Made by a program: the position numbers and the translations under genes. Source: Escherichia coli (GTDB taxonomy: Bacteria > Pseudomonadota > Gammaproteobacteria > Enterobacterales > Enterobacteriaceae). Taken from it: 64,000 nucleotides of DNA. The notes under the pieces are model-generated. The model worked only from the letters and a program-made list of their open reading frames with translations. It had not been told where the DNA came from and ran no database searches. Shown here in pieces: positions 1 to 64,000 of this stretch; positions within the stretch are counted from its first letter, which is position 1, and the number at the start of each line of letters is the position of its first letter. The DNA is taken from the NCBI RefSeq assembly GCF_051903065.1, contig NZ_CP178438.1; one strand, 5' to 3'.

Positions 1-454
1 GCTCCACCTGGGTGAAGCAGGGCCAGCCCAGCATTTCCGCCAGCAAAAATGGCGTTTGCCCATTCTGCCCTTCGCTGCTTTGGCAGCCGGTAATTATCAG
101 ATCCAGCGGATTCTGACGCTGCCATTCGGCAATATGGCGAGCGACAAATTCCGACGCAAAGCGCAGATCTGCCGCCGTCTCCAGCAATACAGCTTCCTCA
201 AACCCAAGAGCCATGAGATAGCGCAGCCAGTGTAACGCCCGTTCATCCCCCATGCTCAACGCGGTTAAAGACATCGGCGTACCGTTTTTTCTCTGCGCCA
301 ACAGTAGCGCGGCGGCAGCCTGTTCATCAGCACCGAGTAAACTTCGCAGTAGCGAAACATCCGGTCCGCTATTACCCTGAGCCGCCGCCTGCCACTCTTT
401 TTCCGCCAGCATTCCGGCATCCGGTTCGGCTTTAAACGCTAACAGAATGTTCAT
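1..454 (-). CDS. ygcR: Electron-transfer-flavoprotein beta-subunit-like protein, N-terminal part (3' end lies beyond the window start)
   Basis: Reverse-strand translation from the ATG at 454..452 gives MNILLAFKAEPDAGMLAEKEWQAAAQGNSGP..., typical of an ETF-beta fold; the frame stays open to the window edge; overlaps the ygcS stop. Confidence 0.7.
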   Translation of the reverse strand, partial: MNILLAFKAEPDAGMLAEKEWQAAAQGNSGPDVSLLRSLLGADEQAAAALLLAQRKNGTPMSLTALSMGDERALHWLRYLMALGFEEAVLLETAADLRFASEFVARHIAEWQRQNPLDLIITGCQSSEGQNGQTPFLLAEMLGWPCFTQVE

Positions 455-1769
455 TCGCACCTCCTACATTTCCCGCCGCCACCAGCGGGAGGGCTTTGGT
501 TTCTGGTGCCCATAGCCAGGTCACAACAAAACCAACCAACAACACTGCCGCCAGGAGCAATAAGGAGACTTGCATTCCCCACTGCGCCAGCACCCACGGC
601 AGCAGGCCAGTACTTACCGCCGCCCCCAACCGACTCATGGCGGTGGCAAAACCGACGCCCAGCGAGCGAATGTCAGTAGGAAAACTTTCCGCAGGCAAAA
701 TGCCCACCAGATTACTGACTGCCGAAATGGTGGTGCTGAAGAGAACAAAAAGCAGCAGCGTTAATGAACTGCCGGAAGGCAAACAGGCCATCACTACCAG
801 CGTTGCCGCCAGCAGCAAAAAACTTCCCAGCAAAAATTTGCGATGTGCCAGCAGGTGCGTCAGAACTAATCCCAGCAGCGCGCCCACAATTAACAATGCA
901 TTAAGCATCAGGCTGGCAGTCAGCGCATCTTCCAGACCAATAGTCTGGGCGATAGTTGGCAGCCAGGTATAAATCACAAACCATGGGATTACGAGGCAGA
1001 CAAAGAAGACGCTGTTAAACGCCGTGCGCCGCCAGTAACGCGAAGAGAACAAGGTTTTGATGTGTTTATGGGTCGCCGTTACCACTTCATCGCCCAGTAA
1101 AACATGGGGACCAAAATAGCGATGCACGATAGCGTGAGCTTCTGCAAAACGCCCCTGGCGCAGTAGCCAGCGTGGCGATTCTGGCGTTCCCCAGCGTAAT
1201 AACGTAATCAACAACGCGGGCAGAGCTGCCGATGCCAGCAGCCAGCGCCAGGCCTCCGGGCTTTCGCTAATAAAGTGATGTCCGGCAATACTTGCTAACA
1301 CATAGCCTACGGTCCACACCACGCTGAATGCGCCCAGCAAAACACCGCGATGGCGGCGCGGGGAAAATTCAGCCAGCAAGGTGTGACCTACTGAGTAATC
1401 GCCTCCCAGACCAATGCCGATCAAAATGCGCAGTCCAATAAGATGCTCTGGCGTGGTGGCAAAAAATTGCAGGAACGAAGCGAGCGTAATCAGCAAAAAG
1501 CTGAAGGTGAAGATTTTTTGCCGACCAATATGGTCGGAGATCCACCCAAGAACCAGGCTGCCAAGAAACAAACCAAGGAGCGCCGAGCCGCCGATCATTC
1601 CCGCCATAAACGGCGTCAGTTGCATGGCGGGCGTAAGTTGAATAATGGCGTAACCAATGACGCCGAGAACATAACCGTCGGTCAGGTGTGCGCCGAAAGT
1701 GAGCGCAGCAATTCGACAGTGAAAACGGTTAAGCGGTAAATCATCCATTCGCACCGGTGAAGTGTTCAT
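432..1769 (-). CDS. ygcS: MFS-family transporter
   Basis: ORF 432..1841; multi-helix hydrophobic protein with sugar-porter-like motifs; start placed at the internal MNTSPVRMDD (1769) rather than the upstream ORF-track start. Confidence 0.8.
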   Translation of the reverse strand: MNTSPVRMDDLPLNRFHCRIAALTFGAHLTDGYVLGVIGYAIIQLTPAMQLTPFMAGMIGGSALLGLFLGSLVLGWISDHIGRQKIFTFSFLLITLASFLQFFATTPEHLIGLRILIGIGLGGDYSVGHTLLAEFSPRRHRGVLLGAFSVVWTVGYVLASIAGHHFISESPEAWRWLLASAALPALLITLLRWGTPESPRWLLRQGRFAEAHAIVHRYFGPHVLLGDEVVTATHKHIKTLFSSRYWRRTAFNSVFFVCLVIPWFVIYTWLPTIAQTIGLEDALTASLMLNALLIVGALLGLVLTHLLAHRKFLLGSFLLLAATLVVMACLPSGSSLTLLLFVLFSTTISAVSNLVGILPAESFPTDIRSLGVGFATAMSRLGAAVSTGLLPWVLAQWGMQVSLLLLAAVLLVGFVVTWLWAPETKALPLVAAGNVGGANEHSVSV

Positions 1770-1862
1770 CTTTACCCCTTCATTGTCCGGTAATAAGAAC
1801 GGCTTCTCGCCTGAGAAGCCGAAAAGGCAACGCCCCATCATCGCGGAACGCTGCCTGACACA

Positions 1863-3317
1863 TTATTTTTCAATCGGATAGATAGTACCCGTATTCATAA
1901 TGCCGTTAGGATCGAATTGCTTTTTCAGCCCTTCCAGCAACGCCCACGCGCTGCCGTGTTCCAGCTTGCTCCAGTGAACGCGATGTTTACCAATGCCGTG
2001 GTGGTGCACCATCGAACCGCCGAGGCGAATGGTTTCTTCGCAGATGATTTTGTTGAGCGGATTGTGGTACTTGTCGATTTCCTCTTCCGGCTTACAGTCA
2101 ACAACGTTGTAGTCATAGACGAAGTACATGTTTGTGCCGTTCTGATAGCTATGAGAGGAGTGACCGCCCAGCATAGTGATGTCGTCGGCGTGCGGGAACT
2201 CGGTACGAATACGGTTAATAACGCTTTCGTAGATTTCGTGGATGCAGCTCCAGCAGCCGGACACTTCAGTGGTAAAGCCCATGTTGCCGGTTTTGAGGAT
2301 TTGCACACGTTCGGCAGCCACTTTATCCGGTCCCCAGTTCAGGTTGTTAAACCAGGTTTCGATCAGTTTGCTGTCCACGCGCTGGCACTGCGGGTAGCGG
2401 GCAACGATTTCCGCAATCCCTTCGCCCGTCGCCTTCGCAATGCGAGGGTTACCTTCAGCCATAAAGATCAGCACACATTTTCCGTCGGCAAAATGGGTGA
2501 AGTGTTGGGTGCCATCTTCAGCGTCATACAAACGAGCGATCGACGGACGATACCCTTCCACCATGATTTCACGCAGGATGTTGAAGCCGGTTTTCATGTC
2601 TTCCAGGATATAGCCGTAGAAGAGGTTGTTTTTCGGGGTGAATTTAAAGATTTTCACTGTTACTTCAGTGATATAGCACAATGCACCTTCGTTGCCGATG
2701 ATGATGTGACGAATGTCCGGGCCAGCCGCGCGGCGTGGCACGTTTTTAATACGTGTGACGGTGCCATCAGCCAATACGGCTTCCAGACCAACGACCATAT
2801 CTTCGATTGCGCCGTAGAGTGTGGAGAACTGCCCGATACTGCGGGTTGCTACCAGGCCGCCCATCTGCGCCAGCGGCTTTGACTGCGGAGAATGCCCAGT
2901 GGTGTAACCTTTTTCACGCAACGCGTTTTCCAGCACCTCCAGCGGAACGCCACATTGCGCCGTCGCCTGCATATTCTCAATATCAATATTAATGATTTGA
3001 TTCATGGCGGAACCGTCGAGCACCACCGAGTTTTCTACAACAGTTTCCAGCCCACCTTCGGTGGCGGAAGCACCGGTACGCGGCACACCGTTAATTTTGT
3101 GCGCATTCATAAAATTCAGCACACGGGAGACTTGTTCTGTGGAACCGAGTTTTACGACCGCAGCCGGAATCGGCAAAGTATAAATACCATGAATATCCGG
3201 AAATTTACGAAAACGGTCAATACTGTTCTTCTTTAATACTGTTTCATCGGTAATTACGCGATCTGCACCAACAATTTCCTTTAGCTGGTCGACAATCGCT
3301 GCGCGAGATAAAGACAT
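1863..3317 (-). CDS. ygcU: FAD-linked oxidoreductase (GlcD / alkyl-DHAP synthase-like)
   Basis: 484-aa ORF with an FAD-binding PCMH-type domain signature; same length and position as K-12 YgcU. Confidence 0.85.
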   Translation of the reverse strand: MSLSRAAIVDQLKEIVGADRVITDETVLKKNSIDRFRKFPDIHGIYTLPIPAAVVKLGSTEQVSRVLNFMNAHKINGVPRTGASATEGGLETVVENSVVLDGSAMNQIINIDIENMQATAQCGVPLEVLENALREKGYTTGHSPQSKPLAQMGGLVATRSIGQFSTLYGAIEDMVVGLEAVLADGTVTRIKNVPRRAAGPDIRHIIIGNEGALCYITEVTVKIFKFTPKNNLFYGYILEDMKTGFNILREIMVEGYRPSIARLYDAEDGTQHFTHFADGKCVLIFMAEGNPRIAKATGEGIAEIVARYPQCQRVDSKLIETWFNNLNWGPDKVAAERVQILKTGNMGFTTEVSGCWSCIHEIYESVINRIRTEFPHADDITMLGGHSSHSYQNGTNMYFVYDYNVVDCKPEEEIDKYHNPLNKIICEETIRLGGSMVHHHGIGKHRVHWSKLEHGSAWALLEGLKKQFDPNGIMNTGTIYPIEK

Positions 3318-3386
3318 AGTAATTCCTTCCTGATAATAAAAATGGAATAATCATTAATAAGAGAAAACAGAAACCACCGTTATGGG

Positions 3387-4172
3387 TTAGCGCACTAAAT
3401 AACCGCCATCAACCACTAATAAATGCCCGTTGACATAATTCGATGCCGGACTTGCGAGGAATACGGCTGCGCCCATTAAATCCTGAGTATCGCCCCAACG
3501 GTTTGCTGGAATATGATCAAGAACGCGCTGATTGGTTTCTGGATTACTGCGTGTCGCCAGCGTAATATCTGTTGCATAATAGCCAGGGGCGATACCATTT
3601 ACCTGAATATTATATTGACCTAGTTCATCACAATAAGCTTTGGTGAACCCGGCAAGAGCATGTTTAGTGGCAGAATATGCAGGTGACCATTGTCCACCTA
3701 AGTAAGAGAACAATGAACAGATATTAATGATTTTACCGCTTTTCTGCGGGATCATAATTTTTGCTGCTTCGTAGCTTAACTCAAATGCGGCGGTCAGGTT
3801 CACATCAATCATTGGATCCCAGTCGGCACGACCGAAGTCCAGCACCTTATTCAGCTTACAAATACCGGCATTGTTAACCAGAATATCGACGGTACCGAAA
3901 CGTTCGCAACAGGCGGCGATTATCTTCTGCGGCGCGCCTTCTGCGGTGATATCCACCTGCATGAAGTCCACCTCAACACCCTGTTTTTCAATCATTTCCT
4001 TTGTTTCGCCGTTATCTTTGACAAAACTTGGAATAAAGACATTTGCGCCTGCTTTGGCCAACGCCATGGCAAATGCCTGGCCTAAACCGCTATTCCCGCC
4101 GGTAACAATTGCGGTTTTACCTTTCAGGGAGAAAAAATCCATTGAGAACGCATTGAGAGATTCGATTGACAT
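3387..4172 (-). CDS. ygcW: Short-chain dehydrogenase/reductase (SDR) family oxidoreductase
   Basis: TGGNSGLG Rossmann motif and YxxxK catalytic motif (YSATK); start placed at MSIESLNAF (4172) instead of the longer ORF-track start. Confidence 0.85.
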   Translation of the reverse strand: MSIESLNAFSMDFFSLKGKTAIVTGGNSGLGQAFAMALAKAGANVFIPSFVKDNGETKEMIEKQGVEVDFMQVDITAEGAPQKIIAACCERFGTVDILVNNAGICKLNKVLDFGRADWDPMIDVNLTAAFELSYEAAKIMIPQKSGKIINICSLFSYLGGQWSPAYSATKHALAGFTKAYCDELGQYNIQVNGIAPGYYATDITLATRSNPETNQRVLDHIPANRWGDTQDLMGAAVFLASPASNYVNGHLLVVDGGYLVR

Positions 4173-4419
4173 AGTTAGCTCCAATTTCCGTAAGGCAAAA
4201 AAAAAGAAAGGTAACTTCCCCCGCAAGAGGGAAGTTACCTTTCTCATTATCTCTGGTAACTGGAGATAATTTTTAGCATAAGGGCATAACTGCTAATGTG
4301 ATCGTAATCACAGTGTAATATTCGTATTGTCAAATAATTTTAAAAAGCAGAAGCGTGATTACTCTCACACAACACCTCTGCTTTCCATGTTATTTATTAT
4401 TTCAATTACTAGAGACCTG

Positions 4420-4466
4420 AGAAAAGTAATCCACCTGAAAGGGCGGCTTACTTTTCTCTTTTTTTT
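4420..4466 (+). terminator. Terminator-like hairpin plus T-tract in the 5' leader of yqcE
   Basis: Inverted repeat gagaaaagtaa ... ttacttttctc followed by 9 T residues, ending about 25 bp before the yqcE ATG. Confidence 0.35.
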
Positions 4467-4490
4467 GTCTATTACAAATGGGAATACGAT

Positions 4491-5768
4491 ATGCAACACA
4501 ACTCATATCGCCGTTGGATAACCCTCGCGATAATTAGTTTTAGCGGCGGCGTTAGTTTCGACCTGGCTTATTTACGTTATATTTATCAAATTCCCATGGC
4601 GAAATTTATGGGATTCAGCAATACCGAGATAGGTTTAATAATGAGTACCTTTGGTATTGCAGCTATTATTCTTTATGCCCCCAGCGGCGTTATTGCTGAT
4701 AAATTCTCACATCGCAAAATGATTACTTCCGCGATGATCATTACCGGATTACTGGGTCTGTTAATGGCAACGTATCCACCGCTGTGGGTAATGCTCTGTA
4801 TTCAGGTCGCCTTTGCGATAACGACGATTTTAATGCTGTGGTCGGTGTCGATTAAAGCCGCATCGTTGCTTGGCGATCATAGCGAGCAAGGGAAAATTAT
4901 GGGCTGGATGGAAGGGCTGCGCGGCGTCGGTGTAATGTCGCTGGCGGTGTTTACCATGTGGGTCTTTTCTCGCTTTGCACCGGATGACAGCGCTAGCCTG
5001 AAAACGGTCATAATTATCTACAGTGTGGTTTACATCTTGTTGGGGATTCTGTGCTGGTTTTTTGTTAGCGATAACAACAACCTGTGCAGTGCCAATAACG
5101 AAGAAAAACAGTCATTCCAGCTTAGCGACATCCTGGCCGTTTTGCGCATCAGCACCACCTGGTATTGCAGCATGGTGATTTTTGGCGTCTTCACCATCTA
5201 CGCCATTCTGAGTTACTCCACCAACTATCTGACCGAAATGTATGGCATGTCGCTGGTGGCGGCGAGCTACATGGGGATTGTGATCAACAAAATCTTCCGC
5301 GCGCTGTGCGGCCCACTTGGCGGCATTATCACCACCTACAGTAAAGTGAAATCCCCTACCCGCGTGATCCAAATCCTTTCCGTACTCGGCCTGCTGGCGT
5401 TAACTGCCCTGCTCGTCACGAACTCTAACCCGCAATCGGTCGCGATGGGGATTGGCCTGATTTTACTGCTGGGATTCACCTGTTACGCCTCACGCGGGCT
5501 GTACTGGGCCTGCCCTGGCGAAGCGAGAACACCGTCTTACATTATGGGCACCACGGTAGGTATTTGTTCGGTGATTGGATTCCTGCCGGATGTCTTCGTT
5601 TACCCGATTATCGGCCACTGGCAGGACACCCTGCCCGCAGCAGAAGCCTACCGCAACATGTGGCTGATGGGCATGGCGGCGCTTGCCATGGTGATTGTCT
5701 TTACCTTTTTGCTGTTCCAAAAAATTCGTACTGCTGATATCGCCCCCACAACGGCTAACAGCAAGTAA
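4491..5768 (+). CDS. yqcE: MFS-family transporter
   Basis: 425-aa polytopic membrane protein; position and size match yqcE. Confidence 0.85.
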   Translation: MQHNSYRRWITLAIISFSGGVSFDLAYLRYIYQIPMAKFMGFSNTEIGLIMSTFGIAAIILYAPSGVIADKFSHRKMITSAMIITGLLGLLMATYPPLWVMLCIQVAFAITTILMLWSVSIKAASLLGDHSEQGKIMGWMEGLRGVGVMSLAVFTMWVFSRFAPDDSASLKTVIIIYSVVYILLGILCWFFVSDNNNLCSANNEEKQSFQLSDILAVLRISTTWYCSMVIFGVFTIYAILSYSTNYLTEMYGMSLVAASYMGIVINKIFRALCGPLGGIITTYSKVKSPTRVIQILSVLGLLALTALLVTNSNPQSVAMGIGLILLLGFTCYASRGLYWACPGEARTPSYIMGTTVGICSVIGFLPDVFVYPIIGHWQDTLPAAEAYRNMWLMGMAALAMVIVFTFLLFQKIRTADIAPTTANSK

Positions 5769-5794
5769 GCCAGAAAAATTACAGGAGAAAAATC

Positions 5795-7273
5795 ATGTCG
5801 AAGAAATACATCATAGGGATTGATGGCGGAAGTCAGAGCACAAAAGTGGTGATGTACGATCTGGAAGGTAACGTGGTTTGCGAAGGCAAAGGTTTATTGC
5901 AGCCGATGCACACGCCAGATGCCGATACCGCAGAACATCCTGACGACGATTTATGGGCATCATTATGTTTTGCCGGTCACGATTTGATGAGTCAGTTTGC
6001 CGGGAATAAAGAAGATATTGTCGGTATTGGTCTGGGATCCATCCGTTGCTGCCGTGCGTTATTGAAAGCCGATGGCACGCCAGCTGCGCCATTGATTAGC
6101 TGGCAGGATGCACGCGTAACGCGTCCCTACGAACACACTAATCCTGACGTGGCATATGTCACCTCTTTTTCGGGTTATCTAACGCATCGCTTAACCGGCG
6201 AGTTTAAAGACAATATCGCCAACTATTTTGGTCAGTGGCCAGTGGATTATAAGAGCTGGGCATGGAGCGAAGATGCTGCGGTAATGGAGAAGTTTAATAT
6301 CCCTCGTCATATGCTGTTTGATGTGCAAATGCCTGGCACCGTCCTCGGACATATCACACCACAAGCCGCACTGGCGACACATTTCCCGGCAGGGCTGCCG
6401 GTTGTTTGTACCACCAGTGATAAACCGGTAGAAGCTCTGGGAGCCGGATTACTGGATGATGAAACGGCGGTGATTTCTCTTGGCACCTACATCGCGCTGA
6501 TGATGAACGGTAAAGCACTGCCGAAAGATCCGGTGGCGTACTGGCCGATTATGTCTTCTATACCGGAAACATTGCTGTATGAAGGGTACGGTATCCGTAA
6601 AGGCATGTGGACGGTGAGCTGGCTACGCGACATGTTAGGCGAGTCGTTAATTCAGGATGCCAAAGCACAGGATCTTTCACCGGAAGATTTGCTCAACAAA
6701 AAAGCTTCTTGTGTGCCGCCTGGCTGTAATGGTCTGATGACGGTGCTGGACTGGCTGACCAACCCGTGGGAACCCTACAAACGTGGGATTATGATCGGCT
6801 TTGATTCCAGCATGGATTACACATGGATATATCGTTCGATACTGGAAAGCGTGGCGCTGACGCTGAAGAACAATTACGACAATATGTGTAATGAAATGAA
6901 TCACTTTGCAAAGCATGTGATCATTACTGGCGGCGGTTCGAACAGCGATCTATTTATGCAAATTTTTGCCGACGTGTTCAACCTTCCGGCACGCCGTAAC
7001 GCCATTAACGGTTGTGCAAGTCTGGGGGCAGCGATCAATACGGCGGTAGGTCTGGGGCTATACCCGGATTACGCAACGGCTGTCGACAAAATGGTTCGCG
7101 TGAAAGATATCTTTATGCCTGTTGAGAGCAATGCCAAACGCTACGACGCGATGAATAAAGGTATTTTCAAAGCCCTAACCAAACATACTGATGTGATCCT
7201 GAAAAAATCGTATGAAGTGATGCATGGGGAATTGGGGAATGCGGATTCGATCCAGAGCTGGTCGAATGCGTAA
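5795..7273 (+). CDS. ygcE: FGGY-family carbohydrate kinase
   Basis: 492 aa; N-terminal IGIDGGSQSTK actin-fold ATPase motif; RBS aggag upstream. Confidence 0.85.
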   Translation: MSKKYIIGIDGGSQSTKVVMYDLEGNVVCEGKGLLQPMHTPDADTAEHPDDDLWASLCFAGHDLMSQFAGNKEDIVGIGLGSIRCCRALLKADGTPAAPLISWQDARVTRPYEHTNPDVAYVTSFSGYLTHRLTGEFKDNIANYFGQWPVDYKSWAWSEDAAVMEKFNIPRHMLFDVQMPGTVLGHITPQAALATHFPAGLPVVCTTSDKPVEALGAGLLDDETAVISLGTYIALMMNGKALPKDPVAYWPIMSSIPETLLYEGYGIRKGMWTVSWLRDMLGESLIQDAKAQDLSPEDLLNKKASCVPPGCNGLMTVLDWLTNPWEPYKRGIMIGFDSSMDYTWIYRSILESVALTLKNNYDNMCNEMNHFAKHVIITGGGSNSDLFMQIFADVFNLPARRNAINGCASLGAAINTAVGLGLYPDYATAVDKMVRVKDIFMPVESNAKRYDAMNKGIFKALTKHTDVILKKSYEVMHGELGNADSIQSWSNA

Positions 7274-7319
7274 GTGAGGAAGACCGGGCGGGAAACTGCC
7301 CGGCCTGAACATACCTGAA

Positions 7320-7457
7320 TGGTTATCCCCGCTGGCGCGGGGAACATAAGTTCGACAACTTAAAAAATGATAACAAGTCCGGTTTATCCCCGCTGATGCA
7401 GGGAACATAATAAAAACTTTAACTAGTTCGGTTTATCCCTGTTTTTACAAGGAATAT
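7320..7457 (-). CRISPR. Degenerate CRISPR mini-array (3 type I-E-like repeats, 2 spacers)
   Basis: Repeats tggttatccccgctggcgcggggaacat (7320-7347), cggtttatccccgctgatgcagggaacat (7380-7408), cggtttatccctgtttttacaaggaatat (7429-7457); one 32-bp spacer and one 20-bp spacer; same orientation as the main array. Confidence 0.75.
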
Positions 7458-7519
7458 TAACTACACTCGATGTCTTTAGAATAAAAGACAATACGAATCG
7501 CACTTTATCAATTTTCACT

Positions 7520-8576
7520 GGCTTTGTTGAATAAATCGAACTTTTGCTGAGTTGAAGGATCAGATCACGTATCTTCCCGACAACGCAGACCGTTCCGTGG
7601 CAAAGCAAAAGTTCAAAATCACCAACTGGCCCACCTACAATAAAGCCCTCATCAACCGTGGCTCCATAACTTTCTGGCTGGATGATGAAGCTATTCAGGC
7701 CTGGTATGAGTCAGCAACACCTTCTTCACGAGGCAGACCTCAGCGCTATTCTGACCTTGCCATCACGACTGTGCTGGTCATTAAACGCGTATTCAGGCTG
7801 ACCCTGCGCGCTGCGCAGGGCTTTATTGATTCCATTTTTTCTCTGATGAACGTTCCGCTACGCTGCCCGGATTACAGCTGTGTCAGCAGGCGGGCAAAGT
7901 CGGTTAATGTCAGTTTCAAAACGCCCACCCGGGGTGAAATCGCACACCTGGTAATTGATTCCACCGGGCTGAAGGTCTTCGGTGAAGGCGAGTGGAAAGT
8001 CAAAAAGCATGGCCAGGAACGCCGCCGTATCTGGCGTAAGCTGCATCTCGCCGTTGACAGTAAAACACATGAAATCATCTGCGCTGACCTGTCGCTGAAC
8101 AACGTTACGGACTCAGAGGCCTTCCCCGGGTTAATCCGGCAAACCCACCGGAAAATCAGGTCAGCCGCCGCCGATGGCGCTTACGATACCCGGCTATGTC
8201 ACGATGAACTGCGGCGTAAGAAAATCAGCGCGCTTATCCCTCCCCGAAAAGGTGCGGGTTACTGGCCCGGTGAATATGCAGACCGTAACCGTGCAGTGGC
8301 TAATCAGCGAATGACCGGGAGTAATGCGCGGTGGAAATGGACAACAGATTACAACCGTCGCTCGATAGCGGAAACGGCGATGTACCGGGTAAAACAGCTG
8401 TTCGGGGGTTCACTGACACTGCGTGACTACGATGGTCAGGTTGCAGAGGCTATGGCCCTGGTACGAGCGCTGAACAAAATGACGAAAGCAGGTATGCCTG
8501 AAAGCGTGCGTATTGCCTGAAAACACAACCCGCTACGGGGGAGACTTACCCGAAATCTGATTTATTCAACAAAGCC
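7520..8576 (+). mobile_element. IS903-family (IS5 superfamily) insertion sequence, 1057 bp
   Basis: Perfect 18-bp terminal inverted repeats (ggctttgttgaataaatc at 7520; reverse complement ending at 8576); flanked by a 9-bp direct repeat attttcact at 7511-7519 and 8577-8585 (target-site duplication). Confidence 0.92.
7597..8520 (+). CDS. IS903-type DDE transposase
   Basis: Protein ...AKQKFKITNWPTYNKALINRGSITFWLDDEAIQAWYESATPSSRGRPQRYSDLAITTVLVIKR... matches the IS903/IS102 transposase as I recall it; probable GTG start at 7597 (the ORF-track start at 7552 is a TTG extension). Confidence 0.88.
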   Translation: MAKQKFKITNWPTYNKALINRGSITFWLDDEAIQAWYESATPSSRGRPQRYSDLAITTVLVIKRVFRLTLRAAQGFIDSIFSLMNVPLRCPDYSCVSRRAKSVNVSFKTPTRGEIAHLVIDSTGLKVFGEGEWKVKKHGQERRRIWRKLHLAVDSKTHEIICADLSLNNVTDSEAFPGLIRQTHRKIRSAAADGAYDTRLCHDELRRKKISALIPPRKGAGYWPGEYADRNRAVANQRMTGSNARWKWTTDYNRRSIAETAMYRVKQLFGGSLTLRDYDGQVAEAMALVRALNKMTKAGMPESVRIA

Positions 8577-8976
8577 ATTTTCACTTAAAGTATGAACAGG
8601 ATATCTTTATTCATAAGAACTATTCATCAACAGCGTATAGAGGCGGTTATGTAAAACCACTCATTAGCCTCAAAACAAAGACAAATTTCCAGATTTATTA
8701 CTTAATCAATGAATAACAAGCTTAAAAAATACACTGTTATTCTAAAGAAAAAATTAACAGGCATTAATTAATATTAAAAAAATAATATATTAAAATTTCT
8801 TAACGGTTTAAGGATTATACAAATAACACTTTGATTAAATTTGATTTTTTGTATCGATAATTGTGAACTTATCTGGCATGGGGAACTATTTTGAACATGA
8901 GGTGTTACGTGGATATGTTGCTTATTACAAGTACAGCTAATATAAAAACTTGAGAAAGAGATAACGGGTTATATGG

Positions 8977-9554
8977 TGGTTTATCCCCGCTGGCGCGGGG
9001 AACTCGTACTGACGGATAAAAATAATACCTTTTGCGGCGGTTTATCCCCGCTGGCGCGGGGAACTCGTCAACGTTTTTCATGTGGGCATGAGTTGGGGCG
9101 GTTTATCCCCGCTGGCGCGGGGAACTCTATTCGGCCTCGTGCTGGTCGTGACAAAATACCGGTTTATCCCCGCTAGCGCGGGGAACTCTGGCGATATTGC
9201 CTACCGCAACAAAGAAAATACGGTTTATCCCCGCTAGCGCGGGGAACTCATCCACGAATCCAGTGCAAATGAGTTTGTTGGCGGTTTATCCCCGCTAGCG
9301 CGGGGAACTCATTGTGACTACCACCGATAACCCCGCAACCACCGGTTTATCCCCGCTAGCGCGGGGAACTCCTGCATTCGCCTGCGGTTATCAGATCGCT
9401 AAACGGTTTATCCCCGCTAGCGCGGGGAACTCGCTGCCATTACTTCCCGCCAGCGTTGCTCTGGCGGTTTATCCCCGCTAGCGCGGGGAACTCGCAGAGA
9501 ATCGTTCGATTGCCCCTACATCTTCCGGTTTATCCCCGCTGGCGCGGGGAACTC
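8977..9554 (-). CRISPR. CRISPR array, type I-E (E. coli-type) repeats, 10 repeats / 9 spacers
   Basis: 29-bp repeat cggtttatccccgctggcgcggggaactc (reverse complement of GAGTTCCCCGCGCCAGCGGGGATAAACCG) with an exact 61-bp period; nine 32-bp spacers at 9006, 9067, 9128, 9189, 9250, 9311, 9372, 9433, 9494; the first repeat has t instead of c at its first base. Confidence 0.97.
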
Positions 9555-9760
9555 TCTAAACATAACCTATTATTAATTAATGATTTTTTAAGCCAGTCAC
9601 AATCTACCAACTTTACAGTATCACACAAACAACACATCCATTATGTTAAAGAGCGCTTAATCCATTGATTAAAAAGGTAAATATTTAAAATAACTCTATA
9701 CAAACTAAAATCTACCAAACTTTACCGCAATAATTTTCACTCCAACGAAAAATTAACGCC
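9555..9760 (-). promoter_or_regulatory. CRISPR leader (AT-rich, contains the array promoter and integration signals)
   Basis: The sequence abutting repeat 10 (reverse complement ...ATAATAGGTTATGTTTAGA) matches the conserved E. coli leader-repeat junction as I recall it; AT-rich tract; the far boundary is approximate. Confidence 0.7.
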
Positions 9761-9892
9761 ACAGAATTTGTAGAGAATGATAATGATTAGTCCAGGATGG
9801 GCAAAATGGAGGTTTTTCAGAGGCGACAAAGAATATAAATGAGTAGAAGTCTTTACAGGTTCCACCCATTTATAACGCTTATAAAAGTTTAA

Positions 9893-10564
9893 TCAGGCAA
9901 TATTTAGATATTTATGTGTTTGCATCGACAAACGCCAATTACGCGCAATGCAGATTTCAATGCACAATCGTGTGGCATCATCCTTTTGGCTAATCGGCTG
10001 CAGTGCAATGACTCGCGGTTTATCATCGGTCAGCGTTGCCAATAGTTCATCCAGTGCTTCAATATCGCGTACGCGCCCCACTGGATGCTTGATTTCGTTG
10101 GCTCGCTCCAGTGCCTGTGACAACACTTCATAGCCGCCGCGCATGTTCAGCTTTGGCGATACGGTAACCCAGGTATTCGGTGTGCAGCGTACCTCATGAG
10201 TACCACTGGTTTCGATCTGGCAGCTAAAACCGTTCTTTTCGAGCAGATCAGTCAGTGGTAGCAAATCATGAATGCAAGGCTCACCACCCGTAATCACCAC
10301 ATGCCGCGCGGTGTATCCCTGGCGACTAATGACAGCCAACAAGTCTTCACTGCTCGCCGCCCCCCACTTATCACTCTCTTTGGTCTTCGCCAGAATGCTG
10401 AAAAGGGAGACTTCCCGATCCTCAAGCTTTTCCCAGGTGTGTTTGGTGTCGCACCAGGCACAGCCAACCGGGCATCCCTGTAAACGAATAAAAATGGCGG
10501 GGACGCCGGTAAAGTAACCCTCACCTTGCAGGGTCTGGAACATCTCGTTAATCGGGTACTGCAT
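9893..10564 (-). CDS. queE: 7-carboxy-7-deazaguanine synthase (radical SAM)
   Basis: 223 aa, MQYPINEMFQTLQGEGYFTGVPAIFIRLQGCPVGCAWCDTKHTW with the CxxxCxxC radical-SAM cluster motif. Confidence 0.9.
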   Translation of the reverse strand: MQYPINEMFQTLQGEGYFTGVPAIFIRLQGCPVGCAWCDTKHTWEKLEDREVSLFSILAKTKESDKWGAASSEDLLAVISRQGYTARHVVITGGEPCIHDLLPLTDLLEKNGFSCQIETSGTHEVRCTPNTWVTVSPKLNMRGGYEVLSQALERANEIKHPVGRVRDIEALDELLATLTDDKPRVIALQPISQKDDATRLCIEICIARNWRLSMQTHKYLNIA

Positions 10565-10736
10565 AGCATTCTCTGTGAAGTGGATAATTGTTAATTATTG
10601 CAGATCCTGCCACAACAATCATGTCTTATTAACATTCTGTTACAGGCAGGCTTATGGCAAAAAGTGGATTAGATCATAAAGAATAAAATGAAGCAGTGTA
10701 TTATGTTTTAAGGAATTAATTAAAAGGGATTTAAAC

Positions 10737-11339
10737 ATGCTCAGAATATGCATCGTAATTATATTTATTTTCAATTTATCAGGCTGTGGATATAACGATA
10801 TTCAAACCTATGATGAGCAGGTTAACGCCTCCTGGTCTGAGGTATTAAATCAATATCAACGTCGCGCCGATCTTATTCCTAATCTTGTCGCCAGTATTAA
10901 AGGTTATTCCAACCATGAAAAAGACGTTTTGGAAGCCGTAACATTGGCTCGTAGCCAGGCTAATCGCGCCAGCAGCGATCTTCAGCAAGCTCCCGGAGAT
11001 GCACAAAAATTACAAGCCTGGCAACAGGCCCAGGCGCAGGTGACTCGCACTCTCGGTCAGTTAACGATAATTAGTGAGCGTTACCCTGAGTTAAAGGCTC
11101 AAGAGCTCTATCAAAACTTAATGGTACAGCTCGAAGGAAGTGAAAATAGAATTGCCGTTGCGCGAGGAAGATATATTAAAGCCATTGAACAATATAATGT
11201 CACTATCCGCAAATTCCCCGCTGTATTAACCGCAAAGGTCATGGATTACACACCAAAGAAAAATTATTTGCCGGATGATGTCACCGCAGTAAGTAAAGCC
11301 CCAACAATAGATTTTAGCCAGAATGCTAATGCTCATTAA
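10737..11339 (+). CDS. LemA-family lipoprotein
   Basis: 200 aa; N-terminal lipobox (LSGC); LemA-type core (...QRRADLIPNLVASIKGYSNHEKDVLEAVTLAR...); RBS aaaaggga upstream; AT-rich codon usage. Confidence 0.85.
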   Translation: MLRICIVIIFIFNLSGCGYNDIQTYDEQVNASWSEVLNQYQRRADLIPNLVASIKGYSNHEKDVLEAVTLARSQANRASSDLQQAPGDAQKLQAWQQAQAQVTRTLGQLTIISERYPELKAQELYQNLMVQLEGSENRIAVARGRYIKAIEQYNVTIRKFPAVLTAKVMDYTPKKNYLPDDVTAVSKAPTIDFSQNANAH

Positions 11340-11352
11340 GCGGGGAACTTCT

Positions 11353-12246
11353 ATGCGAAATTTTATCTTCCTTATGGCTTTCTTCTGTTCATCTGTGTTT
11401 GCCACACAAATTCCAGTACCTGAATCCCCCAAGTATGTGAATGACTTAACCGGCACATTAACAAACAGCGAAGTAAACACCCTGACCAACCAGATTAAAG
11501 CCCTGACGCAAAAAAACCACGCACAGTTGGTCGTGTTAGTGGTTGATACAACAGGCGATGAAACCATCGAGCAGTACGCAACGCGGGTATTCGATAGCTG
11601 GAAACCGGGTGATAAAGACCGCGATGATGGCGTTCTACTGTTAGTCGCCTGGCAGGATCATACCGTGCGTATTGAAATCGGTTACGGGCTGGAAGGTATT
11701 ATTACGGATGCACAGTCCGGGAAAATTATTCGCAACAGTATTATTCCTGCATTTAAAAAAGGCGACCTGGCTGGCGGTTTACAAAAGGGGATCAGCGATA
11801 TTGAAAGTCGTCTTACGGGGAATAATTTAGCAACGATAACACCGACCGATCACCCTTTGCCCTTTAGCGGTTGGTGGGCATTGTTAGTCTGGGCGATAGT
11901 ACTGACATTTATTTCTGCCAGAGGATATATCAAAACGCTGGGAGTAATTTGCTTCGCAGCTATTGTACTGGCCTTTGTTTTACCTATAGCAGGCTTCAGC
12001 GGAAGCTGGGGAGTACTCGCAACATTACTCTGCTTCGCCACACCGTTCCTGGCTGTCGCCATCGCTTTTACCCCCTTCGGCAAAAAAGTTCGGGATTTGA
12101 TGCGTGATGTCAACCAGCCATCACGCCATACAAGAAGCAATTCTTCCTCCCACTATTCATCATCGTCATCCTCTTCATTCAACAATGACAATTTCAGCGG
12201 TGGTGGCGGTTCATCTGGTGGCGGTGGCGCTTCCGGGCGCTGGTAA
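11353..12246 (+). CDS. TPM-domain (YgcG-like) membrane protein, paralog 1
   Basis: Signal peptide MRNFIFLMAFFCSSVFA, TPM/phosphatase-like domain (...VLVVDTTGDETIEQYATRVFDSWKPGDKDRDDGVLLLVAW...), C-terminal TM helices, Gly/Ser-rich tail ending SGRW. Confidence 0.85.
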   Translation: MRNFIFLMAFFCSSVFATQIPVPESPKYVNDLTGTLTNSEVNTLTNQIKALTQKNHAQLVVLVVDTTGDETIEQYATRVFDSWKPGDKDRDDGVLLLVAWQDHTVRIEIGYGLEGIITDAQSGKIIRNSIIPAFKKGDLAGGLQKGISDIESRLTGNNLATITPTDHPLPFSGWWALLVWAIVLTFISARGYIKTLGVICFAAIVLAFVLPIAGFSGSWGVLATLLCFATPFLAVAIAFTPFGKKVRDLMRDVNQPSRHTRSNSSSHYSSSSSSSFNNDNFSGGGGSSGGGGASGRW

Positions 12247-12260
12247 CAAAAGGAATTGAT

Positions 12261-13409
12261 ATGCGTATTTTTCTCTTACTTCTGATGCTATGCAGTTTTC
12301 AGGTATTCGCTGAACGATTGCCTTCAGTGAATGACTTAACCGGGACATTAACGACAGAAGAACAAAGTGTTTTAAATCAACAATTAAAGACTCTCGAGCA
12401 GCAAAACCACTTCCAGGTGGCCGTGTTAGTTACGCCAACCACAGGGGGCAAAAACATTAAACTTGCAGCCTCGCAGAGCTACGGGTTATATCACTGGAAA
12501 CCCATTGGAGAGAAGCGATACGGCGAAGGTATCTTAATTCTCGTCGTTTGGCCGGAAGGGCTGGCGTCAATGAAGATTGGACATGGACTGGAAGAGATGT
12601 TGCCGCCGGAACAAGCTGCGCAAATTGTTCGTTACCATATGCAGCCAGAATTCGAAAAAAACAATCTCTTTGCTGGATTAACGGGCGGAATTGAAAGCAT
12701 CGCACAGTTTACCCATATCAAAGCGAACCTTAGCCCTTTGGATGCTTTAGCCAATCATCTGTTTGCTAATCCGCAACGTTCGCTGCCATGTCTTGCCTGG
12801 ACACTGCTGATGATCGTTGCCATCGTTGTCCTCTGGCGATTTGCCAGCCGCCCACGGCGTGGCATATGGATGATATCGATGATTACCCCTATGGTCTGGT
12901 TTTTCTCCTTTCAGGACGATGTCATCATTCGGCGGGTATCGGTCGTTTGTTTTAGTTTATTGTTAGCAACAACCTGCAAGCAGCGTCTCGCGGTAGTTTT
13001 TAATATGTGCCGCGTATTTCCTATGATGCTGACCCCAAAAAATAAAAACTCTAAAGTGAAAAAACAAAAGAAGACTCCGCAGGTTCGTGAATCAGGACGA
13101 AATTCATTGTTTGTCGTGATGCTAATAATTATTGTGGGATGGTGCCTGGTGTTCGCCAGTAATAAAAATATTGCATTCATCTCAACAATTATTGGGTTAA
13201 TTGATCATTTTATCGGCCCAATAACCATTGCTGGCATCGTTCTGCTGATCATTGTGGCCAAATTTACTGGCAATCTTAAGCTGGGGTCAGGAGAAAAAAG
13301 CAACAGGAAAACGGGGAATCGTAATGCTCACTCTCGCTCTTCGTCGAGAAATTCTTTCCGCGGTGGTGGCGGTTCTTCAGGAGGCGGCGGTTCATCCGGC
13401 CGTTGGTGA
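12261..13409 (+). CDS. TPM-domain (YgcG-like) membrane protein, divergent paralog 2 with extended membrane region
   Basis: Signal peptide MRIFLLLLMLCSFQVFA, TPM domain, extra hydrophobic and Lys-rich segments, tail ...GGGGSSGGGGSSGRW. Confidence 0.8.
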   Translation: MRIFLLLLMLCSFQVFAERLPSVNDLTGTLTTEEQSVLNQQLKTLEQQNHFQVAVLVTPTTGGKNIKLAASQSYGLYHWKPIGEKRYGEGILILVVWPEGLASMKIGHGLEEMLPPEQAAQIVRYHMQPEFEKNNLFAGLTGGIESIAQFTHIKANLSPLDALANHLFANPQRSLPCLAWTLLMIVAIVVLWRFASRPRRGIWMISMITPMVWFFSFQDDVIIRRVSVVCFSLLLATTCKQRLAVVFNMCRVFPMMLTPKNKNSKVKKQKKTPQVRESGRNSLFVVMLIIIVGWCLVFASNKNIAFISTIIGLIDHFIGPITIAGIVLLIIVAKFTGNLKLGSGEKSNRKTGNRNAHSRSSSRNSFRGGGGSSGGGGSSGRW

Positions 13410-13414
13410 TCGTA

Positions 13415-14308
13415 ATGCGCTTAATCTTTATTCTATTCACTTTGTGGTGCCTTCCTGGGCTTGCCCAGCAAATTGCTGTGCCGGAACTGCGCCAACAGGT
13501 GACCGATATTACTGGTACGTTAAGCACTTCTGAACAACAATCACTGACACAGCAACTGCAGGATATTACACATAAAACACGGGCGCAGGTCGCTGTATTA
13601 GTAGTGCCGTCCACCGGAGACGATTCCATTGAACAATATGCAACACGCGTTTTTGATAGCTGGAAACTGGGAGATAAGCAGAGAAACGATGGTATTTTAC
13701 TTCTGGTTGCCTGGGAGGATCATGCTGTTCGTATTGAGGTTGGCTACGGGCTGGAAGGGATGGTTACCGACCTGCAAGCGGCGAAAATTATCAGGGATAT
13801 ATTGATCCCTGCCTTCAAAAGTGATGACCTGATGGGTGGATTAACACTGGCAAGCGAAAATATCGGCGCGCTTCTGTTGAATGGTGAATTATCGGAAGAC
13901 AAGGGGGATTATTACAGTATCAATCCCCCTATTCCATTATCGCTTGCTGTAATTATATTGCTGGCGGTACTTTCATATTTTATTGTTTTTACCGATCCGT
14001 CGAATTTACCCTGGATCACTCTCACTGGCGCCATTTACGGGATGGTATTCCTCTATGTTGCCGAGCCAGGACCATGGACCAATTTAATCGTTGCCTGCGG
14101 TATGTTAACACCTTTTGCGATCGTGACGCTGGTTATTTTTTGGCTTATCGTTAATAAAAAGCTACGCGCCAAATACAAAAAACTCAGTAAAGAAAGAGCT
14201 TCAAGAAAAGGTTCTTCTTCATCCTCTTCCGGTGGAGGCTCAAGTGGCGGCGGATTTAGCGGCGGGGGCGGTTCTTCTGGCGGTGGCGGCGCGTCCGGTC
14301 GCTGGTAA
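13415..14308 (+). CDS. TPM-domain (YgcG-like) membrane protein, paralog 3 (likely the counterpart of K-12 ygcG)
   Basis: Signal peptide, TPM domain closely similar to paralog 1 (...SIEQYATRVFDSWKLGDKQRNDGILLLVAWEDHAVRIEVGYGLEG...), tail ...GGGGSSGGGGASGRW; start could also be 13403, overlapping the upstream stop. Confidence 0.85.
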   Translation: MRLIFILFTLWCLPGLAQQIAVPELRQQVTDITGTLSTSEQQSLTQQLQDITHKTRAQVAVLVVPSTGDDSIEQYATRVFDSWKLGDKQRNDGILLLVAWEDHAVRIEVGYGLEGMVTDLQAAKIIRDILIPAFKSDDLMGGLTLASENIGALLLNGELSEDKGDYYSINPPIPLSLAVIILLAVLSYFIVFTDPSNLPWITLTGAIYGMVFLYVAEPGPWTNLIVACGMLTPFAIVTLVIFWLIVNKKLRAKYKKLSKERASRKGSSSSSSGGGSSGGGFSGGGGSSGGGGASGRW

Positions 14309-14321
14309 CTCAACCATAAAA

Positions 14322-14350
14322 AACGCCAGCCCGGAGGCTGGCATTTTTAA
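14322..14350. terminator. Bidirectional intrinsic terminator between the TPM cluster and eno
   Basis: Hairpin gccagcc-cggag-ggctggc flanked by an A-run upstream and a T-run downstream, between convergent genes. Confidence 0.6.
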
Positions 14351-14367
14351 ATCAGATAAAGTCAGTC

Positions 14368-15681
<1,314 letters not shown>

Positions 15682-15753
15682 TCACTAGTTAAACTGAAAC
15701 TCCAGACAAACAACGCGTACCCAGGGTACGCGTTGCCGTTCTAACTTTTTTAC

Positions 15754-17406
<1,653 letters not shown>

Positions 17407-17618
17407 TTAGGTTGAAAAGACGATGGAATAACCAGGACGGGAAAGCAGTATACCCGAACATGACCTGTGCCACAAACTTTCATTATCCCTCCTCTTCGCC
17501 AGCGCACTATTGAAATCAGGAGTGAGAAAATAGCCCCTTTGGGGTAAATGTTTTTGACGCAAATCAAGCGCTTGTCATTTAAAAAATGACACAAATGGCG
17601 CTTGACCGCGTAATTCCC

Positions 17619-18410
17619 TTAGAGATCAATTTCCTGCCGTTTTACCTGTTGCCAGACTTCTTCCATTGTTTCGAGGTCAACACCTGTCATTTCCAGTCCA
17701 CGCGCGGCAACAATACGCTCCACTTCGCGAAAACGACGCTCGAATTTTTCGTTCGCTTTTTGCAATGCGATTTCTGCTTTCGTCCCTAAATGGCGAGCCA
17801 GATTAACCGTGGCAAACAGCAGGTCGCCCATTTCCTCCTCCAGTTTAGCCTGGTCGATAACAGCCTGCCGTGCCTCGTACATCACCTCGTCGATCTCTTC
17901 GTAGACTTTATCGACTACCGGACCAAGCGTCGTCCAGTCGAAGCCAACGTTGGCGCAACGTTTCTGGATTTTTTGCGCACGCATTAAAGCCGGTAAACTA
18001 CGAGGAATATCGTCCAGCGCCGAATGCTGCGCTTTCTGCGCGCGCTCTTCGGTTTTGATTTGCTCCCAACGGGCAAGCACTTCACTACTGTTTTCGGCAG
18101 AACTGTCAGCAAAAACATGCGGATGGCGACGCTCTAATTTATCGCTAATAGCAGCGCAAATATCATTAAAGTCAAAGCGCCCTTCTTCCTGAGCCATTTG
18201 CGCGTAAAACACCACCTGGAATAGCAGATCGCCCAGTTCACCGCGCAGATCGTCAAAATCTTCACGGGCGATGGCGTCCAGCACTTCGTAGGTTTCTTCA
18301 AGGGTGTAAGGCGCAATGGTGGCAAATGTCTGCTCTTTATCCCACGGGCAGCCGTTTTCCGGATCGCGCAGGCGCTGCATAATAGTGAGCAAACGGTCGA
18401 TTTGATTCAT
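17619..18410 (-). CDS. mazG: Nucleoside triphosphate pyrophosphohydrolase MazG
   Basis: 263 aa with tandem MazG domains; immediately downstream of mazEF. Confidence 0.93.
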   Translation of the reverse strand: MNQIDRLLTIMQRLRDPENGCPWDKEQTFATIAPYTLEETYEVLDAIAREDFDDLRGELGDLLFQVVFYAQMAQEEGRFDFNDICAAISDKLERRHPHVFADSSAENSSEVLARWEQIKTEERAQKAQHSALDDIPRSLPALMRAQKIQKRCANVGFDWTTLGPVVDKVYEEIDEVMYEARQAVIDQAKLEEEMGDLLFATVNLARHLGTKAEIALQKANEKFERRFREVERIVAARGLEMTGVDLETMEEVWQQVKRQEIDL

Positions 18411-18480
18411 TAGAATGTCCTGAAAATTGCGGGTCCGTCAGGTGGAAACCTGTGACCAGAATAGAAGTGAGTTAGTAACA

Positions 18481-18816
18481 CTACCCAATCAGTACGTTAA
18501 TTTTGGCTTTAATGAGTTGTAATTCCTCTGGGGCAACCGTTCCTTTCTTCGTTGCTCCTCTTGCCCGCCAGGCGATACTTTTTACCTGATCAGCTAACGC
18601 TACGCCATCACGTTCCTGACCGGATAAAACAACTTCGAACGGATATCCTTTTGATTGCGTTGTACAAGGAACACACAGACACATACCTGTTTTGTTGTTG
18701 TACATGAACGGACTCAGGACAACAGCCGGACGATGTCCGGCTTGCTCGCTACCTTTTGTCGGGTCAAAATCAACCCAAATCAGATCGCCCATATCGGGTA
18801 CGTATCGGCTTACCAT
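18481..18816 (-). CDS. mazF: Toxin MazF (mRNA interferase, ACA-specific endoribonuclease)
   Basis: 111 aa, [66 protein letters not shown]... Confidence 0.97.
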   Translation of the reverse strand: MVSRYVPDMGDLIWVDFDPTKGSEQAGHRPAVVLSPFMYNNKTGMCLCVPCTTQSKGYPFEVVLSGQERDGVALADQVKSIAWRARGATKKGTVAPEELQLIKAKINVLIG

Positions 18817-19064
18817 TACCAGACTTCCTTATCTTTCGGCTCTCCCCAGTCGATATTCTCGTGGAGGTTTTCCGGCGTGATGTCGTTGACCAGTTCAGCA
18901 AGCGTAAATACGGGCTCTTTACGCACTGGCTCAATAATTAATTTGCCATCCACCAGGTCAATCTTCACTTCATCATCAATATTCAGATTGAGCGCCTGCA
19001 TTAACGTAGCCGGGATCCGCACCGCCGGTGAATTTCCCCAACGCTTTACGCTACTGTGGATCAT
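18816..19064 (-). CDS. mazE: Antitoxin MazE
   Basis: 82 aa, [82 protein letters not shown]; 1-nt overlap with the mazF start. Confidence 0.97.
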
Positions 19065-19141
19065 AACCCTTTCCTCAAACCGCTATCATATGTAGATACA
19101 GTATATATCAATCTACATTGTAGATACGAGCAAGTTTCGGC
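19065..19141 (-). promoter_or_regulatory. mazEF promoter region with palindromic operator
   Basis: Inverted repeats in atgtagatacagtatatatcaatctacattgtagatac directly upstream of mazE; consistent with the described MazE/MazF-bound alternating palindrome. Confidence 0.6.
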
Positions 19142-21376
19142 CTAACTCCCGTGCAACCGACGCGCGTCGATAACATCCGGCACCTGGTTCAGTTTACCCA
19201 GCACGCGACCCAGCACTTGCAGGTTGTAAATCTCAATGGTCATGTCGATGGTCGCCAGTTGCTGTTTGGTGTCGCTACGGCTGGCAACGCCAAGCACGTT
19301 CACTTTCTCATTGGCGAGAATGGTCGTGATATCACGTAACAACCCACTACGATCATTAGCCACCACGCGGACCACCAGCGAATATCCGGCGGAGTAGCTC
19401 TCGCCCCATACCGCGTCAACAATGCGTTCTGGCGCATGGGAGCGCAGTTCCGCCAGTTGTTCGCAATCGGCGCGGTGTACTGAAATACCGCGTCCCTGGG
19501 TAATGAAGCCGACAATCTCATCTCCAGGAATCGGCTGGCAGCAGCGCGCGATGTGGTGCATCAGGTTACCGACACCTTCAACCACCACACGACCGTTATC
19601 TTTACTGCGGTTTTGCGGCGTGTAGCTTTTTTGCTGAAGTTGCTTCAGCGCGGCGGCGTCCTGCTCTTCGGCACTCGGCTTATTAAATTGCGATTGCAGG
19701 AAGTTCACCATCTGATTGAGACGGATATCCCCGCCACCAATCGCCGCCAGCAACTCGTCGACATCATTGAAGTTGTAACGCGGCAGCAGATGTTTTTCTG
19801 CTTCTTTCAGGCTGATCCCCAGATGTTCCAGCTCGTCGTCAAGGATTTGCCGCCCAGCCAGAATGTTTTTGTCACGGTCCTGTTTACGGAACCAGGCGTG
19901 AATTTTCGAACGCCCACGGCTGGTTGTGACGTAACCGAGGTTTGGGTTTAACCAGTCACGGCTGGGGTTCGGCTGTTTCTGGGTGATAATTTCAATCTGG
20001 TCGCCCATTTGCAGCTGGTAGGTGAACGGCACAATGCGCCCGCCAATTTTTGCCCCGATGCAGCGGTGTCCGACATCACTGTGGATGTGGTAAGCGAAGT
20101 CCAGCGGCGTTGATCCCGCAGGCAAATCAACGACATCACCTTTCGGCGTAAAGACATACACCCGGTCGTCAAACACCTGACTACGTACTTCGTCGAGCAT
20201 TTCGCCGGAATCAGCCATCTCTTCCTGCCACGCAATCAGTTTACGCAGCCAGGCAATCCGGTCTTCATGTCCCGAACGTGCGCCGCCAGCAGCCGCGCCC
20301 TCTTTATATTTCCAGTGCGCAGCAACACCCAACTCTGCATCTTCATGCATCTGTTTGGTGCGGATTTGGATCTCAACGGTTTTTCCACCCGGCCCCAGAA
20401 CCACGGTATGAATAGACTGATAACCGTTTGGTTTCGGGTTAGCGACGTAATCGTCAAACTCATCCGGCAGGTGGCGATAGTGAGTGTGCACTATCCCCAG
20501 TGCGGCATAACAATCCTGTAAACGCTCGGCGACAATACGTACCGCACGCACATCAAACAGCTCATCGAAGGCGAGGTTCTTTTTCTGCATTTTGCGCCAG
20601 ATGCTGTAGATGTGTTTCGGACGACCATACACTTCAGCTTTAACGCCTTCAGCTTTCATCTCAGCGCGCAGATGACCGACAAACTCTTCGATATAGTGTT
20701 CGCGGTCGAGACGGCGTTCATGCAACAGTTTTGCGATGCGTTTGTATTCGGTCGGGTGGAGATAACGGAAGCAGTAATCTTCCAGCTCCCATTTCAGTTG
20801 CCCAATCCCAAGACGGTTTGCCAACGGCGCGTAGATATTGGTGCACTCTTTTGCCGCCAGTACGCGTTCATCTTCCGGCGCATCTTTTACTTCACGCAGA
20901 TGAGCAATACGCTCCGCCAGTTTGATGACCACGCAGCGAAAATCATCGACCATCGCCAATAACATCCGGCGAACGTTATCGACCTGTTCGGAGGAAACAG
21001 AATCAGTGTGCGTCGCTTTCAGCTGGCGGATCGCCGCCATATCACGCACGCCGTGAATAAGGTTAACGACCGACTTACCGACGCTCTCACGCAGCACATC
21101 TTCGCTGACTACGTTGGCATCGGCCAGAGGGAACAGCAGCGCCGCCCGCAGCGTGTCAATATCCATACTTAATGTCGAGAGGATCTCCACCATCTCAACA
21201 CCACGCCACAATAACAGACTGGCATCCGGATGCCCCTGCGTCTGCTGCAGACAATACGCCCAGGTTTCGGCTAAGCACTCACACGACTTCTGGCTGGTAA
21301 TACCCAGACTTGCGATCCATTTTTCCGGATCAAATTCACCAGCCTTATTGATATGTGCACTTCTTACCGCAACCAT
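19142..21376 (-). CDS. relA: GTP pyrophosphokinase ((p)ppGpp synthetase I)
   Basis: 744 aa; HD-like and synthetase domains plus TGS/ACT C-terminus; position upstream of mazEF. Confidence 0.97.
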   Translation of the reverse strand: MVAVRSAHINKAGEFDPEKWIASLGITSQKSCECLAETWAYCLQQTQGHPDASLLLWRGVEMVEILSTLSMDIDTLRAALLFPLADANVVSEDVLRESVGKSVVNLIHGVRDMAAIRQLKATHTDSVSSEQVDNVRRMLLAMVDDFRCVVIKLAERIAHLREVKDAPEDERVLAAKECTNIYAPLANRLGIGQLKWELEDYCFRYLHPTEYKRIAKLLHERRLDREHYIEEFVGHLRAEMKAEGVKAEVYGRPKHIYSIWRKMQKKNLAFDELFDVRAVRIVAERLQDCYAALGIVHTHYRHLPDEFDDYVANPKPNGYQSIHTVVLGPGGKTVEIQIRTKQMHEDAELGVAAHWKYKEGAAAGGARSGHEDRIAWLRKLIAWQEEMADSGEMLDEVRSQVFDDRVYVFTPKGDVVDLPAGSTPLDFAYHIHSDVGHRCIGAKIGGRIVPFTYQLQMGDQIEIITQKQPNPSRDWLNPNLGYVTTSRGRSKIHAWFRKQDRDKNILAGRQILDDELEHLGISLKEAEKHLLPRYNFNDVDELLAAIGGGDIRLNQMVNFLQSQFNKPSAEEQDAAALKQLQQKSYTPQNRSKDNGRVVVEGVGNLMHHIARCCQPIPGDEIVGFITQGRGISVHRADCEQLAELRSHAPERIVDAVWGESYSAGYSLVVRVVANDRSGLLRDITTILANEKVNVLGVASRSDTKQQLATIDMTIEIYNLQVLGRVLGKLNQVPDVIDARRLHGS

Positions 21377-21423
21377 CGTCCTCTCCTTTAGGGACCAGAC
21401 CTGCCGAAATCGGCAAATCGTAA

Positions 21424-22725
21424 CTATTTAACGCGCGAGAAAAGTACCATCGATTCCAGATGTCCCGTGTGTGGGAACATATCCAGCATCGCCAGTCGCG
21501 CAATGGTATATCCTGCTTTTAATAACGCTTCGCTATCCCGAGCCAGCGTTGCAGGGTTACAGGATACATAAACTATACGAATAGGTTCCAGTTTTATAAT
21601 TTGCTGCATAACACCTGCGGCACCTGCTCGCGCCGGGTCCAGCAACACTTTATCGAAGCCGTTTTTCGCCCACGGCTGCTTTGTGACATCTTCTTCAAGA
21701 TTTTCGTGATAAAACGTCACATTCTGTAAGCCATTAAGACGCGCATTCTGCTGGCCTTTTTCCACCAGCGCCGGAACACCTTCTACACCCACGACACTGG
21801 CTGCTTGTGTCGCCAATGGCAGTGTAAAGTTGCCCATACCGCAGAACAGATCCAGTACGCGATCTTCAGGTTGCACATCCAGCCATTCCAACGCACGCGC
21901 TTCCATTTTTTGGTTCACACCCGCATTGACCTGAATAAAATCGCGCGGGCTAAAAGTTAAGCGCAACCCGTTTGAGTCATACCAGGGCATCTCACCAGAG
22001 ACGGTTTCGAGTATCTCACTATCGGGGGCGAGATACAGATCCAGGCCTTCAGAATGCGAAAAGCGTTCCAGTTTTTCGCGATCTGCCGAACTTAGCGGTG
22101 CGGTATGGCGCAAAATCATCAGCGTGCCGCTGGTTGCCTGTACTAGTTCAACATGACCAAGATGGCGCATAGCTTGTAAGCTGCCCAGGCATGCCCTGAC
22201 TTTGGGCAGCAATGCTTCAAGTTGGGGCACTAAAATGGGGCATTGTTTAACGTCGACAATGTCACTGGAGCCCGCTTTGCGAAACCCCATCTGAAGTTGC
22301 TGTGTTTTCGGTAAGTAGTTCAGACTTAAACGCGCGCGACGGCGATAGCCCCAGGGAACATCGGCGATCACTTCAGAGACTTCGTGTTTCATTAATCGGG
22401 CGAGTGCCGCACTTTTGCTTCGCTGCTGTAAATCCACGCTGGCGTGTTGTTGCTGACAGCCGCCGCATACGCCAAAATGAGGACAGCGTGGCGTTTCGCG
22501 TTCCGGGCTATCGCTTAACCGGCGTACGACTTTAGCGCGGGCATACTGTTTTTTATCTTCAGTAACAGTAACTTCCGCGTTTTCCTGCGGCAATAATCCG
22601 GGGATAAATAGCGTTTTGCCGTTATGTCGCGCCACGCCCTGACCAAAAGAGTCGAGGTCGTTGACTGAAACGGTTATGATCTGACGCGTCGTCGTGCGTC
22701 GTTTTGCAGAGTAGAATTGCGCCAT
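21424..22725 (-). CDS. rlmD: 23S rRNA (uracil1939-C5)-methyltransferase
   Basis: 433 aa; TRAM domain, Cys cluster for Fe-S, SAM-dependent methyltransferase fold. Confidence 0.93.
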
Positions 22726-22781
22726 TGGCGAGACTTTCTCAATTTAACAGTGTGACCTTAATTGTCCCATAACGGAACTCC

Positions 22782-25538
22782 ATGACCAACTACAGCCTGC
22801 GCGCACGCATGATGATTCTGATCCTGGCACCGACCGTCCTTATTGGTTTATTGCTGAGTATCTTTTTCGTCGTGCATCGCTATAACGACTTGCAGCGTCA
22901 ACTGGAAGATGCCGGTGCCAGCATTATTGAGCCGCTTGCAGTTTCTACTGAATATGGCATGAGCCTGCAAAATCGCGAATCTATCGGTCAGTTAATAAGC
23001 GTACTGCATCGTCGCCATTCCGATATTGTTCGCGCGATTTCGGTTTATGATGAAAATAACCGGCTCTTTGTCACCTCCAATTTTCATCTTGATCCCTCAT
23101 CAATGCAGCTCGGCAGCAACGTGCCGTTTCCTCGCCAGCTCACTGTCACTCGTGACGGCGATATTATGATCCTCCGCACGCCGATTATTTCTGAGAGTTA
23201 CTCCCCCGACGAATCGCCCAGTAGCGATGCCAAAAATAGTCAAAATATGCTGGGATATATTGCGCTGGAGCTGGATCTTAAATCGGTTCGCTTGCAGCAA
23301 TATAAAGAGATCTTTATTTCCAGCGTGATGATGCTGTTTTGTATCGGCATTGCGCTTATTTTTGGCTGGCGCTTAATGCGCGATGTAACCGGTCCGATTC
23401 GCAACATGGTGAATACCGTCGACCGCATCCGTCGCGGGCAACTCGACAGCCGGGTGGAAGGATTTATGCTCGGCGAGCTGGATATGCTGAAAAACGGTAT
23501 CAACTCGATGGCAATGTCGCTGGCTGCTTATCACGAAGAGATGCAGCACAATATCGACCAGGCGACGTCCGATCTGCGTGAAACGCTGGAGCAGATGGAA
23601 ATTCAGAACGTTGAGTTGGATCTGGCGAAAAAGCGCGCCCAGGAAGCGGCGCGTATTAAATCCGAGTTTCTGGCAAATATGTCACACGAGCTGCGTACAC
23701 CACTGAATGGTGTTATTGGCTTTACCCGCCTGACGCTGAAAACAGAATTAACACCAACGCAGCGCGATCACCTGAATACGATTGAACGTTCGGCAAATAA
23801 TTTGCTGGCAATTATTAATGATGTTCTCGACTTCTCGAAACTGGAAGCAGGTAAGCTGATTCTGGAAAGTATTCCATTCCCACTACGCAGCACACTGGAT
23901 GAAGTCGTTACTCTGCTGGCACATTCTTCTCACGATAAAGGGTTGGAATTGACGCTCAATATTAAAAGCGACGTGCCTGATAACGTGATCGGCGACCCAC
24001 TGCGATTACAGCAAATCATCACTAACCTGGTGGGGAATGCAATTAAATTCACCGAGAATGGCAACATTGATATTCTGGTAGAAAAACGTGCGCTGAGTAA
24101 TACCAAAGTGCAGATTGAAGTGCAGATTCGGGATACCGGCATTGGTATTCCTGAACGCGATCAATCGCGCTTATTCCAGGCCTTCCGACAGGCTGATGCC
24201 AGTATTTCCCGCCGTCATGGTGGCACCGGGCTGGGGCTGGTGATTACACAAAAACTGGTTAATGAAATGGGCGGCGATATTTCGTTCCATAGCCAGCCGA
24301 ATCGCGGTTCAACTTTCTGGTTCCACATTAATCTCGATCTGAACCCGAACATTATTATTGAAGGGCCATCCACCCAGTGCCTCGCCGGTAAACGCCTGGC
24401 CTATGTCGAACCAAACTCCGCAGCAGCGCAATGCACGCTGGATATTTTAAGTGAAACGCCGCTGGAAGTGGTTTATAGCCCAACGTTCTCCGCGCTGCCT
24501 CCCGCGCATTACGACATGATGTTGTTAGGCATCGCGGTGACCTTCCGCGAGCCGTTAACAATGCAACATGAGCGATTAGCGAAAGCGGTATCGATGACCG
24601 ATTTCCTGATGCTGGCACTTCCTTGCCATGCACAAGTCAATGCTGAAAAACTCAAGCAAGATGGTATCGGCGCGTGTCTGCTGAAACCATTAACACCTAC
24701 GCGCCTGCTGCCTGCCCTGACGGAATTTTGTCATCACAAACAAAACACGCTTTTGCCTGTAACCGATGAAAGTAAGCTGGCAATGACAGTCATGGCGGTT
24801 GATGACAACCCCGCTAACCTGAAACTTATCGGCGCATTGCTGGAAGATATGGTGCAACATGTGGAACTTTGCGATAGCGGGCATCAGGCGGTTGAACGGG
24901 CGAAACAGATGCCGTTCGATTTGATCTTAATGGATATTCAAATGCCTGACATGGATGGCATTCGGGCCTGCGAGCTCATCCACCAGCTCCCCCATCAGCA
25001 ACAAACGCCGGTTATCGCGGTAACGGCGCATGCAATGGCCGGGCAAAAAGAGAAGCTGCTTGGCGCAGGGATGAGCGATTATCTGGCGAAACCGATTGAA
25101 GAAGAGCGATTGCATAATTTGTTGTTGCGCTACAAGCCTGGCAGCGGTATTTCGTCTCGCGTCGTGACGCCCGAAGTCAACGAAATTGTGGTGAACCCGA
25201 ATGCGACCCTCGACTGGCAACTGGCACTACGCCAGGCAGCAGGAAAAACCGATTTAGCGCGCGATATGCTGCAAATGTTACTCGATTTCCTGCCTGAAGT
25301 TCGCAACAAAGTTGAGGAACAGCTGGTTGGAGAAAACCCGGAAGGCCTGGTTGATTTGATTCATAAACTGCATGGCAGTTGCGGCTATAGCGGTGTGCCG
25401 CGTATGAAGAATCTCTGCCAACTGATCGAACAACAGCTACGTAGCGGTACTAAAGAAGAAGATTTGGAGCCGGAGCTGCTGGAACTGTTGGACGAGATGG
25501 ATAATGTCGCGCGCGAAGCCAGCAAAATTCTCGGGTAA
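22782..25538 (+). CDS. barA: Hybrid sensor histidine kinase BarA (tripartite: HisKA-HATPase, receiver, HPt)
   Basis: 918 aa; N-terminal TM segments, HAMP, H-box SHELRTPLN, receiver domain, C-terminal HPt. Confidence 0.96.
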
Positions 25539-25610
25539 CGGACGTCTTGTCGAGTAGCAATCGGCTTTTTATGACGCTGGTTTCAGATTGGTGACAAAGT
25601 GCCTGTGTTT

Positions 25611-25709
25611 ATGCCGGATGCGGCGTTAACGCCTTATCCGGCCTACAAAACCAATTAAATTCAATAAATTAAAAAGCATGTAGGCCTGATAAGCGTAGCG
25701 CATCAGGCA
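25611..25709. repeat. REP/BIME palindromic elements downstream of barA
   Basis: gccggatgcggcgttaacgccttatccggcctac and inverted partner tgtaggcctgataagcgtagcgcatcaggc. Confidence 0.8.
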
Positions 25710-25770
25710 ATTTTGTGTTTGGCATCAGTCTCAAACCGGCTCCAGATAGAGCCGGTTTTGGTTTTTTGTC

Positions 25771-27111
25771 TTAACGCACCATGCACGGGCGCTTATTATC
25801 GAACGTCCAGCCAGGAATCAGATACTGCATTCCCATCGCATCGTCACGCGCGCCAAGCCCGTGTTTCTGATACAGCTCATGGGCTTTCATCACTTGATCC
25901 ATATCGATTTCTACACCCAGCCCCGGTTTTTCTGGCACCTGTACCAGCCCGCCTTTGATCTCAAACGGTTCTTTGGTCAGGCGCTGATTGCCTTCCTGCC
26001 AAATCCAGTGCGTATCAATAGCAGTAATTTTACCCGGTGCAGCGGCGGCAACATGGGTAAACATCGCCAGGGAAATATCGAAGTGGTTGTTAGAGTGTGA
26101 ACCCCAGGTCAGGCCAAATTCATGGCACATTTGCGCCACACGTACCGAACCTTGCATCGTCCAGAAATGCGGATCCGCCAGCGGGATATCAACGGATTGT
26201 AACGAGAGCGTATGGCCCATCTGCCGCCAGTCGGTGGCGATCATATTGGTTGCAGTCGGCAGGCCAGTCGCGCGACGGAACTCTGCCATCACTTCACGCC
26301 CGGAGAAACCTTGCTCCGCACCACACGGATCTTCTGCATAAGCCAGCGAACCTTTCAGGTATTTACCAATTTTAATCGCTTCGTTCAGCGACCAGGCACC
26401 GTTAGGATCGAGCGTAATACGCGCCTGCGGGAAGCGTTGCGCCAGTGCCACAATAGACTCGGCCTCTTCTTCCCCGGCCAGTACACCGCCTTTCAGTTTG
26501 AAATCGTTGAAGCCATATTTTTCATACGCCGCTTCCGCCAGGCGCACCACCGCATCCGGCGTCATCGCTTCTTCATGACGCAGGCGATACCAGTCGCATG
26601 AGTCATCCGGCTGGCTTTGATACGGCAGCGGTGTGGCTTTGCGATTACCGACGAAGAACAGATAACCGAGCATTTCGACTTCGCTACGCTGTTGACCATC
26701 GCCCAGCAGCGATGCCACGTTAACCCCCAGATGCTGCCCCAGCAGATCCAGCATTGCCGCTTCTATCCCGGTAACTACATGAATAGTGGTACGCAAATCA
26801 AATGTCTGCAAACCGCGCCCGCCGGCATCACGATCGGCAAAAGTATTACGCACCAGCGTCAGAACGTTTTTGTATTCACCCAGCGTTTTACCCACTACCA
26901 GCGGAATCGCATCTTCCAGCGTTTTACGGATTTTCTCGCCGCCGGGAATTTCCCCTACGCCAGTGTGACCAGAATTATCTTTGATAATCACAATATTACG
27001 CGTGAAGAACGGTGCGTGTGCACCACTCAGATTCATCAGCATACTGTCATGGCCCGCCACCGGGATGACCTTCATTTCAGTAACAACAGGCGTCGTAAAT
27101 TGAGAACTCAT
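25771..27111 (-). CDS. gudD: Glucarate dehydratase
   Basis: Enolase-superfamily protein, [39 protein letters not shown]...; start at the internal ATG (27111). Confidence 0.93.
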
Positions 27112-27131
27112 ATTTATGTCCTTTTTCAGAA

Positions 27132-28472
27132 TCAATGACGGCCGAAAACGGGACGTTTACGGTCAAAGGTCCAGCCGGGGATCAGGTACTGCATCGGGCC
27201 TGCGTCGTTACGCGCACCGCCAGGCAGACGTTTATAGGCCTCATGTGCCTTTTGTACCTGTTCCCAGTCCAGTTCCACGCCCAGACCGGGCGCATCAGGA
27301 ACGGCAATTTTTCCGTTTTTAATCTCCAGCGGATTTTGGGTCAGGCGACAATCGCCCTCCTGCCAAATCCAGTGGGTATCGATAGCGGTAGGATTACCCG
27401 GTGCCGCCGCGCCCACATGGGTAAACATCGCCAGAGAGATATCGAAATGGTTGTTGGAATGGCAGCCCCAGGTCAGCCCCCAGTCGTCGCAAAGCTGCGC
27501 CACGCGGACTGCACCGGAAAGCGTCCAGAAGTGCGGATCGGCAAGTGGAATATCTACCGCATTGAGCATCACCGCATGGCCCATTTCGCGCCAGTTGGTG
27601 GCGATCATATTAGTCGCGACGGGCAAGCCGGTCGCCCGCCGAAACTCCGCCATCACTTCACGTCCGGAGAAGCCCTGTTCTGCGCCGCATGGATCTTCGG
27701 CATAGGTAAGAACATCATTCAGCCCTTTGCATAAAGAAATGGCTTCATCAAGCAGCCAGGCACCGTTGGGATCAACGGTAATCCGCGCATCCGGGAAGCT
27801 TTTCTTCAATGCACGAACAGTGTCGATTTCTTGCTCGCCAGGTAACACGCCGCCCTTAAGTTTGAAATCTTTAAAGCCATAGCGATCCTGTGAGGCTTCC
27901 GCCAGACGCACAACGGCTTCGCTGTTCATCGCTTTCTGATGTCGCAACTGATACCACTCATGGTTGCCCGGCGTATTTTCCAGATAAGGAAGATCGGTTT
28001 TAGTCCGATCACCGATATAAAACAGATAACCGAGGACGGTGATAGCATCGCGTTGCTTGCCTGGCCCTAACAGTTCGCAGACCGGAACATTCAGCGCCTT
28101 ACCTAGCAGGTCAAGCAAGGCGGCTTCCAGCGCCGCCACGGCGTTAACGCGCAATTCAAAGGTCCAGGCCCCTTTACCGAAGGTATCAAAATCGGCGGCC
28201 TGATTACCTTTATGCACCTGCTGAACCACTTTATTCAGGCGCGCAACTTCCTGGCCCAGCACCATCGGAATAGCTTCGACCAGTGTTTGATAAATCACCT
28301 CTCCGCCCGGCGCTTCACCAATGCCGGTATGCCCGGCATTATCGGTGAGTACCACGATATTGCGGGTGAAGTATGCGTTATGCGCACCACCAATATTGAG
28401 CAACATGCTGTCATGTCCGGCGACCGGAATGACTTTCATATCAGTAATAACAGGACTGGATTGTGTCGTCAT
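27132..28472 (-). CDS. gudX: Glucarate dehydratase-related protein
   Basis: 446-aa paralog of gudD directly upstream in the same operon. Confidence 0.92.
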
Positions 28473-28473
28473 C

Positions 28474-29826
28474 TTATTGCCCCGCGACAGGTTTCAGCTC
28501 GATACGCTTGATATCGCCCACCAGCACCAGGTAGCTCAGTACCGCGATTAAGGCATGAACACCAACATAAATCAGCGCCCCATTAAAGGAGCCAGTCGTG
28601 CCAACGATATAACCAATTGCGATTGGCGTGACGATGCCAGAAATGTTACCGAACATGTTGAACAGGCCACCGGAAAGACCGCTGATCTCTTTTGGCGCGG
28701 TATCTGCCATTACTGCCCAACCCAGCGCCCCAATGCCCTTACCGAAGAAGGCCAGCGCCATAAAGCCGATGATCATCCACTCAACGTTGACGTAGTTGCA
28801 GAACACCATCACCATCGACAGCAACATGCCCATTACGATCGGTGTTTTACGCGCAATGTTCAGCGATCCCGTGCGGCGCATCAGCCAGTCGGAAATAATC
28901 CCACCCAGCACACCGCCGATAAAACCGCAAACCGCCGGAACGGAAGCCACAAAGCCCGCTTTCAGAATCGACATCCCACGCGCCTGCACCAGATAAACCG
29001 GAAACCAGGTAATGAAAAAGTAAGTCAGGGCGTTGATACAGTACTGACCGATATAAACGCCGATCATCATCCGTGACCCGAGCAGCTGTTTGATCTGCCC
29101 CCACTTCACGCTGAACGGCACTTTAACTTTGGTGTTTTGCTGATCCATATTGATCAGCGCGCCACCCGCGGCGATGTACTCCAGCTCTTTCTGATTTACC
29201 CCCGGATGTTGATTTGGCTCGTGGATGACTTTCAACCAGATAAAGCTGATGACAATCCCCAGACCGCCCATAAAGAAGAAGACGTGTGACCAGCCCACTT
29301 CATGCGTCAGCCAGCCCATAATCGGCGCGAAGATCACCGTTGCGAAGTATTGAGCGGAGTTAAAAATCGACACCGCCGTTCCCCTTTCCTGCGCCGGAAA
29401 CCAGGCCGCAACAATGCGACTGTTGCCGGGGAAAGATGGCGCTTCAGCAAGCCCGACCAGGAAGCGCAGCGTAAACAGGGCAACGATAATGCCGAATCCA
29501 CTAAAGATATCGACGAAGCCTTGCAGCAAGGTAAACATCGACCAGATAAAGATCGACCAGAAGTAGACGCGTTTTGAACCAAAACGATCCAGCAACCAAC
29601 CACCAGGGATCTGCCCGATAACATAAGCCCATGAGAAGGCAGAGAACACATAACCCATTCCCACGGGATCAAGGCCGATATCTTTGGCCATTTCCGAACC
29701 GGCAATAGAAAGCGTAGCGCGGTCGCCGTAGTTGAAGGATGTGACGATAAACAACATCACCACTATCCAGTAACGAGCATTCGTGCGTTTTTCCACACTG
29801 CTCGCAGCCTGACTTAAAGAACTCAT
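28474..29826 (-). CDS. gudP: Glucarate/galactarate MFS transporter
   Basis: 450-aa MFS permease; stop abuts the gudX start. Confidence 0.92.
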
Positions 29827-30151
29827 TGTTGCACTCCTGAAAATTCGCGTTAGCCACGCTCACTCTGGACTGCGACATCGCCAGGAAATCAGAGGTGACG
29901 TAGGGTGTTTTTTGCCGTTTTTATAGGTTGTTCGCCGAATACGGCGCGTGTTTATATCTGGCAATAGCAGTATAAAAAGCGCGCCATAGCGGCTCACCGT
30001 GCAACAACACAACATTAATGCGTTCAATGAGGCCCGATTTTGGCATTAGCCCTGGACGGTGGAATCCACTTCACGGAAATGAAAACAAGAACAAGAAAGG
30101 AAGGGTTAAAACGAAGAAATAAAGAAGAGTATGAAATGGATCGCTTGACTC

Positions 30152-30207
30152 CAGGCAAACGCCAGTAAAAATCCGCGCTATGAAGCAGTTTTTACTGGCA
30201 TTTGCCT
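30152..30207 (-). terminator. Long stem-loop downstream of yqcA (probable terminator)
   Basis: About 19-bp inverted repeat aggcaaacgccagtaaaaa ... tttttactggcatttgcct with an 18-nt loop, about 55 bp past the yqcA stop. Confidence 0.5.
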
Positions 30208-30260
30208 GAAAAGATTCGATTCAGCACCGCTAAAACGACATTTACCGCTCGCTGAACATA

Positions 30261-30710
30261 TCAGGACAACAGCGTGCCCCACTGTTCGACCCACGGATTT
30301 GATTCCGTTTCCGGTTCCGGGTTCTCACTGGCGTCAATCAACAGCATTTCGCCAACCCGCTGAGCGCTCTGTTCCTGCAACAAGGCATCGAACTGTTTGC
30401 CGCCATTGCAGAAATTCACATAACTACTGTCGCCGAGCGCAATCACGCCATAACGCAGATTCGGCTGGAAGCCCAGACTATCTTTGATTCCCTGAAAGAG
30501 CGGCACAATGCTATCAGGAAGGTCGCCCTGCCCGGTCGTGGACGTAACCACCAGAACATACTTATCCTGATAGGGCAGCCAGTCGCTTAATTCAGGATCT
30601 TCAAATACCGTTGCTTTGTGGCCCTGTGCGGTCAGAATTGCTTCTGCTTCTTCCGCCACTAACAGCGAATTTCCGTACATGGTGCCGACAAAAATACCAA
30701 TTTCCGCCAT
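30261..30710 (-). CDS. yqcA: Flavodoxin-like protein
   Basis: 149 aa, [26 protein letters not shown]... flavodoxin fold. Confidence 0.9.
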
Positions 30711-30727
30711 ACCGTTTTCTCCCTGGA

Positions 30728-31510
30728 TTAGGAACTTATCTCTCCATCCTGACCTGATGGCGCACTGAACTCAACCCTTTCATTTTCAGGAAGCAGACCG
30801 CGCCAGCCAAATTGTGATAACGCCTGCATCCAGGTGTCGTCCAGGCCCGCGTGAATAGTCAGCGGCTCGCCAGTAAAAGGATGCGTCAATGACAACTGAC
30901 TGGCATGCAGCATTAACCGCTGAAGACCAAAATGCTCAGCACCGCTGCGATTCTGGCGTAAATCGCCATGTTTGCTATCGCCAATAATCGGATGACGCAA
31001 ATGGGCAAGATGTCGGCGAAGCTGATGTTTGCGTCCGGTTTTCGGCTCCAGTTCCACCAGGCCGTAGCGCGTGGTCGGGTAACGTCCGGTCGCTACCGGC
31101 ATTTCTACGGTCGCCAGACCGCGATAATGCGTCACTGCTGGCTGCGGGCCTTTATCTTCGCGGGCAAATTTATCAGCGATTTTGTCCAGTTCTTCCACCA
31201 GTGGATAATCCAGCACCGCTTCTTCCATCAACCAGCCGCGCACAATCGCATGGTAACGTTTCTGGATTTGGTGCTGTTCAAACTGTTGTGCCAGCAGCCG
31301 TCCGGCCTCGCTGGATAATCCCATCAACAACACACCAGAAGTTGGTCGGTCCAGACGATGAGCAGTAAAAACATGCTGTCCTATCTGGTCACGCACGGTT
31401 TGCATGACCACTACTTTCTCGTCGCGATCCAGCCAGCTGCGGTGAACCAGCCAGCCGGAGGGTTTATTTACCGCAACCAGCCATTCATCCTGATAGAGTA
31501 TTTCCAGCAT
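30728..31510 (-). CDS. truC: tRNA pseudouridine(65) synthase
   Basis: 260 aa; RluA-family catalytic motif [13 protein letters not shown]. Confidence 0.93.
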
Positions 31511-31839
31511 TAGCTCGCATCATCCGCAAAAAGAGCATCCAGTTTTTCCAACTCAGCCAGAATAAGCGCGCGTTGCGGATGGTCCGTCGCCAGCGCCATT
31601 TCATAATAGGGAGCAACGGCAAAAGCGCCCGGTAACGGCTGGTTGTTATTTAACAAATCGTGCATTCGCGGGATCAGCACCCACTGCAACCACTCCAGTG
31701 GTTCCATGGTGTCCATAAAGAACGGTTGGGTACTATTAAATTGATGCGGCTGGGGTACATCGTTTCGCCAGTGCTGATGTTCACGCAGTAACGCTTCAAG
31801 CGCCTGCAACTGGAGACGAACGCGGTCATGAGTGGTCAT
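31510..31839 (-). CDS. yqcC: DUF446-family protein
   Basis: 109-aa ORF whose stop overlaps the truC start (TAATG). Confidence 0.85.
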   Translation of the reverse strand: MTTHDRVRLQLQALEALLREHQHWRNDVPQPHQFNSTQPFFMDTMEPLEWLQWVLIPRMHDLLNNNQPLPGAFAVAPYYEMALATDHPQRALILAELEKLDALFADDAS

Positions 31840-31882
31840 AAAGCAACCTCAATAAGAAAAACTGCCGCGAAGGATAGCAGGA

Positions 31883-32250
31883 ATAAAAAAAGGGAGCACT
31901 GTATTCACAGTGCTCCCGGTTCGTTTCGCAGCATTCCAGCTACATTTGTTGCTCCCTGCTCATCCTTGACAACTTTTCCTCTGGCCTTGCGGCCAATCGT
32001 TCATCCTGAACTATTGCTTCCTGCTCACACCACCCCGATGTGATACTTCATCCTGAAGTGTCCCTGGCCTTCCTGACCCACCGAATCATCCTGACCGGTT
32101 CTCATTCTCCATCCTGGAGGTGTCCTTTAACGCGTCCTGCGTCATCCTCTTCGCTTCATCCAGAAGCCTTTCCCTGAAACACCATCCTGGTGTGTCCTTC
32201 AGAAGTGTCATCATCCTGATGTTCACTTCGTTGTCTGACTCCCTGTCGAC
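31883..32250 (-). ncRNA. csrB: CsrB small RNA (CsrA-sequestering)
   Basis: About 368 nt on the minus strand with many CAGGATG / AGGATG motifs (seen as catcctg on the plus strand) and a 3' terminator hairpin gggagcactg...cagtgctccc plus T-run; matches the csrB sequence as I recall it. Confidence 0.95.
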
Positions 32251-32423
32251 GAAGATAGAATCGTCTTTTTCGCGAAGTCTTACAAGGCGCTTACAGACAA
32301 TGCCTTAAGGAAAATTTCATATGAAAGTTAGGAATTAACAAGCAACATGTTGTTTTTAAATGAAAATAACGATTCTTATCTTTTTAAGTATTCGCTTATT
32401 TCCTGGCGATCTCCTACAGAGTC

Positions 32424-32441
32424 TGTAAGAGATCTCTCACA
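32424..32441. promoter_or_regulatory. UvrY (BarA/UvrY) binding palindrome upstream of csrB
   Basis: 18-bp near-perfect palindrome tgtaagagatctctcaca about 175 bp upstream of the csrB 5' end. Confidence 0.7.
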
Positions 32442-32460
32442 ACCAGATGGGGTATTTGGA

Positions 32461-33006
32461 TTACAGAAGAGGCTTAAGTTGATTAAGGAATTCCGCAAGA
32501 TTTGAGGCTAAATGCGTCCGTTTACGTGTTCCCAGCGTCTCTTTACACACTTCACCGGAGAGATTACACACCGAGATGACCTCTAACTCTTCTTCCAGCG
32601 TCGCGATAAATAGCGTGGGTGGCAGTTTTAGCCTTTTCTGAGTCACCAGATGACCAATCAGATTTTCCTGCACCCGACGGAAGTCGTCTTCACTCCAGGT
32701 TTGCAGCAATGTCAGTTTGATATCGCCAAACTGCGCGTGCATATCCCCGGCAAACTGAGTCGTATAAAAGGTATGAATTGTGGGTTGTATCACAATATCA
32801 AAAGCGCGTTCAACCGCGTTTACATTTTGTTCCCCGGTAAACGGCTGGGGTTGCCAGTATACGGCATCTTCAGTAGTTGAAATAATGCACGGTGAAGGAA
32901 CGCCGTACAGTTCCTCACTTAACGGCCAGCTTTTATGCTCTTCATGCCACGCATCGCAGTAGCGTGCAGTAAAATCTTTCAGGGCTTGTGCGGTCAAATC
33001 GTCCAC
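32461..33006 (-). CDS. syd: SecY-interacting protein Syd
   Basis: 181 aa, [41 protein letters not shown]... Confidence 0.92.
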
Positions 33007-33073
33007 TAATTTCTCTCTTCACTTAAACCAGATACACTTGTCGTTTAGTTTATCTGGTTTATGACGGTGAAAC

Positions 33074-33922
33074 ATGTCTTCTTATGCAAACCATCAGGCA
33101 CTTGCGGGCCTGACTCTTGGAAAATCAACCGATTACCGGGATACCTATGACGCCAGCCTACTGCAAGGCGTTCCACGCAGCCTGAATCGCGACCCGCTGG
33201 GTCTGAAAGCGGATAACCTGCCTTTTCACGGTACGGATATCTGGACGCTGTATGAACTTTCCTGGCTGAATGCGAAAGGTTTGCCGCAGGTCGCTGTCGG
33301 TCATGTTGAACTTGATTACACCAGCGTAAATCTGATTGAGTCGAAGAGTTTTAAGCTCTATCTCAACAGTTTTAACCAGACGCGTTTTAATAACTGGGAT
33401 GATGTGCGCCAGACGCTGGAGCGCGACTTAAGCACTTGCGCTCAGGGTGAGGTTAGCGTGGCGTTATATCGTCTTGATGAACTGGAAGGCCAGCCGATAG
33501 GTCATTTCAATGGCACTTGCATTGATGACCAGGATATCACTATCGATAACTATGAATTCACTACTGACTATCTGGAGAATGCCACCAGTGGTGAAAAAGT
33601 AGTGGAAGAGACGCTCGTCAGCCACCTGCTGAAATCAAACTGCCTGATCACCCATCAACCAGATTGGGGTTCGATCCAAATTCAGTATCGTGGACGCCAA
33701 ATTGACAGAGAAAAACTGCTGCGTTACCTGGTCTCATTCCGTCATCACAACGAGTTCCACGAACAGTGCGTGGAACGCATCTTTAATGACCTGTTACGCT
33801 TCTGCCAGCCAGAGAAATTGAGCGTTTACGCACGTTATACCCGTCGTGGCGGTCTGGACATTAACCCGTGGCGCAGTAATAGCGATTTTGTCCCATCGAC
33901 CACCCGACTGGTTCGGCAATAA
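33074..33922 (+). CDS. queF: NADPH-dependent 7-cyano-7-deazaguanine (preQ0) reductase
   Basis: 282 aa, two-domain QueF type II. Confidence 0.93.
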
Positions 33923-34033
33923 ATTTTTTCTCAATTTTGCGTGCTGGATTCACGCAGAAGGTTGTGAAAGGTCATCAGGCAGGGCTATTGTAATCAAAGG
34001 GAATGACGATATTCGTCCCATAAGGAGTTTTTC

Positions 34034-35398
34034 TTGATTACACATATTAGCCCGCTTGGCTCCATGGATATGTTGTCGCAGCTGGAAGTGGATATGCTTA
34101 AACGCACCGCCAGCAGCGACCTCTATCAACTGTTTCGCAACTGTTCACTTGCCGTACTGAACTCCGGTAGCTTGACCGATAACAGCAAAGAATTGCTGTC
34201 TCGTTTTGAAAATTTCGATATTAACGTCCTGCGCCGTGAACGCGGCGTAAAGCTGGAACTGATTAATCCCCCGGAAGAGGCTTTTGTCGATGGGCGAATT
34301 ATTCGCGCTTTGCAGGCCAACTTGTTCGCGGTTCTGCGAGACATTCTCTTCGTTTACGGGCAAATCCATAATACTGTTCGTTTTCCCAACCTGAATCTCG
34401 ACAACTCCGTCCACATCACTAACCTGGTCTTTTCCATCTTGCGTAACGCTCGCGCGCTGCATGTGGGTGAAGCGCCAAATATGGTGGTCTGCTGGGGCGG
34501 TCACTCAATTAACGAAAATGAGTATTTGTATGCCCGTCGCGTCGGAAACCAGCTGGGCCTGCGTGAGCTGAATATCTGCACCGGCTGTGGTCCGGGAGCG
34601 ATGGAAGCGCCGATGAAAGGTGCTGCGGTCGGACACGCGCAGCAGCGTTACAAAGACAGTCGTTTTATTGGTATGACAGAGCCGTCGATTATCGCCGCTG
34701 AACCGCCTAACCCGCTGGTCAACGAATTGATCATCATGCCGGATATCGAAAAACGTCTGGAAGCGTTTGTCCGTATCGCTCACGGTATCATTATCTTCCC
34801 TGGCGGTGTGGGTACGGCAGAAGAATTGCTGTATTTGCTGGGAATTTTAATGAACCCGGCCAATAAAGATCAGGTTTTACCATTGATCCTCACCGGCCCG
34901 AAAGAGAGCGCCGACTACTTCCGCGTACTGGACGAGTTTGTCGTGCATACGCTGGGTGAAAACGCGCGCCGCCATTACCGCATCATCATTGATGACGCCG
35001 CTGAAGTCGCTCGTCAGATGAAAAAATCGATGCCGCTGGTGAAAGAAAATCGCCGCGACACCGGTGACGCTTACAGCTTTAACTGGTCAATGCGCATTGC
35101 ACCAGATTTGCAAATGCCGTTTGAGCCGTCTCACGAGAATATGGCTAATCTGAAGCTTTACCCGGATCAACCTGTTGAAGTGCTGGCTGCCGACCTGCGC
35201 CGTGCGTTCTCCGGTATTGTGGCGGGTAACGTAAAAGAAGTCGGTATTCGCGCCATTGAAGAGTTTGGTCCTTACAAAATCAACGGCGATAAAGAGATTA
35301 TGCGTCGTATGGACGACCTGCTACAGGGTTTTGTTGCCCAGCATCGTATGAAGTTGCCAGGCTCAGCCTACATCCCTTGCTACGAAATCTGCACGTAA
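34034..35398 (+). CDS. ppnN: Pyrimidine/purine nucleotide 5'-monophosphate nucleosidase (LOG-family)
   Basis: 454 aa (ygdH); apparent TTG start with strong RBS taaggag 7 bp upstream. Confidence 0.9.
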
Positions 35399-35954
35399 TC
35401 TCCGCTCCCCCGGTGACGTTTGTTGCCGGGTTTTCTCGTTTTTGGTCACTTACTCATCAACTCATTTCATTTGTTATATGAATGTTTCTTATCACCCTCA
35501 CGCGACAAATATCATCACAGTTAATATGTCATACAATTTATATTGCAACGCAAACGTTTCCCTATTTTCATAAACCGTATTTTATCGCTATGAAAAAGAA
35601 ATTATCGCCATGATTAACTAAAAGTATTGATTTTTTCAGTTCAACCTACATATATTGCGCGCCCCGGAAGAAGTCAGATGTCGTTTAATGGGCAAATATT
35701 GCCCTTAAATTCTCTTTTACTTTTGATTTACAGAGTAAAGCGTTGGGATAATCTATCTTCCAAGTAGATTATTGTATTTGGGATCAAGATCACTGATAGA
35801 TACATAACTTGTGTGTATCTTTCCGCCCTCAAATTATTACGGCGGTAAATGATTAAGCCATCGCCGATAGACAGATTTCATTTTTACGGTCAGGCACCTT
35901 CCCGGGCTGAACTGGCTAAAAGCTGAATTATTTGCATTCCTCCAGGAGAAATAG

Positions 35955-37244
35955 ATGGAAACGACTCAAACCAGCACGATTGCGTCGAAAGACTCTCGTA
36001 GTGCCTGGCGCAAGACAGACACCATGTGGATGCTGGGCCTTTACGGCACGGCAATCGGCGCGGGCGTGCTGTTCCTGCCAATCAACGCCGGTGTTGGCGG
36101 TATGATCCCGCTGATCATCATGGCTATCCTTGCGTTCCCGATGACGTTTTTTGCTCACCGCGGCCTGACTCGCTTCGTACTGTCTGGTAAAAACCCGGGC
36201 GAAGACATCACCGAGGTTGTAGAAGAACACTTTGGTATTGGCGCAGGTAAACTGATTACCCTGCTCTACTTCTTCGCTATCTACCCGATCCTGCTGGTTT
36301 ATAGCGTGGCAATCACCAATACAGTTGAAAGCTTCATGTCTCACCAGCTGGGTATGACGCCACCGCCGCGTGCGATTCTGTCGCTGATCCTGATCGTGGG
36401 TATGATGACCATCGTTCGCTTCGGTGAGCAGATGATCGTTAAAGCGATGAGTATTCTGGTGTTCCCGTTTGTTGGCGTATTGATGCTGCTGGCTCTGTAC
36501 CTGATCCCGCAGTGGAACGGCGCAGCACTGGAAACGCTGTCTCTGGACACTGCATCTGCAACCGGAAACGGTCTTTGGATGACCCTGTGGCTGGCAATTC
36601 CGGTAATGGTGTTCTCGTTCAACCACTCTCCGATCATCTCTTCTTTCGCCGTTGCGAAGCGTGAAGAGTACGGCGATATGGCAGAACAGAAATGCTCGAA
36701 GATCCTGGCATTCGCACACATCATGATGGTGCTGACCGTAATGTTCTTCGTCTTCAGCTGCGTACTGAGCCTGACTCCGGCAGACCTGGCTGCGGCTAAA
36801 GAGCAGAACATCTCGATTCTGTCTTACCTGGCTAACCACTTTAACGCACCGGTTATCGCGTGGATGGCTCCGATTATCGCGATTATCGCTATCACCAAAT
36901 CCTTCCTCGGCCACTACCTGGGCGCACGTGAAGGCTTCAACGGTATGGTGATTAAATCTCTGCGTGGTAAAGGTAAGTCTATCGAAATCAACAAGCTGAA
37001 CCGTATCACTGCGCTGTTCATGCTGGTAACGACCTGGATTGTTGCCACCCTGAACCCGAGCATCCTGGGTATGATTGAAACCCTGGGCGGCCCAATCATC
37101 GCGATGATCCTGTTCCTGATGCCGATGTACGCAATTCAGAAAGTACCGGCAATGCGTAAGTACAGCGGTCACATCAGCAACGTATTCGTTGTCGTGATGG
37201 GTCTGATTGCAATCTCCGCAATCTTCTACTCTCTGTTCAGCTAA
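35955..37244 (+). CDS. sdaC: Serine:H+ symporter
   Basis: 429-aa HAAAP-family permease, [46 protein letters not shown]... Confidence 0.95.
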
Positions 37245-37301
37245 GTCCTTTCGCGCCGCTTTCGGGCGGCGCTTCCTCCGTTTTAACGCGATGTATTTCC
37301 T

Positions 37302-38669
37302 ATGATTAGCGTATTCGATATTTTCAAAATCGGCATTGGCCCTTCCAGTTCTCATACCGTTGGACCAATGAAAGCGGGTAAACAATTTACCGACGATCTG
37401 ATTGCCCGTAACCTGCTTAAAGACGTGACCCGCGTGGTGGTTGACGTGTACGGCTCGCTCTCTCTGACTGGTAAAGGCCACCACACTGATATCGCCATTA
37501 TTATGGGCCTGGCGGGTAACCTGCCGGATACCGTGGATATCGATTCCATCCCTGGTTTTATTCAGGATGTGAATACTCATGGTCGCCTGATGCTGGCAAA
37601 CGGTCAGCATGAAGTGGAGTTCCCGGTTGATCAGTGCATGAACTTCCATGCCGACAACCTTTCTCTGCATGAAAACGGTATGCGCATTACCGCGCTGGCG
37701 GGTGATAAAGTCGTTTACAGTCAGACTTACTACTCTATTGGCGGTGGCTTTATCGTTGATGAAGAGCATTTTGGCCAGCAGGATAGCGCACCGGTTGAAG
37801 TTCCTTATCCGTACAGTTCAGCAGCTGATCTGCAAAAACATTGTCAGGAAACCGGGCTGTCACTCTCTGGCCTGATGATGAAAAACGAGCTGGCGCTGCA
37901 CAGCAAAGAAGAGCTGGAACAGCACCTGGCGAACGTCTGGGAAGTCATGCGCGGCGGTATTGAGCGCGGTATTTCTACCGAAGGCGTGTTGCCTGGCAAA
38001 CTGCGCGTACCACGCCGTGCTGCGGCACTACGCCGGATGCTGGTCAGCCAGGATAAAACCACCACTGACCCGATGGCGGTTGTTGACTGGATCAACATGT
38101 TTGCACTGGCAGTGAACGAAGAGAACGCCGCTGGCGGTCGCGTGGTGACTGCGCCGACTAACGGTGCGTGCGGGATTATCCCGGCTGTGTTGGCGTACTA
38201 CGATAAGTTTATCCGCGAAGTGAACGCTAACTCACTGGCTCGTTACCTGCTGGTAGCCAGCGCCATTGGTTCTCTTTATAAGATGAACGCGTCGATTTCT
38301 GGTGCTGAAGTGGGTTGCCAGGGTGAAGTTGGCGTGGCGTGCTCAATGGCGGCGGCTGGTCTGGCAGAACTATTAGGCGCAAGCCCGGCGCAGGTGTGCA
38401 TCGCGGCGGAAATCGCCATGGAGCACAACCTCGGTCTGACGTGTGACCCGGTCGCCGGACAGGTCCAGGTGCCATGCATCGAGCGTAACGCCATTGCGGC
38501 AGTAAAAGCGGTGAACGCCGCACGTATGGCGCTGCGCCGTACCAGCGAGCCGCGCGTCTGCCTCGATAAAGTTATCGAAACCATGTACGAAACAGGTAAA
38601 GATATGAACGCCAAGTACCGCGAAACCTCTCGCGGCGGCCTGGCAATGAAGATCGTTGCCTGCGATTAA
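37302..38669 (+). CDS. sdaB: L-serine dehydratase 2 (Fe-S)
   Basis: 455 aa, MISVFDIFKIGIGPSSSHTVGPMKAG... Confidence 0.95.
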   Translation: MISVFDIFKIGIGPSSSHTVGPMKAGKQFTDDLIARNLLKDVTRVVVDVYGSLSLTGKGHHTDIAIIMGLAGNLPDTVDIDSIPGFIQDVNTHGRLMLANGQHEVEFPVDQCMNFHADNLSLHENGMRITALAGDKVVYSQTYYSIGGGFIVDEEHFGQQDSAPVEVPYPYSSAADLQKHCQETGLSLSGLMMKNELALHSKEELEQHLANVWEVMRGGIERGISTEGVLPGKLRVPRRAAALRRMLVSQDKTTTDPMAVVDWINMFALAVNEENAAGGRVVTAPTNGACGIIPAVLAYYDKFIREVNANSLARYLLVASAIGSLYKMNASISGAEVGCQGEVGVACSMAAAGLAELLGASPAQVCIAAEIAMEHNLGLTCDPVAGQVQVPCIERNAIAAVKAVNAARMALRRTSEPRVCLDKVIETMYETGKDMNAKYRETSRGGLAMKIVACD

Positions 38670-39536
<867 letters not shown>

Positions 39537-39590
39537 CGGCGAGCCGGATACGCCGCAAACGTCGTATCCGGCATTATCACATCAGCGCAT

Positions 39591-40739
39591 TTACCAGGCG
39601 GTATGGTAAAGCTCTACAATATCCTCAAGCGTTGCTTCACGCGGGTTGCCACCGGTACAAACATCATCCAGTGCCGCCTGAGCCAGTGCCGGAATGTCTT
39701 CCTTGCGTACACCAACATCACGCAAATGTGGCGGAATACCGACATCACGGTTGAGAGCAAACACCGCTTCAACAGCGGCATTACGCGCCTCTTCCAGGCT
39801 CATACCTTCCACTTTCACACCCATAACGCGCGCGATATCGCGGTACTTCTCACCGGTAAAGTCAGCGTTATAGAGCATGACATACGGTAACAGGATGGCG
39901 TTCGCAACACCGTGTGGAGTGTTGTAAAACGCGCCCAGTGGATGCGCCATACCATGCACCAACCCTAACCCAACATTCGAGAAGCCCATACCCGCAACAT
40001 ACTGCCCGAGCGCCATTTCTTCTCCGGCATCCTTATCACCAGCAACCGATCCTCGCAGCGCCCCAGCAATGATTTCAATCGCTTTAATGTGCAGTGCATC
40101 GGTTAGCGCCCACGCGCCACGGGTAATATACCCCTCAATAGCATGAGTGAGCGCATCGACACCCGTCGCAGCTTTCAGCGCTGGAGGCATACCATCCATC
40201 ATGTCAGCGTCAATAAACGCCACCTGCGGGATATCATGCGGATCAACGCAAACAAACTTGCGCCGTTTTTCTTCGTCAGTGATCACGTAGTTAATGGTCA
40301 CTTCTGCCGCAGTGCCTGCTGTGGTGGGGATTGCCAGAATCGGTACACTGGGTTTATTGGTCGGGGAAAGTCCTTCCAGGCTACGCACATCGGCAAACTC
40401 CGGGTTGTTGCTGATAATGCCAATCGCTTTACAAGTATCCTGTGGAGAACCACCACCAATAGCGATCAGGTAATCCGCGCCGCTATTCTGGAATACACCG
40501 AGCCCTTCTTTGACGACAGTAATTGTTGGGTTGGGCACTACGCCGTCGTAAATCGCCCATGCCAGCCCTGCAGCATCCATCTTATCGGTCACTTTCGCCA
40601 CCACGCCGCATTGCACCAGCGTTTTATCGGTGACGATCAGCGCCTTCTGATAACCACGGCGTTTCACCTCATCGGTTAAAGCCCCAACAGCACCCCGACC
40701 AAACCATGCCGTTTCGTTCAGAATCATTCTGTTAGCCAT
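39591..40739 (-). CDS. fucO: Lactaldehyde reductase (L-1,2-propanediol oxidoreductase), iron-containing ADH
   Basis: MANRMILNETAWFGRGAVGALTDEVKRRGYQKALIVTD... Fe-ADH family. Confidence 0.96.
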   Translation of the reverse strand: MANRMILNETAWFGRGAVGALTDEVKRRGYQKALIVTDKTLVQCGVVAKVTDKMDAAGLAWAIYDGVVPNPTITVVKEGLGVFQNSGADYLIAIGGGSPQDTCKAIGIISNNPEFADVRSLEGLSPTNKPSVPILAIPTTAGTAAEVTINYVITDEEKRRKFVCVDPHDIPQVAFIDADMMDGMPPALKAATGVDALTHAIEGYITRGAWALTDALHIKAIEIIAGALRGSVAGDKDAGEEMALGQYVAGMGFSNVGLGLVHGMAHPLGAFYNTPHGVANAILLPYVMLYNADFTGEKYRDIARVMGVKVEGMSLEEARNAAVEAVFALNRDVGIPPHLRDVGVRKEDIPALAQAALDDVCTGGNPREATLEDIVELYHTAW

Positions 40740-40766
40740 CATCCTTCTCCTTGTTGCTTTACGAAA

Positions 40767-41414
40767 TTACTCTTCAATCCGTAACCCATAGGTTTTGAAT
40801 TTCTCCAGCACTACGGCAATCTCTTCATCGCTCAGCACTGGCACCGGGTCCGTAATCGCCAGGGTCGTCAGGTAAAGTTGCGCCAGCACTTCAACTTCAT
40901 GCGCCAGCCATAACGCTTTTTCCAGATTCACCTCACAAGCGATAAGCCCATGATGTTGTAACAAAGTTGCCTTACGATTTTTGAGAGCCAGCGCAACATG
41001 TTCAGAAAGTTCGCGTGTTCCAAAGGTCGCATAAGGCGCGCAAGGAATAGAATTACCGCCAGCCGCCGCAATCATGTAGTGAATAGCGGGGATCGGTCGG
41101 TTAAGAATGGAAACTGCTGTGCAATGAACGGCATGATTGTGAACAACCGCGTTGGCATCCGGTCTGCTTTGATAGGCCGCCATATGGAAACGCCATTCGC
41201 TTGAGGGGAGCTTTCCTTCCTCATGTTTACCGTTGCCATCAATAAAGACAATATGCGACTCCGTCAGTTTTTCATATGGAATACCTGTAGGCGTAATCAG
41301 CATCCCATCCTGATAACGTACACTGACGTTCCCCGCGGTCCCCTGGTTCAGTCCCAGGCGGGTCATTTCCAGGCAAGTGTCAATAATCTGACGAGCAAGT
41401 TTATTTCGTTCCAT
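40767..41414 (-). CDS. fucA: L-fuculose-phosphate aldolase
   Basis: 215-aa class II aldolase, MERNKLARQIIDTCLEMTRLGLNQGTAGNVS... Confidence 0.96.
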   Translation of the reverse strand: MERNKLARQIIDTCLEMTRLGLNQGTAGNVSVRYQDGMLITPTGIPYEKLTESHIVFIDGNGKHEEGKLPSSEWRFHMAAYQSRPDANAVVHNHAVHCTAVSILNRPIPAIHYMIAAAGGNSIPCAPYATFGTRELSEHVALALKNRKATLLQHHGLIACEVNLEKALWLAHEVEVLAQLYLTTLAITDPVPVLSDEEIAVVLEKFKTYGLRIEE

Positions 41415-41960
41415 TAGCTACCTCTCTCTGATTCAAAACAGGGCAATAATGTTGTTCCTTTCACACTATTGAATTAGCCGTTTAATTACCCACCATCTTC
41501 TTCCTGATTAACCAGAAAGAAATTCACAAGCTTATATTTTGTGACCTGGTTCAACTAATCACAGTAAATAACTGCAAGCTCTCTTTTTATAACCCCATTA
41601 AAAATGACCGCTCTTAAAAATATTTATCAAAACGGTCATTTTTCTATTCACCTAAGCCAGGAATGCCCGTTTTCGGCATAAACAATTAATACGGTCATCT
41701 GGTTTGTGTTTTTTATGATTTATTTTCTGAAACGGGCATGAAATTTCGATTATTAAAGTGATGGTAGTCACATAAAGTCACCTTCCAGCTAATAAGTGTG
41801 ACCGCCGTCATATTACAGAGCGTTTTTTATTTGAAAATGAATCCATGAGTTCATTTCAGACAGGCAAATATTCACTGATATGAAGCCCGAACTCGCTGGT
41901 TTTGCACTTTTGAAAACATAACCGATTACGTGCTTAAGCTTCTGAACCTAAGAGGATGCT
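41415..41960. promoter_or_regulatory. Divergent fucAO / fucPIKUR control region
   Basis: About 545-bp AT-rich intergenic region between divergent operons; FucR/CRP sites expected from the literature, individual sites not resolved here. Confidence 0.6.
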
Positions 41961-43277
41961 ATGGGAAACACATCAATACAAACGCAGAGTTACCGTGCGG
42001 TAGATAAAGATGCAGGGCAAAGCAGAAGTTACATTATTCCATTCGCGCTGCTGTGCTCACTGTTTTTTCTTTGGGCGGTAGCCAATAACCTTAACGACAT
42101 TTTATTACCTCAATTCCAGCAGGCTTTTACGCTGACAAATTTCCAGGCTGGCCTGATCCAATCGGCCTTTTACTTTGGTTATTTCATTATCCCAATTCCT
42201 GCTGGGATATTGATGAAAAAACTCAGTTATAAAGCAGGGATTATTACCGGGTTATTTTTATATGCCTTGGGTGCTGCATTATTCTGGCCCGCGGCAGAAA
42301 TAATGAACTACACCTTATTTTTAGTTGGCCTATTTATTATTGCAGCCGGATTAGGTTGTCTGGAAACTGCCGCAAACCCTTTTGTTACGGTATTAGGGCC
42401 GGAAAGCAGTGGTCACTTCCGCTTAAATCTTGCGCAAACATTTAACTCGTTTGGCGCAATTATCGCGGTTGTCTTTGGGCAAAGTCTTATTTTGTCTAAC
42501 GTGCCACATCAATCGCAAGACGTTCTCGATAAAATGTCTCCAGAGCAATTGAGTGCGTATAAACACAGCCTGGTATTATCGGTACAGACACCTTATATGA
42601 TCATCGTGGCTATCGTGTTACTGGTCGCCCTGCTGATCATGCTGACGAAATTCCCGGCATTGCAGAGTGATAATCACAGTGACGCCAAACAAGGATCGTT
42701 CTCCGCATCGCTTTCTCGCCTGGCGCGTATTCGCCACTGGCGCTGGGCAGTATTAGCGCAATTCTGCTACGTTGGCGCACAAACGGCCTGCTGGAGCTAT
42801 TTGATTCGCTACGCTGTAGAAGAAATTCCAGGTATGACTGCAGGCTTTGCCGCTAACTATTTAACCGGAACCATGGTGTGCTTCTTTATTGGTCGTTTCA
42901 CCGGTACCTGGCTCATCAGTCGCTTCGCACCACACAAAGTCCTGGCCGCCTACGCATTAATCGCTATGGCACTGTGCCTGATCTCAGCCTTCGCTGGCGG
43001 TCATGTGGGCTTAATAGCCCTGACTTTATGCAGCGCCTTTATGTCGATTCAGTACCCAACAATCTTCTCGCTGGGCATTAAGAATCTCGGCCAGGACACC
43101 AAATACGGTTCGTCCTTCATCGTTATGACCATCATTGGCGGCGGTATTGTCACTCCGGTCATGGGTTTTGTCAGTGACGCGGCGGGCAACATCCCCACTG
43201 CTGAACTGATCCCCGCACTCTGCTTCGCGGTCATCTTTATCTTTGCCCGTTTCCGTTCTCAAACGGCAACTAACTGA
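41961..43277 (+). CDS. fucP: L-fucose:H+ symporter
   Basis: 438-aa MFS permease. Confidence 0.96.
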   Translation: MGNTSIQTQSYRAVDKDAGQSRSYIIPFALLCSLFFLWAVANNLNDILLPQFQQAFTLTNFQAGLIQSAFYFGYFIIPIPAGILMKKLSYKAGIITGLFLYALGAALFWPAAEIMNYTLFLVGLFIIAAGLGCLETAANPFVTVLGPESSGHFRLNLAQTFNSFGAIIAVVFGQSLILSNVPHQSQDVLDKMSPEQLSAYKHSLVLSVQTPYMIIVAIVLLVALLIMLTKFPALQSDNHSDAKQGSFSASLSRLARIRHWRWAVLAQFCYVGAQTACWSYLIRYAVEEIPGMTAGFAANYLTGTMVCFFIGRFTGTWLISRFAPHKVLAAYALIAMALCLISAFAGGHVGLIALTLCSAFMSIQYPTIFSLGIKNLGQDTKYGSSFIVMTIIGGGIVTPVMGFVSDAAGNIPTAELIPALCFAVIFIFARFRSQTATN

Positions 43278-43309
43278 ACATATTTTCCGAATAAAGTGAG
43301 GAATCTGTA

Positions 43310-45085
43310 ATGAAAAAAATCAGCTTACCGAAAATTGGTATCCGCCCGGTTATTGACGGTCGTCGCATGGGTGTTCGTGAGTCGCTTGAAGAACAAACAA
43401 TGAATATGGCGAAAGCCACGGCCGCACTGCTGACCGAGAAACTGCGCCATGCCTGCGGAGCTGCCGTCGAGTGTGTCATTTCCGATACCTGTATCGCGGG
43501 TATGGCTGAAGCCGCTGCTTGCGAAGAAAAATTCAGCAGCCAGAATGTAGGCCTCACCATTACGGTAACGCCTTGCTGGTGCTATGGCAGTGAAACCATC
43601 GACATGGATCCAACCCGCCCGAAAGCCATTTGGGGCTTTAACGGCACTGAACGTCCCGGCGCTGTTTACCTGGCAGCGGCTCTGGCAGCTCACAGCCAGA
43701 AAGGCATCCCGGCATTCTCCATTTACGGTCATGACGTTCAGGATGCCGATGACACATCGATTCCTGCCGATGTTGAAGAAAAACTGCTGCGCTTTGCCCG
43801 CGCCGGTTTGGCCGTCGCCAGCATGAAAGGTAAAAGCTATCTGTCGCTGGGCGGCGTTTCGATGGGTATCGCCGGTTCTATTGTTGATCACAACTTCTTT
43901 GAATCCTGGCTGGGAATGAAAGTCCAGGCGGTGGATATGACCGAACTGCGTCGCCGTATCGATCAGAAGATTTACGACGAAGCCGAACTGGAAATGGCAC
44001 TGGCCTGGGCTGATAAAAACTTCCGCTATGGCGAAGATGAAAATAACAAACAGTATCAACGTAATGCCGAGCAAAGCCGCGCAGTTCTGCGCGAAAGTTT
44101 ACTGATGGCGATGTGTATCCGCGACATGATGCAAGGCAACAGCAAACTGGCCGATATTGGTCGCGTGGAAGAATCACTTGGCTACAACGCCATCGCTGCG
44201 GGCTTCCAGGGGCAACGTCACTGGACCGATCAATATCCCAATGGTGACACCGCCGAAGCGATCCTCAACAGTTCATTTGACTGGAATGGCGTGCGCGAAC
44301 CCTTTGTCGTGGCGACCGAAAACGACAGTCTTAACGGCGTGGCAATGCTAATGGGTCACCAGCTCACCGGCACCGCTCAGGTATTTGCCGATGTGCGTAC
44401 CTACTGGTCACCAGAAGCAATTGAGCGTGTAACGGGGCATAAACTCGATGGACTGGCAGAACACGGCATCATCCATTTGATCAACTCAGGTTCTGCTGCG
44501 CTGGACGGTTCCTGTAAACAACGCGACAGCGAAGGTAACCCGACGATGAAGCCGCACTGGGAAATCTCTCAGCAAGAGGCTGACGCTTGCCTCGCCGCTA
44601 CCGAATGGTGCCCGGCGATCCACGAATACTTCCGTGGCGGCGGTTACTCTTCCCGCTTCCTTACCGAAGGCGGCGTCCCGTTCACCATGACTCGTGTCAA
44701 CATCATCAAAGGCCTGGGACCGGTACTGCAAATCGCGGAAGGCTGGAGCGTGGAATTGCCTAAGGATGTGCATGACATCCTCAACAAACGCACCAACTCA
44801 ACCTGGCCAACCACCTGGTTTGCACCGCGCCTCACCGGTAAAGGGCCGTTTACGGATGTGTACTCGGTAATGGCGAACTGGGGCGCTAACCATGGGGTTC
44901 TGACCATCGGCCACGTTGGCGCAGACTTTATCACTCTCGCCTCCATGCTGCGTATCCCGGTATGTATGCACAACGTTGAAGAGACCAAAGTGTATCGTCC
45001 TTCTGCCTGGGCTGCGCACGGCATGGATATTGAAGGCCAGGATTACCGCGCTTGCCAGAACTACGGTCCGTTGTACAAGCGTTAA
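43310..45085 (+). CDS. fucI: L-fucose isomerase
   Basis: 591 aa, [41 protein letters not shown]... Confidence 0.97.
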
Positions 45086-45163
45086 TACATTACTCCCTGA
45101 TGTGATGCCCGGTCGCTCCGGCTACCGGGCCTGAACAAGCAAGAGTGGTTAGCCGGATAAGCA

Positions 45164-46612
45164 ATGTTATCCGGCTATATTGCAGGAGCGATTATGAAAC
45201 AAGAAGTTATCCTGGTACTCGACTGTGGCGCGACCAATGTCAGGGCCATCGCGGTTAATCGGCAGGGAAAAATTGTTGCCCGCGCCTCAACGCCTAATGC
45301 CAGCGATATCGCGATGGAAAACAACACCTGGCACCAGTGGTCTTTAGACGCCATTTTGCAACGCTTTGCTGATTGCTGTCGGCAAATCAATAGTGAACTG
45401 ACTGAATGCCACATCCGCGGTATCGCCGTCACCACCTTTGGTGTGGATGGCGCTCTGGTAGATAAGCAAGGCAATCTGCTCTATCCGATCATTAGCTGGA
45501 AATGTCCGCGAACAGCAGCGGTTATGGACAATATTGAACGGTTAATCTCCGCACAGCGGTTGCAGGCTATTTCTGGCGTCGGAGCCTTTAGTTTCAATAC
45601 GTTATATAAGTTGGTGTGGTTGAAAGAAAATCATCCACAACTGCTGGAACGCGCGCACGCCTGGCTCTTTATTTCGTCGCTGATTAACCACCGTTTAACC
45701 GGCGAATTCACTACTGATATCACGATGGCCGGAACCAGCCAGATGCTGGATATCCAGCAACGCGATTTCAGTCCGCAAATTTTACAAGCCACCGGTATTC
45801 CACGCCGACTCTTCCCTCGTCTGGTGGAAGCGGGTGAACAGATTGGTACGCTACAGAACAGCGCCGCAGCAATGCTCGGCTTATCCGTTGGCATACCGGT
45901 GATTTCCGCAGGTCACGATACCCAGTTCGCCCTTTTTGGCGCTGGTGCTGAACAAAATGAACCCGTGCTCTCTTCCGGTACATGGGAAATTTTAATGGTT
46001 CGCAGCGCCCAGGTTGATACTTCGCTGTTAAGTCAGTACGCCGGTTCCACCTGCGAACTGGATAGCCAGGCAGGGTTGTATAACCCAGGTATGCAATGGC
46101 TGGCATCCGGCGTGCTGGAATGGGTGAGAAAACTGTTCTGGACGGCTGAAACACCCTGGCAAATGTTGATTGAAGAGGCTCGTCTGATCGCGCCTGGCGC
46201 GGATGGCGTGAAAATGCAGTGTGATTTATTGTCGTGTCAGAACGCTGGCTGGCAAGGAGTGACGCTTAATACCACGCGGGGGCATTTCTATCGCGCGGCG
46301 CTGGAAGGGTTAACTGCGCAATTACAGCGCAATCTACAGATGCTGGAAAAAATCGGCCACTTTAAAGCCTCTGAATTATTGTTAGTCGGCGGAGGAAGTC
46401 GCAACACATTGTGGAATCAGATTAAAGCCAATATGCTTGATATTCCGGTAAAAGTTCTCGACGACGCCGAAACGACCGTCGCAGGAGCTGCGCTGTTCGG
46501 TTGGTATGGCGTAGGGGAATTTAACAGCCCGGAAGAAGCCCGCGCACAGATTCATTATCAGTACCGTTATTTCTACCCGCAAACTGAACCTGAATTTATA
46601 GAGGAAGTGTGA
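45164..46612 (+). CDS. fucK: L-fuculokinase
   Basis: FGGY kinase; start could alternatively be the ATG at 45194 ([15 protein letters not shown]). Confidence 0.94.
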
Positions 46613-46613
46613 A

Positions 46614-47036
46614 ATGCTGAAAACAATTTCGCCGTTAATTTCTCCCGAACTATTGAAAGTGCTGGCAGAGATGGGACATGGAGATGAAATTATTTTTTCC
46701 GATGCTCACTTTCCCGCCCATTCGATGGGACCGCAGGTGATCCGCGCTGATGGCCTGTTGGTGAGCGACTTGCTCCAGGCGATTATCCCGTTATTTGAGC
46801 TGGACAGTTATGCACCGCCGCTGGTGATGATGGCAGCGGTAGAAGGTGACACTCTCGATCCTGAAGTAGAACGACGTTACCGTAATGCGCTTTCACTACA
46901 AGCCCCCTGTCCTGACATCATCCGCATCAATCGTTTTGCGTTTTATGAACGGGCGCAAAAAGCCTTTGCGATCGTTATCACAGGCGAACGAGCGAAGTAC
47001 GGGAATATTCTTTTAAAAAAAGGGGTAACACCGTAA
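46614..47036 (+). CDS. fucU: L-fucose mutarotase
   Basis: 140-aa RbsD/FucU family protein. Confidence 0.95.
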
Positions 47037-47093
47037 TCTCATACCGGTACGCCCGCATGACGCGGGCGGTTATCGAATGATGGGGTGAAAAAT

Positions 47094-47825
47094 ATGAAAG
47101 CGGCACGCCAGCAAGCGATAGTCGACCTGCTGCTGAACCATACCAGCCTGACCACGGAAGCTCTCTCTGAACAGCTAAAGGTCAGTAAAGAAACCATTCG
47201 TCGCGATCTCAATGAATTACAGACGCAGGGTAAAATTCTGCGCAATCATGGACGCGCTAAATATATCCACCGTCAAAATCAAGACAGTGGCGATCCCTTT
47301 CACATCAGGCTGAAAAGCCATTATGCGCATAAAGCAGATATCGCGCGCGAGGCGCTCGCGTGGATTGAAGAAGGGATGGTGATAGCCTTAGACGCCAGTT
47401 CAACTTGCTGGTATCTGGCACGCCAGTTGCCTGACATCAACATTCAGGTCTTCACCAATAGCCATCCGATTTGCCATGAACTCGGTAAACGCGAACGCAT
47501 TCAACTGATCAGTTCCGGCGGCACACTTGAGCGCAAATATGGCTGTTACGTCAATCCCTCGCTGATTTCCCAACTTAAATCGCTGGAAATCGATCTGTTT
47601 ATTTTTTCTTGTGAAGGGATCGATAGCAGCGGCGCACTGTGGGACTCCAATGCCATCAACGCTGATTACAAATCGATGCTATTAAAACGCGCCGCGCAAT
47701 CGTTGTTATTGATTGATAAAAGTAAATTTAATCGTTCAGGGGAAGCCCGCATCGGGCATCTGGATGAGGTAACGCACATTATTTCTGATGAACGCCAGGT
47801 TGCAACTTCTTTGGTAACAGCCTGA
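47094..47825 (+). CDS. fucR: DeoR-family transcriptional activator of the fuc regulon
   Basis: N-terminal HTH (DeoR type) and sugar-binding C-domain; start at MKAARQQ. Confidence 0.94.
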   Translation: MKAARQQAIVDLLLNHTSLTTEALSEQLKVSKETIRRDLNELQTQGKILRNHGRAKYIHRQNQDSGDPFHIRLKSHYAHKADIAREALAWIEEGMVIALDASSTCWYLARQLPDINIQVFTNSHPICHELGKRERIQLISSGGTLERKYGCYVNPSLISQLKSLEIDLFIFSCEGIDSSGALWDSNAINADYKSMLLKRAAQSLLLIDKSKFNRSGEARIGHLDEVTHIISDERQVATSLVTA

Positions 47826-47868
47826 CGGAAAGGGTAGCAGGCCGGAAACGACGCCCCGGCCTTGCCTG

Positions 47869-48969
47869 TTATCGCTCGTCGCGACGACCACCAACAGCAG
47901 CCCATATACGACGGACATGCACCGTCACTTCTTCGCGATCGTGATACAACTGCCGCGCCTGAATCTGAGCATTTATGCCATGTTCATCAAGCTGTGCCTG
48001 AATATACGCCAGATTGTGTGACACTTCTTCGTAGCGTTTTTTCATCGGCAGTTTGAGGTTGAAAATGGTTTCACGGCACCAGCCATTAACCAGCCACTGC
48101 GCCATCAATGCCGCAACTTTCGCCGGTTTTTCAACCATATCGCATACCATCCAGGAGATATTGCTGCGTGTCGGACGGAATTTGAACCCGTCTTCCCGTA
48201 GCCACGTCACCTGTCCGGTATCCATCAGACTTTGCGCCATCGGGCCGTTGTCGACGGAATAAACCCACATGTTGCGCTTCACCAGTTGGTAGGTCCAGCC
48301 GCCAGGGCAAGCGCCTAAATCCACCGCCCACATCCCGTTCGCCAGGCGTTCATCCCACTCATCCGCAGGAATAAACACATGAAATGCCTCTTCCAGTTTG
48401 AGCGTGGAACGACTCGGCGCATCTGCCGGAAATTTCAGGCGCGGAATGCCCATATAGAACGGCGAATTATTGTTGCTGTATGAGTAACCGGTATAGCAGC
48501 AGCCTGGTGCAATAAAGAATACATGCACAACCGGACGCTTCGGCGTTTCATAGTTCGCCAGCACCCCGGCATCGCGCAAGGCAGCGCGTAGCGGCACGGT
48601 GAATTTACGGCAGAATTTCAGCAACTCTTTGCTTTCGTTGGTATCGGCAACTTCAACACGCAGTTCACCGCCCTTCTCTACTACGCCCTGTAACATGCCG
48701 ACAATGGGGGTAATACGATCTTCTGGCGGCAAATGCTGCAGGAGTTCCCCCACCACAAACCACTGGCGGGCAAAAATTAATGAACTGAACGGCAACTCAC
48801 GGATTAACTTATCGCCATCATCAGGTTGATAACATTCATAAATCACATAACCCGCATTCTCTTTCACGCGGGCAAAACCGAAAATTTCCCGCTGGCCGGC
48901 TTTATCGGTAATTTCTGCGGCGCACTCTTTTTCAAAGCCCGGACGGCACAGCAATACAACCTTATTCAT
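47869..48969 (-). CDS. rlmM: 23S rRNA 2'-O-ribose C2498 methyltransferase
   Basis: 366 aa with THUMP-like N-domain and SAM-dependent methyltransferase C-domain. Confidence 0.9.
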
Positions 48970-49357
48970 GACTTACGCCCTTGCGCTTTAAACGGATAGC
49001 ACCAACTAACATTAACGCCCAGCCCGCAAGGAAGCTCACGCCGCCAACCGGAGTGACAAACGCCCACAAACGCAGATGGGACAGTGCCAGGCAATAAAGG
49101 CTGCCGCTGAACAGCACCGTGCCTAACGCGAGGAAAACGCTACTCCAGTAAAACCAGATACTGATGCGACGCTGCATTGCCACCGCCAGACCTAAGATCG
49201 CCAGCGTATGAAACGCCTGGTATTCGAGGCCGGTCTGGATCCAGCCCATCTCAACGGCCCCCATGGTTTTACTTAACACATGCGCGCCAAAAGCGCCCAG
49301 AGCCACAAAAATGAAGCCGCTAATGGCGGCGAAAATCAGCATAAAACGGCTGGTCAT
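48962..49357 (-). CDS. ygdD: DUF423 inner-membrane protein
   Basis: 131-aa four-helix hydrophobic protein; start overlaps the rlmM stop by 8 bp. Confidence 0.85.
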
Positions 49358-49375
49358 GGTCGTACCCTACGTAAA

Positions 49376-50293
49376 TTATTGTTCATAACGAAAGCGGAAT
49401 TTTTCTTGTTCAGCAGCGGCTTTCGCCAGGATCCATTGGCGAAAGGCGGCTATTTTACCCAGTTCTGCCTGGCTGTCATGACAAACCAGATAAAAAGCGT
49501 TTTTACTGACCAGAACATCATTAAACGGGCAAACAAGACGTCCGGCTTCAATTTCAGATTGCGCCATCACGTTATTTGCCAGCGCCACTCCCTGCCCGTG
49601 GATAGCCGCTTGCAGCACCATGGCACTATGGCTAAAAATTGGCCCTTGCTGAACGTTGATATGATTTAACCCCAACTGTCGGGTATATGTCTGCCAGTCA
49701 CGGCGTGACGCATCATGTAATAGCGTATGTTTAGCCAGATCTTCCGGGGTCTTCAAGGGTTTTTCGCCAGTCAGCAGTAGCGGCGAACACACCGGCAATA
49801 AATATTCGGCGTACAGTTTTTCCACCCGTAGCCCCGGCCAGTTGCCCCGACCATAAAATATCGCCACATCAACATCATCCGCCAGCTTATCTTCCTGACG
49901 ATCAACCGCCTGGATTCGAACGTCAATTCCCGGATAAGCTGAATTAAAGCTGGAAAGTCGCGGAACCAACCAATGAATGGCGAAACTAGGGAGTAAACTG
50001 ACCGTCAACGCCCCCTTGGCGCTACGGGCCTGGAGTTTACGCGTCGCTTCGGTTAATTGCGAAAATATCTCTTTGATATCGAGGAAATAGCTTTGCCCTT
50101 CCTCGGTCAGCAGGAGTGAACGATTACGGCGGCGGAACAGTTTTAGCCCCAAAAAATCCTCAAGAGACTTGATTTGATGACTTACTGCGGCCTGGGTCAC
50201 AAAAAGCTCTTCTGCTGCGCGAGTGAAACTTAAATGGCGTGCTGCGGCATCAAAAACTCGTAAGGCATTTAGCGGTGGTAATCGTTTAGACAT
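49376..50293 (-). CDS. gcvA: LysR-family regulator of the glycine cleavage system
   Basis: 305 aa, MSKRLPPLNALRVFDAAARHLSFTRAAEELFVTQAAVSHQIKSLE... Confidence 0.96.
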   Translation of the reverse strand: MSKRLPPLNALRVFDAAARHLSFTRAAEELFVTQAAVSHQIKSLEDFLGLKLFRRRNRSLLLTEEGQSYFLDIKEIFSQLTEATRKLQARSAKGALTVSLLPSFAIHWLVPRLSSFNSAYPGIDVRIQAVDRQEDKLADDVDVAIFYGRGNWPGLRVEKLYAEYLLPVCSPLLLTGEKPLKTPEDLAKHTLLHDASRRDWQTYTRQLGLNHINVQQGPIFSHSAMVLQAAIHGQGVALANNVMAQSEIEAGRLVCPFNDVLVSKNAFYLVCHDSQAELGKIAAFRQWILAKAAAEQEKFRFRYEQ

Positions 50294-50421
50294 GGCTTTT
50301 AAACTTTGATGTTAAATTAATTTAACAATTAGATCACACTGTGTAACCTATTAGTTTTTTTAATCTGAGCCATTATAAATTGTCCGTTGAGCTTCTACCA
50401 GCAAATACCTATAGTGGCGGC

Positions 50422-50627
50422 ACTTCCTGAGCCGGAACGAAAAGTTTTATCGGAATGCGTGTTCTGGTGAACTTTTGGCTTACGGTTGTGATGTTGTGTT
50501 GTTGTGTTTGCAATTGGTCTGCGATTCAGACCATGGTAGCAAAGCTACCTTTTTTCACTTCCTGTACATTTACCCTGTCTGTCCATAGTGATTAATGTAG
50601 CACCGCCTAATTGCGGTGCTTTTTTTT
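50422..50627 (+). ncRNA. gcvB: GcvB small RNA
   Basis: Begins acttcctgagccggaacgaaaag..., contains the GU-rich tracts tgtgatgttgtgttgttgtgtttg, ends with terminator gcaccgcctaattgcggtgcttttttt; divergent from gcvA. Confidence 0.95.
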
Positions 50628-50643
50628 ACCTTGCGATCGCGAA

Positions 50644-50871
50644 TTACTGATCCAGTTCGACCATCTCTTTCACGTCGGTACGGTTGATCTGCTGTTTGTT
50701 GCCATTAGCGTCTTTATACGAAATCATACCGGTATCGTTATCAGTCTGCGGTTTGCCGTCAGAGACGATGGTACGTCCGTCATTGGTGTGCATCACATAG
50801 TTCGAACCGGAACAGGCGCTCAGGGCAAAAGTCAGCATACAGGCAGAAATAATTGCGGCAGTCTTTTTCAT
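50644..50871 (-). CDS. ygdI: DUF903-family small lipoprotein
   Basis: 75 aa with lipobox LSAC. Confidence 0.85.
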
Positions 50872-51062
50872 CATCTTCTCCTTAAAGCGATTAATAAATC
50901 TTAATAGTATTGATTAACAGGCTAAAATTAACGCCTAACACTATTCAGCATATGTTACTGACGCGGCTTCGCCAGGATATCCAGATAATTCTGATGGTTA
51001 GCACTCTCCTTGTATCAAAGTGAATTTTGCGTCACGATCGGTGCATCAAGCCGAGGAGTACC

Positions 51063-52268
51063 ATGAACGTTTTTAATCCCGCGCAGTTTCGCGCCCAGTT
51101 TCCCGCACTACAGGATGCGGGCGTCTATCTCGACAGCGCCGCGACCGCGCTTAAACCTGAAGCCGTGGTTGAAGCCACTCGACAGTTTTACAGCCTGAGC
51201 GCCGGAAACGTCCATCGCAGCCAGTTTGCCGAAGCCCAACGCCTGACCGCGCGTTATGAAGCTGCACGAGAGAAAGTGGCGCAATTACTGAATGCACCGG
51301 ATGATAAAACTATCGTCTGGACGCGCGGCACCACTGAATCCATCAACATGGTGGCACAATGCTATGCGCGTCCGCGTCTGCAACCGGGCGATGAGATTAT
51401 TGTCAGCGTGGCAGAACACCACGCTAACCTCGTCCCCTGGCTGATGGTCGCCCAACAAACTGGAGCCAAAGTGGTGAAATTGCCGCTTAATGCGCAGCGA
51501 CTGCCGGATGTCGATTTGTTGCCAGAACTGATTACTCCCCGTAGTCGGATTCTGGCGTTGGGTCAGATGTCGAACGTTACTGGCGGTTGCCCGGATCTGG
51601 CGCGAGCGATTACCTTTGCTCATTCAGCCGGGATGGTGGTGATGGTTGATGGTGCTCAGGGGGCGGTGCATTTCCCCGCGGATGTTCAGCAACTGGATAT
51701 CGATTTCTATGCTTTCTCTGGTCACAAACTGTATGGCCCGACGGGTATCGGCGTGCTGTATGGCAAATCAGAACTGCTGGAAGCGATGTCGCCCTGGCTA
51801 GGCGGCGGCAAAATGGTTCACGAAGTGAGTTTTGACGGATTCACGACTCAATCTGCGCCGTGGAAACTGGAAGCAGGAACGCCAAATGTGGCTGGTGTCA
51901 TAGGATTAAGCGCGGCGCTGGAATGGCTGGCAGATTACGATATCAACCAGGCCGAAAGCTGGAGCCGTAGTTTAGCAACACTGGCGGAAGATGCACTGGC
52001 GAAACGTCCAGGCTTCCGTTCATTCCGCTGTCAGGATTCCAGCCTGCTGGCCTTTGATTTTGCTGGCGTTCATCACAGCGATATGGTGACGCTGCTGGCG
52101 GAGTACGGTATTGCCTTGCGGGCCGGGCAACATTGCGCTCAGCCGCTACTGGCAGAATTAGGCGTAACCGGCACACTGCGCGCCTCTTTTGCGCCATATA
52201 ATACAAAGAGTGATGTGGATGCGCTGGTGAATGCCGTTGACCGCGCGCTGGAATTATTGGTGGATTAA
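51063..52268 (+). CDS. csdA: Cysteine sulfinate desulfinase / cysteine desulfurase (PLP-dependent)
   Basis: Class V aminotransferase fold; start at [13 protein letters not shown]. Confidence 0.93.
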
Positions 52269-52711
52269 TGACGAACCCGCAATTCGCCGGACATCCGTTC
52301 GGCACAACCGTAACCGCAGAAACGTTACGCAAGACCTTCGCACCGTTGACGCAATGGGAAGAAAAATATCGCCAGTTGATCATGCTGGGGAAACAGCTTC
52401 CGGCTTTGCCAGACGAGTTAAAAGCGCAGGCTAAAGAGATTGCCGGATGCGAAAACCGCGTCTGGCTGGGATATACCGTGGCTGAACACGGTAAAATGCA
52501 CTTCTTTGGCGACAGCGAAGGACGTATAGTGCGCGGCCTGCTGGCGGTGCTGTTGACTGCCGTTGAGGGGAAAACCGCCGCCGAATTGCAGGCACAGTCG
52601 CCGCTGGCATTGTTTGATGAGCTGGGATTGCGTGCGCAACTTAGCGCCTCACGCAGCCAGGGGCTGAATGCGTTAAGCGAGGCGATTATCGCTGCGGCGA
52701 AGCAGGTTTAA
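52268..52711 (+). CDS. csdE: Sulfur acceptor protein (SufE-like)
   Basis: 147-aa SufE-family protein with overlapping start/stop with csdA. Confidence 0.92.
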
Positions 52712-52761
52712 GCACAGTACCAGGTCGGATAAGACGTTCGCGTCGCATCCGACCTGATTAT

Positions 52762-53568
52762 TTACCCCTGACGAGCCGCTTTCGCCATCATCTTTTTCAG
52801 CGCATGAGAAACCGCAACAAAACCAAAGGTGGCGGTCACCATCGTCGCCGCGCCAAATCCAGATGCACAATCCATCCGCTTCGGCCCTTCTGCCGTGGCT
52901 TTCATAGCACACACCGTACCGTCTGACTGCGGGTACACCAATGCTTCGGTAGAGAACACGCAATCGACGCCGAGCTTACCTTTACTGTTTTTCACTACGC
53001 CAAAATCGCTTTTCAGGCGCTCACGCAACTTCGCCGCCAGCGGGTCCTGAATCGTTTTCGCCAGATCGGTAACCTGAATCTGCGTCGGGTCAATCTGCCC
53101 ACCCGCGCCACCGGTTGTGACCAGTGGGATTTTATTGCGCCGACAATAAGCAATCAGCGCCGCTTTGGGCCGTACACTATCAATGGCATCAATCACGTAC
53201 GAATAACCCACGCTCATATACTGCGCTACGTTATCCGGCGTCACGAAATCATCCACCACCGTTACACGGCACTCCGGGTTAATCTGGCGAATACGCTCCG
53301 CCATAACTTCCGCTTTTGCCAGCCCAACGTTATCGCGCAGGGCATGAATTTGCCGATTGGTATTGGTGACGCACACATCATCCATATCGATAAGCGTGAT
53401 TGCGCCAATCCCCGTGCGCGCCAGCGCTTCCGCCGCCCAGGAACCGACACCGCCAATACCGACCACACAAATATGCGCGTCAGCAAACAGTTGCAGCGCT
53501 TTTTCACCATACAGACGCGCTGTGCCACCAAAACGCTGACGCCATGCATCACTAATTACCACAGACAT
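52762..53568 (-). CDS. tcdA: tRNA threonylcarbamoyladenosine dehydratase (E1-like)
   Basis: 268 aa with ThiF/MoeB-type nucleotide-binding motif VVGIGGVGSWAAEALARTG. Confidence 0.92.
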   Translation of the reverse strand: MSVVISDAWRQRFGGTARLYGEKALQLFADAHICVVGIGGVGSWAAEALARTGIGAITLIDMDDVCVTNTNRQIHALRDNVGLAKAEVMAERIRQINPECRVTVVDDFVTPDNVAQYMSVGYSYVIDAIDSVRPKAALIAYCRRNKIPLVTTGGAGGQIDPTQIQVTDLAKTIQDPLAAKLRERLKSDFGVVKNSKGKLGVDCVFSTEALVYPQSDGTVCAMKATAEGPKRMDCASGFGAATMVTATFGFVAVSHALKKMMAKAARQG

Positions 53569-53610
53569 AGCACCTCAGAATAAAAAGGGCGAGGTTATCC
53601 CTCACCCTAA

Positions 53611-53718
53611 ACGCATAAATGCCTGATGCGCTACGCTTATCAGGCCTACATAACTCCTGCAATATTTTGGATTTGCATGATTTGTAGGCCGGATAAGGCG
53701 TTCACGCCGCATCCGGCA
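53611..53718. repeat. BIME (pair of inverted REP elements)
   Basis: gcctgatgcgctacgcttatcaggcctac and inverted tgtaggccggataaggcgttcacgccgcatccggca. Confidence 0.8.
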
Positions 53719-53805
53719 TGAACAACGCGCACTTAGTCAATAATCAGGATGTGAGGTTATCCCTCACCCTGTCATATCCGTAAAAACGGCATACAGAATA
53801 TCACA

Positions 53806-54903
53806 TCAGCCGCTAAAGACGTTACCTGCGCCCGGGGCGGTTTTCAGCACCCAAACCCGTCCATAGTGGTTGTACCAACCTGCGCGGTGCCCGGCTTCCG
53901 GCCCGATCCCTTGATAGATATCGAAGTGTTGGCCTTTGATTGCGCCACCGACATCCAGCGCCACCATCAGACGCAATTCGTACTGACCATTAAATTTGCC
54001 GTTATTATCCAGCAGCGGCACTTCTGCCAGCAAGGTTGTACCTGGCGGAATAATGGAACGATCAGAGGCAACAGAAGCACGGCCAACCAGCGGCACCGCA
54101 CTTGCCCCTTTCACCGGTGCAAAAGATTGCGGTTTAAAGAAGACGAAAGACGGGTTCTGTTCCAGCAGCTCGCGAACCTCGGCTTCACTGTGTGTTTCGC
54201 CCCAGTGACGAATCGCCTGCATCGACATATCTTCTTTTTTCACTTCGCCACGGTCGATCAGCACCTTACCAATGCTGCGATAGGCATGACCGTTTTTCCC
54301 TGCATAGCTGAAAAAGTTAAGCGGACTGCCATCACCAAAGTCGATATACCCACTACCCTGCACATCCATAATGAAGTTATCCATCAGGGAGTTACTGTAA
54401 GCGAGAATATATTTATCACTCAATGCCCCCGCGTAGATCTCCGCACGAGACGGCAGACGACCACGTTTTGGCGGCATACGGTAAATAGGATACTGGAACT
54501 CGCCCTGGCGGGTATGGCGCGCCTGAATTACCGGCGTGTAATAGCCTGTAAACTGCACGTTACCATAGTTGTCGGCACCTTCCATCTGCCAGGCATCAAT
54601 GCCGAACTGACGCATATTGCGGGTATCACCGCCTGCGCGCAGCCACTCTTGCACCGCGTTATAAACATTACTCTGGTTGCCATACAGACGCGGTGACGAA
54701 TTACGGATATGGTTAATTTGCTCGGCAAAATCACCGGCGTTAATCGGCGCGCCAACGGCATCTGGCTGGTTCACCAGAGAGAAAGGCTGGGTAAATTTCC
54801 CGTCTTTATATTGCTGTCCGCGATCGGTTGGTTTGGAAGAGCAGGCGGCAAGCATTGCCACAACCATGCCCATAAGAAGGTACTTTACCCAACGTCCTTT
54901 CAT
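53806..54903 (-). CDS. mltA: Membrane-bound lytic murein transglycosylase A
   Basis: 365 aa starting MKGRWVKYLLMGMVVAMLAACSS (lipobox); the ORF-track N-terminal extension runs into the tRNA genes and is rejected. Confidence 0.93.
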   Translation of the reverse strand: MKGRWVKYLLMGMVVAMLAACSSKPTDRGQQYKDGKFTQPFSLVNQPDAVGAPINAGDFAEQINHIRNSSPRLYGNQSNVYNAVQEWLRAGGDTRNMRQFGIDAWQMEGADNYGNVQFTGYYTPVIQARHTRQGEFQYPIYRMPPKRGRLPSRAEIYAGALSDKYILAYSNSLMDNFIMDVQGSGYIDFGDGSPLNFFSYAGKNGHAYRSIGKVLIDRGEVKKEDMSMQAIRHWGETHSEAEVRELLEQNPSFVFFKPQSFAPVKGASAVPLVGRASVASDRSIIPPGTTLLAEVPLLDNNGKFNGQYELRLMVALDVGGAIKGQHFDIYQGIGPEAGHRAGWYNHYGRVWVLKTAPGAGNVFSG

Positions 54904-55111
54904 TGTTCTCTTCTTCAGGTTAAAAAATAAGGCGCAACGAAGATAACAAACCGCCGCGTTTAATGAAATGAGCAGCCTCTCCCTGACGCAAATTTTGCAC
55001 AAAAAATAGGCTTTAGTGATTTGTTTTTGTTCAAAATCATGCCAAATCCGTGATCGGGGTAAAAAAAAGGTTGCATGAAAACGCGAGCGGAGTATAGTGC
55101 GCTTCCACGGA

Positions 55112-55188
<77 letters not shown>

Positions 55189-55221
55189 ATTAAAATTTGA
55201 TGAAGTAAAGCAGTACGGTGA

Positions 55222-55298
<77 letters not shown>

Positions 55299-55332
55299 AT
55301 CAAAATTTGATGAAGTAAAAGCAGTACGGTGA

Positions 55333-55409
<77 letters not shown>

Positions 55410-55417
55410 ATTATTGA

Positions 55418-55439
55418 ACACCCTAACGGGTGTTTTTTT
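55418..55439 (+). terminator. Intrinsic terminator of the tRNA-Met operon
   Basis: Hairpin acaccc-taac-gggtgt followed by a run of 7 T. Confidence 0.8.
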
Positions 55440-55483
55440 GTTTCTGGTCTCCCATAAAAAAAGCGCCATTCAGCGCCTTTTTA

Positions 55484-56737
55484 TCATCCTCTTCTCGCCA
55501 GCGTCGCCCCATCGGCAAAATACGCTTTAATTCCCGCAAGAATAGACTCCGCAACTTCCTGCTGGAATGTCGCCGTTTTCAGTTTACGCTCTTCCTCAAC
55601 GTTACTGATAAACGCCGTTTCGACCAGAATGGAGGGAATATCTGGTGCCTTTAGTACGGCAAACCCGGCCTGTTCAACTTGATTTTTATGCAGCTTGTTG
55701 ATTTTACCGAGCTTATTCAGTACCGCTTTACCAAACTTCAGGCTGTCGGCAATGGTCAGCGACTGCACCATATCGAACATGGTGTGGTCGACATAGCGGT
55801 CACCGCTTTTGCTCACGCCACCAATCAAGTCCGAGGCGTTCTGGGTTTGTGCCAGATATTTTGCCGCAGTACTGGTTGCGCCTTTGGTTGAGAGCGCAAA
55901 CACCGAGGAACCGCTCGGCTGGCGACTGGTAAAGGCGTCGGCATGGATAGAGACAAACAGGTCAGCACGCTGTTTCTGGGCTTTTGCTACGCGCACTTGC
56001 AACGGAATGAAGATGTCTTCATTGCGCGTCATGTACACCTTCATATTGCCCTCTTTCTCGATCAGAGAGCGCAAACGGCGAGCTATTTGCAATACCACAT
56101 CTTTTTCGCGCGTTTTGTATTTCCCCACCGCACCGGAGTCTTCGCCACCGTGGCCAGGGTCAAGCATAATGACAATCGGACGATCGCGCCCTGCTTTACC
56201 TGGTTGTGGACCACTTTGCGCTGGCGGCACCTGCTTTTCGAGGTCGCCTTTGTTGTAATCCTCCAGCAGCGCCAGCAGCGGGTCCTGCATATCCTGCGCA
56301 TTGGCCGGATAGAGGTCCATCACCAGACGCTCTTTAAACCCGGCGACCGGCGCAAGGGCAAACAGCTGCGGTTTTACGTTTTGCTTTAATTCAAAAACCA
56401 TGCGTACGGTTTGCGGGTCAAATTGCCCGACGCGCGCCGACTTGATGAACGGGTCGTCTGCACGAATTTGTGCCGCCATCCCCTTGAGTACCGAGTTCAG
56501 GTTTACATCTTCGATATCCACCACCACGCGTTCCGGGTTACTCAACGCGAACTGCTTATATTTCAGCTGACGATTTGATTCTACCGTCACGCGGGTGTAG
56601 CTGGACGCAGGCCAGACGCGCACCGCCACGACCTGGCTGACCGCAGCCAGGCTGACCTGACTTACGCTCAATAGCCACATGGCGCCCGCGCCTTGCAGTA
56701 AACGACGACGGCTGATTGCAGTGTTGGATCCTGACAT
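55484..56737 (-). CDS. amiC: N-acetylmuramoyl-L-alanine amidase AmiC (Tat-exported)
   Basis: Start at [18 protein letters not shown] (twin-arginine signal); AMIN and amidase_3 domains. Confidence 0.93.
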
Positions 56738-56968
56738 GCCTCTCCCGAGCAAAAGAAATCTAAGCTGTGTAACAAGTAAACGACTAATTTGACCGGAAAC
56801 TTTAGCGAAAGACGCATAATCTGTCATCTAATAAACGGTAAACATTCTTTTTATATTCACGGCATTACTGATAAAAAAGTCGCTCTCGCATAAAATTTAC
56901 ACTTGCACCCTGCGAAAAAACAGAATAAAAATACAATAATTTCGAATAATCATGCAAAGAGGTGTGCC

Positions 56969-58300
56969 GTGGTAAAGGAACGTAAAACCGAGCTGGTCGA
57001 GGGATTCCGCCATTCGGTTCCCTATATCAATACCCACCGGGGAAAAACGTTTGTCATCATGCTCGGCGGTGAAGCCATTGAGCATGAGAATTTCTCCAGT
57101 ATCGTTAATGATATCGGGTTGTTGCACAGCCTCGGCATCCGTCTGGTGGTGGTCTATGGCGCACGTCCGCAGATCGACGCAAATCTGGCTGCGCATCACC
57201 ACGAACCGCTGTATCACAAGAATATACGTGTGACCGACGCCAAAACACTGGAACTGGTGAAGCAGGCTGCGGGAACATTGCAACTGGATATTACTGCTCG
57301 CCTGTCGATGAGTCTCAATAACACGCCGCTGCAGGGCGCGCATATCAACGTCGTCAGTGGCAATTTTATTATTGCCCAGCCGCTGGGCGTCGATGACGGC
57401 GTGGATTACTGCCATAGCGGGCGTATCCGGCGGATTGATGAAGACGCGATCCATCGTCAACTGGACAGCGGTGCAATAGTGCTAATGGGGCCGGTCGCTG
57501 TTTCAGTCACTGGCGAGAGCTTTAATCTGACCTCGGAAGAGATTGCTACTCAACTGGCCATCAAACTGAAAGCTGAAAAGATGATTGGTTTTTGCTCTTC
57601 CCAGGGCGTCACTAATGACGACGGTGATATTGTCTCCGAACTTTTCCCTAACGAAGCGCAATCGCGGGTAGAAGCCCAGGAAGAGAAAGGCGATTACAAC
57701 TCCGGTACGGTGCGCTTTTTGCGTGGCGCAGTGAAAGCCTGCCGCAGCGGCGTGCGTCGCTGTCATTTAATCAGTTATCAGGAAGATGGCGCGCTGTTGC
57801 AAGAGTTGTTCTCACGCGACGGTATCGGTACGCAGATTGTGATGGAAAGCGCCGAGCAGATTCGTCGCGCAACAATCAACGATATTGGCGGTATTCTGGA
57901 GTTGATTCGCCCACTGGAGCAGCAAGGTATTCTGGTACGCCGTTCTCGCGAGCAGCTGGAGATGGAAATCGATAAATTCACTATTATTCAGCGCGATAAC
58001 ACGACTATTGCCTGCGCCGCGCTCTATCCGTTCCCGGAAGAGAAGATTGGGGAAATGGCCTGTGTGGCTGTTCACCCGGATTACCGCAGCTCATCACGGG
58101 GCGAGGTTCTGCTGGAACGCATTGCCGCTCAGGCGAAGCAGAGCGGCTTAAGCAAATTGTTTGTGCTGACCACGCGCAGTATTCACTGGTTCCAGGAACG
58201 TGGATTTACCCCAGTGGATATTGATTTACTGCCCGAGAGCAAAAAGCAGTTGTACAACTACCAGCGTAAATCCAAAGTGTTGATGGCGGATTTGGGGTAA
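56969..58300 (+). CDS. argA: N-acetylglutamate synthase
   Basis: GTG start ([36 protein letters not shown]...), amino-acid kinase fold plus GNAT domain; ARG-box-like AT-rich repeats upstream (about 56906-56960). Confidence 0.93.
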
Positions 58301-58361
58301 GCGACGAAAATCGCCGGATGCGGCAGGCGTAACACTCGTACGTCGCATCCGGCAATTACGT

Positions 58362-60188
58362 TTATTCCCGTGAACTAAACAACGCCGCCAGACCACTGCG
58401 CCGCTCAGTACGAGTGGCGATTGCCGCACTTAATATGCGCTCATCGGCATACAGCGACAGACGGCGACGCGCGCGGGTCACCGCGGTATAAACCAGCTCT
58501 CGCGTTACTACCGGCGTGCGTTGGCTCGGCAAAATCAACGCCGCATGGTCGAACTCCGAACCCTGCGATTTATGTACCGTCATCGCCCACGTAGTTTCGT
58601 GCTCTGGCAAACGACTCGGTTGCACAGACTTAATATTGCCGTCCGGCATCGCAAACCAGACGCGCGTCCCCTGCCCGCGATCCAGCGCAATACCGATATC
58701 GCCATTAAACAACCCAAGCGCGCTGTCATTACGGGCAATCATCACCGGTCGGCCTTCGTACCAACGAGAGTGCGGATTACGATGAATTTTGCGCTTCTGT
58801 TGCATAAACTGCTCAATTCGCTCATTCAGTCCAGCCACGCCAAATGGCCCTTCCCGCAGGGCGCACAAAAGTTGGTACTCATTGAACGCCTGAATGATTA
58901 AATCCGGCTCGGCACGCGCTTGCAGCAGATCCAGATAACGTCCATAACCCGCAAGAGCTTCCTCAAGCATCGCAATATAATCTTCGCCGCTCTGTAAAAG
59001 CCGTTTTTCGATATCAGTAAAATCCTGCTGAAAAACGGTTTTCACTGCCGTTTTATCACCACGGTTGATCGCCGCAGCTAACTGACCAATGCCAGAATCG
59101 CTGCCGAAACGATAGCTTTTTTGCAGCAGGCAGAGACTGTCGCGCAAAGATGCCGCTTCTGTGCCAGTTCCTGCCGGAACGTGAGTTCCCGTCAGGCGGC
59201 TTAGCTGCCTGGCACGCTCGGCGGTAAAGCCCGCGTTGGCATAAGCGCAGATATCGCCCAGCACAGCCCCAGCCTCAACCGAGGCCAGTTGATCACGATC
59301 GCCGAGAAAGATCACTCGCGCATGATCGGGCAAGGCGTCGATCAGTCTCGACATCATAGGCAGATCGATCATTGACGCTTCATCTACCACCAGCACATCA
59401 AGATGCAGCGGGTTACCGGCATGATGACGTAAACGCTGGCTACCCGGCTGCGCGCCCAGCAATCGGTGCAAAGTGCTGGCATCTTCCGGAATGCGTTTCT
59501 TTTGTTCATCGGTCAGCGGTAACTGTCGCAAAGCCTTGCCGAGAGATTCGGTTAAGCGCGCGGCAGCTTTACCCGTTGGTGCAGCCAGACGGATACGGCA
59601 GCGTTCGCCGTCGGCCATTTGAATTAACGCTGCCAGCAACTTCGCCACGGTGGTCGTTTTACCGGTGCCAGGGCCGCCGGAAATCACCGAGATCCGCCGC
59701 GTCAGCGCCACTGCCGCTGCAACTTTTTGCCAGTTAATTTCATCGCTTACTGGGAAAAGTTTGTCCAGGGTTTGCGCCAGTAGAGCTTCATCAACCTCGA
59801 TGGCATGATTCACCTCATTGAAGAAGCGCGCTACCGTCCGCTCGTTACACCACATGCGATTCAAATAAAGACGATCGCCACAGAGGATCATCGGCGTTGG
59901 TTCATCTCCCCGGCTGACCGCTTGTGAAGCCAACAAGCATTCTTCCCAATTTTGTAGCTCACCGATTTCACTGACACAGGTCGCCAACAGCGGATGCGAC
60001 TCCTCGTTATTTTCCAGTCGTGAAAGCGGCAAACAAACGTGTCCCTCTCCGGCATCATGACTTAATAGTGCCGCCGCGAGTGTGACGGCAGGATGTTCAT
60101 CTCCCGCCACGATCAGGGCAAACTGCACGTCCAGCGGGCGTAGCTGTTTGTGCTCCACAGCTTCCAGTAATTGCTTTTGCAATTTCAT
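58362..60188 (-). CDS. recD: Exodeoxyribonuclease V alpha subunit (RecD helicase)
   Basis: 608 aa with Walker [10 protein letters not shown]; start overlaps the recB stop (TAATG). Confidence 0.96.
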
Positions 60189-63100
60189 TACGCCTCCTCC
60201 AGGGTCATACCGGCAAACATCTCATCCATCAGGGCAATCAACCCGGCGTTGGGTCGGGTTGTGTAAATCCCCTGTTGCGGATGTTCTTTATCAACGCCAC
60301 GCAGGAACAGATAAATAACGCCGCCAAAGTGGCGCTCATAGTCGTAATCAGCAATGCGATGGCGCAGATAACGATGCAGCGCCAGGGTATAAAGCTGATA
60401 TTGCAGATCATAGCGGTGTGCCTGCATTGCCGCTACCATAGCCTGTTGGGTGTAAGCCGAACTGTCTTCACCCAACCAGTTGGATTTATAGTCGAGCAGG
60501 TAATAACGCCCTTCGTGGCGGAACACCAGGTCGATAAAGCCTTTTAACATGCCACGTACCTGCATGAACTCCAGCGGCGGGCAGCCTGCGGATAGCGGGT
60601 CAAACTGGCGGATTAACGTATCAAGCTGACTGGCGATAAGCGGTTCACTAATCGGCAGATAAAACTCCATCTCCACCTGTTTATTGCGGGCGGAAAGTTG
60701 ACTCAGGCTTACGCCGGTTTCATTGAGAGGTGCCTGGAGGACAGCCGTGATCCACTCGGTCAATACCGGTTCCCACTGCGATTCAAAGCCGCCGAGTTCC
60801 AGTTTTTCCCGCACCCAGTTCGGGTCAACCGGCTGGGTAAAATCCAGGTCTTCAAACAAACTGTGCAAGAACGTCCCCGGTGACGCACCGCGCGGAAACT
60901 GATGTGGTGTTAACGTCGGTTCTTCAACGACGCTGGCAACGCCTGCAGCATCGACATCCAGCCGAGGCATCAAATCCTGGGCGATACCGTGACCCCGCTG
61001 CTGCAAGCCGGAGTAGCTGGTGACACGCCAGTTATCGCCGGGCAATCGTTGTAACGTCTTCGCATTCAGCTCTGCTGTAGAAACATCATTAACCTGCCAG
61101 GGTTGGTTATCACCAGTTTGTGCCGTTTGCCAGGCAATATCATCATCGCATAACGCTTCAATACAGGTGCGAAGCCCTGCCGCATCTTGCGGTTCCCCTT
61201 TTTGCAGCAAACGCCCGAGCGCACTTTGGTGGACGTCGGTGTCACCTTTTTTATCGCCACGACGGCGCACCAGCGGTGCAACGCCGAGACTACAATGCCA
61301 AACCGAACGCGTCAGCGCCACGTAAAGCAAACGCAGATCTTCCGCCAGACGTTCGGCCTCCGCGAGATCGACACTTTCTGGCGCAGCGTTAAGATCCAGA
61401 ACAGCCTCAAACGAGTGGCGATCGTGATAAAACGCCTGATCCTGGACGCGGAAATTGGTAATAAATGGCAACCAGACAAGCGAATATTCCAGCCCTTTTG
61501 ATTTATGGATCGTGACAATCTGCACCAGATGTTTATCACTTTCGAGGCGCATTTGTTGGCTGGAGGCATTACTGTCTGGCTCGAGGATATGTTGCGATAA
61601 CCAGCGTACCAGCGCATGTTCACTTTCCAGCTGCGTTCCGGCTTCTTGTAGCAGTTCGCTGATATGCAAGATATCGGTAAGACGCCGCTCACCGCCTGCC
61701 GTTGCCAGCAAGTTTTCTGCAATGTTACGCGCCGACATCAGCGCCCGCAGCATCGGCATAACGCCACGTTTGCGCCAGATTTGCCGATAACCATCGAACT
61801 CTTCGACCACCGCGTCCCACGCATGTTCGTCATTATTCAGCGTTTCGATATCCAGCGCGTTCAGCCCCATCATTGACGTTGCCAGCGCACTACGCAGGGT
61901 GTTCTCACGTTCGGGCGTCATCACCGCCTGCAACAACCAAAGCATTTCTTGCGCTTCCAGAGTTTCAAAAACACTGTCGCGGTTCGAAAGGTAAACGGAA
62001 GGGATTTCCAGCAACGTTAAGGCATCGCGCACCTGGGCAGCCTCCTGGCGGCTGCGCACCAGCACACTGATGTCCGAAGCACGCACCGGACGCGCGTCGT
62101 CGCCGTTCATCAGCAACGCTTCGCCCCGCTGTCCGGCTTGTAGCCAGTCGCGGATTTGCGCAGCACATACCTGCGCCATGGTACTTTGATAGTCGCCAAC
62201 GCCGCAGCTTTCGCCTTCCATCAGCCACATTTTCATCGCAGGCTGCGTTTCACCTTTAAATACAAAACGTAACGCCTGATTTTTCCCGGCTGATTTCACT
62301 GGAATAAACGGTATTTCGCGAAACATGAACGCGTCATCAGTCTGGCTGAAAAGCTTGTTCACGCTGTTCACCATTCCTGGTGCGGAACGCCAGTTGGTGT
62401 CTAAAGTGTAGTGGGCGTGAACTTCGCTACGCGCCTTCATATAAGTGAAGATATCCGCACCCCGGAATGCATATATGGCCTGCTTCGGGTCGCCAATTAG
62501 CAACAATGCGGTTTCCGGCTGATGGTGCCAGATACGGCGAAAAATTCGGTACTGCTGGGGGTCGGTATCCTGAAATTCATCGATCATTGCCACCGGGAAT
62601 CGCGTACGGATCGCCGCTGCCAACACCTCACCGCTTTCGCTACGCAGCGCGGAATCGAGCCGACTTAACATGTCATCAAAACCCAATTCGCCACGGCGGC
62701 GTTTTTCACGCGCTACTGTTTCGCGGATCTCAGCCAATGCGCGGGTGATCACCAGATCGCGGATCGACAATGGTTCTGCAAGCAGTTGATCGATCGCCTC
62801 AAACAGTGGATGTCGCGGGGTTTCCCCCCCGGCCTTCGTGCGATCTTCTAAGAAACGCTGGGAGAATTTTTCCAGCGACTCCGGCAACTGATAACTGTTT
62901 GTCTCTTCTTCTGCCCAGGCGCTGATCTTGTCGATCCATTTAGCCTGATTGCTACGGTTAAACTTGCGTCGATCAATACCAGAAGATTCGATCAGCGCAT
63001 CCAGTTCACCCACTGCGTCGCGCCACTGCTGTTTTACCGTATCAATACGCGCCACAATTTGCGCGTGACGGGAAGCCAGCGTTTCATCATCGGGCGGCGG

Positions 63101-63730
63101 TGCTTTGATAACCGGCGCTTCGCCTTGCAGATAACGATTAATATCGCGCAGCAACGCCTGCGGCCCTTTCCAGGTTTCAAAGACGACCTGGGCTATTTCA
63201 CGCGGCAGCGGGTAGCAGTGGCGACGCCAGAAATCGGCGCAGGCTTGGTAGCGTAGCAGAGACTCATCTTCAATCAGCTGCTGCTCAAACAGCATGCCGG
63301 ATTCAAAGGCATTCAGGTTGAGCATGCGCTGGCAAAAGCCGTGAATAGTAAAGACTGCCGCTTCATCCATCTGCCGTTCGGCTAACAACAACCACTGCGC
63401 GGCTTGCGCTTTATCGTCGATCTCTTCCAGCAGACGTTCGTACAGTGGATTGTCGGTGGTTTCACGCAGACAGGCGATGCGCAACTCGTGGATATTGCTA
63501 CGGATACGACCGCGCAATTCTGCCGTGGCAGCCTCGGTAAAGGTGACCACCAGCAGTTCTTCAACGGTCAGCGGGCGGGGAAAGGCGGCGGAACCGCCTA
63601 GTCCAAGTAACAGGCGCAAATAGAGCGCCGCAATCGTAAAGGTTTTGCCTGTGCCGGCAGAGGCTTCAATCAGGCGCTCGCCCTGTAAGGGCAAGCGCAA
63701 AGGATCTAGTGTCTCGGCGACATCACTCAT
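60188..63730 (-). CDS. recB: Exodeoxyribonuclease V beta subunit (RecB helicase-nuclease)
   Basis: Start at [31 protein letters not shown] (UvrD-type helicase motif I); about 1180 aa. Confidence 0.96.
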
Positions 63731-64000
63731 TCTTTTCACTCATCAGGGGCATTGTTTGCTGCAACGCGCTGACGTTCTCCCACACTTTCCAGCCTTCAGG
63801 ATGCACATATTCGGCTTTCCCGTTCTGGCTGCCGGAAATCTGCGACAGAATAGCCATGCCTTGCGGCTCGACCACCGCCTGATGGAAGAAATCAGCAAGT
63901 TTTTGCGGCGTCAGCAGTTTTATCTGGGCCACGATTTTATCACGCGAATCGAAGCGCATATTGCCGCGATCGAAATCTTTACTTAACTTCGATGCTTCTT
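63723..64000 (-). CDS. ptrA: Protease III (pitrilysin), C-terminal end only (5' part lies beyond the window end)
   Basis: C-terminal peptide ...[76 protein letters not shown]; stop overlaps the recB start. Confidence 0.85.
   Translation of the reverse strand, partial: EASKLSKDFDRGNMRFDSRDKIVAQIKLLTPQKLADFFHQAVVEPQGMAILSQISGSQNGKAEYVHPEGWKVWENVSALQQTMPLMSEKNE

Follow-up and report, generated by a model that had tools for sequence, protein, structure and literature searches.

Possible breakdown of a substituted glycerol by the ygc cluster of Escherichia coli, a regulon with CRP sites and paired leader RNAs

The window analysed here, a stretch of 64,000 nucleotides, is E. coli chromosome and is matched by 5415 of 5426 complete genomes. 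It begins within the ygc cluster, a conserved E. coli catabolic gene cluster. The section in question makes up the right-hand two thirds of one catabolic regulon, composed of ygcNOP, ygcWUSRQ and yqcE-ygcE, the rest of which (ygcQ, ygcP, ygcO and ygcN) lies upstream of the window. The features are as follows.

2-454, minus strand: ygcR, first 151 codons only, FixA-like beta subunit of an electron-transfer flavoprotein (ETF); the 3′ rest lies beyond the window edge
432-1841 (PGAP call, 469 aa) or 432-1769 (with the K-12 start), minus strand: ygcS, MFS transporter
1863-3317, minus strand: ygcU, flavoprotein resembling alkyl-DHAP synthase (AGPS), 484 aa, with FAD_binding_4 and FAD-oxidase_C
3387-4172, minus strand: ygcW, short-chain dehydrogenase (SDR), 261 aa (adh_short, 181 bits)
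4197-4264, minus strand: ygcW leader RNA, from a terminator scan and covariance model R1
4297-4312, no strand assigned: CRP site TGTGATCGTAATCACA, 10/10 consensus in a pattern search
4354-4369, no strand assigned: second CRP-like site CGTGATTACTCTCACA, 9/10 consensus in a pattern search
4401-4466, plus strand: yqcE leader RNA, from covariance model R1 and alignment A1
4491-5768, plus strand: yqcE, MFS transporter, 425 aa (MFS_1, 87.5 bits)
5795-7273, plus strand: ygcE, FGGY-family kinase, 492 aa, with FGGY_N and FGGY_C

Five genes are intact at the coordinates that a preliminary description had given, namely ygcS, ygcU and ygcW (minus strand) and yqcE-ygcE (plus strand), and ygcR is cut by the window edge. 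The ETF-like gene of that description is borne out by a PF01012 match (40.3 bits vs. a cutoff of 26.7), although the window holds only the beta-subunit fragment; a genome with 100% identity has the full gene in its RefSeq annotation. The genes ygcR and ygcS overlap by 23 nt. The true start of ygcS is likely the ATG at 1769, as in K-12, which is preceded by the ribosome-binding site AAGGGG, and the mechanical ORF of ygcW reaching 4247 is over-extended across the leader RNA. The cluster does abut the CRISPR locus as described: three degenerate repeats begin at 7317, 44 nt past the ygcE stop, and in this strain the 10-repeat array (8975-9554) lies beyond an intervening IS903B-like element (7519-8577).

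Of the 5426 complete genomes, 5044 contain 80% or more of the first 9 kb of the window, and the leader and cluster are missing from about 7%. Comparison with Klebsiella, Citrobacter, Pluralibacter and Cedecea orthologues gave dN/dS values of 0.01-0.07 at dS >1, showing that the cluster genes are under strong purifying selection. The substrate is still unassigned, as had been stated: a full-text literature search found no substrate assignment for the ygc cluster, and the MG1655 RefSeq record still attaches "putative" to every cluster gene.

Each divergent operon opens with a conserved terminator/antiterminator leader directly before the start codon. The leader RNA, present in two copies, is a previously undescribed element and has no Rfam entry. 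In the ygcW leader, AGUUACC (4261-4255) can pair with GGUAACU (4239-4233) as the antiterminator, and the alternative is a 19-bp terminator stem (4245-4204) followed by U8; the ribosome-binding site comes next, then the ATG at 4172. In the yqcE leader, AUUACU (4405-4410) can pair with AGUAAU (4425-4430) as the antiterminator, and the terminator arms (4419-4429 and 4448-4458) are followed by U8 and the ATG at 4491. Covariance model R1 recovers the ygcW leader at 76.9 bits (E 6e-13) and the yqcE leader at 73.8 bits (E 2.6e-12), and these are its only two copies in the 64-kb window. It also finds copies outside its training set, in Firmicutes and other loci, always ahead of cluster genes or cluster transporters. 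The regulatory RNA and the GlpP-like antiterminator considered below had been overlooked in the preliminary description.

In a 57-sequence alignment, the antiterminator helix shows 91.7% pairing with compensatory changes (G-C/A-U 40/14; U-A/C-G 41/9), the terminator shows 90.9% pairing with nine pairs changed on both sides, and alignment column 33 covaries with both of its partners. This covariation, which comes from few independent events among related sequences, supports the predicted antiterminator and terminator helices. The whole 94-nt ygcW leader, with the terminator within it, has a minimum free energy (MFE) of − 41.8 kcal/mol vs. − 6.7 for the antiterminator hairpin alone, and the corresponding values for the yqcE leader are − 23.3 and − 1.4 kcal/mol. 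Since the antiterminators are weak alone and the whole-leader MFE folds are far stronger, the default state is expected to be off.

Both leaders lie at nearly the same distance from a CRP site. The centre of the TGTGATCGTAATCACA site lies 43 nt ahead of the ygcW leader element (class II geometry), a spacing kept in 53/53 distinct orthologous regions, and that of the CGTGATTACTCTCACA site lies 42 nt ahead of the yqcE leader element, with a spacing of 41-43 nt in 52/53. Together, sites centred 41-44 nt upstream of a leader element occur in 105/106 distinct orthologous regions, and the spacing of the promoter, CRP site and leader is conserved base-for-base across Enterobacterales. A CRP site in the ygcW/yqcE intergenic region has been footprinted in vitro with a Kd of 1.7 nM (PMC12871828), and yqcE-ygcE is listed as CRP-activated (PMC8085971). 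The common leader RNA and the equally spaced CRP site on both divergent operons support the co-regulation that had been assumed for these genes.

The candidate antiterminator protein is YgcP, which matches PF04309, the GlpP-like family, over its full length (210.6 bits). Outside Enterobacterales, all nine loci with the leader RNA carry a PF04309 gene, vs. none of the 11 without it (Fisher p = 6e-6). In Bacillus subtilis, GlpP with G3P disrupts the 5′-UTR terminator at glpD, glpFK and glpTQ (PMC9604022). By the model drawn here, a class II CRP-dependent promoter would drive each divergent operon from predicted start sites, and the leader of about 65 nt at the start of the transcript would fold into an intrinsic terminator by default. 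YgcP, encoded just upstream of the window and loaded with a phosphorylated pathway intermediate, would then bind and stabilise the weak 5′ hairpin, sequestering the 5′ arm of the terminator and allowing RNA polymerase to read through. This leader/CRP/YgcP regulation is well supported, with the start sites and the YgcP–RNA contact as predictions.

The enzymes themselves form a coherent set, as had been proposed: in about 70 loci from E. coli to Firmicutes, the core of SDR, YgcU and FGGY kinase is invariant. In locus L073, a GlpD-like G3P-dehydrogenase homologue replaces the SDR beside a second HHH-type flavoprotein and kinase, and in Enterococcus canis an Fe-ADH stands in place of the SDR step. 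The ETF, which had been counted among the enzymes, falls outside this core. Erwinia, Pantoea, several Serratia, Izhakiella and all Bacillaceae loci keep YgcU with ETF/FixCX missing within 10 kb, so the module is dispensable. Furthermore, YgcU and YgcW are 54-79% identical across phyla and the ETF subunits only 26-33%, suggesting that the ETF was recruited separately. In E. coli, YgcR/Q are FixA/B-like, YgcO is FixX-like and the FixC-like YgcN carries an ETF-QO ubiquinone-binding domain.

In both sequence and fold, AGPS is the best match for YgcU. With a profile of the YgcU family, guinea-pig AGPS is matched at E 1.4e-62 and GlcD/D-LDH at 3e-38 or weaker, and in a Foldseek search AGPS accounted for 28 of the top 30 matches, including ranks 1-23 (TM 0.78), with the LctD-type flavoprotein 7qh2 also among the matches. 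AGPS Arg419, Tyr578 and His615-617 align with YgcU R262, Y398 and H438-440, which are invariant in the YgcU family, and Thr568 aligns with a Ser that is likewise conserved and invariant there. D-LDH and the second flavoprotein of the cluster carry xEHG instead of HHH. The terms "FAD oxidoreductase" and "dehydrogenase" are thus probably too generic, as the active-site residues are those of alkyl-DHAP synthase, not of the GlcD/D-lactate type. On oxidised flavin, AGPS swaps one C1 substituent for another in a DHAP derivative (PMC3509576).

YgcW is nearest KduD, below cutoff (349.4 vs. 369; 275.6 vs. 338.85), and is 75-79% identical to its Sporomusa, Photobacterium and Alkalihalobacillus homologues. 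YgcE falls under all NCBIfam equivalog cutoffs (score/cutoff: XylB 141/380, LsrK 140/528, GlpK 101/590). It retains GlpK D10, R83, W103 and D245, lacks E84 and the Y135 segment (a deletion of about 38 aa) and has Ala/Gly for F270, a pattern suggesting that the catalytic and glycerol-contacting residues of GlpK are kept and the pocket-closing residues lost. YgcS (Sugar_tr 178 bits, MFS_1 136 bits) is under every NCBIfam equivalog cutoff, with the aromatic-acid/H+, sugar-porter and organic-cation (TIGR00898) subfamilies as its best matches; it is 26.5% identical to NiaP, and its overexpression raises NMN production from nicotinamide (PMC8601175). YqcE shows weak NCBIfam matches to the D-galactonate (ACS) and phosphoglycerate (OPA) transporter subfamilies, and yqcE adjoins the kinase gene in Photobacterium and Bacillaceae too.

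Neighbouring genes in other phyla bear on the substrate. Of 20 non-enterobacterial loci, 12 have BCCT, OpuA-type ABC (with an OpuAC binding protein) or MttB-family genes, as do 8 of the 9 that carry the antiterminator; several of these genes lie directly behind a copy of the leader RNA. Two anaerobe loci have MttB-superfamily methyltransferase genes on the flanks of the cluster. In Alkalihalobacillus, the operon further encodes an alcohol dehydrogenase, an enzyme like betaine-aldehyde dehydrogenase and an aspartase-like lyase. The formaldehyde-handling Fae and GFA adjoin the cluster in locus L074 and in Erwinia-type loci, the latter with an Aldedh-AKR-Fae module. The betaine-type transporters in the regulon suggest that the substrate is no plain sugar but a substituted glycerol whose head group is cationic, so that "sugar or polyol" is probably also too generic.

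We therefore favour, tentatively and with a probability of about 0.4, a regulon under antitermination and CRP control for the AGPS-like breakdown of a substituted glycerol. The substrate would be a glycerol with a substituent on one primary carbon. YgcE would phosphorylate the free primary hydroxyl to give a glycerol-3-phosphate analogue, which is also the likely ligand of YgcP, and YgcW would oxidise C2 to give a 1-substituted dihydroxyacetone phosphate. YgcU, by the covalent-flavin chemistry of alkyl-DHAP synthase, would then displace the C1 substituent with water as the acceptor, yielding DHAP and the free substituent, probably a quaternary-ammonium alcohol. In other phyla the substituent would bear a quaternary-ammonium (betaine-type) group, and, given how highly identical YgcU and YgcW are across phyla, E. 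coli probably uses the same substrate or a closely similar one. YgcS and YqcE may move the substrate or the released moiety, and the YgcQR ETF with the FixCX-like YgcNO may be an accessory redox module, whose role the model leaves unexplained.

Several observations count against this scheme. The E. coli cluster has no BCCT/OpuA transporter and lacks the downstream enzymes of other loci. The similarities of YqcE are to anion/organophosphate MFS families, and the closest relatives of YgcW are sugar-acid dehydrogenases (KduD, gluconate 5-dehydrogenase). For YgcE, XylB and LsrK give better scores than GlpK, and the N-terminal region of AGPS is absent from YgcU. AGPS-type exchange is redox-neutral, yet in E. 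coli and many anaerobes an ETF pair lies downstream of ygcU, which argues for an unexplained net oxidation or reduction. The Erwinia-type Aldedh-AKR-Fae module implies an aldehyde or formaldehyde by-product, which simple hydrolytic displacement does not predict.

A conventional sugar or polyol pathway, in line with the preliminary description, is an alternative that we consider rather unlikely. Here the kinase YgcE would act on a ketose or polyol, YgcW would convert between alcohol and ketone, and YgcU would be a true dehydrogenase that oxidises, e.g., an alpha-hydroxyketone phosphate or a polyol phosphate, as in erythritol catabolism, with electrons passing through YgcQR and YgcNO to quinone. 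The ETF genes lie downstream of ygcU in E. coli and many anaerobes, LctD-type flavoproteins use an ETF, the ubiquinone-binding domain of YgcN and the FixX-like YgcO would fit the electron route, the closest matches of YgcE (XylB/LsrK) and YgcW (KduD/Gno) agree, and CRP control is typical of secondary carbon sources. However, YgcU is kept where ETF/FixCX is missing, the ETF was separately recruited, and YgcU has HHH with the AGPS Tyr and Arg in place of the xEHG of D-2-hydroxyacid dehydrogenases. The second, xEHG flavoprotein adjoins the anaerobe ETF and is its more natural partner, and a neutral sugar would not call for betaine-type transporters.

The same kinase/dehydrogenase/AGPS-like logic could apply to a nitrogen or sulfur leaving group directly on the glycerol carbon, which seems improbable. 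With an amino-polyol of the 3-(trimethylammonio)propane-1,2-diol type, or S-glyceryl-cysteine from lipoprotein turnover, YgcU would release trimethylamine or cysteine along with DHAP. The quaternary-amine transporters and the adjacent MttB-superfamily genes are compatible with this, and Fae/GFA would be expected for methylamine oxidation. However, we know of no natural source of the trimethylammonio-diol, the added Alkalihalobacillus enzymes suit a released betaine alcohol rather than free trimethylamine, and glyceryl-cysteine is unsuited to BCCT/OpuA transporters.

Still less probable is a cryptic or decaying state in E. coli, in which the cluster would be horizontally acquired, transcriptionally silent and with no current role. 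Its absence from some genomes, the IS903B insertions in or beside it in some strains, the truncated YgcU variants in databases and the lack of any reported phenotype would fit, and ygcE is reportedly in routine use as a neutral insertion site. Against these stand the intact genes under purifying selection, the presence in most complete genomes and the conserved promoter, CRP-site and leader spacing. A biosynthetic role, in which YgcU makes bacterial ether lipids like animal AGPS and perhaps its myxobacterial homologues, is very improbable despite the shared active-site residues, as CRP control, inducible antitermination, uptake transporters and a kinase are joined in one regulon, YgcU lacks the N-terminal region, the rest of the cluster has no acyltransferase and E. 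coli is not, to our knowledge, an ether-lipid maker.

The favoured substituted-glycerol regulon has partial counterparts among known systems. Like the B. subtilis GlpP system, it pairs a PF04309 regulator with a target whose promoter is followed, within the 5′ UTR, by a binding region and an intrinsic terminator, and its kinase is proposed to make a phosphorylated glycerol-type inducer. In contrast, the ygc system is proteobacterial and joined to class II CRP promoters, its regulon comprises SDR, AGPS-like flavoprotein, FGGY kinase and transporters rather than glpFK/glpD, and the likeness is one of regulator family and leader architecture. The fixABCX-caiTABCDE system of anaerobic carnitine metabolism in E. 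coli shares the FixA/B-like and FixC/X-like proteins and a quaternary-amine association (BCCT transporters in relatives of the ygc cluster), whereas the ygc cluster has no CoA-transferase or acyl-CoA dehydrogenase genes and its core is the kinase, SDR and AGPS-like flavoprotein, with an ETF module dispensable in many lineages. LctBCD-EtfAB of Acetobacterium woodii (PDB 7qh2) resembles the anaerobe loci in their order of ETF beta, ETF alpha and GlcD-like xEHG flavoprotein, but E. coli has no second flavoprotein and YgcU is not of the xEHG type. Erythritol catabolism (EryA, an FGGY kinase; EryB, a GlpD-like dehydrogenase) likewise uses a kinase and then oxidation beside the phosphorylated carbon, and the L073 paralogue set has a GlpD-like enzyme at the same position; the ygc cluster differs in having no Ery-pathway isomerases and in its AGPS-type flavoprotein and betaine-type transporters.

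For YgcW, the counterpart is the mammalian alkyl-DHAP reductase DHRS7B, which is reported to be an SDR interconverting 1-substituted G3P and DHAP beside an AGPS-type step (PMC13200781). The direction proposed for YgcW is reversed (oxidative, catabolic), and YgcW belongs to a KduD/Gno-like SDR group that sets it apart as no orthologue. For YgcU, the counterpart is AGPS (EC 2.5.1.26), whose catalytic Arg, Tyr and His-His-His loop are kept; AGPS has 658 residues, roughly the first 160 of which have no equivalent in YgcU. Unlike the AGPS gene, ygcU belongs to an inducible catabolic operon that also encodes a kinase and transporters, and in some lineages it has an ETF beside it. In the YgcU reaction the acceptor would be water and the substituent small and polar rather than the C16 chain of AGPS.

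The gene order, taken from the annotation of MG1655 and of a genome with 100% identity across the 88% of the first 9 kb that it matches, is cysJIH, queD, ygcN-ygcO-ygcP (plus strand), ygcQ-ygcR-ygcS-ygcU-ygcW (minus strand), yqcE-ygcE (plus strand), CRISPR and queE, and four of the cluster genes fall outside the window. Of 5426 complete E. coli genomes, 5415 show a match to the first 9 kb of the window and 5044 cover 80% or more of these 9 kb; the window belongs to the E. coli chromosome.

Genes of the ygc cluster in the window
2-454, minus strand: ygcR, 5′ part of 151 codons (ETF beta subunit); the window begins inside the gene
432-1769 (or 1841), minus strand: ygcS, intact
1863-3317, minus strand: ygcU, intact
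3387-4172, minus strand: ygcW, intact
4491-5768, plus strand: yqcE, intact
5795-7273, plus strand: ygcE, intact

The preliminary description had taken these genes for a coherent cluster, which is borne out, ygcS, ygcU, ygcW, yqcE and ygcE all being intact. The electron-transfer flavoprotein (ETF) that it listed is supported by the domain match of ygcR, although the window holds only the 151-codon fragment (40.3 bits, with 61.2 for full-length YgcR and 60.7 for YgcQ against ETF_alpha); all of these lie below the NCBIfam equivalog cutoffs. The mechanical ORF of ygcW (3387-4247, 286 aa) crosses its own leader terminator, and the real start is the ATG at 4172. For ygcS, the K-12 start at 1769, with AAGGGG as its ribosome-binding site, is more plausible than the PGAP start at 1841 (469 aa). 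The 93-nt ygcU-ygcS spacer contains, at 1800-1821 on the minus strand, a GC-rich 9-bp hairpin (CGGCTTCTC-AGGC-GAGAAGCCG) followed by a weak U-tract, which may act in attenuation within the operon or in RNA stability.

The cluster does abut the CRISPR locus: three degenerate type I-E-like repeats (7317-7457), preceded by a GC hairpin (7283-7306), begin 44 nt past the ygcE stop codon. They are separated from the regular array of ten repeats (61-nt period, 8975-9554), itself followed by queE (9893-10564, minus strand), by an IS903B-like element of the IS5 family at 7519-8577, whose inverted repeats of 34 nt are imperfect (79% complementary) and whose transposase is encoded at 7552-8520 (NF033579, 357 bits). 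This element is absent in NZ_AP045789, which is otherwise identical across the matched region, and a separate IS903B copy interrupts ygcW in strain L26. A functional tie between the ygc cluster and the CRISPR array was rejected, the relation being one of adjacency only.

A tblastn map of about 70 loci reveals an invariant trio of the SDR YgcW, the flavoprotein YgcU and the FGGY kinase YgcE, usually accompanied by YgcP. Between E. coli and Sporomusa, Alkalihalobacillus or Photobacterium, YgcU and YgcW show an unusual degree of conservation (70-79% identity), whereas the ETF subunits across such taxa are only 26-33% identical. No ETF genes lie within 10 kb of the cluster in Erwinia, Pantoea, several Serratia, Izhakiella and the Bacillaceae, and the locus map thus rejects the ETF as part of the conserved core. 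Clusters of the Erwinia, Pantoea and Serratia type (locus L071, positions 1-4259, and loci L036, L042, L050, L051, L053 and L074) carry in its place an accessory module that encodes an aldehyde dehydrogenase, a YghZ/YdjG-like aldo-keto reductase, a bona fide homologue of the formaldehyde-activating enzyme Fae (135 bits against an NCBIfam cutoff of 118), a YgcS-like MFS transporter and a LysR regulator; GFA is additionally found in one marine-type locus. Fae is not expected to be needed by bacteria without tetrahydromethanopterin. One contig labelled as a Planctomycetota MAG (L007) has a ygcU 100% identical to that of E. coli, most likely through MAG contamination.

The dN/dS values of 0.01-0.07 (with dS saturated) against orthologues from Klebsiella, Citrobacter, Pluralibacter and Cedecea show that the ygc genes are maintained by selection. 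The substrate had been described as unassigned, and this stands: full-text literature searches returned no substrate assignment for the cluster and no paper on ygcP or the leader RNAs, and every ygc gene is still labelled "putative" in the MG1655 RefSeq annotation. One apparent match to ygcO (PMC13104625) was rejected as a misspelling of ycgO. D-serine signalling in EHEC was reported to be unaffected by deletion of ygcU.

YgcU has a two-domain PCMH/VAO-type FAD fold (Pfam FAD_binding_4, 124 bits; FAD-oxidase_C, 70.7 bits). A profile of the YgcU family finds the alkyl-DHAP synthases of guinea pig (AGPS, E 1.4e-62) and Dictyostelium (ADPS, 8e-56) ahead of GlcD and the D-lactate dehydrogenases (3e-38 or weaker). 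For an AF2 model of YgcU (pLDDT 83), AGPS fills ranks 1-23 of the Foldseek search and 28 of the first 30 places in all (TMq at most 0.78), followed by D-lactate dehydrogenase at a TM of 0.73. Four AGPS positions have invariant counterparts in the YgcU family, namely the active-site Arg419 (YgcU R262), Thr568 (S388), Tyr578 (Tyr508 in Dictyostelium; Y398, in 20 family sequences of 54-99% identity) and His615-617 (H438-440, in SMVHHHGIGK). The His-His-His loop of AGPS, next to the flavin, is functionally important. Two PDB entries of AGPS are titled for mutants of these residues (4bca, "Tyr578Phe mutant"; 4bc7, "Arg419His mutant"), and Dictyostelium R352, which corresponds to Arg419 of the guinea-pig enzyme, was named as important in a paper that also gives the role of the catalytic tyrosine (PMC3509576). 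Dictyostelium Arg447 aligns in a gapped, poorly aligned stretch beside YgcU E336-R337. The extra length, gating domain and C16 tunnel of ADPS were not found in YgcU, which has 484 aa against 658 and 584 for the guinea-pig and Dictyostelium enzymes and aligns with them from residues 161 and 95, respectively. Because roughly the first 160 residues of AGPS are missing, YgcU is called AGPS-like rather than AGPS.

Placement of YgcU in the GlcD/D-lactate/D-2-hydroxyglutarate dehydrogenase group was not supported, since it scores below the cutoffs for GlcD (its nearest model, TIGR00387, 141.8 against 567.9) and YdiJ (67.6 against 1350) and lacks the xEHG motif. At the position of the His loop, YgcU has HHH, the D-lactate dehydrogenase 9qgz has GEHG, and the second flavoproteins associated with some clusters, whose genes come after the ETF genes in loci of anaerobes, have G/S/T-EHG. 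No protein of the cluster in the window reaches a curated NCBIfam equivalog cutoff. YgcE, which has both FGGY_N and FGGY_C domains, falls below the cutoffs of the XylB, LsrK, GlpK, GntK, AraB, FucK and RhaB models, so that its identification as XylB (the best, 141.4 against 380), LsrK (139.6 against 528) or GlpK (100.8 against 590) was rejected. It keeps GlpK residues Asp10, Arg83, Trp103 and the catalytic Asp245, and lacks Glu84 and a segment of roughly 38 residues that includes Tyr135, while Phe270 is replaced by Ala or Gly; these changes in the pocket are compatible with, and hint weakly at, room for a substituent. Identification of YgcW as KduD (2-dehydro-3-deoxy-D-gluconate 5-dehydrogenase), its nearest model, was also rejected, with scores of 349.4 against 369 and 275.6 against 338.85 and no kdu genes nearby.

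On an oxidised flavin, AGPS replaces the substituent at C1 of a DHAP derivative with another, with no net redox change (PMC3509576), and in animals the neighbouring step, from alkyl-DHAP to alkyl-G3P, is carried out by an SDR (PMC13200781). The joint occurrence of a kinase, an SDR and an AGPS-like enzyme is naturally read as a sequence from a substituted glycerol through the corresponding substituted glycerol-3-phosphate (G3P) to dihydroxyacetone phosphate (DHAP) with release of the substituent. The substrate would be a 1-substituted glycerol, which would be phosphorylated to a 1-substituted G3P (a plausible ligand for the GlpP homologue YgcP) and oxidised to a 1-substituted DHAP, from which DHAP and the free substituent would be released. 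We assign this scheme, drawn from sequence comparison, a tentative probability of about 0.4; an AGPS-like flavoenzyme appears to be central to a kinase-dehydrogenase pathway conserved across phyla. Two non-orthologous replacements of the SDR fit the scheme. A paralogous set beside the main cluster in locus L073 (349-5317), with a second HHH-type flavoprotein (561 aa) and an FGGY kinase (517 aa), has a GlpD-like DAO/DAO_C dehydrogenase, a homologue of G3P dehydrogenase, in place of the SDR, and Enterococcus canis has an Fe-ADH.

The E. coli cluster also holds the ETF (YgcQR) together with the FixC/FixX-like YgcNO, a module whose presence points to electron transfer, for which the redox-neutral chemistry of AGPS has no need. 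In addition, the Aldedh, aldo-keto reductase, Fae and GFA genes of other clusters imply an aldehyde or formaldehyde by-product. Both points keep alive the reading of YgcU as part of a conventional ETF-linked dehydrogenase system for a phosphorylated polyol, which we consider rather unlikely. The ETF of anaerobes may work with the neighbouring xEHG flavoprotein, which E. coli does not have. The substituent-release scheme turns ten conserved E. coli genes without an assigned function from an "unknown sugar" case into a specific, testable hypothesis that names intermediates, catalytic residues and a candidate class of inducer. If it holds, bacteria would use covalent flavin catalysis of the AGPS type in catabolism.

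Hints at the nature of the substituent come from the neighbouring genes. Genes for BCCT transporters, OpuA-type ABC transporters with an OpuAC binding protein, or MttB-superfamily methyltransferases occur in 12 of 20 non-enterobacterial loci, and in 8 of the 9 loci that bear the antiterminator. Several of the betaine-type transporters lie directly behind a copy of the leader RNA and therefore belong to the regulon. E. coli has two MFS transporters, YqcE and YgcS, the latter with organic-cation and NiaP affinities; YgcS, a 26.5% NiaP homologue, was reported to boost NMN production when overexpressed (PMC8601175). Throughout the YgcU family, TWFNNLNW and W356 (residues 322-356; minus strand, window about 2250-2354) do not vary; they lie in a cap region that does not align with AGPS and are a candidate aromatic box for a quaternary-ammonium group. 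A link of the ygc regulon to quaternary-ammonium compounds is suggested speculatively, and as to the identity of the substrate it is a lead only. The earlier interpretation stands as far as a coherent, unassigned cluster is concerned, but its "sugar or polyol" is less specific than the antiterminator RNA, the AGPS-like enzyme and the quaternary-ammonium link.

The most explicit form of this lead stems from Alkalihalobacillus oceani, in which seven genes lie on one strand with short gaps and encode an aspartase-like lyase (466 bits against a cutoff of 510), a betaine-aldehyde-dehydrogenase-like enzyme (530 against 668), a Zn-alcohol dehydrogenase, a BCCT transporter, the SDR, the kinase and YgcU. 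This gene set would turn a released homoserine-betaine-type alcohol into fumarate and trimethylamine. In deacylated betaine lipids, just such alcohols are joined to glycerol through an ether bond, and the betaine lipid DGTS occurs in algae, fungi and phosphate-starved bacteria. Since the Alkalihalobacillus set suits a betaine alcohol and deacylated betaine lipids are its glyceryl ethers, the ygc regulon might serve to cleave the glyceryl ether of water-soluble deacylated betaine-lipid head groups, e.g., glyceryl-O-homoserine betaine from DGTS, a proposal that we regard as improbable in this specific form. The kinase and the dehydrogenase would convert the glyceryl ether into an alkyl-DHAP analogue, and the AGPS-type flavoenzyme would reverse the ether-forming reaction of animals with water to yield DHAP and the betaine alcohol. 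In some bacteria, the alcohol would then pass through the alcohol dehydrogenase, the betaine-aldehyde-type dehydrogenase and the aspartase-like trimethylamine lyase to fumarate and trimethylamine, whereas E. coli, without those extra enzymes, may harvest the glycerol part only. If true, the ygc route would amount to a second solution, unrelated to the first, and would add a new source of trimethylamine in the gut and the sea. More broadly, if the substituent-release scheme holds, quaternary-ammonium derivatives of glycerol would enter central metabolism, and in some taxa give trimethylamine, by a route that is widespread among gut, soil, marine and halophilic bacteria.

In the 318-nt divergent region between ygcW and yqcE, a long hairpin and a U-run directly precede each start codon.

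Regulatory features of the ygcW-yqcE region
4197-4264, minus strand: ygcW leader RNA (covariance model R1, 76.9 bits)
4297-4312: CRP-type site, 10/10 consensus
4354-4369: CRP-type site, 9/10 consensus, single mismatch
4401-4466, plus strand: yqcE leader RNA (R1, 73.8 bits)

Counted from the first base of the leader element, the centre of a CRP-like site (at least 8/10) is found 41-44 nt upstream in 105 of 106 distinct orthologous regions, and the E. coli sequence has correctly spaced extended -10 motifs (TGn). In a class II CRP promoter, the site is centred near -41.5. The observed spacing therefore has class II geometry, with which the predicted transcript would open with the RNA element, and we infer that both operons are under class II CRP promoters. 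Between ygcW and yqcE, a site bound by CRP with high affinity (Kd 1.7 nM) was reported previously (PMC12871828) and is also in PhyloScan, and yqcE-ygcE is activated by CRP (PMC8085971).

The element, which recurs ahead of ygcW- and yqcE-like genes in 65 genomes, has the consensus RUUACY-AGAG-n-GAGAAARGUAAY-[variable tip]-UURCYUUUCUC-U8. In an alignment of 57 leaders, pairing in the terminator helix reaches 90.9%, and in nine of its pairs both sides have changed. An alternative antiterminator helix of 6-7 bp, formed by the 5′ RUUACY with GUAAY of the terminator 5′ arm, is 91.7% paired, shows compensatory changes at two pairs (G-C/A-U, 40/14; U-A/C-G, 41/9) and encloses an invariant AGAG...GAGAAA loop; in slid-helix controls, its pairing falls to 15-56%. 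One column covaries with its partner in each helix, as expected of mutually exclusive structures. In the two leaders folded, the 5′ hairpin alone has -6.7 and -1.4 kcal/mol, which is weak against the -41.8 and -23.3 kcal/mol of the MFE folds of the whole leaders including terminators, suggesting that termination is the default state and that a protein is needed to switch it.

R1 matches the 64-kb window exactly twice, at the two leaders. Its copies outside the seed each precede cluster genes or their transporters, and come from a Firmicutes MAG, Sporomusa (a second copy), Salsuginibacillus, Alkalicoccus, Enterococcus canis, two metagenomic contigs from spore-forming Firmicutes and a third contig (L079), of a MAG labelled Patescibacteria. 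No Rfam family covers the leaders in a scan of 1-10000 at E <= 1, which gave only sub-threshold chance matches (SurA, 26.9 against 100; rliE; sR51; Chlorobi-1), and the leader is present yet unannotated in 5063 of 5426 complete E. coli genomes. A separate leader copy for ygcNOP was rejected, as the sequence ahead of ygcN has neither a terminator nor the motif. In four Bacillaceae loci (L059, L062, L064 and L070), the SDR-YgcU-kinase operon is without the leader RNA, which there controls only a divergent OpuA-type transporter operon; GGAAAATTTTCC-type palindromes lie upstream of the SDR gene and a gene for an RpiR/SIS regulator follows the operon.

The protein that probably reads the leader is YgcP, encoded about 1.3-1.9 kb upstream of the window, which matches PF04309, "glycerol-3-phosphate responsive antiterminator", over positions 1-173 of the 173 of the profile (210.6 bits). 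Among the 20 non-enterobacterial loci, the leader RNA is found in all nine that encode a YgcP homologue and in none of the eleven that do not (p = 6e-6), which argues well for this pairing. Taken together, the comparative evidence makes the regulatory model quite probable, and the two copies of a putative, unannotated GlpP-type terminator/antiterminator RNA under predicted class II CRP promoters are part of what makes the region of interest. The leader would represent protein-dependent antitermination of the GlpP type in a proteobacterium, acting on top of CRP control, and is potentially a portable inducible switch. In B. subtilis, GlpP with glycerol-3-phosphate disrupts the 5′ UTR terminator of glpD, glpFK and glpTQ (PMC9604022). 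As in GlpP-type antitermination, a PF04309 regulator is encoded with its ygc target genes, an intrinsic terminator lies in the ygc 5′ UTR between promoter and start codon, and the terminator is accompanied by a mutually exclusive antiterminator that contains the putative protein-binding region.

Follow-up and report, generated by a model that had tools for sequence, protein, structure and literature searches.

Mirror-image leader terminators between ygcW and yqcE of Escherichia coli as candidate targets of the GlpP-type protein YgcP

The hairpin that precedes yqcE in Escherichia coli is a real transcription terminator, situated within the short leader of the yqcE-ygcE operon. From its conservation, its structure and its genetic company we infer, with a probability of roughly two in three, that this element (terminator B) is a conditional terminator controlled by YgcP in a variant of GlpP-type antitermination. 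A homologous terminator (terminator A) stands in mirror image before the divergent gene ygcW. The analysis covered a stretch of E. coli DNA of 64,000 nucleotides, referred to here as the window, that carries genes of the ygc cluster (ygcNOPQRSUW-yqcE-ygcE). This cluster is transcriptionally silent in the laboratory and is, to our knowledge, one of the catabolic islands of E. coli K-12 that are still uncharacterised. No functional work on ygcP was found in the literature searched. Coordinates of the features are collected in Table 1.

Table 1. Features of the ygcW-yqcE region and adjoining genes, in window coordinates.
Feature	Position	Strand	Basis and details
ygcW, SDR oxidoreductase	3387..4172	-	annotation, Pfam, NCBIfam; first gene behind twin terminator A
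ygcW leader RNA, ygc-type leader motif copy A, = ecr2774 (73 nt)	4195..4265	-	TSS cluster, fold, Term-seq, model
Twin terminator A	4205..4245 (hairpin)	-	T9 4197-4205; Term-seq 3' end 4210
CRP site 1, TGTGATCGTAATCACA	4297..4312	.	centre 4304.5 = -39.5 to -43.5 of ygcW TSS cluster
CRP site 2, CGTGATTACTCTCACA (putative)	4354..4369	.	pattern search; centre 4361.5 = -42.5 of yqcE TSS
Extended -10-like element of yqcE promoter (TG-T-TATTTA)	4388..4396	+	inferred from position to mapped TSS 4404
yqcE leader RNA, ygc-type leader motif copy B, = ecr2775 (63 nt)	4404..4467	+	PMC4681348 Table S5; covariance model
Candidate antiterminator helix P1	4405..4430	+	AUUACU 4405-4410 with AGUAAU 4425-4430, around purine-rich loop AGAGACCUGAGAAA
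Terminator hairpin B	4419..4458	+	outer stem 4419-4429/4448-4458; inner stem 4431-4436/4441-4446; GAAA loop 4437-4440
Term-seq RNA 3' end (K-12 2900556)	4455	+	PMC7815308 supp. files 1 and 3
U-tract of terminator B (T8)	4459..4466	+	sequence
yqcE, MFS transporter	4491..5768	+	ORF, annotation, PF07690; first gene behind terminator B
ygcE, FGGY-family sugar kinase	5795..7273	+	ORF, PF00370/PF02782; second gene of operon

Terminator B, which reads GAGAAAAGTAA-TCCACCTGAAAGGGCGGC-TTACTTTTCTC-TTTTTTTT from 4419 to 4466, is a stable hairpin directly before a U-tract, as befits an intrinsic terminator. A preliminary description of the site had claimed an 11-bp stem on the sense strand of yqcE, and all 11 pairs of the outer stem are indeed exact; an inner stem (CC.CCU/GGG.GG) capped by the GAAA loop extends it. 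The same description had placed the feature at 4420-4466 with nine T residues. The end of the T-run at 4466 stands, the stem starts one position earlier, and the uninterrupted run is eight long, nine being obtainable only by counting T4457, which precedes C4458. The distance of about 25 bp to the yqcE ATG measures 24 nt from the end of the T-run. RNA of the + strand folds with -20.5 kcal/mol; 200 dinucleotide shuffles averaged -9.2 +/- 2.7 (z -4.25) and none of them matched it. The objection that the stem might be too weak does not apply. For the 22-base core pattern, 0 matches were expected from shuffles of the 64-kb window, and the covariance-model score of the yqcE leader was 72.1 bits. A simple terminator scan with a loop limit of 8 nt missed terminator B on the + strand because its loop is longer than 8 nt. 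Separately, a CRISPR array was found by repeat pattern search and missed by Tandem Repeats Finder.

Published transcript ends were placed in the window with an offset of +1978 for the indels between U00096.2 and U00096.3. With this offset the transcription start site (TSS) of ecr2775 falls at 4404/5 and its end at 4467, and the TSS cluster of ecr2774 falls at 4261-4265. The source coordinates are a Class I TSS at U00096.2 2898527-8 and an RNA from 2898527 to 2898590 for ecr2775 (PMC4681348 Table S5), and a Class I TSS cluster at 2898384-8 for ecr2774 (PMC4681348). The 63-nt ecr2775 was confirmed by northern blot (Romero 2014; PMC4681348), and RNA abundance varies with medium (PMC4681348). The 63-nt and 73-nt RNAs coincide exactly with the boundaries of motif copies B and A. 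The primary TSS of yqcE is 15 nt upstream of the stem of terminator B. The Term-seq 3' end at 4455 has 1557 reads and a Rho score of 0.61 and is not Rho-dependent (Adams 2021; PMC7815308); its intrinsic-terminator score of 11.4 compares with a threshold of 3 (PMC7815308). The corresponding end of copy A (K-12 2900311) has 40640 reads, a Rho score of 0.50 and an intrinsic score of 15.8 (PMC7815308). With a TSS 15 nt 5' of the stem, an RNA of about 63 nt and a Rho-independent 3' end, the short transcript is therefore the terminated yqcE leader. The preliminary description had proposed, as alternatives, that the hairpin attenuates yqcE-ygcE or that it terminates a short transcript missing from the annotation, and had called for mapping of 5' and 3' ends. 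The mapped ends show termination (PMC4681348; PMC7815308), and the evidence supports both alternatives as one and the same object: the transcript was detected by dRNA-seq and northern blot (PMC4681348), and the terminator lies between TSS 4404/5 and the ATG at 4491, in keeping with an attenuator whose termination would be conditional.

The 4455 end is 3 nt inside the 3' arm of terminator B and 4-11 nt short of its U-run, and both Term-seq ends (4455 and 4210) lie at or inside stem bases, 4-12 nt 5' of the U-runs. The coverage-defined RNA ends of 2014 include both U-tracts (PMC4681348). Term-seq ends before the U-runs require the extra assumption of 3' trimming or RNase cleavage. These molecules have been listed before, on one side as ecr2775(u+) and ecr2774(u+), sRNA candidates without function described as a 'simple stem-loop, perhaps REP-like' (Romero 2014; PMC4681348), and on the other as unnamed 'orphan' 3' ends, 2900556(+) and 2900311(-) (Adams 2021; PMC7815308). 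Starts, ends and strand agree, identifying all of them with the two ygc leaders; the earlier listings neither read them as attenuators nor connected them with ygcP or CRP, and offered no comparison across species. Neither leader is present in the RefSeq annotation, the Cappable-seq and SMRT-Cappable-seq supplements hold no entries for the ygcW-yqcE region, and the 2014 TSS data report no second TSS for yqcE or ygcW between the terminators and the start codons (PMC4681348). A leader-peptide attenuator would need a start codon ahead of the terminator; no ATG, GTG or TTG start occurs between TSS 4404 and terminator B, and the sole ATG of the yqcE leader, at 4478, is downstream of the U-tract.

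Beyond what had been described, the analysis brought out the twin before ygcW, the CRP sites, deep conservation and an association with ygcP, an antiterminator gene. Between ygcW and yqcE the DNA forms a large, imperfect palindrome of 318 bp; local alignment of its two arms scores 43, where shuffles reach 17.3 +/- 2.6 (z 9.8). In some species arms A and B are identical, which suggests gene conversion. Terminator A folds with -33.9 kcal/mol (z -7.7), and the covariance-model match of copy A spans 4195-4261 with 77.3 bits. Two back-to-back CRP-dependent promoters each lead directly into a homologous leader terminator; the intergenic palindrome with this arrangement is new here. CRP site 1 has perfect consensus half-sites and is, by pattern search, the sole perfect TGTGA-N6-TCACA of the 64-kb window. 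CRP binds this central site, as supported by ChIP-seq in ETEC (PMC4287617) and by an in-vitro Kd of 1.7 nM (PMC12871828), and yqcE-ygcE is catalogued as Crp-activated (PMC8085971). Both promoters have the class II layout, with a site near -41.5, the occupancy data belonging to site 1 and site 2 being predicted. A TGnTA element is kept at the same spacing in orthologous arms. Two promoters proposed by consensus scan/SELEX, TTCTCA-18-GATAAT for yqcE (4241-4270) and TTCTCA-16-AATAAT on the other strand (4423-4396), were discarded in view of the mapped primary TSSs at 4404/5 and 4261-4265.

Each of 57 Enterobacterales loci carries two copies of the leader motif, which is about 65 nt long; Vibrionaceae, Bacillaceae and Clostridia also have it, with one or two copies in taxa outside the order. 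Covariance model R1 returned 123 matches (1.27 Mb) and model R2 114 matches (1.19 Mb), the sequence matches of R1 being reproduced by R2. Every match falls in the leader of a ygcW-, yqcE-, ygcU- or kinase-like gene, and each enterobacterial locus has two. No further R1 or R2 match was found in the window or in 1.2 Mb of flanking sequence, and pattern and model searches revealed no third copy in the cluster, whether before ygcN or at another position. The motif always lies directly upstream of a cluster gene in the same orientation, even where gene order is reshuffled, and its position and orientation relative to the genes are fixed across the order and in other phyla. A run of T7-10 is conserved in all homologues, and a conserved AGUUACYAGAGA box lies 5' of the terminator; this 5' box and the outer stem are near-invariant across phyla. 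Searched against Rfam, the motif matched no family at gathering score and is new. The best match was SurA sRNA (26.9 bits, E 4e-5), far under its gathering score of 100, and the rest were weaker; two terminal hairpins within an AT-rich stretch probably account for the SurA match.

The 17-bp consensus terminator helix is 92.8-93.6% paired among 100-107 distinct homologues, with compensatory changes present. On a structure-blind alignment pairing was 92.8%, compared with 54-70% with slid partners, and double-sided changes numbered 73 versus 26.5 +/- 3.9 in shuffles (0/500 as high); a second alignment (A5) gave the same result. The candidate helix P1 and the 5' arm of terminator B share positions 4425-4430 (alignment columns 27-33). 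Since P1 occupies bases of the terminator 5' arm, the two structures exclude each other. P1 is the minimum free energy structure of the nascent RNA until the 3' arm exists, and the completed terminator is 15-19 kcal/mol more stable. Across homologues P1 is 93.7% paired, versus 15-54% with slid partners, and shows compensatory switches at two pairs (G-C/A-U and U-A/C-G). Columns 7/27/61 covary three ways, as UAU in 73 sequences, CGC in 21 and other combinations in 6; the P1 covariation stems from about two evolutionary events. An inner-stem swap test (own -9.25 versus swapped -6.2 kcal/mol) was only moderately discriminating, because the inner-stem base (CUUCC/GGAAG) is itself conserved. Covariation among the homologues supports the terminator and, with about two compensatory events, a competing 5' helix that would overlap it as in an attenuator.

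In the circuit that we propose, transcription would initiate at the CRP-dependent class II-type promoter at window 4404 and by default would stop at terminator B, releasing ecr2775 and leaving yqcE-ygcE off; twin terminator A would act likewise on the ygcW operon, which runs the other way. In each leader, nucleotides 1-27 (5'-AGUUACY-AGAGA-N-GAGAAA-RGUAACU) would form the short helix P1 around a purine-rich loop, using bases of the terminator's upper 5' arm in a structure mutually exclusive with it. Ligand-loaded YgcP would bind and stabilise this 5' element on the nascent RNA and so block the terminator, giving read-through into both operons when the pathway substrate is present. The ligand of YgcP would probably be a phosphorylated product of the YgcE kinase, its candidate producer by analogy with GlpK and GlpP.

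The gene ygcP, roughly 6 kb distant, belongs to the same cluster; its product is a PF04309 member over its full length (E 1.4e-62) and can be aligned with Listeria GlpP 3KTS (E 1.2e-27). In all enterobacterial loci with enough flank but one, ygcP lies at most 10 kb from the motif; at the exception (L045) a ygcP homologue is on another contig. Linkage is kept even in loci where ygcP sits on the opposite side of the cluster. Homologues with 55-62% identity are found in Thalassobacillus, Clostridium, Vibrio and Photobacterium beside the same genes and motif (4/4 distant loci). A metagenome scan for the motif alone yielded five true elements, four on contigs with a YgcP-type gene, the fifth contig being too short to show whether it has one; one of these genes is 56% identical and 200 bp from the motif. 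Motif, ygcP and catabolic genes travel as one cluster, and any cluster-encoded or cluster-specific factor would fit this association equally.

The closest precedent is the G3P-responsive GlpP system of Bacillus subtilis (glpD, glpFK and glpTQ leaders), in which a PF04309 protein, as is cluster-encoded YgcP, is needed to overcome such leader terminators (PMC9604022). In both systems an intrinsic terminator in the 5' UTR follows the promoter directly and several operons of the regulon have one, in ygc behind a conserved 5' box and with the PF04309 gene encoded alongside the regulated genes. The transporter and FGGY kinase of the ygc operon recall glpF-glpK, and catabolite control acts at initiation in both, through CRP in ygc and CcpA in glp. 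We compared seven canonical GlpP-controlled glpF and glpD leaders from Priestia, Bacillus sp., Lysinibacillus and Paenibacillus. They share the ygc layout of a 5'-terminal AGUUA, GAGA tracts and a U-run, the second GAGA tract forming the terminator 5' arm in both; the +1 is predicted in the glp leaders, about 7 nt after the -10 box, and experimentally mapped in the ygc leaders. On the glp leaders the ygc model scored a non-significant 10.8 and 5.7 bits (R1) or nothing (R2), and judged by sequence the likeness to proven GlpP targets is architectural, not family-level. The RNAs read AGUUACYAGAGA..GAGAAAAGUAAC in ygc versus AGUUAAUA..GGAGAAU.GGAGAGACCA in glp, and YgcP is 31% identical to canonical GlpP, whereas its identity to the YgcP-type proteins from Firmicutes and Vibrionaceae is 55-62%. 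The ygc-controlled genes (SDR, FAD oxidase, ETF, MFS) are not glycerol genes, and the YgcP ligand is therefore probably not G3P. The ygc system further differs in its Gram-negative host and in its targets, a mirror-image pair with a CRP-bound centre, and its function is a predicted one. BglG/SacY antitermination (E. coli bgl) resembles ygc in outline, with a short weak 5' hairpin that overlaps the terminator 5' arm and, like P1, would need a protein to beat the terminator. However, the CAT-PRD fold of BglG/SacY is unrelated to the TIM-barrel-like PF04309 fold of YgcP, and the ygc leaders lack a RAT sequence, PTS-dependent phosphorylation logic and an Rfam match. On balance we favour, with some reserve, the view that the ygc motif is a new cross-phylum class of cis-regulatory RNA and that its cognate proteins, the YgcP type, are a distinct subfamily of GlpP antiterminators.

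Other readings were weighed against YgcP-dependent antitermination. The leader might be a metabolite-binding riboswitch, with P1, the purine-rich loop and the inner hairpin as aptamer, the terminator as expression platform and YgcP doing something else. Its conserved 5' domain, the exclusion between P1 and terminator, the covariation and the tie to one catabolic gene set across phyla are all riboswitch-like. We nonetheless regard this as quite unlikely: the conserved domain spans about 30 nt, has one helix of 5-7 bp and lacks a further structured element, no Rfam family matches, the same layout in glp leaders needs the GlpP protein (PMC9604022), and a protein of an antiterminator family without other known target accompanies the motif at 4/4 distant loci and 4/5 metagenome matches. 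It is also improbable that ecr2775 and ecr2774 are stand-alone trans-acting small RNAs, the hairpin merely terminating them and yqcE being transcribed separately. Such RNAs would explain their listing as candidates with primary TSSs, the northern signal of ecr2775 (PMC4681348) and a hairpin with U-tail like the 3' ends of Hfq-type sRNAs, but not the lack of any other reported yqcE or ygcW TSS between terminators and start codons, nor a motif always oriented with the cluster gene it precedes. The RNAs stop 24 nt before the ATGs, and conservation sits in terminator and P1, not in a seed-like single strand. As a by-product of the leader, the RNA may have a secondary role in trans.

Constitutive hairpins, acting either as leaky terminators to dampen the output of two strong CRP promoters or as mRNA-stabilising 5' stem-loops, would be compatible with the abundance of terminated RNA in LB (the 40640 Term-seq reads of arm A; PMC7815308) and with a reported effect of GlpP-type leaders on mRNA stability (Glatz 1996, as cited in PMC9604022). 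We think this unlikely, as pairing alone would suffice for such a function and it leaves unexplained why 5' box and outer stem are near-invariant, why three columns covary so as to keep a competing helix, and why the motif is so strictly associated with an antiterminator gene. The ygc elements are extended palindromes, and with the large inverted repeat made by the arms and the sign of gene conversion between them they could recall dispersed repeats of the REP/ERIC/MITE type. Such repeats should be present in many copies, though. E. coli genomes have a median of two places, all at this locus and 0 on plasmids (5063/5426 genomes), with 0 other copies in the 1.2 Mb of flanking sequence, and placement relative to the genes does not vary across the order or in other phyla; a dispersed repeat is highly improbable.

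YgcP-controlled termination, if true, would be a second, non-BglG case of protein-mediated antitermination of intrinsic terminators in E. coli K-12, and, with two class II promoters and two leader targets placed symmetrically in the palindrome, one cAMP signal and one metabolite signal would together control both divergent operons of an orphan pathway of catabolism. Two 'sRNA candidates' and two 'orphan 3' ends' become a testable circuit of CRP-dependent initiation followed by YgcP antitermination on an RNA of about 65 nt, and YgcP gains a candidate RNA target. Read-through of a leader-lacZ fusion could be used as a reporter to screen for the inducer, and hence for the pathway substrate. For RNA biologists, the motif is of use as a compact, conserved candidate for a protein-responsive terminator outside Rfam. 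GlpP-terminator pairs serve as portable switches in B. subtilis (PMC9604022), and a pair from E. coli itself, orthogonal to these, could likewise be of practical use.

The stretch belongs to the E. coli chromosome, and subtracting 2896101 from a K-12 NC_000913.3 coordinate gives the window position. Its ygcW-yqcE intergenic region is a regulatory palindrome. The 318 bp of this region separate the divergent genes ygcW (- strand, ATG at 4172; an SDR) and yqcE (+ strand, ATG at 4491; an MFS transporter), with two base differences from K-12 (4225 and 4317). The yqcE leader carries hairpin B, a perfect 11-bp outer stem enclosing a CC.CCU/GGG.GG stem capped by a GAAA loop. A preliminary description had the stem length exactly right but began it one base late, at 4420, and counted nine T residues behind it where the uninterrupted run has eight. 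The folding energy by which that description proposed to judge the hairpin is -20.5 kcal/mol on the + strand versus -9.2 +/- 2.7 in dinucleotide shuffles (z -4.25), and was matched by 0 of 200 shuffles.

Elements of terminator B and CRP-type palindromes in the ygcW-yqcE intergenic region (window coordinates)
Feature	Sequence	Position	Strand	Remark	Basis
Terminator B, 5' arm	GAGAAAAGTAA	4419-4429	+		sequence
Terminator B, inner segment	TCCACCTGAAAGGGCGGC	between 4429 and 4448	+		sequence
Terminator B, 3' arm	TTACTTTTCTC	4448-4458	+		sequence
Terminator B, U-tract	T8	4459-4466	+		sequence
CRP site 1	TGTGATCGTAATCACA	4297-4312		sole perfect TGTGA-N6-TCACA in 64 kb	pattern search
CRP site 2	CGTGATTACTCTCACA	4354-4369		candidate CRP palindrome	pattern search

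The mapping of 5' and 3' ends that had also been proposed as a check is already published and places a primary TSS and a 3' end at terminator B (PMC4681348, PMC7815308). Romero et al. (2014, PMC4681348) placed the forward Class I (primary) TSSs at U00096.2 2898527-8 and the reverse ones at 2898384-8, and listed as "potential novel sRNAs" the 63-nt, northern-verified ecr2775(u+) (2898527-2898590), whose abundance is unequal between LB and M9-glucose, and the 73-nt ecr2774(u+) (2898315-2898388). Term-seq in LB (Adams et al. 2021, PMC7815308) located 3' ends at 2900556(+), window 4455 (1557 reads, Rho score 0.61, intrinsic-terminator score 11.4), and at 2900311(-), window 4210 (40640 reads, Rho score 0.50, score 15.8). 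Both ends are labelled "orphan" and "upstream ORF", with no mention in the main text of that paper (PMC7815308). A TSS 15 nt upstream and a Rho-independent 3' end show that hairpin B terminates this transcript and that Rho is uninvolved, and hairpin B is almost certainly an intrinsic terminator of the yqcE leader. The two possibilities raised earlier, an attenuator of yqcE-ygcE or the terminator of a short unannotated transcript, are thus both true and describe the same thing.

For the 2014 RNAs we take the shift from U00096.2 to current K-12 coordinates to be +1978 here, in view of the indels that separate these K-12 versions. This shift fits purine start sites and places the + strand RNA at window 4404/5 to 4467 and the - strand RNA at 4265-4261 to 4192. 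The Term-seq ends at 4210 and 4455 lie at or inside the stem bases, 4-12 nt before the U-runs, and the coverage-defined ends of 2014 include the U-tracts; we assume 3' trimming, or RNase III for the 19-bp perfect stem A, to be the cause.

Hairpin A, the twin of B in the ygcW leader (4205-4245, - strand), is the stronger of the pair (-33.9 kcal/mol, z -7.7) and is followed by T9, ending 24 nt before the ygcW ATG. Each read toward its own gene, arms A and B are homologous (local alignment score 43 versus 17.3 +/- 2.6 in shuffles, z 9.8), and two CRP-type palindromes lie between them. Site 1 had been predicted in earlier literature, is occupied by CRP in ETEC by ChIP-seq (PMC4287617) and is bound in vitro with a Kd of 1.7 nM (PMC12871828); yqcE-ygcE appears on a list of Crp-activated operons (PMC8085971). 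Centres of the proximal CRP sites fall at -42.5 (yqcE) and -39.5 to -43.5 (ygcW) relative to the mapped TSSs, indicating class II geometry, and TGn-extended -10-like elements stand at the expected spacing from these TSSs. An additional 8-bp inverted repeat (ATTATCTC / GAGATAAT, 4246-4270) spans the ygcW TSS region beside hairpin A. It includes a conserved AGAGA box, from which it may merely follow; alternatively, it could be a DNA palindrome for protein binding.

Among loci encoding YqcE relatives in 59 species, the element occupied both arms in 57 of 57 that have a ygcW-yqcE intergenic region. Its layout is TGnTA..., about 12 nt, (c)AGTTACYAGAGA, N3-6, GAGAAAAGTAAC, a variable stem-loop, TTRCTTTTCTC, T7-10 and G, then 20-35 nt to the ATG. 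Two covariance models based on 100 distinct motif copies, R1 and R2, gave 123 matches in 1.27 Mb and 114 in 1.19 Mb, respectively, all of them leaders; weaker R1 matches were only the opposite strands of the same hairpins. The window contains two copies (77.3 and 72.1 bits) and no further match. The element is present in 5063 of 5426 E. coli genomes at a median of two places per genome, with no plasmid copies among the 5426 and no annotated features beneath it in the E. coli genomes searched, and no Rfam family matches it. The 17-bp terminator helix was paired in 92.8% of cells of a structure-blind MAFFT alignment, versus 54-70% with partners slid, and double-sided changes numbered 73 versus 26.5 +/- 3.9 in shuffles (0 of 500), with compensatory changes in eight pairs; a structure-aware alignment left this result unchanged. 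The apical part is free to vary (83 distinct inner segments) and the sequence of the outer stem is near-invariant, an indication that more than base pairing is recognised.

Inner stem-loops are identical within a genome and different between genera in Enterobacillus, Limnobaculum (L035) and Budvicia, suggesting that the inverted copies undergo gene conversion (concerted evolution). Limnobaculum eriocheiris (L040, ~9892-9964), sister species of L035 with its identical arms, has an intergenic region of only 130 bp in which a single chimeric hairpin between A9 and T9 serves both directions, with no space for promoters; either a deletion between identical arms or a palindrome collapsed in assembly would produce it. 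In Klebsiella spallanzanii and Citrobacter youngae, an insertion of ~125 bp between terminator B and the yqcE ATG sets the terminator 150 nt from the start codon and extends the intergenic region to 445-447 instead of 318, leaving the leader motif intact; the inserted sequence (..GTGAGTGAACGCAGCCAACGCATCAGCAACTTGAAGTATGAAGGGTATA..) resembles an ERIC/IRU element. E. coli PK8277 (NZ_CP080133.1) has two IS1 copies flanking an intergenic remnant, with ygcP truncated, ygcQ through ygcW deleted and yqcE lacking its N-terminus, and ~7% of complete E. coli genomes are without the whole region. A lower-scoring motif copy upstream of an MFS gene in Photobacterium gaetbulicola (16299-16390 of the locus, 43-45 bits) has a second CCTTTCTCTTTTT segment ~25 nt downstream, like a tandem-duplicated 3' arm and U-tract. 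The convergent ygcP-ygcQ spacer of the K-12 locus (6800-6880) holds a REP-like palindrome (GCCTGATGCGACGCT..GCGTCTTATCAGGCCTAC). Downstream of ygcE, on the - strand of the window at 8977-9554, a repeat-pattern search (0 expected by chance) found a Type I-E CRISPR array of 10 repeats, GAGTTCCCCGCGC(C/T)AGCGGGGATAAACCG, with a 61-bp period, which Tandem Repeats Finder missed.

Leader positions 1-7 (AGUUACY) can pair with RGUAACU, the top of the terminator 5' arm plus the first inner base, to form a competing helix, P1. P1 was paired in 93.7% of cells versus 15-54% when slid. Pair 2/32 changes from G-C to A-U (71 versus 28 sequences), A-U being the yqcE-side form of Enterobacteriaceae, and pair 7/27 from U-A to C-G (74 versus 21), C-G being the ygcW-side form. 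Column 27 covaries with both partners (7/27/61 triples UAU 73, CGC 21, others 6 sequences), the pattern expected from mutually exclusive structures; because only about two independent events are involved, covariation gives modest support to P1 as a competing helix. Until the 3' arm has been synthesised, the nascent RNA has P1 as its minimum-energy fold; after completion of that arm, the terminator outcompetes P1 (-21.6 versus -6.5 kcal/mol for B, -34.2 versus -15.6 for A), so termination is the default, and the abundant short RNAs in LB match this. A factor would be required to hold P1 against the terminator. Ribosome-dependent attenuation would call for an upstream ORF, and the yqcE leader sequence has none. 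We consider it quite likely that termination is conditional.

YgcP, encoded at K-12 2894196-2894771, ~1.3 kb before the window start, is the candidate factor. It belongs over its full length to PF04309, "glycerol-3-phosphate responsive antiterminator" (E 1.4e-62), and its alignment with the solved structure of Listeria GlpP, 3KTS, runs from end to end (E 1.2e-27). In all enterobacterial loci with enough flank, ygcP lies <10 kb from the motif, except L045, where a homologue sits on a different contig; linkage also holds in Serratia, Erwinia and Pantoea, whose ygcP has been relocated to a position immediately 3' of the kinase gene. YgcP shares 55-62% identity with proteins of Thalassobacillus, Clostridium sediminicola, Vibrio hannami and Photobacterium gaetbulicola and only 31% with one canonical GlpP. 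All four distant homologues adjoin the same gene set (SDR, FGGY kinase, FAD oxidase, ETF, transporter), and the motif (43-70 bits) stands in leaders of SDR, oxidase, kinase or MFS genes, starting 6-7 nt after a TATAAn box. In the reverse direction, a metagenome scan using the RNA pattern alone gave seven matches, five of them true elements by covariance model and two without the hairpin. A YgcP-type gene was found on four of the five contigs with true elements, including a 1.3-kb contig where the motif and a 56%-identical gene are 200 bp apart; the fifth was too short to tell. We put the probability of the full YgcP antitermination model at roughly two in three.

GlpP of B. subtilis, together with glycerol-3-phosphate, overcomes "inherent terminators" directly downstream of the glpD, glpFK and glpTQ promoters, with a GlpP site 5' of each terminator (PMC9604022; PMC10573289). 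Seven canonical glpF/glpD leaders from Priestia, Bacillus sp., Lysinibacillus and Paenibacillus read -10 box, ~7 nt, AGUU(A/C)AUA, spacer, (G)GAGAAU, then (G)GAGAGACCA as the terminator 5' arm and a U-run. AGUUA at +1, GAGA tracts of which the second forms the terminator 5' arm, and the U-run are common to ygc leaders; the remaining sequence differs, and glp leaders go undetected by the ygc model. By analogy, the ygc element appears to work like a GlpP target, and it is very probably an evolutionary cousin of one; judged by sequence, it forms an RNA family of its own, matched to a protein subfamily of its own. The MFS transporter and FGGY kinase of yqcE-ygcE mirror glpF-glpK, which suggests the YgcE product as candidate YgcP ligand. 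Listeria monocytogenes has a canonical glpP between mutL and pflB with no adjacent glp genes, and the targets of this glpP must therefore sit in other parts of the genome, in contrast to the tight clustering of YgcP-type genes.

Earlier publications (2014, 2021) cover the short RNAs with their ends, and the CRP site had also been described. We did not find the attenuator reading, mirror-image design, conserved motif, competing helix or YgcP link in the searchable literature, outside which most subscription journals lie. As a variant of GlpP-type antitermination, the ygc leader element introduces no new principle. It does add an RNA motif that databases lack and, for an orphan gene cluster of E. 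coli K-12, a regulatory circuit defined well enough to be tested.

Follow-up and report, generated by a model that had tools for sequence, protein, structure and literature searches.

The feature at positions 7320-7457 of the window, by which we mean the whole 64,000-nt stretch of Escherichia coli DNA that was analysed (NCBI RefSeq assembly GCF_051903065.1, contig NZ_CP178438.1), is the already published CRISPR2.2, a leaderless three-repeat mini-array beside ygcE that is real but ordinary. CRISPR2.2 is said to have been described originally by Diez-Villasenor et al. in 2010. Descriptions of it are given in three papers (PMC4489801; PMC3903273; PMC10910852), and CRISPR-II, the locus between ygcE and ygcF, has been reported to hold either one array (CRISPR2.2-3) or CRISPR2.2 and CRISPR2.3 lying 0.5 kb apart, with leaders beside CRISPR2.1 and CRISPR2.3 only (PMC3903273; PMC3737337). 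The original prediction had placed three repeats, with a 32-bp and a 20-bp spacer, beside ygcE, and both coordinates and sequence were as it described them. In the reading we favor, CRISPR2.2 is likely a leaderless sub-array, the old end of CRISPR-II, which became separated from the leader by an AT-rich insertion.

The identity, synteny and distribution of the element could be observed directly. According to the ORFs and to the RefSeq annotation of homologous loci, it lies between ygcE and queE (ygcF), on the ygcE side. It has three repeats and two invariable spacers, as seen in its anatomy, in population counts and in the literature (PMC4489801). It is followed, before CRISPR2.3, by about 0.5 kb of AT-rich DNA, which is 453 bp long with 27.6% G+C once an IS903B element and one copy of its target duplication are removed, and which is colinear with other strains. 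The mini-array showed 100% identity over 245 bp with strain PNUSAE019785 and two differing positions relative to the K-12-like strain TUM22760 (L002); the mini-array of K-12-like strains is the same but for a single loop base of U1, the other difference lying upstream. Alignment with the equivalent mini-array in other E. coli, proposed as a check in the original prediction, recovered the same element and the same split architecture in ~76% of complete genomes, with 4124 of 5426 carrying at least 80% of the ygcE-to-CRISPR2.3 segment and a second search giving 4108/5426. At homologous loci, the automatic RefSeq annotation marks CRISPR2.3 alone as a CRISPR and leaves the mini-array unannotated, which may be the reason that it looked noteworthy.

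CRISPR-II was oriented by the established position of the K-12 leader. On the plus strand the repeats read CGGTTTATCC...GGGGAAC and the leader is on the queE side, so transcription of the arrays runs along the minus strand, with U1 as the repeat farthest from the leader (PMC3903273). The features of the locus are collected in Table 1.

Table 1. Features of the CRISPR-II locus in the window, with positions, strand and the basis of each assignment.
Feature	Position	Strand	Basis or comment
ygcE (FGGY-family carbohydrate kinase), left boundary gene of CRISPR-II	5795-7273	+	492-aa ORF; matching region is ygcE in RefSeq genomes
G+C-rich hairpin just 3´ of the ygcE stop, terminator-like stem without T-run	7282-7305		9-bp stem, fold of 7274-7520
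U1, putative trailer-end (oldest) type I-E repeat, 28 nt, TGGTTATCCCCGCTGGCGCGGGGAACAT	7320-7347	-	sequence reading and repeat search
S1, 32-bp spacer	7348-7379	-	matches the string of the original prediction
U2, 29-nt repeat, CGGTTTATCCCCGCTGATGCAGGGAACAT	7380-7408	-	24/29 to consensus; two loop changes and one stem change
S2, 20-bp "spacer"	7409-7428	-	matches the string of the original prediction
U3, divergent 29-nt repeat, CGGTTTATCCCTGTTTTTACAAGGAATAT	7429-7457	-	22/29 to U2, 18/29 to consensus
AT-rich splitting segment, left part	7458-7519		continues directly into 8586-8976 in every other E. coli examined
IS903B 9-bp target duplication, perfect, ATTTTCACT	7511-7519 and 8577-8585		
IS903B, intact, 1057 bp	7520-8576	+	99% identity to annotated IS903B copies
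IS903B transposase ORF	7552-8520	+	
AT-rich splitting segment, right part, with one repeat-like fragment (8873-8887)	8586-8976		sequence and alignments
CRISPR2.3, 10 canonical repeats and 9 spacers	8977-9554	-	10 I-E consensus matches against 0 expected; equivalent is a CRISPR in RefSeq
Leader 2.3 and remaining intergenic DNA up to queE	9555-9892	-	AT-rich; in unsplit strains the leader directly follows U1
queE (ygcF)	9893-10564	-	ORF

The ygcE stop codon occupies 7271-7273, and the mini-array lies immediately 3´ of this stop and of the G+C-rich hairpin, which was not called by the consensus terminator scan. The single-T deletion that had been noted in the first repeat is present: U1 matches the I-E consensus except for T in place of C at base 1 and for one T missing from the GGTTTATCC run. 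For the second repeat, the changes had all been assigned to the loop; two are indeed there, and a further one falls in the stem, where it becomes a U.G wobble on minus-strand RNA. The third repeat is as heavily diverged as had been claimed, with the initial 11 nt intact and equal to the consensus and the rest shifted towards A+T. A repeat search detected the U1/U2 pair at 89% identity with 61-nt spacing, as well as a U2/U3 family (D1, 46 nt) at 74% identity with 49-nt spacing. S1 also contains a perfect 6-bp inverted repeat, TAAGTT-cgac-AACTTA at 7347-7362, which formed a small hairpin when the minus-strand transcript was folded.

Membership of type I-E is evident from at least two direct repeats of ~29 nt that match the consensus CGGTTTATCCCCGCTGGCGCGGGGAAC(A/T)C and from the Cas6e-type stem-loop that folding predicts for U1, U2 and U3 on the transcribed strand. 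Compared with the unique 32-33 bp spacers expected of such arrays, S1 has 32 bp and is unique, while S2 has 20 bp and resembles the end of S1. An AT-rich leader with promoter and integration signals was not found beside the first repeat. Given that the DNA to the right of U3 has no significant similarity to leader 2.3, and that the literature reports leaders only at CRISPR2.1 and CRISPR2.3, we consider the mini-array a leaderless sub-array. No cas genes adjoin the array in the window; the cas-E genes sit in the separate CRISPR-I locus, ~24 kb from CRISPR-II (PMC4489801). Rfam gave zero family matches in 7000-10000, and scans for promoter and terminator consensus sequences showed no enrichment over shuffles and nothing within the mini-array.

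Despite its divergence, U3 truly derives from a repeat, and random AT-rich sequence does not explain it. Its identity to U2 is 22/29, with the first 11 nt exact, and the best other 29-mer among 126,404 positions of the window (both strands, arrays masked) reached at most 19/29 to U2. None of 200,000 shuffles with U3's own AT-rich composition attained the observed identity, and the divergent last 18 nt matched U2 at 11/18 (shuffle P = 0.0002). It is this excess over both the window and the shuffle background that identifies U3 as repeat-derived, so the comparison on which the original prediction had staked its third unit came out in favor of a repeat. The opposite reading, that U3 and the 20-bp "spacer" are a chance likeness in AT-rich DNA and that the real array consists of two repeats only, can point to the 18/29 identity of U3 to the general consensus and to three unrelated window positions with at least 19/29 to that consensus. 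We give it almost no credence, as it is refuted by the window-wide 29-mer and shuffle comparison; moreover, U3 forms a canonical in-register hairpin, and three repeats are counted in the literature (PMC4489801).

The 20-bp S2 had been taken for a shortened spacer. The sequence comparisons suggest instead that S2 is probably a truncated, diverged copy of S1, not an independently acquired spacer. When both spacers were aligned in the register set by the repeats beside them, the final 17 nt of S2 matched the repeat-proximal end of S1 at 12/17 (shuffle P ~0.002), and this anchored match was equalled by 1 of 1,464 AT-rich background 20-mers; unanchored local alignment of S1 and S2 gave P = 0.06-0.09. 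The 49-nt units 7360-7408 and 7409-7457 are identical at 34/49 positions. T18 and A21 are common to U2 and U3 and absent from the 159 canonical repeats in the loci examined, though both are GC-to-AT transitions and could be convergent. We grade the evidence for a duplication as moderate to modest. S2-U3 would have arisen through the copying of 49 bp, made up of U2 and the adjoining end of S1, followed by divergence or, equally possibly, through a 61-bp copy that later lost 12 bp. As S2 is probably a truncated copy of S1, the array may record one acquisition event, not two.

Relatives of the locus bear on how the mini-array came to stand alone. The T-deleted U1 lies directly before leader 2.3 in E. 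coli AHB2 (L088) and E. whittamii (L007), ends an ordinary array in E. albertii (L037) and Escherichia sp. MOD1-EC7003 (L005), and is the ygcE-proximal terminal repeat also in E. coli with a single fused array. Because the same T-deleted unit ends arrays or meets leader 2.3 in these unsplit relatives, U1 is, judging from the sequences compared, the ancestral trailer-end repeat of CRISPR-II, and its T deletion would predate E. coli. The mini-array beside ygcE may thus represent the oldest end of the CRISPR-II array. From the comparison with unsplit relatives we infer that ~0.45 kb of AT-rich DNA was inserted in an ancestor shared by the E69 lineage and most E. coli, which would have cut the mini-array off from the leader and from spacer acquisition.

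Outside mainstream E. coli, the split was seen only in the divergent lineage E69 (L006) among 80 species-representative loci, and no E69-like genome occurred in the complete-genome set. E69 differs from E. coli at ~19% of ygcE third codon positions. Its mini-array consists of a U1 without the T deletion, S1 with 2 substitutions and then U3 with 0/29 differences; exactly 49 bp, corresponding to U2 and S2, are missing. A deletion of 49 bp between the CGGTTTATCCC sequences with which both U2 and U3 begin is the simplest explanation. We rejected E69 as a pre-duplication state, since its remaining unit is the already divergent U3, while U2 is nearer the consensus. In the O145 strain L087, S1 and one repeat are missing, a loss explained by recombination between U1 and U2.

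Larger rearrangements were also observed at this locus. Replacement of the whole region by a sucrose locus has been reported for some strains (PMC11251922). In agreement with this, E. coli AR_0086 (L004) had a sucrose-utilisation (scr) cluster, with genes for a kinase, a porin and a PTS IIBC component, downstream of ygcE, at 3125-6129 of that locus, and neither the mini-array nor the AT-rich segment was found in the ~3 kb examined downstream of ygcE. A deletion in strain 2014C-4135 (L085) truncates ygcE and brings queD-cysJ alongside, and IS1A insertions in AR_0061 (L098) remove the mini-array and keep the right half of the AT-rich segment.

The nature of the AT-rich segment matters for a second account of the split, in which CRISPR2.2 was once independent, its own leader decayed into the 0.45-kb segment with U3 left as the inactivated leader-proximal repeat, and CRISPR2.3 arrived later with its leader. 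U3 has its full 29 nt and stops precisely where the AT-rich DNA begins, as at a leader-repeat junction, and the segment is AT-rich like the leader (27.6% versus 30.5% G+C). The spacer between ygcE and ygcF is also a published promoter island (PMC2731890). However, alignments of the segment to leader 2.3 were not significant (local P = 0.16, junction-anchored P = 0.23), on which ground we rejected it as an old leader. In addition, U1 is terminal in the leader-2.3 array of unsplit relatives, most simply reflecting one array that was later split, and the literature gives CRISPR2.2 no leader (PMC3903273; PMC3737337). We regard an independent origin of CRISPR2.2 as very improbable and retain the cut-off end of CRISPR-II as the likely history.

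Two further origins of the segment were rejected. The phage and plasmid collections contained no homologue, the only hits being E. coli chromosomes misfiled as plasmids, which argues against a phage or plasmid source. A fully decayed array fails as a general explanation, given that only one fragment scored above shuffles and that it is not conserved. This fragment, CTGGCATGGGGAACT at 8873-8887, shares 13/15 positions with the 3´ half of the I-E repeat (score 22, against a maximum of 19 in 500 shuffles) and is absent from K-12, O157-like and E69 sequences; that it is a trace of older decayed repeats is possible but weak. The motif CGGTTTA occurs at 8804-8810, where the implied repeat start is exactly 61 nt upstream of the notional start at ~8865 given by the fragment.

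In this genome the segment is interrupted by IS903B, which adds 1.07 kb and widens the gap between CRISPR2.2 and CRISPR2.3 from ~0.45 kb to 1.5 kb. No IS was present at this site in any of the 5,426 complete E. coli genomes, so the insertion is recent and strain-specific. On the far side, the repeat variants of CRISPR2.3 are arranged in blocks, with GCTGGCG in repeats 1-3 and 10 and GCTAGCG in repeats 4-9, and its trailer-end repeat has T, not C, as first base. Downstream of queE, genes for LemA-family and TPM-domain proteins were present in L001, L085, L087 and L088, and yqcG and ygcG occupy this place in K-12-like strains, which points to alternative gene cassettes at the queE end of the locus. 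From its position and length, a 200-aa ORF at 10737-11339 of the window is a candidate member of the LemA/TPM cassette.

Folding of minus-strand RNA revealed that hairpin formation is retained by all three repeats. U1, U2 and U3 each gave ....(((((((....))))))), a 7-bp stem with a 4-nt loop in the canonical register, at -15.1, -12.1 and -7.9 kcal/mol, respectively, with z = -2.9 for U3; in the plus-strand folds of U2 and U3 a mismatch was present. The five stem changes of U3 amount to one C-to-U change (U.G) and two double replacements of C-G by U-A. The probability that U3 would keep all 7 pairs on the minus strand is ~0.16 under a model of GC-to-AT transitions only and 0.005 under unbiased substitution. 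At P ~0.16 under the transition model, we rejected hairpin compensation as proof of selection and consider it only suggestive.

Cas6e cuts at the 3´ base of the repeat stem and leaves an 8-nt 5´ handle. Following these rules, a U2-S1-U1 transcript would be processed to a canonical 61-nt crRNA composed of the AUAAACCG handle, which U2 would supply, a 32-nt guide and an intact hairpin (AUAAACCG + GACUUGUUAUCAUUUUUUAAGUUGUCGAACUU + AUGUUCCCCGCGCCAGCGGGG). The T deletion in U1 is located in the portion that would be 3´ of the Cas6e cut, outside any crRNA, and so the missing base would fall in the discarded tail of the processed transcript. U3-S2-U2 is predicted to give a 49-nt species with a 20-nt guide. 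The mini-array may lack expression of its own, as the only sources of transcription would be read-through that starts at the leader promoter of CRISPR2.3 and promoters present by chance within the AT-rich segment, and IS903B probably blocks read-through from CRISPR2.3 in this genome. Without a leader, Cas1-Cas2 would be unable to add spacers to the mini-array. The lack of acquisition that follows from the missing leader accounts for the fixed spacer content.

This fixed content proved to be highly invariant. S1 is carried by 4062 of the 5426 complete E. coli genomes, a set that is clonally redundant, and is identical at 32/32 positions in 4048 of the 4062 carriers (99.7%). Variants of the 32-nt S1 thus occur in 0.34% of carrier genomes, compared with 5.1% for the 49 nt of S2+U3 (94.9% identical), 8.3% for a control 32-mer located 13 nt right of U3 and 21.6% for a control 32-mer in the middle of the AT-rich segment. 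In 14 diverse E. coli, 5/138 sites segregated in the mini-array versus 72/499 in flanking non-coding DNA (Fisher P = 3e-4), although the flank polymorphisms are grouped in blocks brought in by recombination, which break off at the repeats or close to them, so the sites are non-independent and the test overstates their independence. One such block ends at ~7321 in L003 and L097, and another starts at ~7444-7475 in L096. Among the same strains, no site segregated in S1 (0/32) or S2 (0/20), and 130/492 ygcE third codon positions did. Across the entire intergenic region, the 138-nt window that varied least was the one falling on the mini-array. Similarly, U1+S1+U3 differed between E. coli and E69 at 4/89 positions, compared with 108/487 in the flanks (P = 3e-5), a result that recombination over a short tract could account for.

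The mini-array is thus static rather than decaying, and its degeneracy is old. Of the original description as a decaying array remnant, the remnant stands and the decay does not. The progressive degeneration that had been read from the three repeats was not borne out either: the T deletion of U1 is old, being present in E. albertii, E. whittamii and MOD1-EC7003, while U3 is unchanged relative to E69 and has kept its hairpin. The suggestion that the 32-bp spacer could be ancient fared better, as S1 is present both across E. coli and, with only 2/32 positions differing, in E69, a lineage ~19% diverged at synonymous sites.

That the expected drift is absent, and that the mini-array is less variable than its flanks, speaks against a pure neutral relic. 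We therefore weighed the possibility that CRISPR2.2 is a maintained functional mini-array, in which U2-S1-U1 is transcribed and processed by Cas6e to a 61-nt crRNA with a guide under purifying selection. The guide could act against a recurrent mobile element or in Cascade-dependent housekeeping or regulation, with transcription arising by read-through or from the "promoter island". In favor of such maintenance are the identity of S1 in nearly all carriers, where flank controls of equal length vary in 8.3% and 21.6%, the 0/52 segregating spacer sites in 14 strains against a flank rate of 14% (P = 3e-4), and the divergence from E69, which affects 4/89 positions as compared with ~19% of ygcE third codon positions. 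Every sequence signal that Cas6e would need to process S1 is intact, the U1 deletion lying outside the crRNA, and the stem changes of U2 and U3 are wobble or compensatory on minus-strand RNA only.

Several observations, however, stand against maintenance. The spacer search proposed in the original prediction yielded no S1 protospacer in 50,697 phage or 72,556 plasmid records (the best phage match had E of at least 0.3, and plasmid matches were misfiled chromosomes), nor did S1 occur at another chromosomal position in E. coli genomes. The element is missing from about a quarter of E. coli, S1 is gone in L087 and U2-S2 in L006, and BL21-derivative strains have been reported with CRISPR2.2 but without cas genes (PMC3737337). 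The recombination-block structure of the flank polymorphisms, with breakpoints near the repeats, overstates the independence of the tests, and hairpin retention has P ~0.16 under the transitions-only model. In this genome an IS903B between both arrays is tolerated, and the literature searched contained no evidence of CRISPR2.2 expression. On balance, we consider a maintained, functional mini-array unlikely, and its stronger form, a domesticated and selectively maintained crRNA gene whose S1 guide serves in a conserved Cascade-dependent function, less likely again. If the invariance of S1 did reflect selection and not recombination structure, it would bear on the natural role of the silent, slowly evolving E. 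coli I-E system. For the leaderless, cut-off end of CRISPR-II that we favor, our modest additions are that the degeneracy is static, that S2 is probably a copy of S1 and that S1 is less variable than equally AT-rich flanks.

Compared with the published CRISPR2.2, the mini-array described here agrees in position, in its three type-2 (I-E) repeats, in both invariable spacers and in the lack of a leader; it differs in that this genome carries IS903B with a fresh 9-bp target duplication, 62 bp right of U3. U1 also resembles the degenerate trailer-end repeats of ordinary arrays, being slightly defective and leader-distal; the loss of 1 nt from the 3´ part of the repeat as transcribed is harmless for the last crRNA. 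In contrast to such repeats, the most divergent unit here, U3, is at the leader-facing end and not at the trailer end, and this unit diverged long ago and is no longer changing. Orphan arrays, such as the E. coli CRISPR4.1-2 remnant (clpA-infA), share with CRISPR2.2 a short length, fixed spacers, the lack of adjacent cas genes and wide conservation across strains. Unlike these, CRISPR2.2 normally lies no more than 0.5 kb from an active, leader-bearing array of the same repeat type and, with such an array nearby, any CRISPR2.2 transcripts could use the I-E machinery ~24 kb away in cas-positive strains (PMC4489801).

Follow-up and report, generated by a model that had tools for sequence, protein, structure and literature searches.

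The stretch analysed here, referred to as the window, comprises 64,000 nt of Escherichia coli DNA. Synteny with annotated relatives places ygcE at 5795-7273 on the + strand and queE at 9893-10564 on the - strand, and the region between these two genes corresponds to the CRISPR-II locus, which has been described as two arrays with type-2 repeats, 0.5 kb apart, between ygcE and ygcF/queE (PMC3903273). The window shows both the placement and the spacing of this description, its two arrays lying 502 nt apart once an insertion sequence (IS) and one 9-bp copy of its flanking duplication are subtracted. An initial annotation, made from the sequence alone, had reported an IS between two CRISPR arrays, and these can now be named, following the nomenclature of PMC3903273, as the CRISPR2.2 mini-array and the CRISPR2.3 main array. 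The features of the locus are as follows.

7319-7457, - strand: CRISPR2.2 mini-array, with repeats at 7319-7347 and 7380-7408, one 32-nt spacer, and a degenerate third repeat at 7429-7457 after a 20-nt spacer.
7511-7519, no strand: left 9-bp copy of the target-site duplication, ATTTTCACT, identical to 8577-8585 and present as a single copy in the empty site of three relatives.
7520-8576, + strand: complete IS903B of 1057 bp (IS5 family, IS903 group), 100% identical to many annotated copies.
7520-7537, + strand: left terminal inverted repeat (IRL), 18 bp, GGCTTTGTTGAATAAATC, a perfect complement of 8559-8576; IS102 of pSC101 has the same repeat.
7597-8520, + strand: intact transposase gene of 307 codons plus stop, starting with GTG, identified by profile match and free of internal stops.
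8559-8576, - strand: right terminal inverted repeat (IRR), 18 bp, the reverse complement of IRL.
8577-8585, no strand: right 9-bp copy of the target-site duplication, ATTTTCACT, identical to 7511-7519.
8586-8976, no strand: remainder of the AT-rich inter-array tract that was the insertion target; together with 7458-7519 it measures 453 nt, with 27.6% G+C.
8977-9554, - strand: CRISPR2.3 main array, type I-E, built of ten 29-nt repeats and nine 32-nt spacers.
9555-9892, - strand: CRISPR2.3 leader, between queE and the first repeat, assigned from repeat orientation, likeness to the CRISPR2.1 leader and PMC3903273.

The orientation of the arrays is central to any reading of the insertion. Repeats of both arrays read GAGTTCCCCGCGCCAGCGGGGATAAACCG on the - strand, and in the CRISPR-I locus of a close relative cas2 is followed by the leader and then by repeats of the same orientation along the cas operon, so that both arrays of the window are transcribed leftwards. 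The same repeat orientation places the CRISPR2.3 leader at 9555-9892, on the queE side, and leaders have been reported to adjoin CRISPR2.1 and CRISPR2.3 (PMC3903273). The transposase gene, on the + strand, opposes the direction of array transcription. On re-measurement the element is separated by 62 nt (7458-7519) from the degenerate third repeat of the mini-array and by 400 nt (8577-8976) from the terminal repeat of the main array (8977-9005), in keeping with the 63 bp and about 400 bp given initially. It interrupts no open reading frame (ORF) and lies beyond the terminator hairpin found 3' of ygcE at about 7283-7305. The mini-array itself is identical in relatives that do not carry the IS.

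Several features of the arrays deserve mention in their own right. The third repeat of the mini-array (7429-7457; CGGTTTATCCCTGTTTTTACAAGGAATAT) is strongly degenerate, the spacer before it is only 20 nt long, and this repeat faces the inter-array tract, opposite to the usual pattern in which the trailer-end repeat is the degenerate one. In the main array, six consecutive internal repeats (9160-9493) carry CTAGCG for CTGGCG, a single G-to-A change in the repeat stem, with the canonical CTGGCG form found in the three trailer-side repeats and in the leader-proximal repeat. All nine CRISPR2.3 spacers of the window (8977-9554) occur among the 11 of strain ECNB21-M121 (L001 20762-21461), the sixth and tenth being absent from the window, and the array of strain 23CRST027 (L003 8051-8567) has eight spacers, the second being absent as well. 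Near-identical strains thus show internal spacer loss only, and because new leader-end spacers are seen in none of them, the differences suggest repeat-repeat deletions rather than acquisition.

The boundaries of the element are sharply defined. It occupies 7520-8576, and its 1057 bp equal the length listed for IS903B, IS903 and IS102 alike (PMC8431375). A 9-bp duplication is listed for IS903 (PMC2577343 Table 1) and 9-bp direct repeats for IS903B (PMC10513040), as found here. The terminal inverted repeat is perfect over exactly 18 bp, complementarity ending at base 19. Eighteen base pairs is the length expected of an IS903 terminal inverted repeat. Each 18-bp arm occurs once in the 64-kb window, by which a composite transposon or a nearby second copy was rejected. 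With 52.7% G+C the element stands apart from the flanking tract (27.6%); the value for the whole window is 50.7%. The left and right junctions are represented by the 40-mers CACTTTATCAATTTTCACTGGCTTTGTTGAATAAATCGAA and GATTTATTCAACAAAGCCATTTTCACTTAAAGTATGAACA, respectively. The length, the perfect 18-bp repeats and the 9-bp direct repeat given by the initial annotation all proved exact on re-inspection, and of the two checks that it had proposed on the integrity of the copy, comparison of the flanking 9-mers returned ATTTTCACT on both sides, and the search for transposase frameshifts relative to IS903 found none, the reading frame running without an internal stop.

The ORF listed by program at 7552-8520 (TTG start, 322 aa) encloses the real gene at 7597-8520, whose GTG start has the same offset as in the RefSeq annotation of strain 102651. 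Its product is a single full-length IS5-family DDE transposase of 307 aa: it matches NF033579 (IS5-family transposase) along the entire profile (positions 1-289 of 289), scoring 357.6 bits where the cut-off is 140, and contains the Pfam DDE domains PF13737 and PF01609. The exact protein is the RefSeq multispecies entry "IS5-like element IS903B family transposase", present on at least 1000 contigs. Judged by its intact ends, intact transposase and recent insertion, this copy is predicted to be capable of transposition.

The initial assignment to the IS903 family was borne out and could be narrowed to IS903B. Over all 1057 nt the element shows 100% identity to many copies, on chromosomes and plasmids, that bear the annotation "IS5-like element IS903B family transposase"; the assignment is thus made by proxy, through RefSeq-named copies and the exact protein name. 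Relative to IS102 of pSC101, which shares the length and the 18-bp inverted repeats, identity falls to 92.6% (78 substitutions, no gaps), and a plasmid copy annotated "IS903 family" (H121) is about 95.9% identical; these values point to the IS903B isoform and not to IS102, which was rejected on this ground, or to the original IS903, the sister isoform of Tn903, which has the same 1057-bp length (PMC8431375). Compared with IS903B as annotated in RefSeq/ISfinder, the window copy shows no detectable difference in length, 18-bp repeats, 9-bp duplication, 307-aa DDE transposase or nucleotide sequence, only the insertion site being new relative to 5,426 complete E. coli genomes, and nothing in the analysis contradicted the identification. 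The element is common: 1993 of these 5,426 genomes contain a match to it, and it is widespread in plasmids of Klebsiella, Escherichia, Enterobacter, Salmonella and Citrobacter.

The site before insertion can be reconstructed exactly. Removal in silico of the element together with one 9-mer leaves a 775-nt sequence that is matched at 100% in three complete genomes, those of strains ECNB21-M121, 23CRST027 and 23CRST031; since the reconstruction equals the sequence of these genomes without a difference, the duplication is not a chance match. This is the comparison with the uninterrupted ygcE-queE region of other E. coli that had been suggested initially. Among 5,426 complete E. coli genomes, no match to the left-junction probe spans the junction, and left-flank matches in thousands of genomes end precisely at 7519. 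The exact right junction is likewise absent from these genomes; a single genome, that of strain 102651, reaches 80% coverage of the right-junction probe, and it was shown to carry a different insertion, discussed below.

The nearest relative, 23CRST027, differs from the window by one mismatch over the 7519 nt to the left of the element and by one mismatch, outside the array, over 41,289 nt to its right, that is, by two bases across the roughly 48.8 kb that flank the element, which indicates that the insertion is very recent; the segment 29000-53900 is 100% identical to both 23CRST027 and 23CRST031. The IS903B insertion is therefore among the very few features that set these near-clonal strains apart. 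The sister genomes each hold about 12 to 21 places matching IS903B (12 in the chromosome of ECNB21-M121, 20 in 23CRST031), and a 100%-identical copy was shown in two of the three. With so many copies in the sisters, a donor would have been at hand, and the element appears to be active in the lineage. The initial view of a clean, relatively recent transposition is upheld by the intact duplication, the absence of frameshifts, the empty site in relatives and the absence of the junction elsewhere.

Alignment with the relatives also brought out differences elsewhere in the window. Against ECNB21-M121, the segment 9160-28868 shows 67 mismatches and 26 gap openings, and the left 7.5 kb only two mismatches. 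After queE, at 10737-14308, lie a LemA gene and three genes for TPM-domain proteins, where strain 102651 has yqcG, IS1A and ygcG; in RefSeq the second gene of this group is a partial pseudogene in 23CRST027, though its sequence there is essentially as in the window. Two intergenic stretches of about 137 nt, one at 53609-53745 and one at about 25.6 kb (between barA and gudD; L001 37493-37627), are 82% identical in inverted orientation and probably represent a dispersed repeat of the ERIC/IRU or REP type.

Taken together, the evidence gives high confidence in a very recent transposition of a single intact IS903B, whose target was the non-coding, AT-rich DNA separating the CRISPR2.2 remnant from CRISPR2.3. 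No supporting evidence emerged from the analysis for the alternative that the site holds a vertically inherited IS903-like relic, be it old, decayed or inactive, and the 100% identity to many copies, the intact transposase, repeats and duplication, together with the absence of the junction from 5,426 complete genomes, including sisters about two bases apart in 48.8 kb, refute it to the point where its probability is negligible. Misplacement of a repeated IS during assembly is conceivable in a clone with many identical IS903B copies, a situation prone to such errors. Such an error would not, however, leave 9 bp of host sequence perfectly duplicated, with the sequence of the relatives restored exactly once the duplication is collapsed, nor would it be expected to fall at a site that fits the IS903 target motif, so that an artefact is extremely improbable.

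A further possibility is that the insertion affects CRISPR-II function, by splitting a promoter within the tract from CRISPR2.2, by read-through from the transposase gene antisense to the CRISPR2.3 transcript or by breaking an H-NS-silenced domain. Read along the - strand, the tract precedes the mini-array, only 62 nt of it separating the mini-array from the IS, and the tract had been taken initially for a leader-like sequence. In composition this stands, the 27.6% G+C of the tract being comparable to the 30.5% of the CRISPR2.3 leader and AT-rich as a leader should be; in every other respect the leader interpretation was rejected. The tract lies at the trailer end of the main array, on the wrong side of CRISPR2.3 for a leader, and is upstream of the degenerate CRISPR2.2 remnant only, whose worst repeat is turned towards it. 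With the CRISPR2.1 leader against the CRISPR2.3 leader as positive control, the CRISPR2.1 leader of a close relative aligned to the queE-side flank with a local score of 29 (shuffled 19.7, sd 3.2; reached by 6 of 200 shuffles). Against the IS-bearing tract, the CRISPR2.3 leader scored 27 (shuffled 23.0, sd 3.0; reached by 28 of 200) and the CRISPR2.1 leader 17 (shuffled 20.0, sd 2.7; reached by 188 of 200), so that neither I-E leader aligns to the tract better than to shuffled sequence. An Rfam search of 6800-10200 gave no match at E-values up to 0.1. Promoter-like sites near the IS were not enriched (6 against 4.7 in shuffled sequence, sd 2.2), and terminator-like site counts near the IS were the same as in shuffled sequence; with both counts at this level, nothing can be built on them.

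From the transposase stop codon at 8520 as far as the array at 8977, the same scans found no terminator-like site on the + strand, which would leave room for weak read-through giving RNA antisense to CRISPR2.3. The window stops short of the cas genes; in a close relative the type I-E cas operon is complete, and the I-E system may consequently work in the clone. Nevertheless, the main array has its promoter, its leader and the end at which spacers are integrated 1 kb from the IS, on its far side, and an element placed 400 bp downstream of the trailer end cannot disturb the main-array promoter or the leader-proximal integration site. IS elements in this locus have, moreover, been reported without apparent impact (PMC3903273). 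The earlier suggestion that the IS may alter array transcription thus finds no support, the leader and promoter being on the queE side, and a functional effect on CRISPR-II appears very unlikely. Judged by its position, the insertion is most likely neutral, since no gene is hit and the element lies beyond the ygcE hairpin, downstream of the CRISPR2.3 trailer end and on the side opposite to the leader and promoter.

The choice of the site is in line with what is known of the element. The IS903 target motif is WTTYA-N9-TRAAW (PMC2577343 Table 1), and the sequence TATCA-ATTTTCACT-TAAAG at the insertion matches 8 of its 10 specified positions; taken as the preference that it is, and not as a strict requirement, the motif fits the site. 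Positions scoring at least 8 of 10 make up 0.57% of the window and 3.4% (15 of 445) of the tract, which is thus about 6-fold enriched for motif-like sites, and this abundance probably favoured the insertion site. H-NS typically binds DNA with so high an A+T content, and the composition of the tract, 27.6% G+C, makes it a plausible H-NS target. In E. coli, IS903 insertions have been reported to favour H-NS-bound DNA, with 19 of 32 in the wild type compared to 11 of 33 without H-NS (PMC11335895).

Strain 102651 (NZ_CP189662.1, Gambia) carries an independent IS903B insertion (L002 2051-3107) at a place corresponding to about 8651 of the window, in the same tract and orientation and 66 bp further to the right. 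This copy differs from that of the window by nine substitutions, is flanked by a different duplication, GCGGTTATG, and occupies a site that matches the motif at 6 of 10 positions only; 39 IS903B places were counted in this genome, where an IS1A also adjoins yqcG. Such a pair of independent insertions, oriented alike and 66 bp apart, is what would be expected if the conserved tract between CRISPR2.2 and CRISPR2.3 were a true H-NS-dependent hotspot of IS903B capture, with insertions that may change CRISPR-II silencing or antisense transcription, and, if true, such effects on the CRISPR-II arrays would concern strains with a complete I-E system. However, this is the only other same-orientation IS903B near the window site among the 5,426 genomes, and the collection holds roughly 4,700 chromosomal IS903B-like places, so that about one additional hit in a tract of 453 nt would be expected by chance. 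The hotspot claim was accordingly dropped, and there is little reason to expect that the tract is one.

The most economical sequence of events begins with a donor, probably drawn from the many identical IS903B elements of the clone. Staggered cutting followed by gap repair is the established mechanism of IS903. If it also applies to the window copy, as its anatomy implies, the DDE transposase would have cut the target with a 9-bp stagger at a site resembling WTTYA-N9-TRAAW, and repair of the gaps would have produced the duplication ATTTTCACT. The target itself may have been selected through the abundance of motif-like sites in the tract and its presumed binding by H-NS.

Sporadic IS insertions in the CRISPR-II locus of E. 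coli and Shigella have already been reported (Almendros et al. 2014, PMC3903273), and the case described here resembles them in affecting the same ygcE-ygcF(queE) region with CRISPR2.2 and CRISPR2.3 and in leaving the flanks without rearrangement. It differs in that the insertions of that paper are mostly from Shigella and IS903B is not named there for the window site, and the insertion in 102651 adds a further E. coli case. At CRISPR-I (cas-E), paired IS186/IS insertions have led to deletion of the cas genes together with the leader and a portion of the array (PMC3903273); the likeness is confined to the presence of an IS at a type I-E CRISPR locus, whereas the window has a single IS, with no second copy and no deletion. 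A single IS could later serve in IS-IS recombination deleting the arrays, as at CRISPR-I, but no such event is visible here. Outside the window, ECNB21-M121 has IS421, an IS4-like element, between cas3 and the hok/sok module of CRISPR-I (L001 2608-3720), so that in this lineage the I-E system, too, has IS elements at its flanks.

Overall, neither the element nor the kind of place in which it has inserted is new. For readers of the locus the analysis brings a practical correction, namely that the main-array leader is to be sought next to queE and not in the inter-array tract, and the insertion could be used, at most, as a clone-specific marker distinguishing this genome from 23CRST027, 23CRST031 and ECNB21-M121. 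The insertion also provides an additional data point on the active transposition of IS903B within the lineage, and on its tendency to enter AT-rich DNA that is probably bound by H-NS.

Follow-up and report, generated by a model that had tools for sequence, protein, structure and literature searches.

The CRISPR-II region of E. coli has been reported to hold the arrays CRISPR2.2 and CRISPR2.3, which are 'separated by 0.5 kb' (PMC3903273), and CRISPR2.2 has been described as having 'two invariable spacers' (PMC4489801). Published leaders lie only beside CRISPR2.1 and CRISPR2.3 (PMC3903273, PMC3737337). The repeat-proximal 40-60 bp of a leader are required for spacer integration (cited in PMC3737337), and boxA elements have been found upstream of enterobacterial CRISPR arrays (PMC7665894). 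IS elements in the CRISPR-II flanking region of E. coli/Shigella were reported to be 'with no apparent impact' (PMC3903273).

Promoter islands, as defined by the Ozoline group, are stretches of 300 bp or more in which PlatProm places no fewer than 8 start points per 100 bp. All 78 of these islands bind RNA polymerase in vivo, few are transcribed and full-length RNA is rare (PMC2731890). One of them, at 2901670-2902016 of K-12 (2901670_347; U00096.2), lies between ygcE (+) and queE (-) and was classed as 'intergenic convergent' (PMC3661553 Table 1, Table S1). It is bound by H-NS 'according to all studies' (column 'A') of the ChIP compared (PMC3661553).

The AT-rich spacer of the CRISPR-II region

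Analysis of the window, which is the whole 64-kb stretch of DNA that was analysed, revealed it to contain an E. coli CRISPR-II region flanked by ygcE and queE (Table 1). The order of genes and arrays in IS-free genomes, including K-12 MG1655 and O157, was ygcE, a three-repeat mini-array, ~0.45 kb of AT-rich DNA, a variable type I-E array, a leader starting TCTAAACATAACC and queE. All the parts expected of a CRISPR-II region split into CRISPR2.2 and CRISPR2.3 were found in the window (ygcE, a 3-repeat array, a gap of ~0.5 kb, a variable array, leader2.3 and queE). As this layout matches the published CRISPR2.2/CRISPR2.3 arrangement, the AT-rich tract at 8577-8976 is the already-known inter-array spacer, and its biology is likewise already known and ordinary. 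It shares with the published spacer the same ygcE/queE position, a three-repeat mini-array with invariant spacers and an identity of 92-100% across E. coli, and was 96.5% identical to K-12. It differs in that an IS903-group element lies 61 bp from the mini-array, at a junction that was found in 0/5426 complete genomes. We consider the tract, with a probability of roughly 0.75, to be a conserved, E. coli-specific AT-rich spacer (~0.45-0.5 kb), lying between a fossil CRISPR2.2 and an active CRISPR2.3, that is a silent promoter island and has no working leader.

Table 1. Position of features in and around the CRISPR-II region of the window
Feature	Position (bp)	Strand	Description
ygcE (FGGY-family sugar kinase)	5795-7273	+	CRISPR-II left flank; ORF; annotated ygcE at orthologous loci
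Mini-array CRISPR2.2	7319-7457	-	Repeats 7319-7347 (24/29), 7380-7408 (24/29) and degenerate 7429-7457 (18/29)
Native inter-array remnant	7459-7519		61 bp, joined to the mini-array; 7511-7519 is the left target-site-duplication copy
IS903-group IS (IS5 family)	7520-8576	+	1057 bp; perfect 18-bp terminal inverted repeats; transposase ORF 7552-8520
AT-rich tract	8577-8976		Most of the ~0.5-kb CRISPR2.2-CRISPR2.3 spacer; 8577-8585 is the right target-site-duplication copy
K-12 promoter island equivalent	~8611-8957		Coordinates of PMC3661553 mapped via NC_000913.3; approximate
IHF consensus match	8824-8836	-	Exact WATCAANNNNTTR (AATCAAAGTGTTA)
Fossil repeat fragment	8860-8888	+	8873-8887 CTGGCATGGGGAACT corresponds to repeat positions 14-28, 13/15 matching
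Main array CRISPR2.3	8977-9554	-	10 repeats, 61-bp spacing, 9 spacers; annotated 'CRISPR' at orthologous loci
leader2.3 (true leader)	9555-9892	-	Ends at queE start; core 9555-9614 begins TCTAAACATAACC
queE (ygcF)	9893-10564	-	CRISPR-II right flank; ORF; annotation at orthologous loci

The initial annotation had described about 400 bp of strongly AT-rich DNA, free of ORFs, between the IS and the main array. This was borne out, as the G+C content of the tract was 27.0% compared to 50.7% for the 64-kb window and its longest ORF was 25 aa. Only 0.04% of 400-bp windows were this low in G+C, with a minimum of 26.5% in the one starting at 8552. The first repeat of the main array, which had been called degenerate, does adjoin the tract at 8977; however, this repeat (8977-9005) matched 28/29 consensus positions, so the description was overstated.

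The left edge of the tract is the exact end of the IS. The first nine nucleotides of the tract (8577-8585) are duplicated target, because copies of the target-site duplication of the IS lie at 7511-7519 and 8577-8585, and the native sequence restarts at 8586. In IS-free genomes 7519 runs directly into 8586; the tract of one IS-free relative, Res13-Sevr-PER07-33, was 100% identical. The remnant on the other side of the IS (7459-7519) was 100% conserved in E. coli and 84% in strain E69. The IS had also been said to cut the tract off from the mini-array; it does stand between the two, but these 61 bp of native flank are still attached to the array.

The - strand of the mini-array is inferred from the repeat orientation that it has in common with CRISPR2.3 and from the position of leader2.3. 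Identity over the mini-array region was 98-100% for every E. coli allele compared. Two mini-array units, 7363-7408 and 7412-7457, each consisting of a repeat (2 or 3) and its upstream 17 nt, make up a 49-bp tandem duplication and are 74% identical; strain E69 has one chimeric copy in place of this duplication (locus L010, 5570-5615). In CRISPR2.3, six consecutive internal repeats (9160-9493) have GCTAGCGC in place of GCTGGCGC, which was found in the three leader-distal repeats and in the single leader-proximal repeat. This pattern is at odds with simple copying of the leader-proximal repeat and suggests recombination inside the array.

BLAST analysis of the tract revealed it to be present as a single copy in 4163/5426 complete E. 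coli genomes at 92-100% identity, where it was always chromosomal and almost never annotated. No paralogue was found in the same 5426 genomes, even by sensitive blastn, and the tract had no match in phages. The three 'plasmid' matches were to records of 4.8-4.9 Mb in length, which are thus mislabelled chromosomes. A mobile-element origin of the tract was rejected on these three grounds. E. albertii, E. whittamii and E. coli MS8345 were found to encode one array, which ran from a ygcE-side TGGTTATCCCC terminal repeat straight to leader2.3 and lacked the tract; the tract is therefore dispensable. Genomes of this kind were searched for with a chimeric query made of the ygcE-side array end and the leader, which returned a single-array count of 780; this count is confounded by O157 genomes with a very short CRISPR2.3 and was used to choose examples only. 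Strain U13A (NZ_CP035477.1; locus 2653-5157) had no CRISPR-II after ygcE and encoded an aminoimidazole riboside kinase and a carbohydrate porin there instead; loci of this type made up approximately 1/10 of the rows in a spread listing of matches to the chimeric query.

A divergent allele of the tract, with 72% identity, was present in 'E. coli' strain E69 (CP089930.1; locus L010, 5678-6078). This allele had no match in the 5426 complete E. coli genomes, and E69 is probably a member of a cryptic Escherichia clade that was labelled E. coli.

Comparison of the tract with CRISPR leaders

As proposed in the initial annotation, the tract occupies the leader or promoter side of the mini-array: every repeat points the same way, and leader2.3 is found to the right of the main array. 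The tract is also the leader-distal (trailer) flank of the main array, the leader of which is on the opposite side, from 9555 onward, and is not the tract. leader2.3 was 93-98% conserved in E. coli and 95% conserved even in E69. On its - strand, leader2.3 contains a boxA-like sequence (GCTCTTTAACAT, 9643-9654) with one mismatch to the consensus and, immediately upstream of this, an exact IHF consensus (AATCAATGGATTA, 9658-9670); the two sites lie about 90-115 nt from the first repeat.

The E. coli type I-E leaders (leader2.3 and K-12 leader2.1) resemble the tract in being AT-rich, non-coding and transcription-upstream of repeats of the same type, although only 61 bp of such DNA are contiguous with the mini-array here. 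The differences are that the tract shares no sequence with them, lacks a repeat-proximal core and a boxA, and shows neither purifying selection nor turnover of adjoining spacers. The initial annotation had named a lack of similarity to CRISPR leaders as refuting its reading, and no such similarity was found. A Smith-Waterman alignment of the tract with leader2.3 and K-12 leader2.1, in either orientation, scored at the chance level (z = 1.0-1.5 relative to shuffles). A profile of six tract alleles, searched with nhmmer --max, matched the orthologous tracts only; it matched neither leader and nothing in 88 ygcE loci of other species. The 60 nt that follow 7457 were also aligned to the leaders in an anchored manner, and the identities, 20/60 positions for leader2.3 and 13/60 for leader2.1, were at the chance level. 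The anchored cores of leader2.3 and leader2.1 shared 37/60 positions with each other, a value attained by 0/2000 shuffles. No boxA (GCTCTTTAACAT) was present in the tract at up to 2 mismatches, and its only - strand match was the one in leader2.3.

It had been suggested that the tract may still hold promoter or IHF-type signals. It contains one exact IHF consensus on the - strand, as does leader2.3, but in IS-free sequence this lies ~300 bp away from the mini-array, which is not where the integration-guiding site of a leader would sit. There were 6 matches to this consensus in the 64 kb compared to 2.7 expected. Promoter-like sites were dense in the tract, but not above the density expected from its composition. 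Those on the - strand, toward the mini-array, included one at 8744 with a score of 10.4 and numbered 5 compared to 7.8 in shuffles.

It has to be asked whether the tract is a vestigial or weakly active leader of CRISPR2.2, the promoter portion of which the IS now parts from the array. It has the right side and orientation for the mini-array repeats and is AT-rich, as all leaders are, and it has the IHF match and the - strand promoter-like sites given above; the missing homology is not decisive, as different arrays may have leaders with very little resemblance to each other (PMC2886076). We nevertheless regard this as quite improbable. The absent leader core, the absent boxA and the shortfall of - strand promoter-like sites all count against it. 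Of the three mini-array repeats, the one on the side of the tract has decayed furthest (18/29), which is the reverse of what a leader-proximal repeat would show. The mini-array spacers are invariant and show no sign of acquisition; with 98-100% identity among E. coli alleles, the mini-array lacks the polarised spacer turnover expected beside a working leader. The tract has evolved about five times faster than leader2.3, and the literature gives CRISPR2.2 no leader (PMC3903273, PMC3737337). The tract is not a working CRISPR leader and should not be annotated as one, and the value of this result is mostly as a correction.

Proposed promoter island, sequence constraint and origin of the tract

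The K-12 ygcE/queE promoter island (Shavkunov et al. 2009; Panyukov and Ozoline 2013) mapped inside the orthologous tract, which is likewise AT-rich and a maximum of sigma70-like sites. Two differences are that H-NS and RNA polymerase occupancy is known for K-12 only and that the island class is defined by PlatProm, for which a PWM served as a proxy here. Any version shift between 1942 and 1996 keeps the K-12 island within the tract; the shift from U00096.2 to NC_000913.3, which we take to be ~1976 bp, places it at ~8611-8957. Of the 78 promoter islands published, three are located at CRISPR-associated sites or directly beside the CRISPR-II locus, namely those at casA/cas3, ygcE/queE and queE/yqcG/ygcG (K-12 coordinates, PMC3661553).

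A -35/-10 PWM scan revealed the tract to have 13 sigma70-like sites per 400 bp, which was the maximum of the window (mean 2.5). This density was the same as that of dinucleotide shuffles of the tract. A consensus promoter scan found three sites on the + strand of the tract and none on the - strand, and the regional count was 6 compared to a shuffle expectation of 4.7. The H-NS nucleation motif TCGATAAATT was uninformative, with 79 matches in the window compared to 66 expected.

A sequence divergence reference was provided by strain E69, the ygcE of which differs from that of the window at 7.2% of nucleotides. An alignment of the two tract alleles showed 72% identity, with 24% substitutions and 28 gap columns, compared to a divergence of 27.9% at the four-fold degenerate sites of ygcE. 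The G+C content of both alleles was 26-29%. On alignment, the tract sequence appears to drift about neutrally while its composition is kept. The locus offers a contrast between a constrained leader, which is 95% identical between the window and E69 against 28% synonymous-site divergence, and a near-neutral AT-rich spacer beside it that is H-NS-bound in K-12. This contrast favours the view that 'promoter islands' arise as a by-product of base composition and are not sequence-specific elements. Two sub-blocks of the tract (8586-8682 and 8801-8868) showed approximately half the neutral divergence from E69. Within E. coli, the tract differed from that of the window by 3.6-7.9% compared to 14-17% at ygcE four-fold sites; this lower divergence may reflect some constraint, or else differing local genealogies or recombination. 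The 14-17% was found between this strain and K-12, O157 and EECO1006. As this far exceeds the level typical of E. coli core genes, deeply diverged alleles seem to exist in the ygcE region.

The preferred reading of a silent promoter island would explain these properties as follows. The tract would be non-coding DNA under little or no sequence-specific constraint, the low G+C content of which makes it a promoter island; overlapping sigma70-like hexamers would load RNA polymerase, and H-NS would coat and silence the DNA, as in published ChIP of the K-12 orthologue. Its present role would be compositional. As a buffer, the tract could keep - strand pre-crRNA from leader2.3 (9555 onward) off ygcE antisense; no terminator-like site was detected on the - strand of the tract, which counts against a buffer or termination role. 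It is very unlikely, in our view, that the tract is a selected H-NS/RNA polymerase 'sink' which ends the CRISPR2.3 pre-crRNA and shields ygcE, and that IS903 re-awakens CRISPR2.2 or makes CRISPR2.3 antisense. The effect of IS903 would then come from a hybrid outward promoter at 7507 or from disruption of the H-NS filament.

There is next to no likelihood that the tract encodes an unannotated product, whether from the 25-aa ORF (8863-8940) or as a small RNA, for example the predicted HB_171, which was placed between ygcE and ygcF (cited in PMC2731890). The ORF is open in K-12 and O157 and is present in E69 with an in-frame 9-nt deletion. However, comparison of the window with O157 revealed 7 non-synonymous and 1 synonymous codon changes, a substitution pattern on which the ORF was rejected as a gene; additionally, its internal ATG is lost in E69 and it has no Shine-Dalgarno sequence. 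PGAP annotated nothing at the tract in thousands of genomes. An Rfam scan at a permissive E-value gave no match to the tract, with chance hits over the repeats only, and RNA folding of both strands of the tract showed no excess stability relative to shuffles (z = -0.08 and -0.94).

Analysis of the right-hand part of the tract revealed a fossil of the CRISPR repeat (Table 1). Its local alignment score of 22 was attained by 0/500 shuffles and its ungapped match of 16/29 by 4/500. The fossil was weaker in other tract alleles and weak or absent in O157 and E69. Judged by this decayed repeat, the right-hand ~100 bp of the tract would be an old array end. At least the edges of the spacer would be decayed array, because there is a fossil at 8860-8888 and the third mini-array repeat is degenerate. 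A search for a periodic 61-bp repeat signal over the tract found this one fossil only.

The whole tract might then be a former repeat-spacer array that decayed in place by AT-biased mutation, so that repeats are recognisable only at the edges. The fossil is in array orientation, the degenerate repeat 7429-7457 shows 8 GC-to-AT changes and 1 AT-to-GC change relative to its sister copy, and the two fossil repeats are 365 bp apart in IS-free sequence, close to 6 x 61 = 366. Against this, there are no further periodic repeat traces over the ~365 bp, and the distance from the fossil to the next repeat is 117 bp, which is no multiple of 61. A drop in G+C from ~55% to 27% beside perfect flanking repeats would also be very uneven decay, and the alleles of O157 and E69 have a weak fossil or none at all. 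Decay of a whole array in place is therefore unlikely.

Somewhat better placed, though still doubtful, is that the block which extends from the 3' end of repeat 1 and takes in the tract (~565 bp, not counting the IS) is a foreign AT-rich insertion that split an ancestral single array, CRISPR2.2-3. E. albertii, E. whittamii and Escherichia sp. MOD1-EC7003 have a single array with the same TGGTTATCCCC first repeat and lack the tract. The tract is strongly AT-rich and, by K-12 ChIP, H-NS-bound, in which it resembles foreign DNA. PMC3661553 tabulates five predictors of foreign DNA, two of which flag the ygcE/queE island. The repeats inside the block end in their own ...AACAT. However, no donor was found in phages, plasmids, the 88 ygcE loci of other species or other regions of E. 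coli genomes, and the block is old, as the divergent lineage E69 has it too. Repeat-repeat recombination would readily delete the block and leave a chimeric first repeat of the MS8345 type (TGGTTATCC...GGGGAACTC), so the absence of the block in the outgroups can be secondary. For the single-array forms within E. coli, loss by repeat-repeat recombination is more parsimonious than insertion, as the first repeat of MS8345 is the chimera expected from such a deletion.

The IS903-group insertion

The IS between the mini-array and the tract has the properties of the IS903 group, namely a length of ~1.06 kb, 18-bp inverted repeats, a 9-bp duplication and one DDE transposase. The target-site duplication, ATTTTCACT, is direct and perfect. 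The transposase scored 357 bits against NF033579 (NCBIfam IS5-family; cutoff 140) and also matched Pfam DDE_Tnp_1. Related copies in E. coli genomes were annotated as 'IS5-like element IS903B family transposase', and the IS was present as a single copy within the 64-kb window. None of the 5426 complete E. coli genomes had a record covering at least 80% of the probe for the IS junction. The insertion is strain-specific, since no complete genome has the same junction, and is recent and incidental.

Read-out from the IS had been suggested to drive antisense transcription into the main array, and such read-out is physically possible on the arrangement of the genes. In this explanation the IS would alter expression either by + strand read-through from the transposase gene, giving CRISPR2.3 antisense RNA, or by a hybrid promoter at its left end that reads into CRISPR2.2. 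The transposase is encoded on the + strand up to 8520, after which no + strand terminator-like site was detected before 8977, and + strand promoter-like sites lie at 8791, 8914 and 8972 (PWM scores 11.4-11.7). On the - strand, a promoter-like site at 7507 (PWM score 8.0) spans the IS end and its flank. These signals are consensus matches at the density expected from composition, and H-NS over the tract would counter the elongation of IS read-through. IS903 transposase expression is very low, which also counts against read-out. An effect of the IS on expression is accordingly a poor prospect. The hybrid hexamer pair at 7489-7519 (- strand; IS end 7519/7520) is made up in part of the IS terminal repeat and in part of the flank, faces the mini-array and is a candidate outward promoter.

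The IS breaks nothing that the evidence marks as functional, and the insertion is on present evidence a strain marker and nothing beyond that. It is like the sporadic IS insertions reported in E. coli/Shigella CRISPR loci (PMC3903273) in the region that it occupies and differs from them in the element, which is of the IS903 group, and in its new site. In NZ_LR536431.1 (locus L005, 840-3034), an IS3 and an IS1A were found between ygcE and CRISPR2.3, and only the last 34 bp of the tract were kept. As this genome also has IS elements in the same region, the AT-rich spacer is a recurrent IS target.

Follow-up and report, generated by a model that had tools for sequence, protein, structure and literature searches.

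A nine-spacer type I-E array at the ygcE–queE locus of Escherichia coli: probable CRISPR2.3 satellite with cas genes in trans and an adjacent IS903B insertion

The type I-E CRISPR system of Escherichia coli is split, and its arrays are named according to the CRISPR2.x nomenclature (PMC3903273). The cas operon lies near iap and cysH beside a different array from the one considered here; the array between ygcE and ygcF is called a 'satellite' and is served in trans, an arrangement described since 2010 (PMC2886076). It was assumed in the initial annotation of the present array, and is the published one (PMC3903273, PMC2886076). The ygcE–ygcF array is also a routine readout of spacer acquisition by Cas1–Cas2 (PMC11879090). 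It is named CRISPR2.3 by Diez-Villasenor 2010 and Almendros 2014, CRISPR2 by Touchon & Rocha 2010, and 'CRISPR II' in K-12. The K-12 array has seven repeats and six spacers, fewer than the array described here, as the initial annotation had stated. In cas-less strains such as BL21 and B REL606, which have orphan arrays, CRISPR2.3 and its leader likewise occupy the ygcE–queE interval and no cas genes adjoin them.

The stretch of E. coli DNA analysed here (the window) is 64 kb long. The features of the array locus are the following.
5795–7273, + strand: ygcE (FGGY sugar kinase), the locus-defining flank on the cas side
7319–7457, − strand: CRISPR2.2 remnant, with degenerate repeats at 7319–7347 and 7380–7408 flanking a single 32-nt spacer, and a third repeat at 7429–7457 that is strongly degenerate
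7511–7519, no strand: left target-site duplication, 9 bp, ATTTTCACT
7520–8576, + strand: IS903B (IS5 family, 1057 bp), transposase ORF 7552–8520, between CRISPR2.2 and CRISPR2.3
8577–8585, no strand: right target-site duplication, 9 bp, ATTTTCACT
8977–9554, − strand: array assigned to CRISPR2.3 of the CRISPR-II locus; relatives have an annotated CRISPR at the same place
8977–9005, − strand: terminal (trailer) repeat, the last crRNA-sense base being A rather than G, as in the K-12 terminal repeat
9526–9554, − strand: leader-proximal repeat, insertion site for new spacers, with the loop variant G on the + strand
9555–9892, − strand: AT-rich leader 2.3 (30.5% GC), separating the stop codon of queE from the first repeat
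9893–10564, − strand: queE (ygcF), the locus-defining flank on the leader side

The window sequence contains ten 29-nt repeats and nine 32-nt spacers, all within 8977–9554. The repeat starts (8977, 9038 and so on to 9526) are spaced by 61 bp in nine of nine intervals, and an array of such exact periodicity cannot be a product of chance. The coordinates, spacer count, periodicity and leader junction given in the initial annotation are all borne out by the repeat positions and by comparison with the K-12 leader. On the + strand, the ten copies read CGGTTTATCCCCGCT[G/A]GCGCGGGGAACTC; in the crRNA sense, all ten read GAGTTCCCCGCGC[C/T]AGCGGGGATAAACC[G/A]. The canonical E. coli I-E repeat, GAGTTCCCCGCGCCAGCGGGGATAAACCG, thus appears on the + strand as its reverse complement, which makes the minus strand the crRNA strand and places the leader to the right of the array. 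This orientation is indicated by four lines of evidence: the repeat strand, the match to the K-12 leader, the degenerate terminal repeat at 8977 and the location of the PAMs solely on the 5' side in the crRNA sense. Degenerate terminal repeats are a known feature of these arrays (PMC2886076).

The repeat is a 29-nt repeat of 'type 2', with the 7-bp GC-rich hairpin and the AUAAACCG 5'-handle sequence. Folding of the two repeat variants gives the same hairpin (−15.1 kcal/mol), with the variant base in the loop. In I-E systems, Cas6e cleaves each repeat at the base of the 7-bp hairpin, generating 61-nt crRNAs, and crRNAs from this array would be processed by Cas6e in the same manner. The repeats have no match in Rfam, either at the gathering threshold over the whole window or at permissive E-values over 7274–9900. 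The sub-threshold matches, to Chlorobi-1 and to the ClpQY promoter, look like chance.

The array lies in the ygcE–queE interval, with the CRISPR2.2 remnant on the ygcE side, about 0.5 kb away when IS903B is subtracted. The genes to its left are ygcS, ygcU, ygcW, yqcE and ygcE, as in K-12 and all the relatives examined; those to its right are queE, a LemA/TPM cluster, eno, pyrG, mazG, mazEF, relA, rlmD, barA and further genes as far as recD and recB. On this side, too, the run of queE, LemA/TPM genes, eno, pyrG, mazG and relA is shared with K-12 and the relatives. With high confidence, we identify the array as CRISPR2.3 of the E. coli CRISPR-II locus (ygcE–queE), the standard satellite I-E array of the species, with cas genes in trans. 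The CRISPR2.2 remnant, absent from the initial annotation, is identical in the relatives; K-12 keeps the part from the second repeat onward.

The window and K-12 arrays have the same position, flanks, orientation and 29-nt repeat family, the same T-for-C change in the terminal repeat, and a CRISPR2.2 remnant about 0.5 kb away; their leaders are 98% identical. They differ in spacer content, the nine spacers of the window being unrelated to the six of K-12. At crRNA-sense position 2, the window repeat has A where that of K-12 has T, six window repeats carry the loop variant GCUA instead of GCCA, and in the window IS903B is present between CRISPR2.2 and CRISPR2.3. The CRISPR2.3 repeats of the window end in ...AACTC on the + strand and the repeats of the cas-adjacent CRISPR2.1 array of strain 23CRST031 end in ...AACAC; K-12 has the opposite combination. 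In both lineages, the two arrays placed under one cas operon would then differ in repeat variant.

The first 60 nt of the leader and the leader–repeat junction are identical to those of K-12 at the same locus; the leader is intact, as first described. Over the 160 repeat-proximal nucleotides there are two SNPs relative to K-12, at −62 and −101, and the leader is identical to that of strain 23CRST031. Aligned with the leaders of K-12, IAI1, strain 48 and 23CRST031, that of the window gives a mean column identity of 98%, and the conserved leader 2.3 abuts the queE-side repeat. When the leader was scanned for the sigma-70 consensus, the single candidate on the minus strand was weak, some 250 nt upstream of the array and at background frequency, and we assign no promoter on this basis. 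Leaders of the K-12 type are reported to carry a promoter (PMC3903273, PMC3737337). By homology, the leader at 9555–9892 would drive minus-strand transcription of the present array. The I-E systems of E. coli are repressed by H-NS under laboratory conditions.

There is no cas gene in the 64-kb window, which is collinear over its whole length with the annotated, complete genome of 23CRST031, where the matching stretch also has no cas annotation. The window extends only 9 kb from the array towards the cas side (left). In K-12 and in four of the four relatives compared, cas3 and the array are about 17 kb apart, with ygcR, ygcQ, ygcP, ygcO, ygcN, queD, cysJ, cysI and cysH in between; projected from the relatives, cas3 is expected to start about 9.1 kb before window position 1. 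The absence of cas genes is therefore an artefact of the window edge. The earlier statement that there are no cas genes within 64 kb is literally true, but the orphan oddity that it implied does not hold, since cas3 of the siblings starts just past the left edge. The initial annotation itself had named cas genes immediately beyond the window as the observation that would count against it; they are found there in the sibling genomes, including one with an identical array, and its notable part falls. The separation of cas genes and array is already known, and their absence from an asymmetric window is unremarkable.

The evidence from siblings is detailed. Strain 23CRST031, which differs from the window by one mismatch in 7519 bp on the left and one in 32 979 bp on the right, carries cas3, casA, casB, cas7e, cas5e, cas6e, cas1e and cas2e, followed by CRISPR2.1 and iap, without pseudogene flags. 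In the draft genome GCA_013353385.1, contig SNHU01000007.1 has the same nine spacers in the same order, with the same repeat-variant pattern and flanks; IS903B is found only in the window. This contig has no mismatch to the window over 8577–12000 and one over 1–7519, and it encodes full-length Cas3 (899 aa), Cse1 (520), Cse2 (179), Cas7 (351), Cas5 (248), Cas6e (216), Cas1 (307) and Cas2 (97). All eight I-E cas genes are also present in GCA_053035765.1 and GCA_035563055.1, and cas3 in ECNB21-M121 and strain 48. We infer from these near-identical genomes that the source strain has a cas operon and that the array is very probably not an orphan. Cascade, Cas3 and Cas1–Cas2 would be supplied by the operon in the iap–cysH region, beside the other array and about 17 kb away, as seen in the siblings.

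A true orphan, in which the I-E cas operon was lost, for example by IS-mediated deletion as in BL21, leaving the array as a non-functional relic without Cas proteins, would also account for a 64-kb stretch devoid of cas genes. An extra IS903B copy lies beside the array, IS elements are active in the lineage, and cas-E is documented to have been lost through IS elements, between two IS copies, in E. coli strains (PMC3903273; for BL21, PMC2886076). However, the window spans just 9 kb towards the cas side, and every close relative examined has either the operon (23CRST031, GCA_013353385.1, GCA_053035765.1 and GCA_035563055.1) or cas3 (ECNB21-M121 and strain 48). BL21 lacks the cas operon genome-wide, whereas the nearest relatives of the window keep a complete operon 17 kb away. 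An array of ten repeats, moreover, belongs to the size class that Touchon & Rocha linked to cas-positive strains (PMC2886076). We consider loss of the operon to be improbable, and a cas-free window that is asymmetric around the array should not be taken for an orphan array.

Even less probable is an array that is intact but dead in cis, IS903B or the two leader SNPs having abolished transcription or spacer acquisition. IS903B is full-length, with a perfect target-site duplication, and it lies 391 bp from the trailer repeat with its transposase gene pointing at the trailer end and so converging on the array; the SNPs at −62 and −101 are differences from K-12. Yet the leader is the same as in the IS-free siblings, and the 60 repeat-proximal bases needed for acquisition according to Yosef et al., as cited in PMC3737337, are identical to those of K-12. 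IS903B is downstream of the array in the crRNA sense, beyond the trailer, and thus cannot come between promoter and array; in earlier surveys, 'no apparent impact' was noted for sporadic IS elements at CRISPR-II (PMC3903273). Another CRISPR type, such as the I-F system of E. coli, or a chance or other tandem repeat can be dismissed. Nothing speaks in its favour, the lack of an Rfam match for the repeats being uninformative, and the 29-nt repeat is the same as the I-E repeat of K-12, whereas the I-F repeat has 28 nt and is unrelated (PMC2886076). The repeat, the 61-bp period, the AWG PAMs and the locus agree on type I-E, the type proposed from the outset.

The IS903B copy at this site is absent from 5426 complete E. 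coli genomes and from the identical-array genome GCA_013353385.1. A search for the combination of array and IS903B among complete E. coli genomes and contigs encoding an identical YgcS returned only IS-free siblings. As the element is missing at the site from every relative, its insertion is recent and strain-specific; it lies beyond the trailer and leaves the array and leader intact. In 23CRST031, 21 places match the IS-bearing query. Other elements are found near the cas operons of the relatives: ECNB21-M121 has IS421 (IS4 family) between hok and cas3 (1884–2996 of the stretch compared), and GCA_053035765.1 has an IS4-family element with a DDE_Tnp_1 transposase gene, also between hok and cas3 (8652–9764 of the stretch compared). 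These insertions, in the region upstream of cas3, are a further sign of IS activity near the CRISPR-Cas system of the lineage and might alter cas3 expression.

The nine spacers were concatenated in the crRNA sense and searched against phages, plasmids and 5426 complete E. coli genomes, and those without a target also against IMG/VR. They are listed from the trailer to the leader, all on the − strand.
9006–9037, − strand: spacer 1 (oldest), no target; a 31/32 variant occurs in the arrays of six other strains
9067–9098, − strand: spacer 2, 32/32 match to an ImmA/IrrE gene present both in Escherichia phage vB_EcoM-705R4 and in a prophage common in ST131; PAM ATG
9128–9159, − strand: spacer 3, 32/32 match to a hypothetical gene of the same ST131-type prophage as spacer 2; PAM AAG
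9189–9220, − strand: spacer 4, 32/32 match to a gene in the tail/baseplate region of a prophage in STEC384 and STEC379; PAM ATG
9250–9281, − strand: spacer 5, no target in the phage, plasmid, E. coli and IMG/VR searches
9311–9342, − strand: spacer 6, 32/32 match to a phage tail-collar fibre gene in a prophage of strain 40EC; PAM ATG
9372–9403, − strand: spacer 7, no target in the phage, plasmid, E. coli and IMG/VR searches
9433–9464, − strand: spacer 8, sole match 20 nt exact (E = 5), in a replication gene of P2-like Klebsiella phages
9494–9525, − strand: spacer 9 (newest), no target; sequence GAAGATGTAGGGGCAATCGAACGATTCTCTGC

Perfect targets were found for four of the nine spacers (2, 3, 4 and 6), all in prophages or temperate phage, and five have no target. 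The search of each spacer against phage, plasmid and E. coli genomes that had been proposed at the start was thus productive on the phage side, with four matched spacers, and gave none for plasmids: PLSDB contains no target for any of the nine at E ≤ 10. The nine had been described as being of unknown origin; this stands for five, and no longer for the four matched to prophages or temperate phage with correct PAMs. The P2-like Klebsiella phages were rejected as the target of spacer 8, the match stopping at 20 nt with E = 5. Scans of IMG/VR with spacers 1, 5, 7, 8 and 9, in which every sixth position was set to N, gave no target. Spacer 2, used as a positive control, found seven contigs there, so the nulls carry meaning within that collection. 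With up to eight mismatches allowed, none of the spacers recurs in the rest of the 64-kb window, and there is no second match in the five complete genomes whose arrays contain these spacers.

The spacers would record encounters with temperate phages. The four matched spacers are further evidence that such phages are the main targets of E. coli spacers, here including a prophage common in ST131. The prophage matched by spacers 2 and 3 is present in about 600 of the 5426 complete E. coli genomes, including EC958, JJ1886 and other ST131 strains, and is located beside uvrC/tRNA-Leu. The two targets are on the same strand, 846 bp apart (19155–19186 and 20001–20032 of the EC958 stretch compared). 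The same prophage contains the spacer 3 target a second time, with four mismatches and the PAM AAG (15733–15764 of the EC958 stretch compared).

The PAMs of spacers 2, 3, 4 and 6 are ATG, AAG, ATG and ATG; all four fit AWG, are interference-proficient and lie on the side predicted in the crRNA sense. Four AWG PAMs would arise by chance with a probability of about (2/64)^4, near 1e-6, and their presence on the predicted side confirms both the orientation of the array and the I-E origin of the spacers. Cas1–Cas2 of the K-12 type uses only CTT (= AAG) and that of the O157 type uses CTT and CAT (= ATG), CAT being the commonest natural PAM of the latter (PMC3737337, PMC6568314). The operon of the siblings is a non-K-12 variant: CasA is 23% and Cas1 84% identical to the K-12 proteins, and hok adjoins cas3. 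Such a variant has been described (PMC3903273). Three ATG and one AAG fit the non-K-12 (E1 or O157-type) cas variant of the siblings. PAM usage is thereby an independent, if soft, indication that the present array is the work of the machinery that the siblings encode 17 kb away.

The older spacer 2 has the PAM ATG and the newer, adjacent spacer 3 has AAG, a pattern expected of naive and then primed acquisition. It is conceivable, though we consider it unlikely, that spacers 2 and 3 are a naive-then-primed pair reflecting real natural immunity against lysogenisation by this prophage family or, alternatively, that the IS903B-bearing strain has just lost its cas operon. The immunity reading, if true, would support the I-E system of E. 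coli as an active anti-prophage system rather than a silent relic; a cas operon just lost would mean that the moment at which an array becomes an orphan has been captured.

Spacer 9 shares 28 nt with an old spacer at the same locus of IAI1, ATGTAGGGGCAATCGAACGATTCTCTGCCGAC (2498–2529 of the IAI1 stretch compared), the two being offset by 4 nt. Bases 2–4 of spacer 9 (AAG) are the PAM of the overlapping IAI1 spacer, and the inferred 36-nt source of the two is GAAGATGTAGGGGCAATCGAACGATTCTCTGCCGAC. The same 29-nt match to spacer 9 occurs in the annotated CRISPR arrays of many other strains. To judge by this shifted overlap, spacer 9 and the IAI1 spacer must be independent acquisitions from one element.

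For a satellite array of the standard kind, the second I-E array of E. coli, the main value of these data is in annotation. The spacers are shared in the arrays of only five of the 5426 complete E. coli genomes, and the identical set is found in one draft. The content is strain-specific, as had been supposed from the smaller K-12 array, and the spacer set is a good marker for strain typing. ECNB21-M121 has all nine spacers and two extra internal ones. Strains 23CRST027 and 23CRST031 have eight of the nine in order, without spacer 2. ECNB21-M121 and the two 23CRST strains have no IS903B at the site and otherwise differ from the window only in which internal repeat–spacer units they have. Strain 48 has spacers 1–6 with extras, and its spacers at the leader end differ. 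Across the relatives, the trailer end is conserved and internal units are lost; among the close relatives, the array differs solely by loss of such units. Spacer 9 is the newest spacer in all the close siblings, and there is no sign of very recent acquisition.

At + strand position 16 of the repeat, which is crRNA-sense position 14 and falls in the hairpin loop, the bases from trailer to leader are G G G A A A A A A G. As new repeats are copied from the leader-proximal one, a first repeat with G after six with A requires a back-mutation or recombination after the acquisition of spacer 9. The G of the first repeat is common to the window, the 23CRST strains, ECNB21-M121 and GCA_013353385.1; strain 48 has A.

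Over positions 9036–31500, the window differs from 23CRST031 by 17 mismatches and 3 gaps in 22.5 kb, and over the remaining 40 kb or so by 2 mismatches. GCA_013353385.1 has no mismatch within the part of that stretch covered by the comparison over 8577–12000. This distribution is suggestive of a small patch of recombination, either in 23CRST031 or in the window lineage. Downstream of queE, at 10737–14308, the window carries a LemA gene and three genes for TPM-domain proteins. The K-12 counterpart consists of just yqcG and one TPM gene (ygcG), and relative to the window lineage a deletion appears to have taken place in K-12 at the LemA/TPM cluster.
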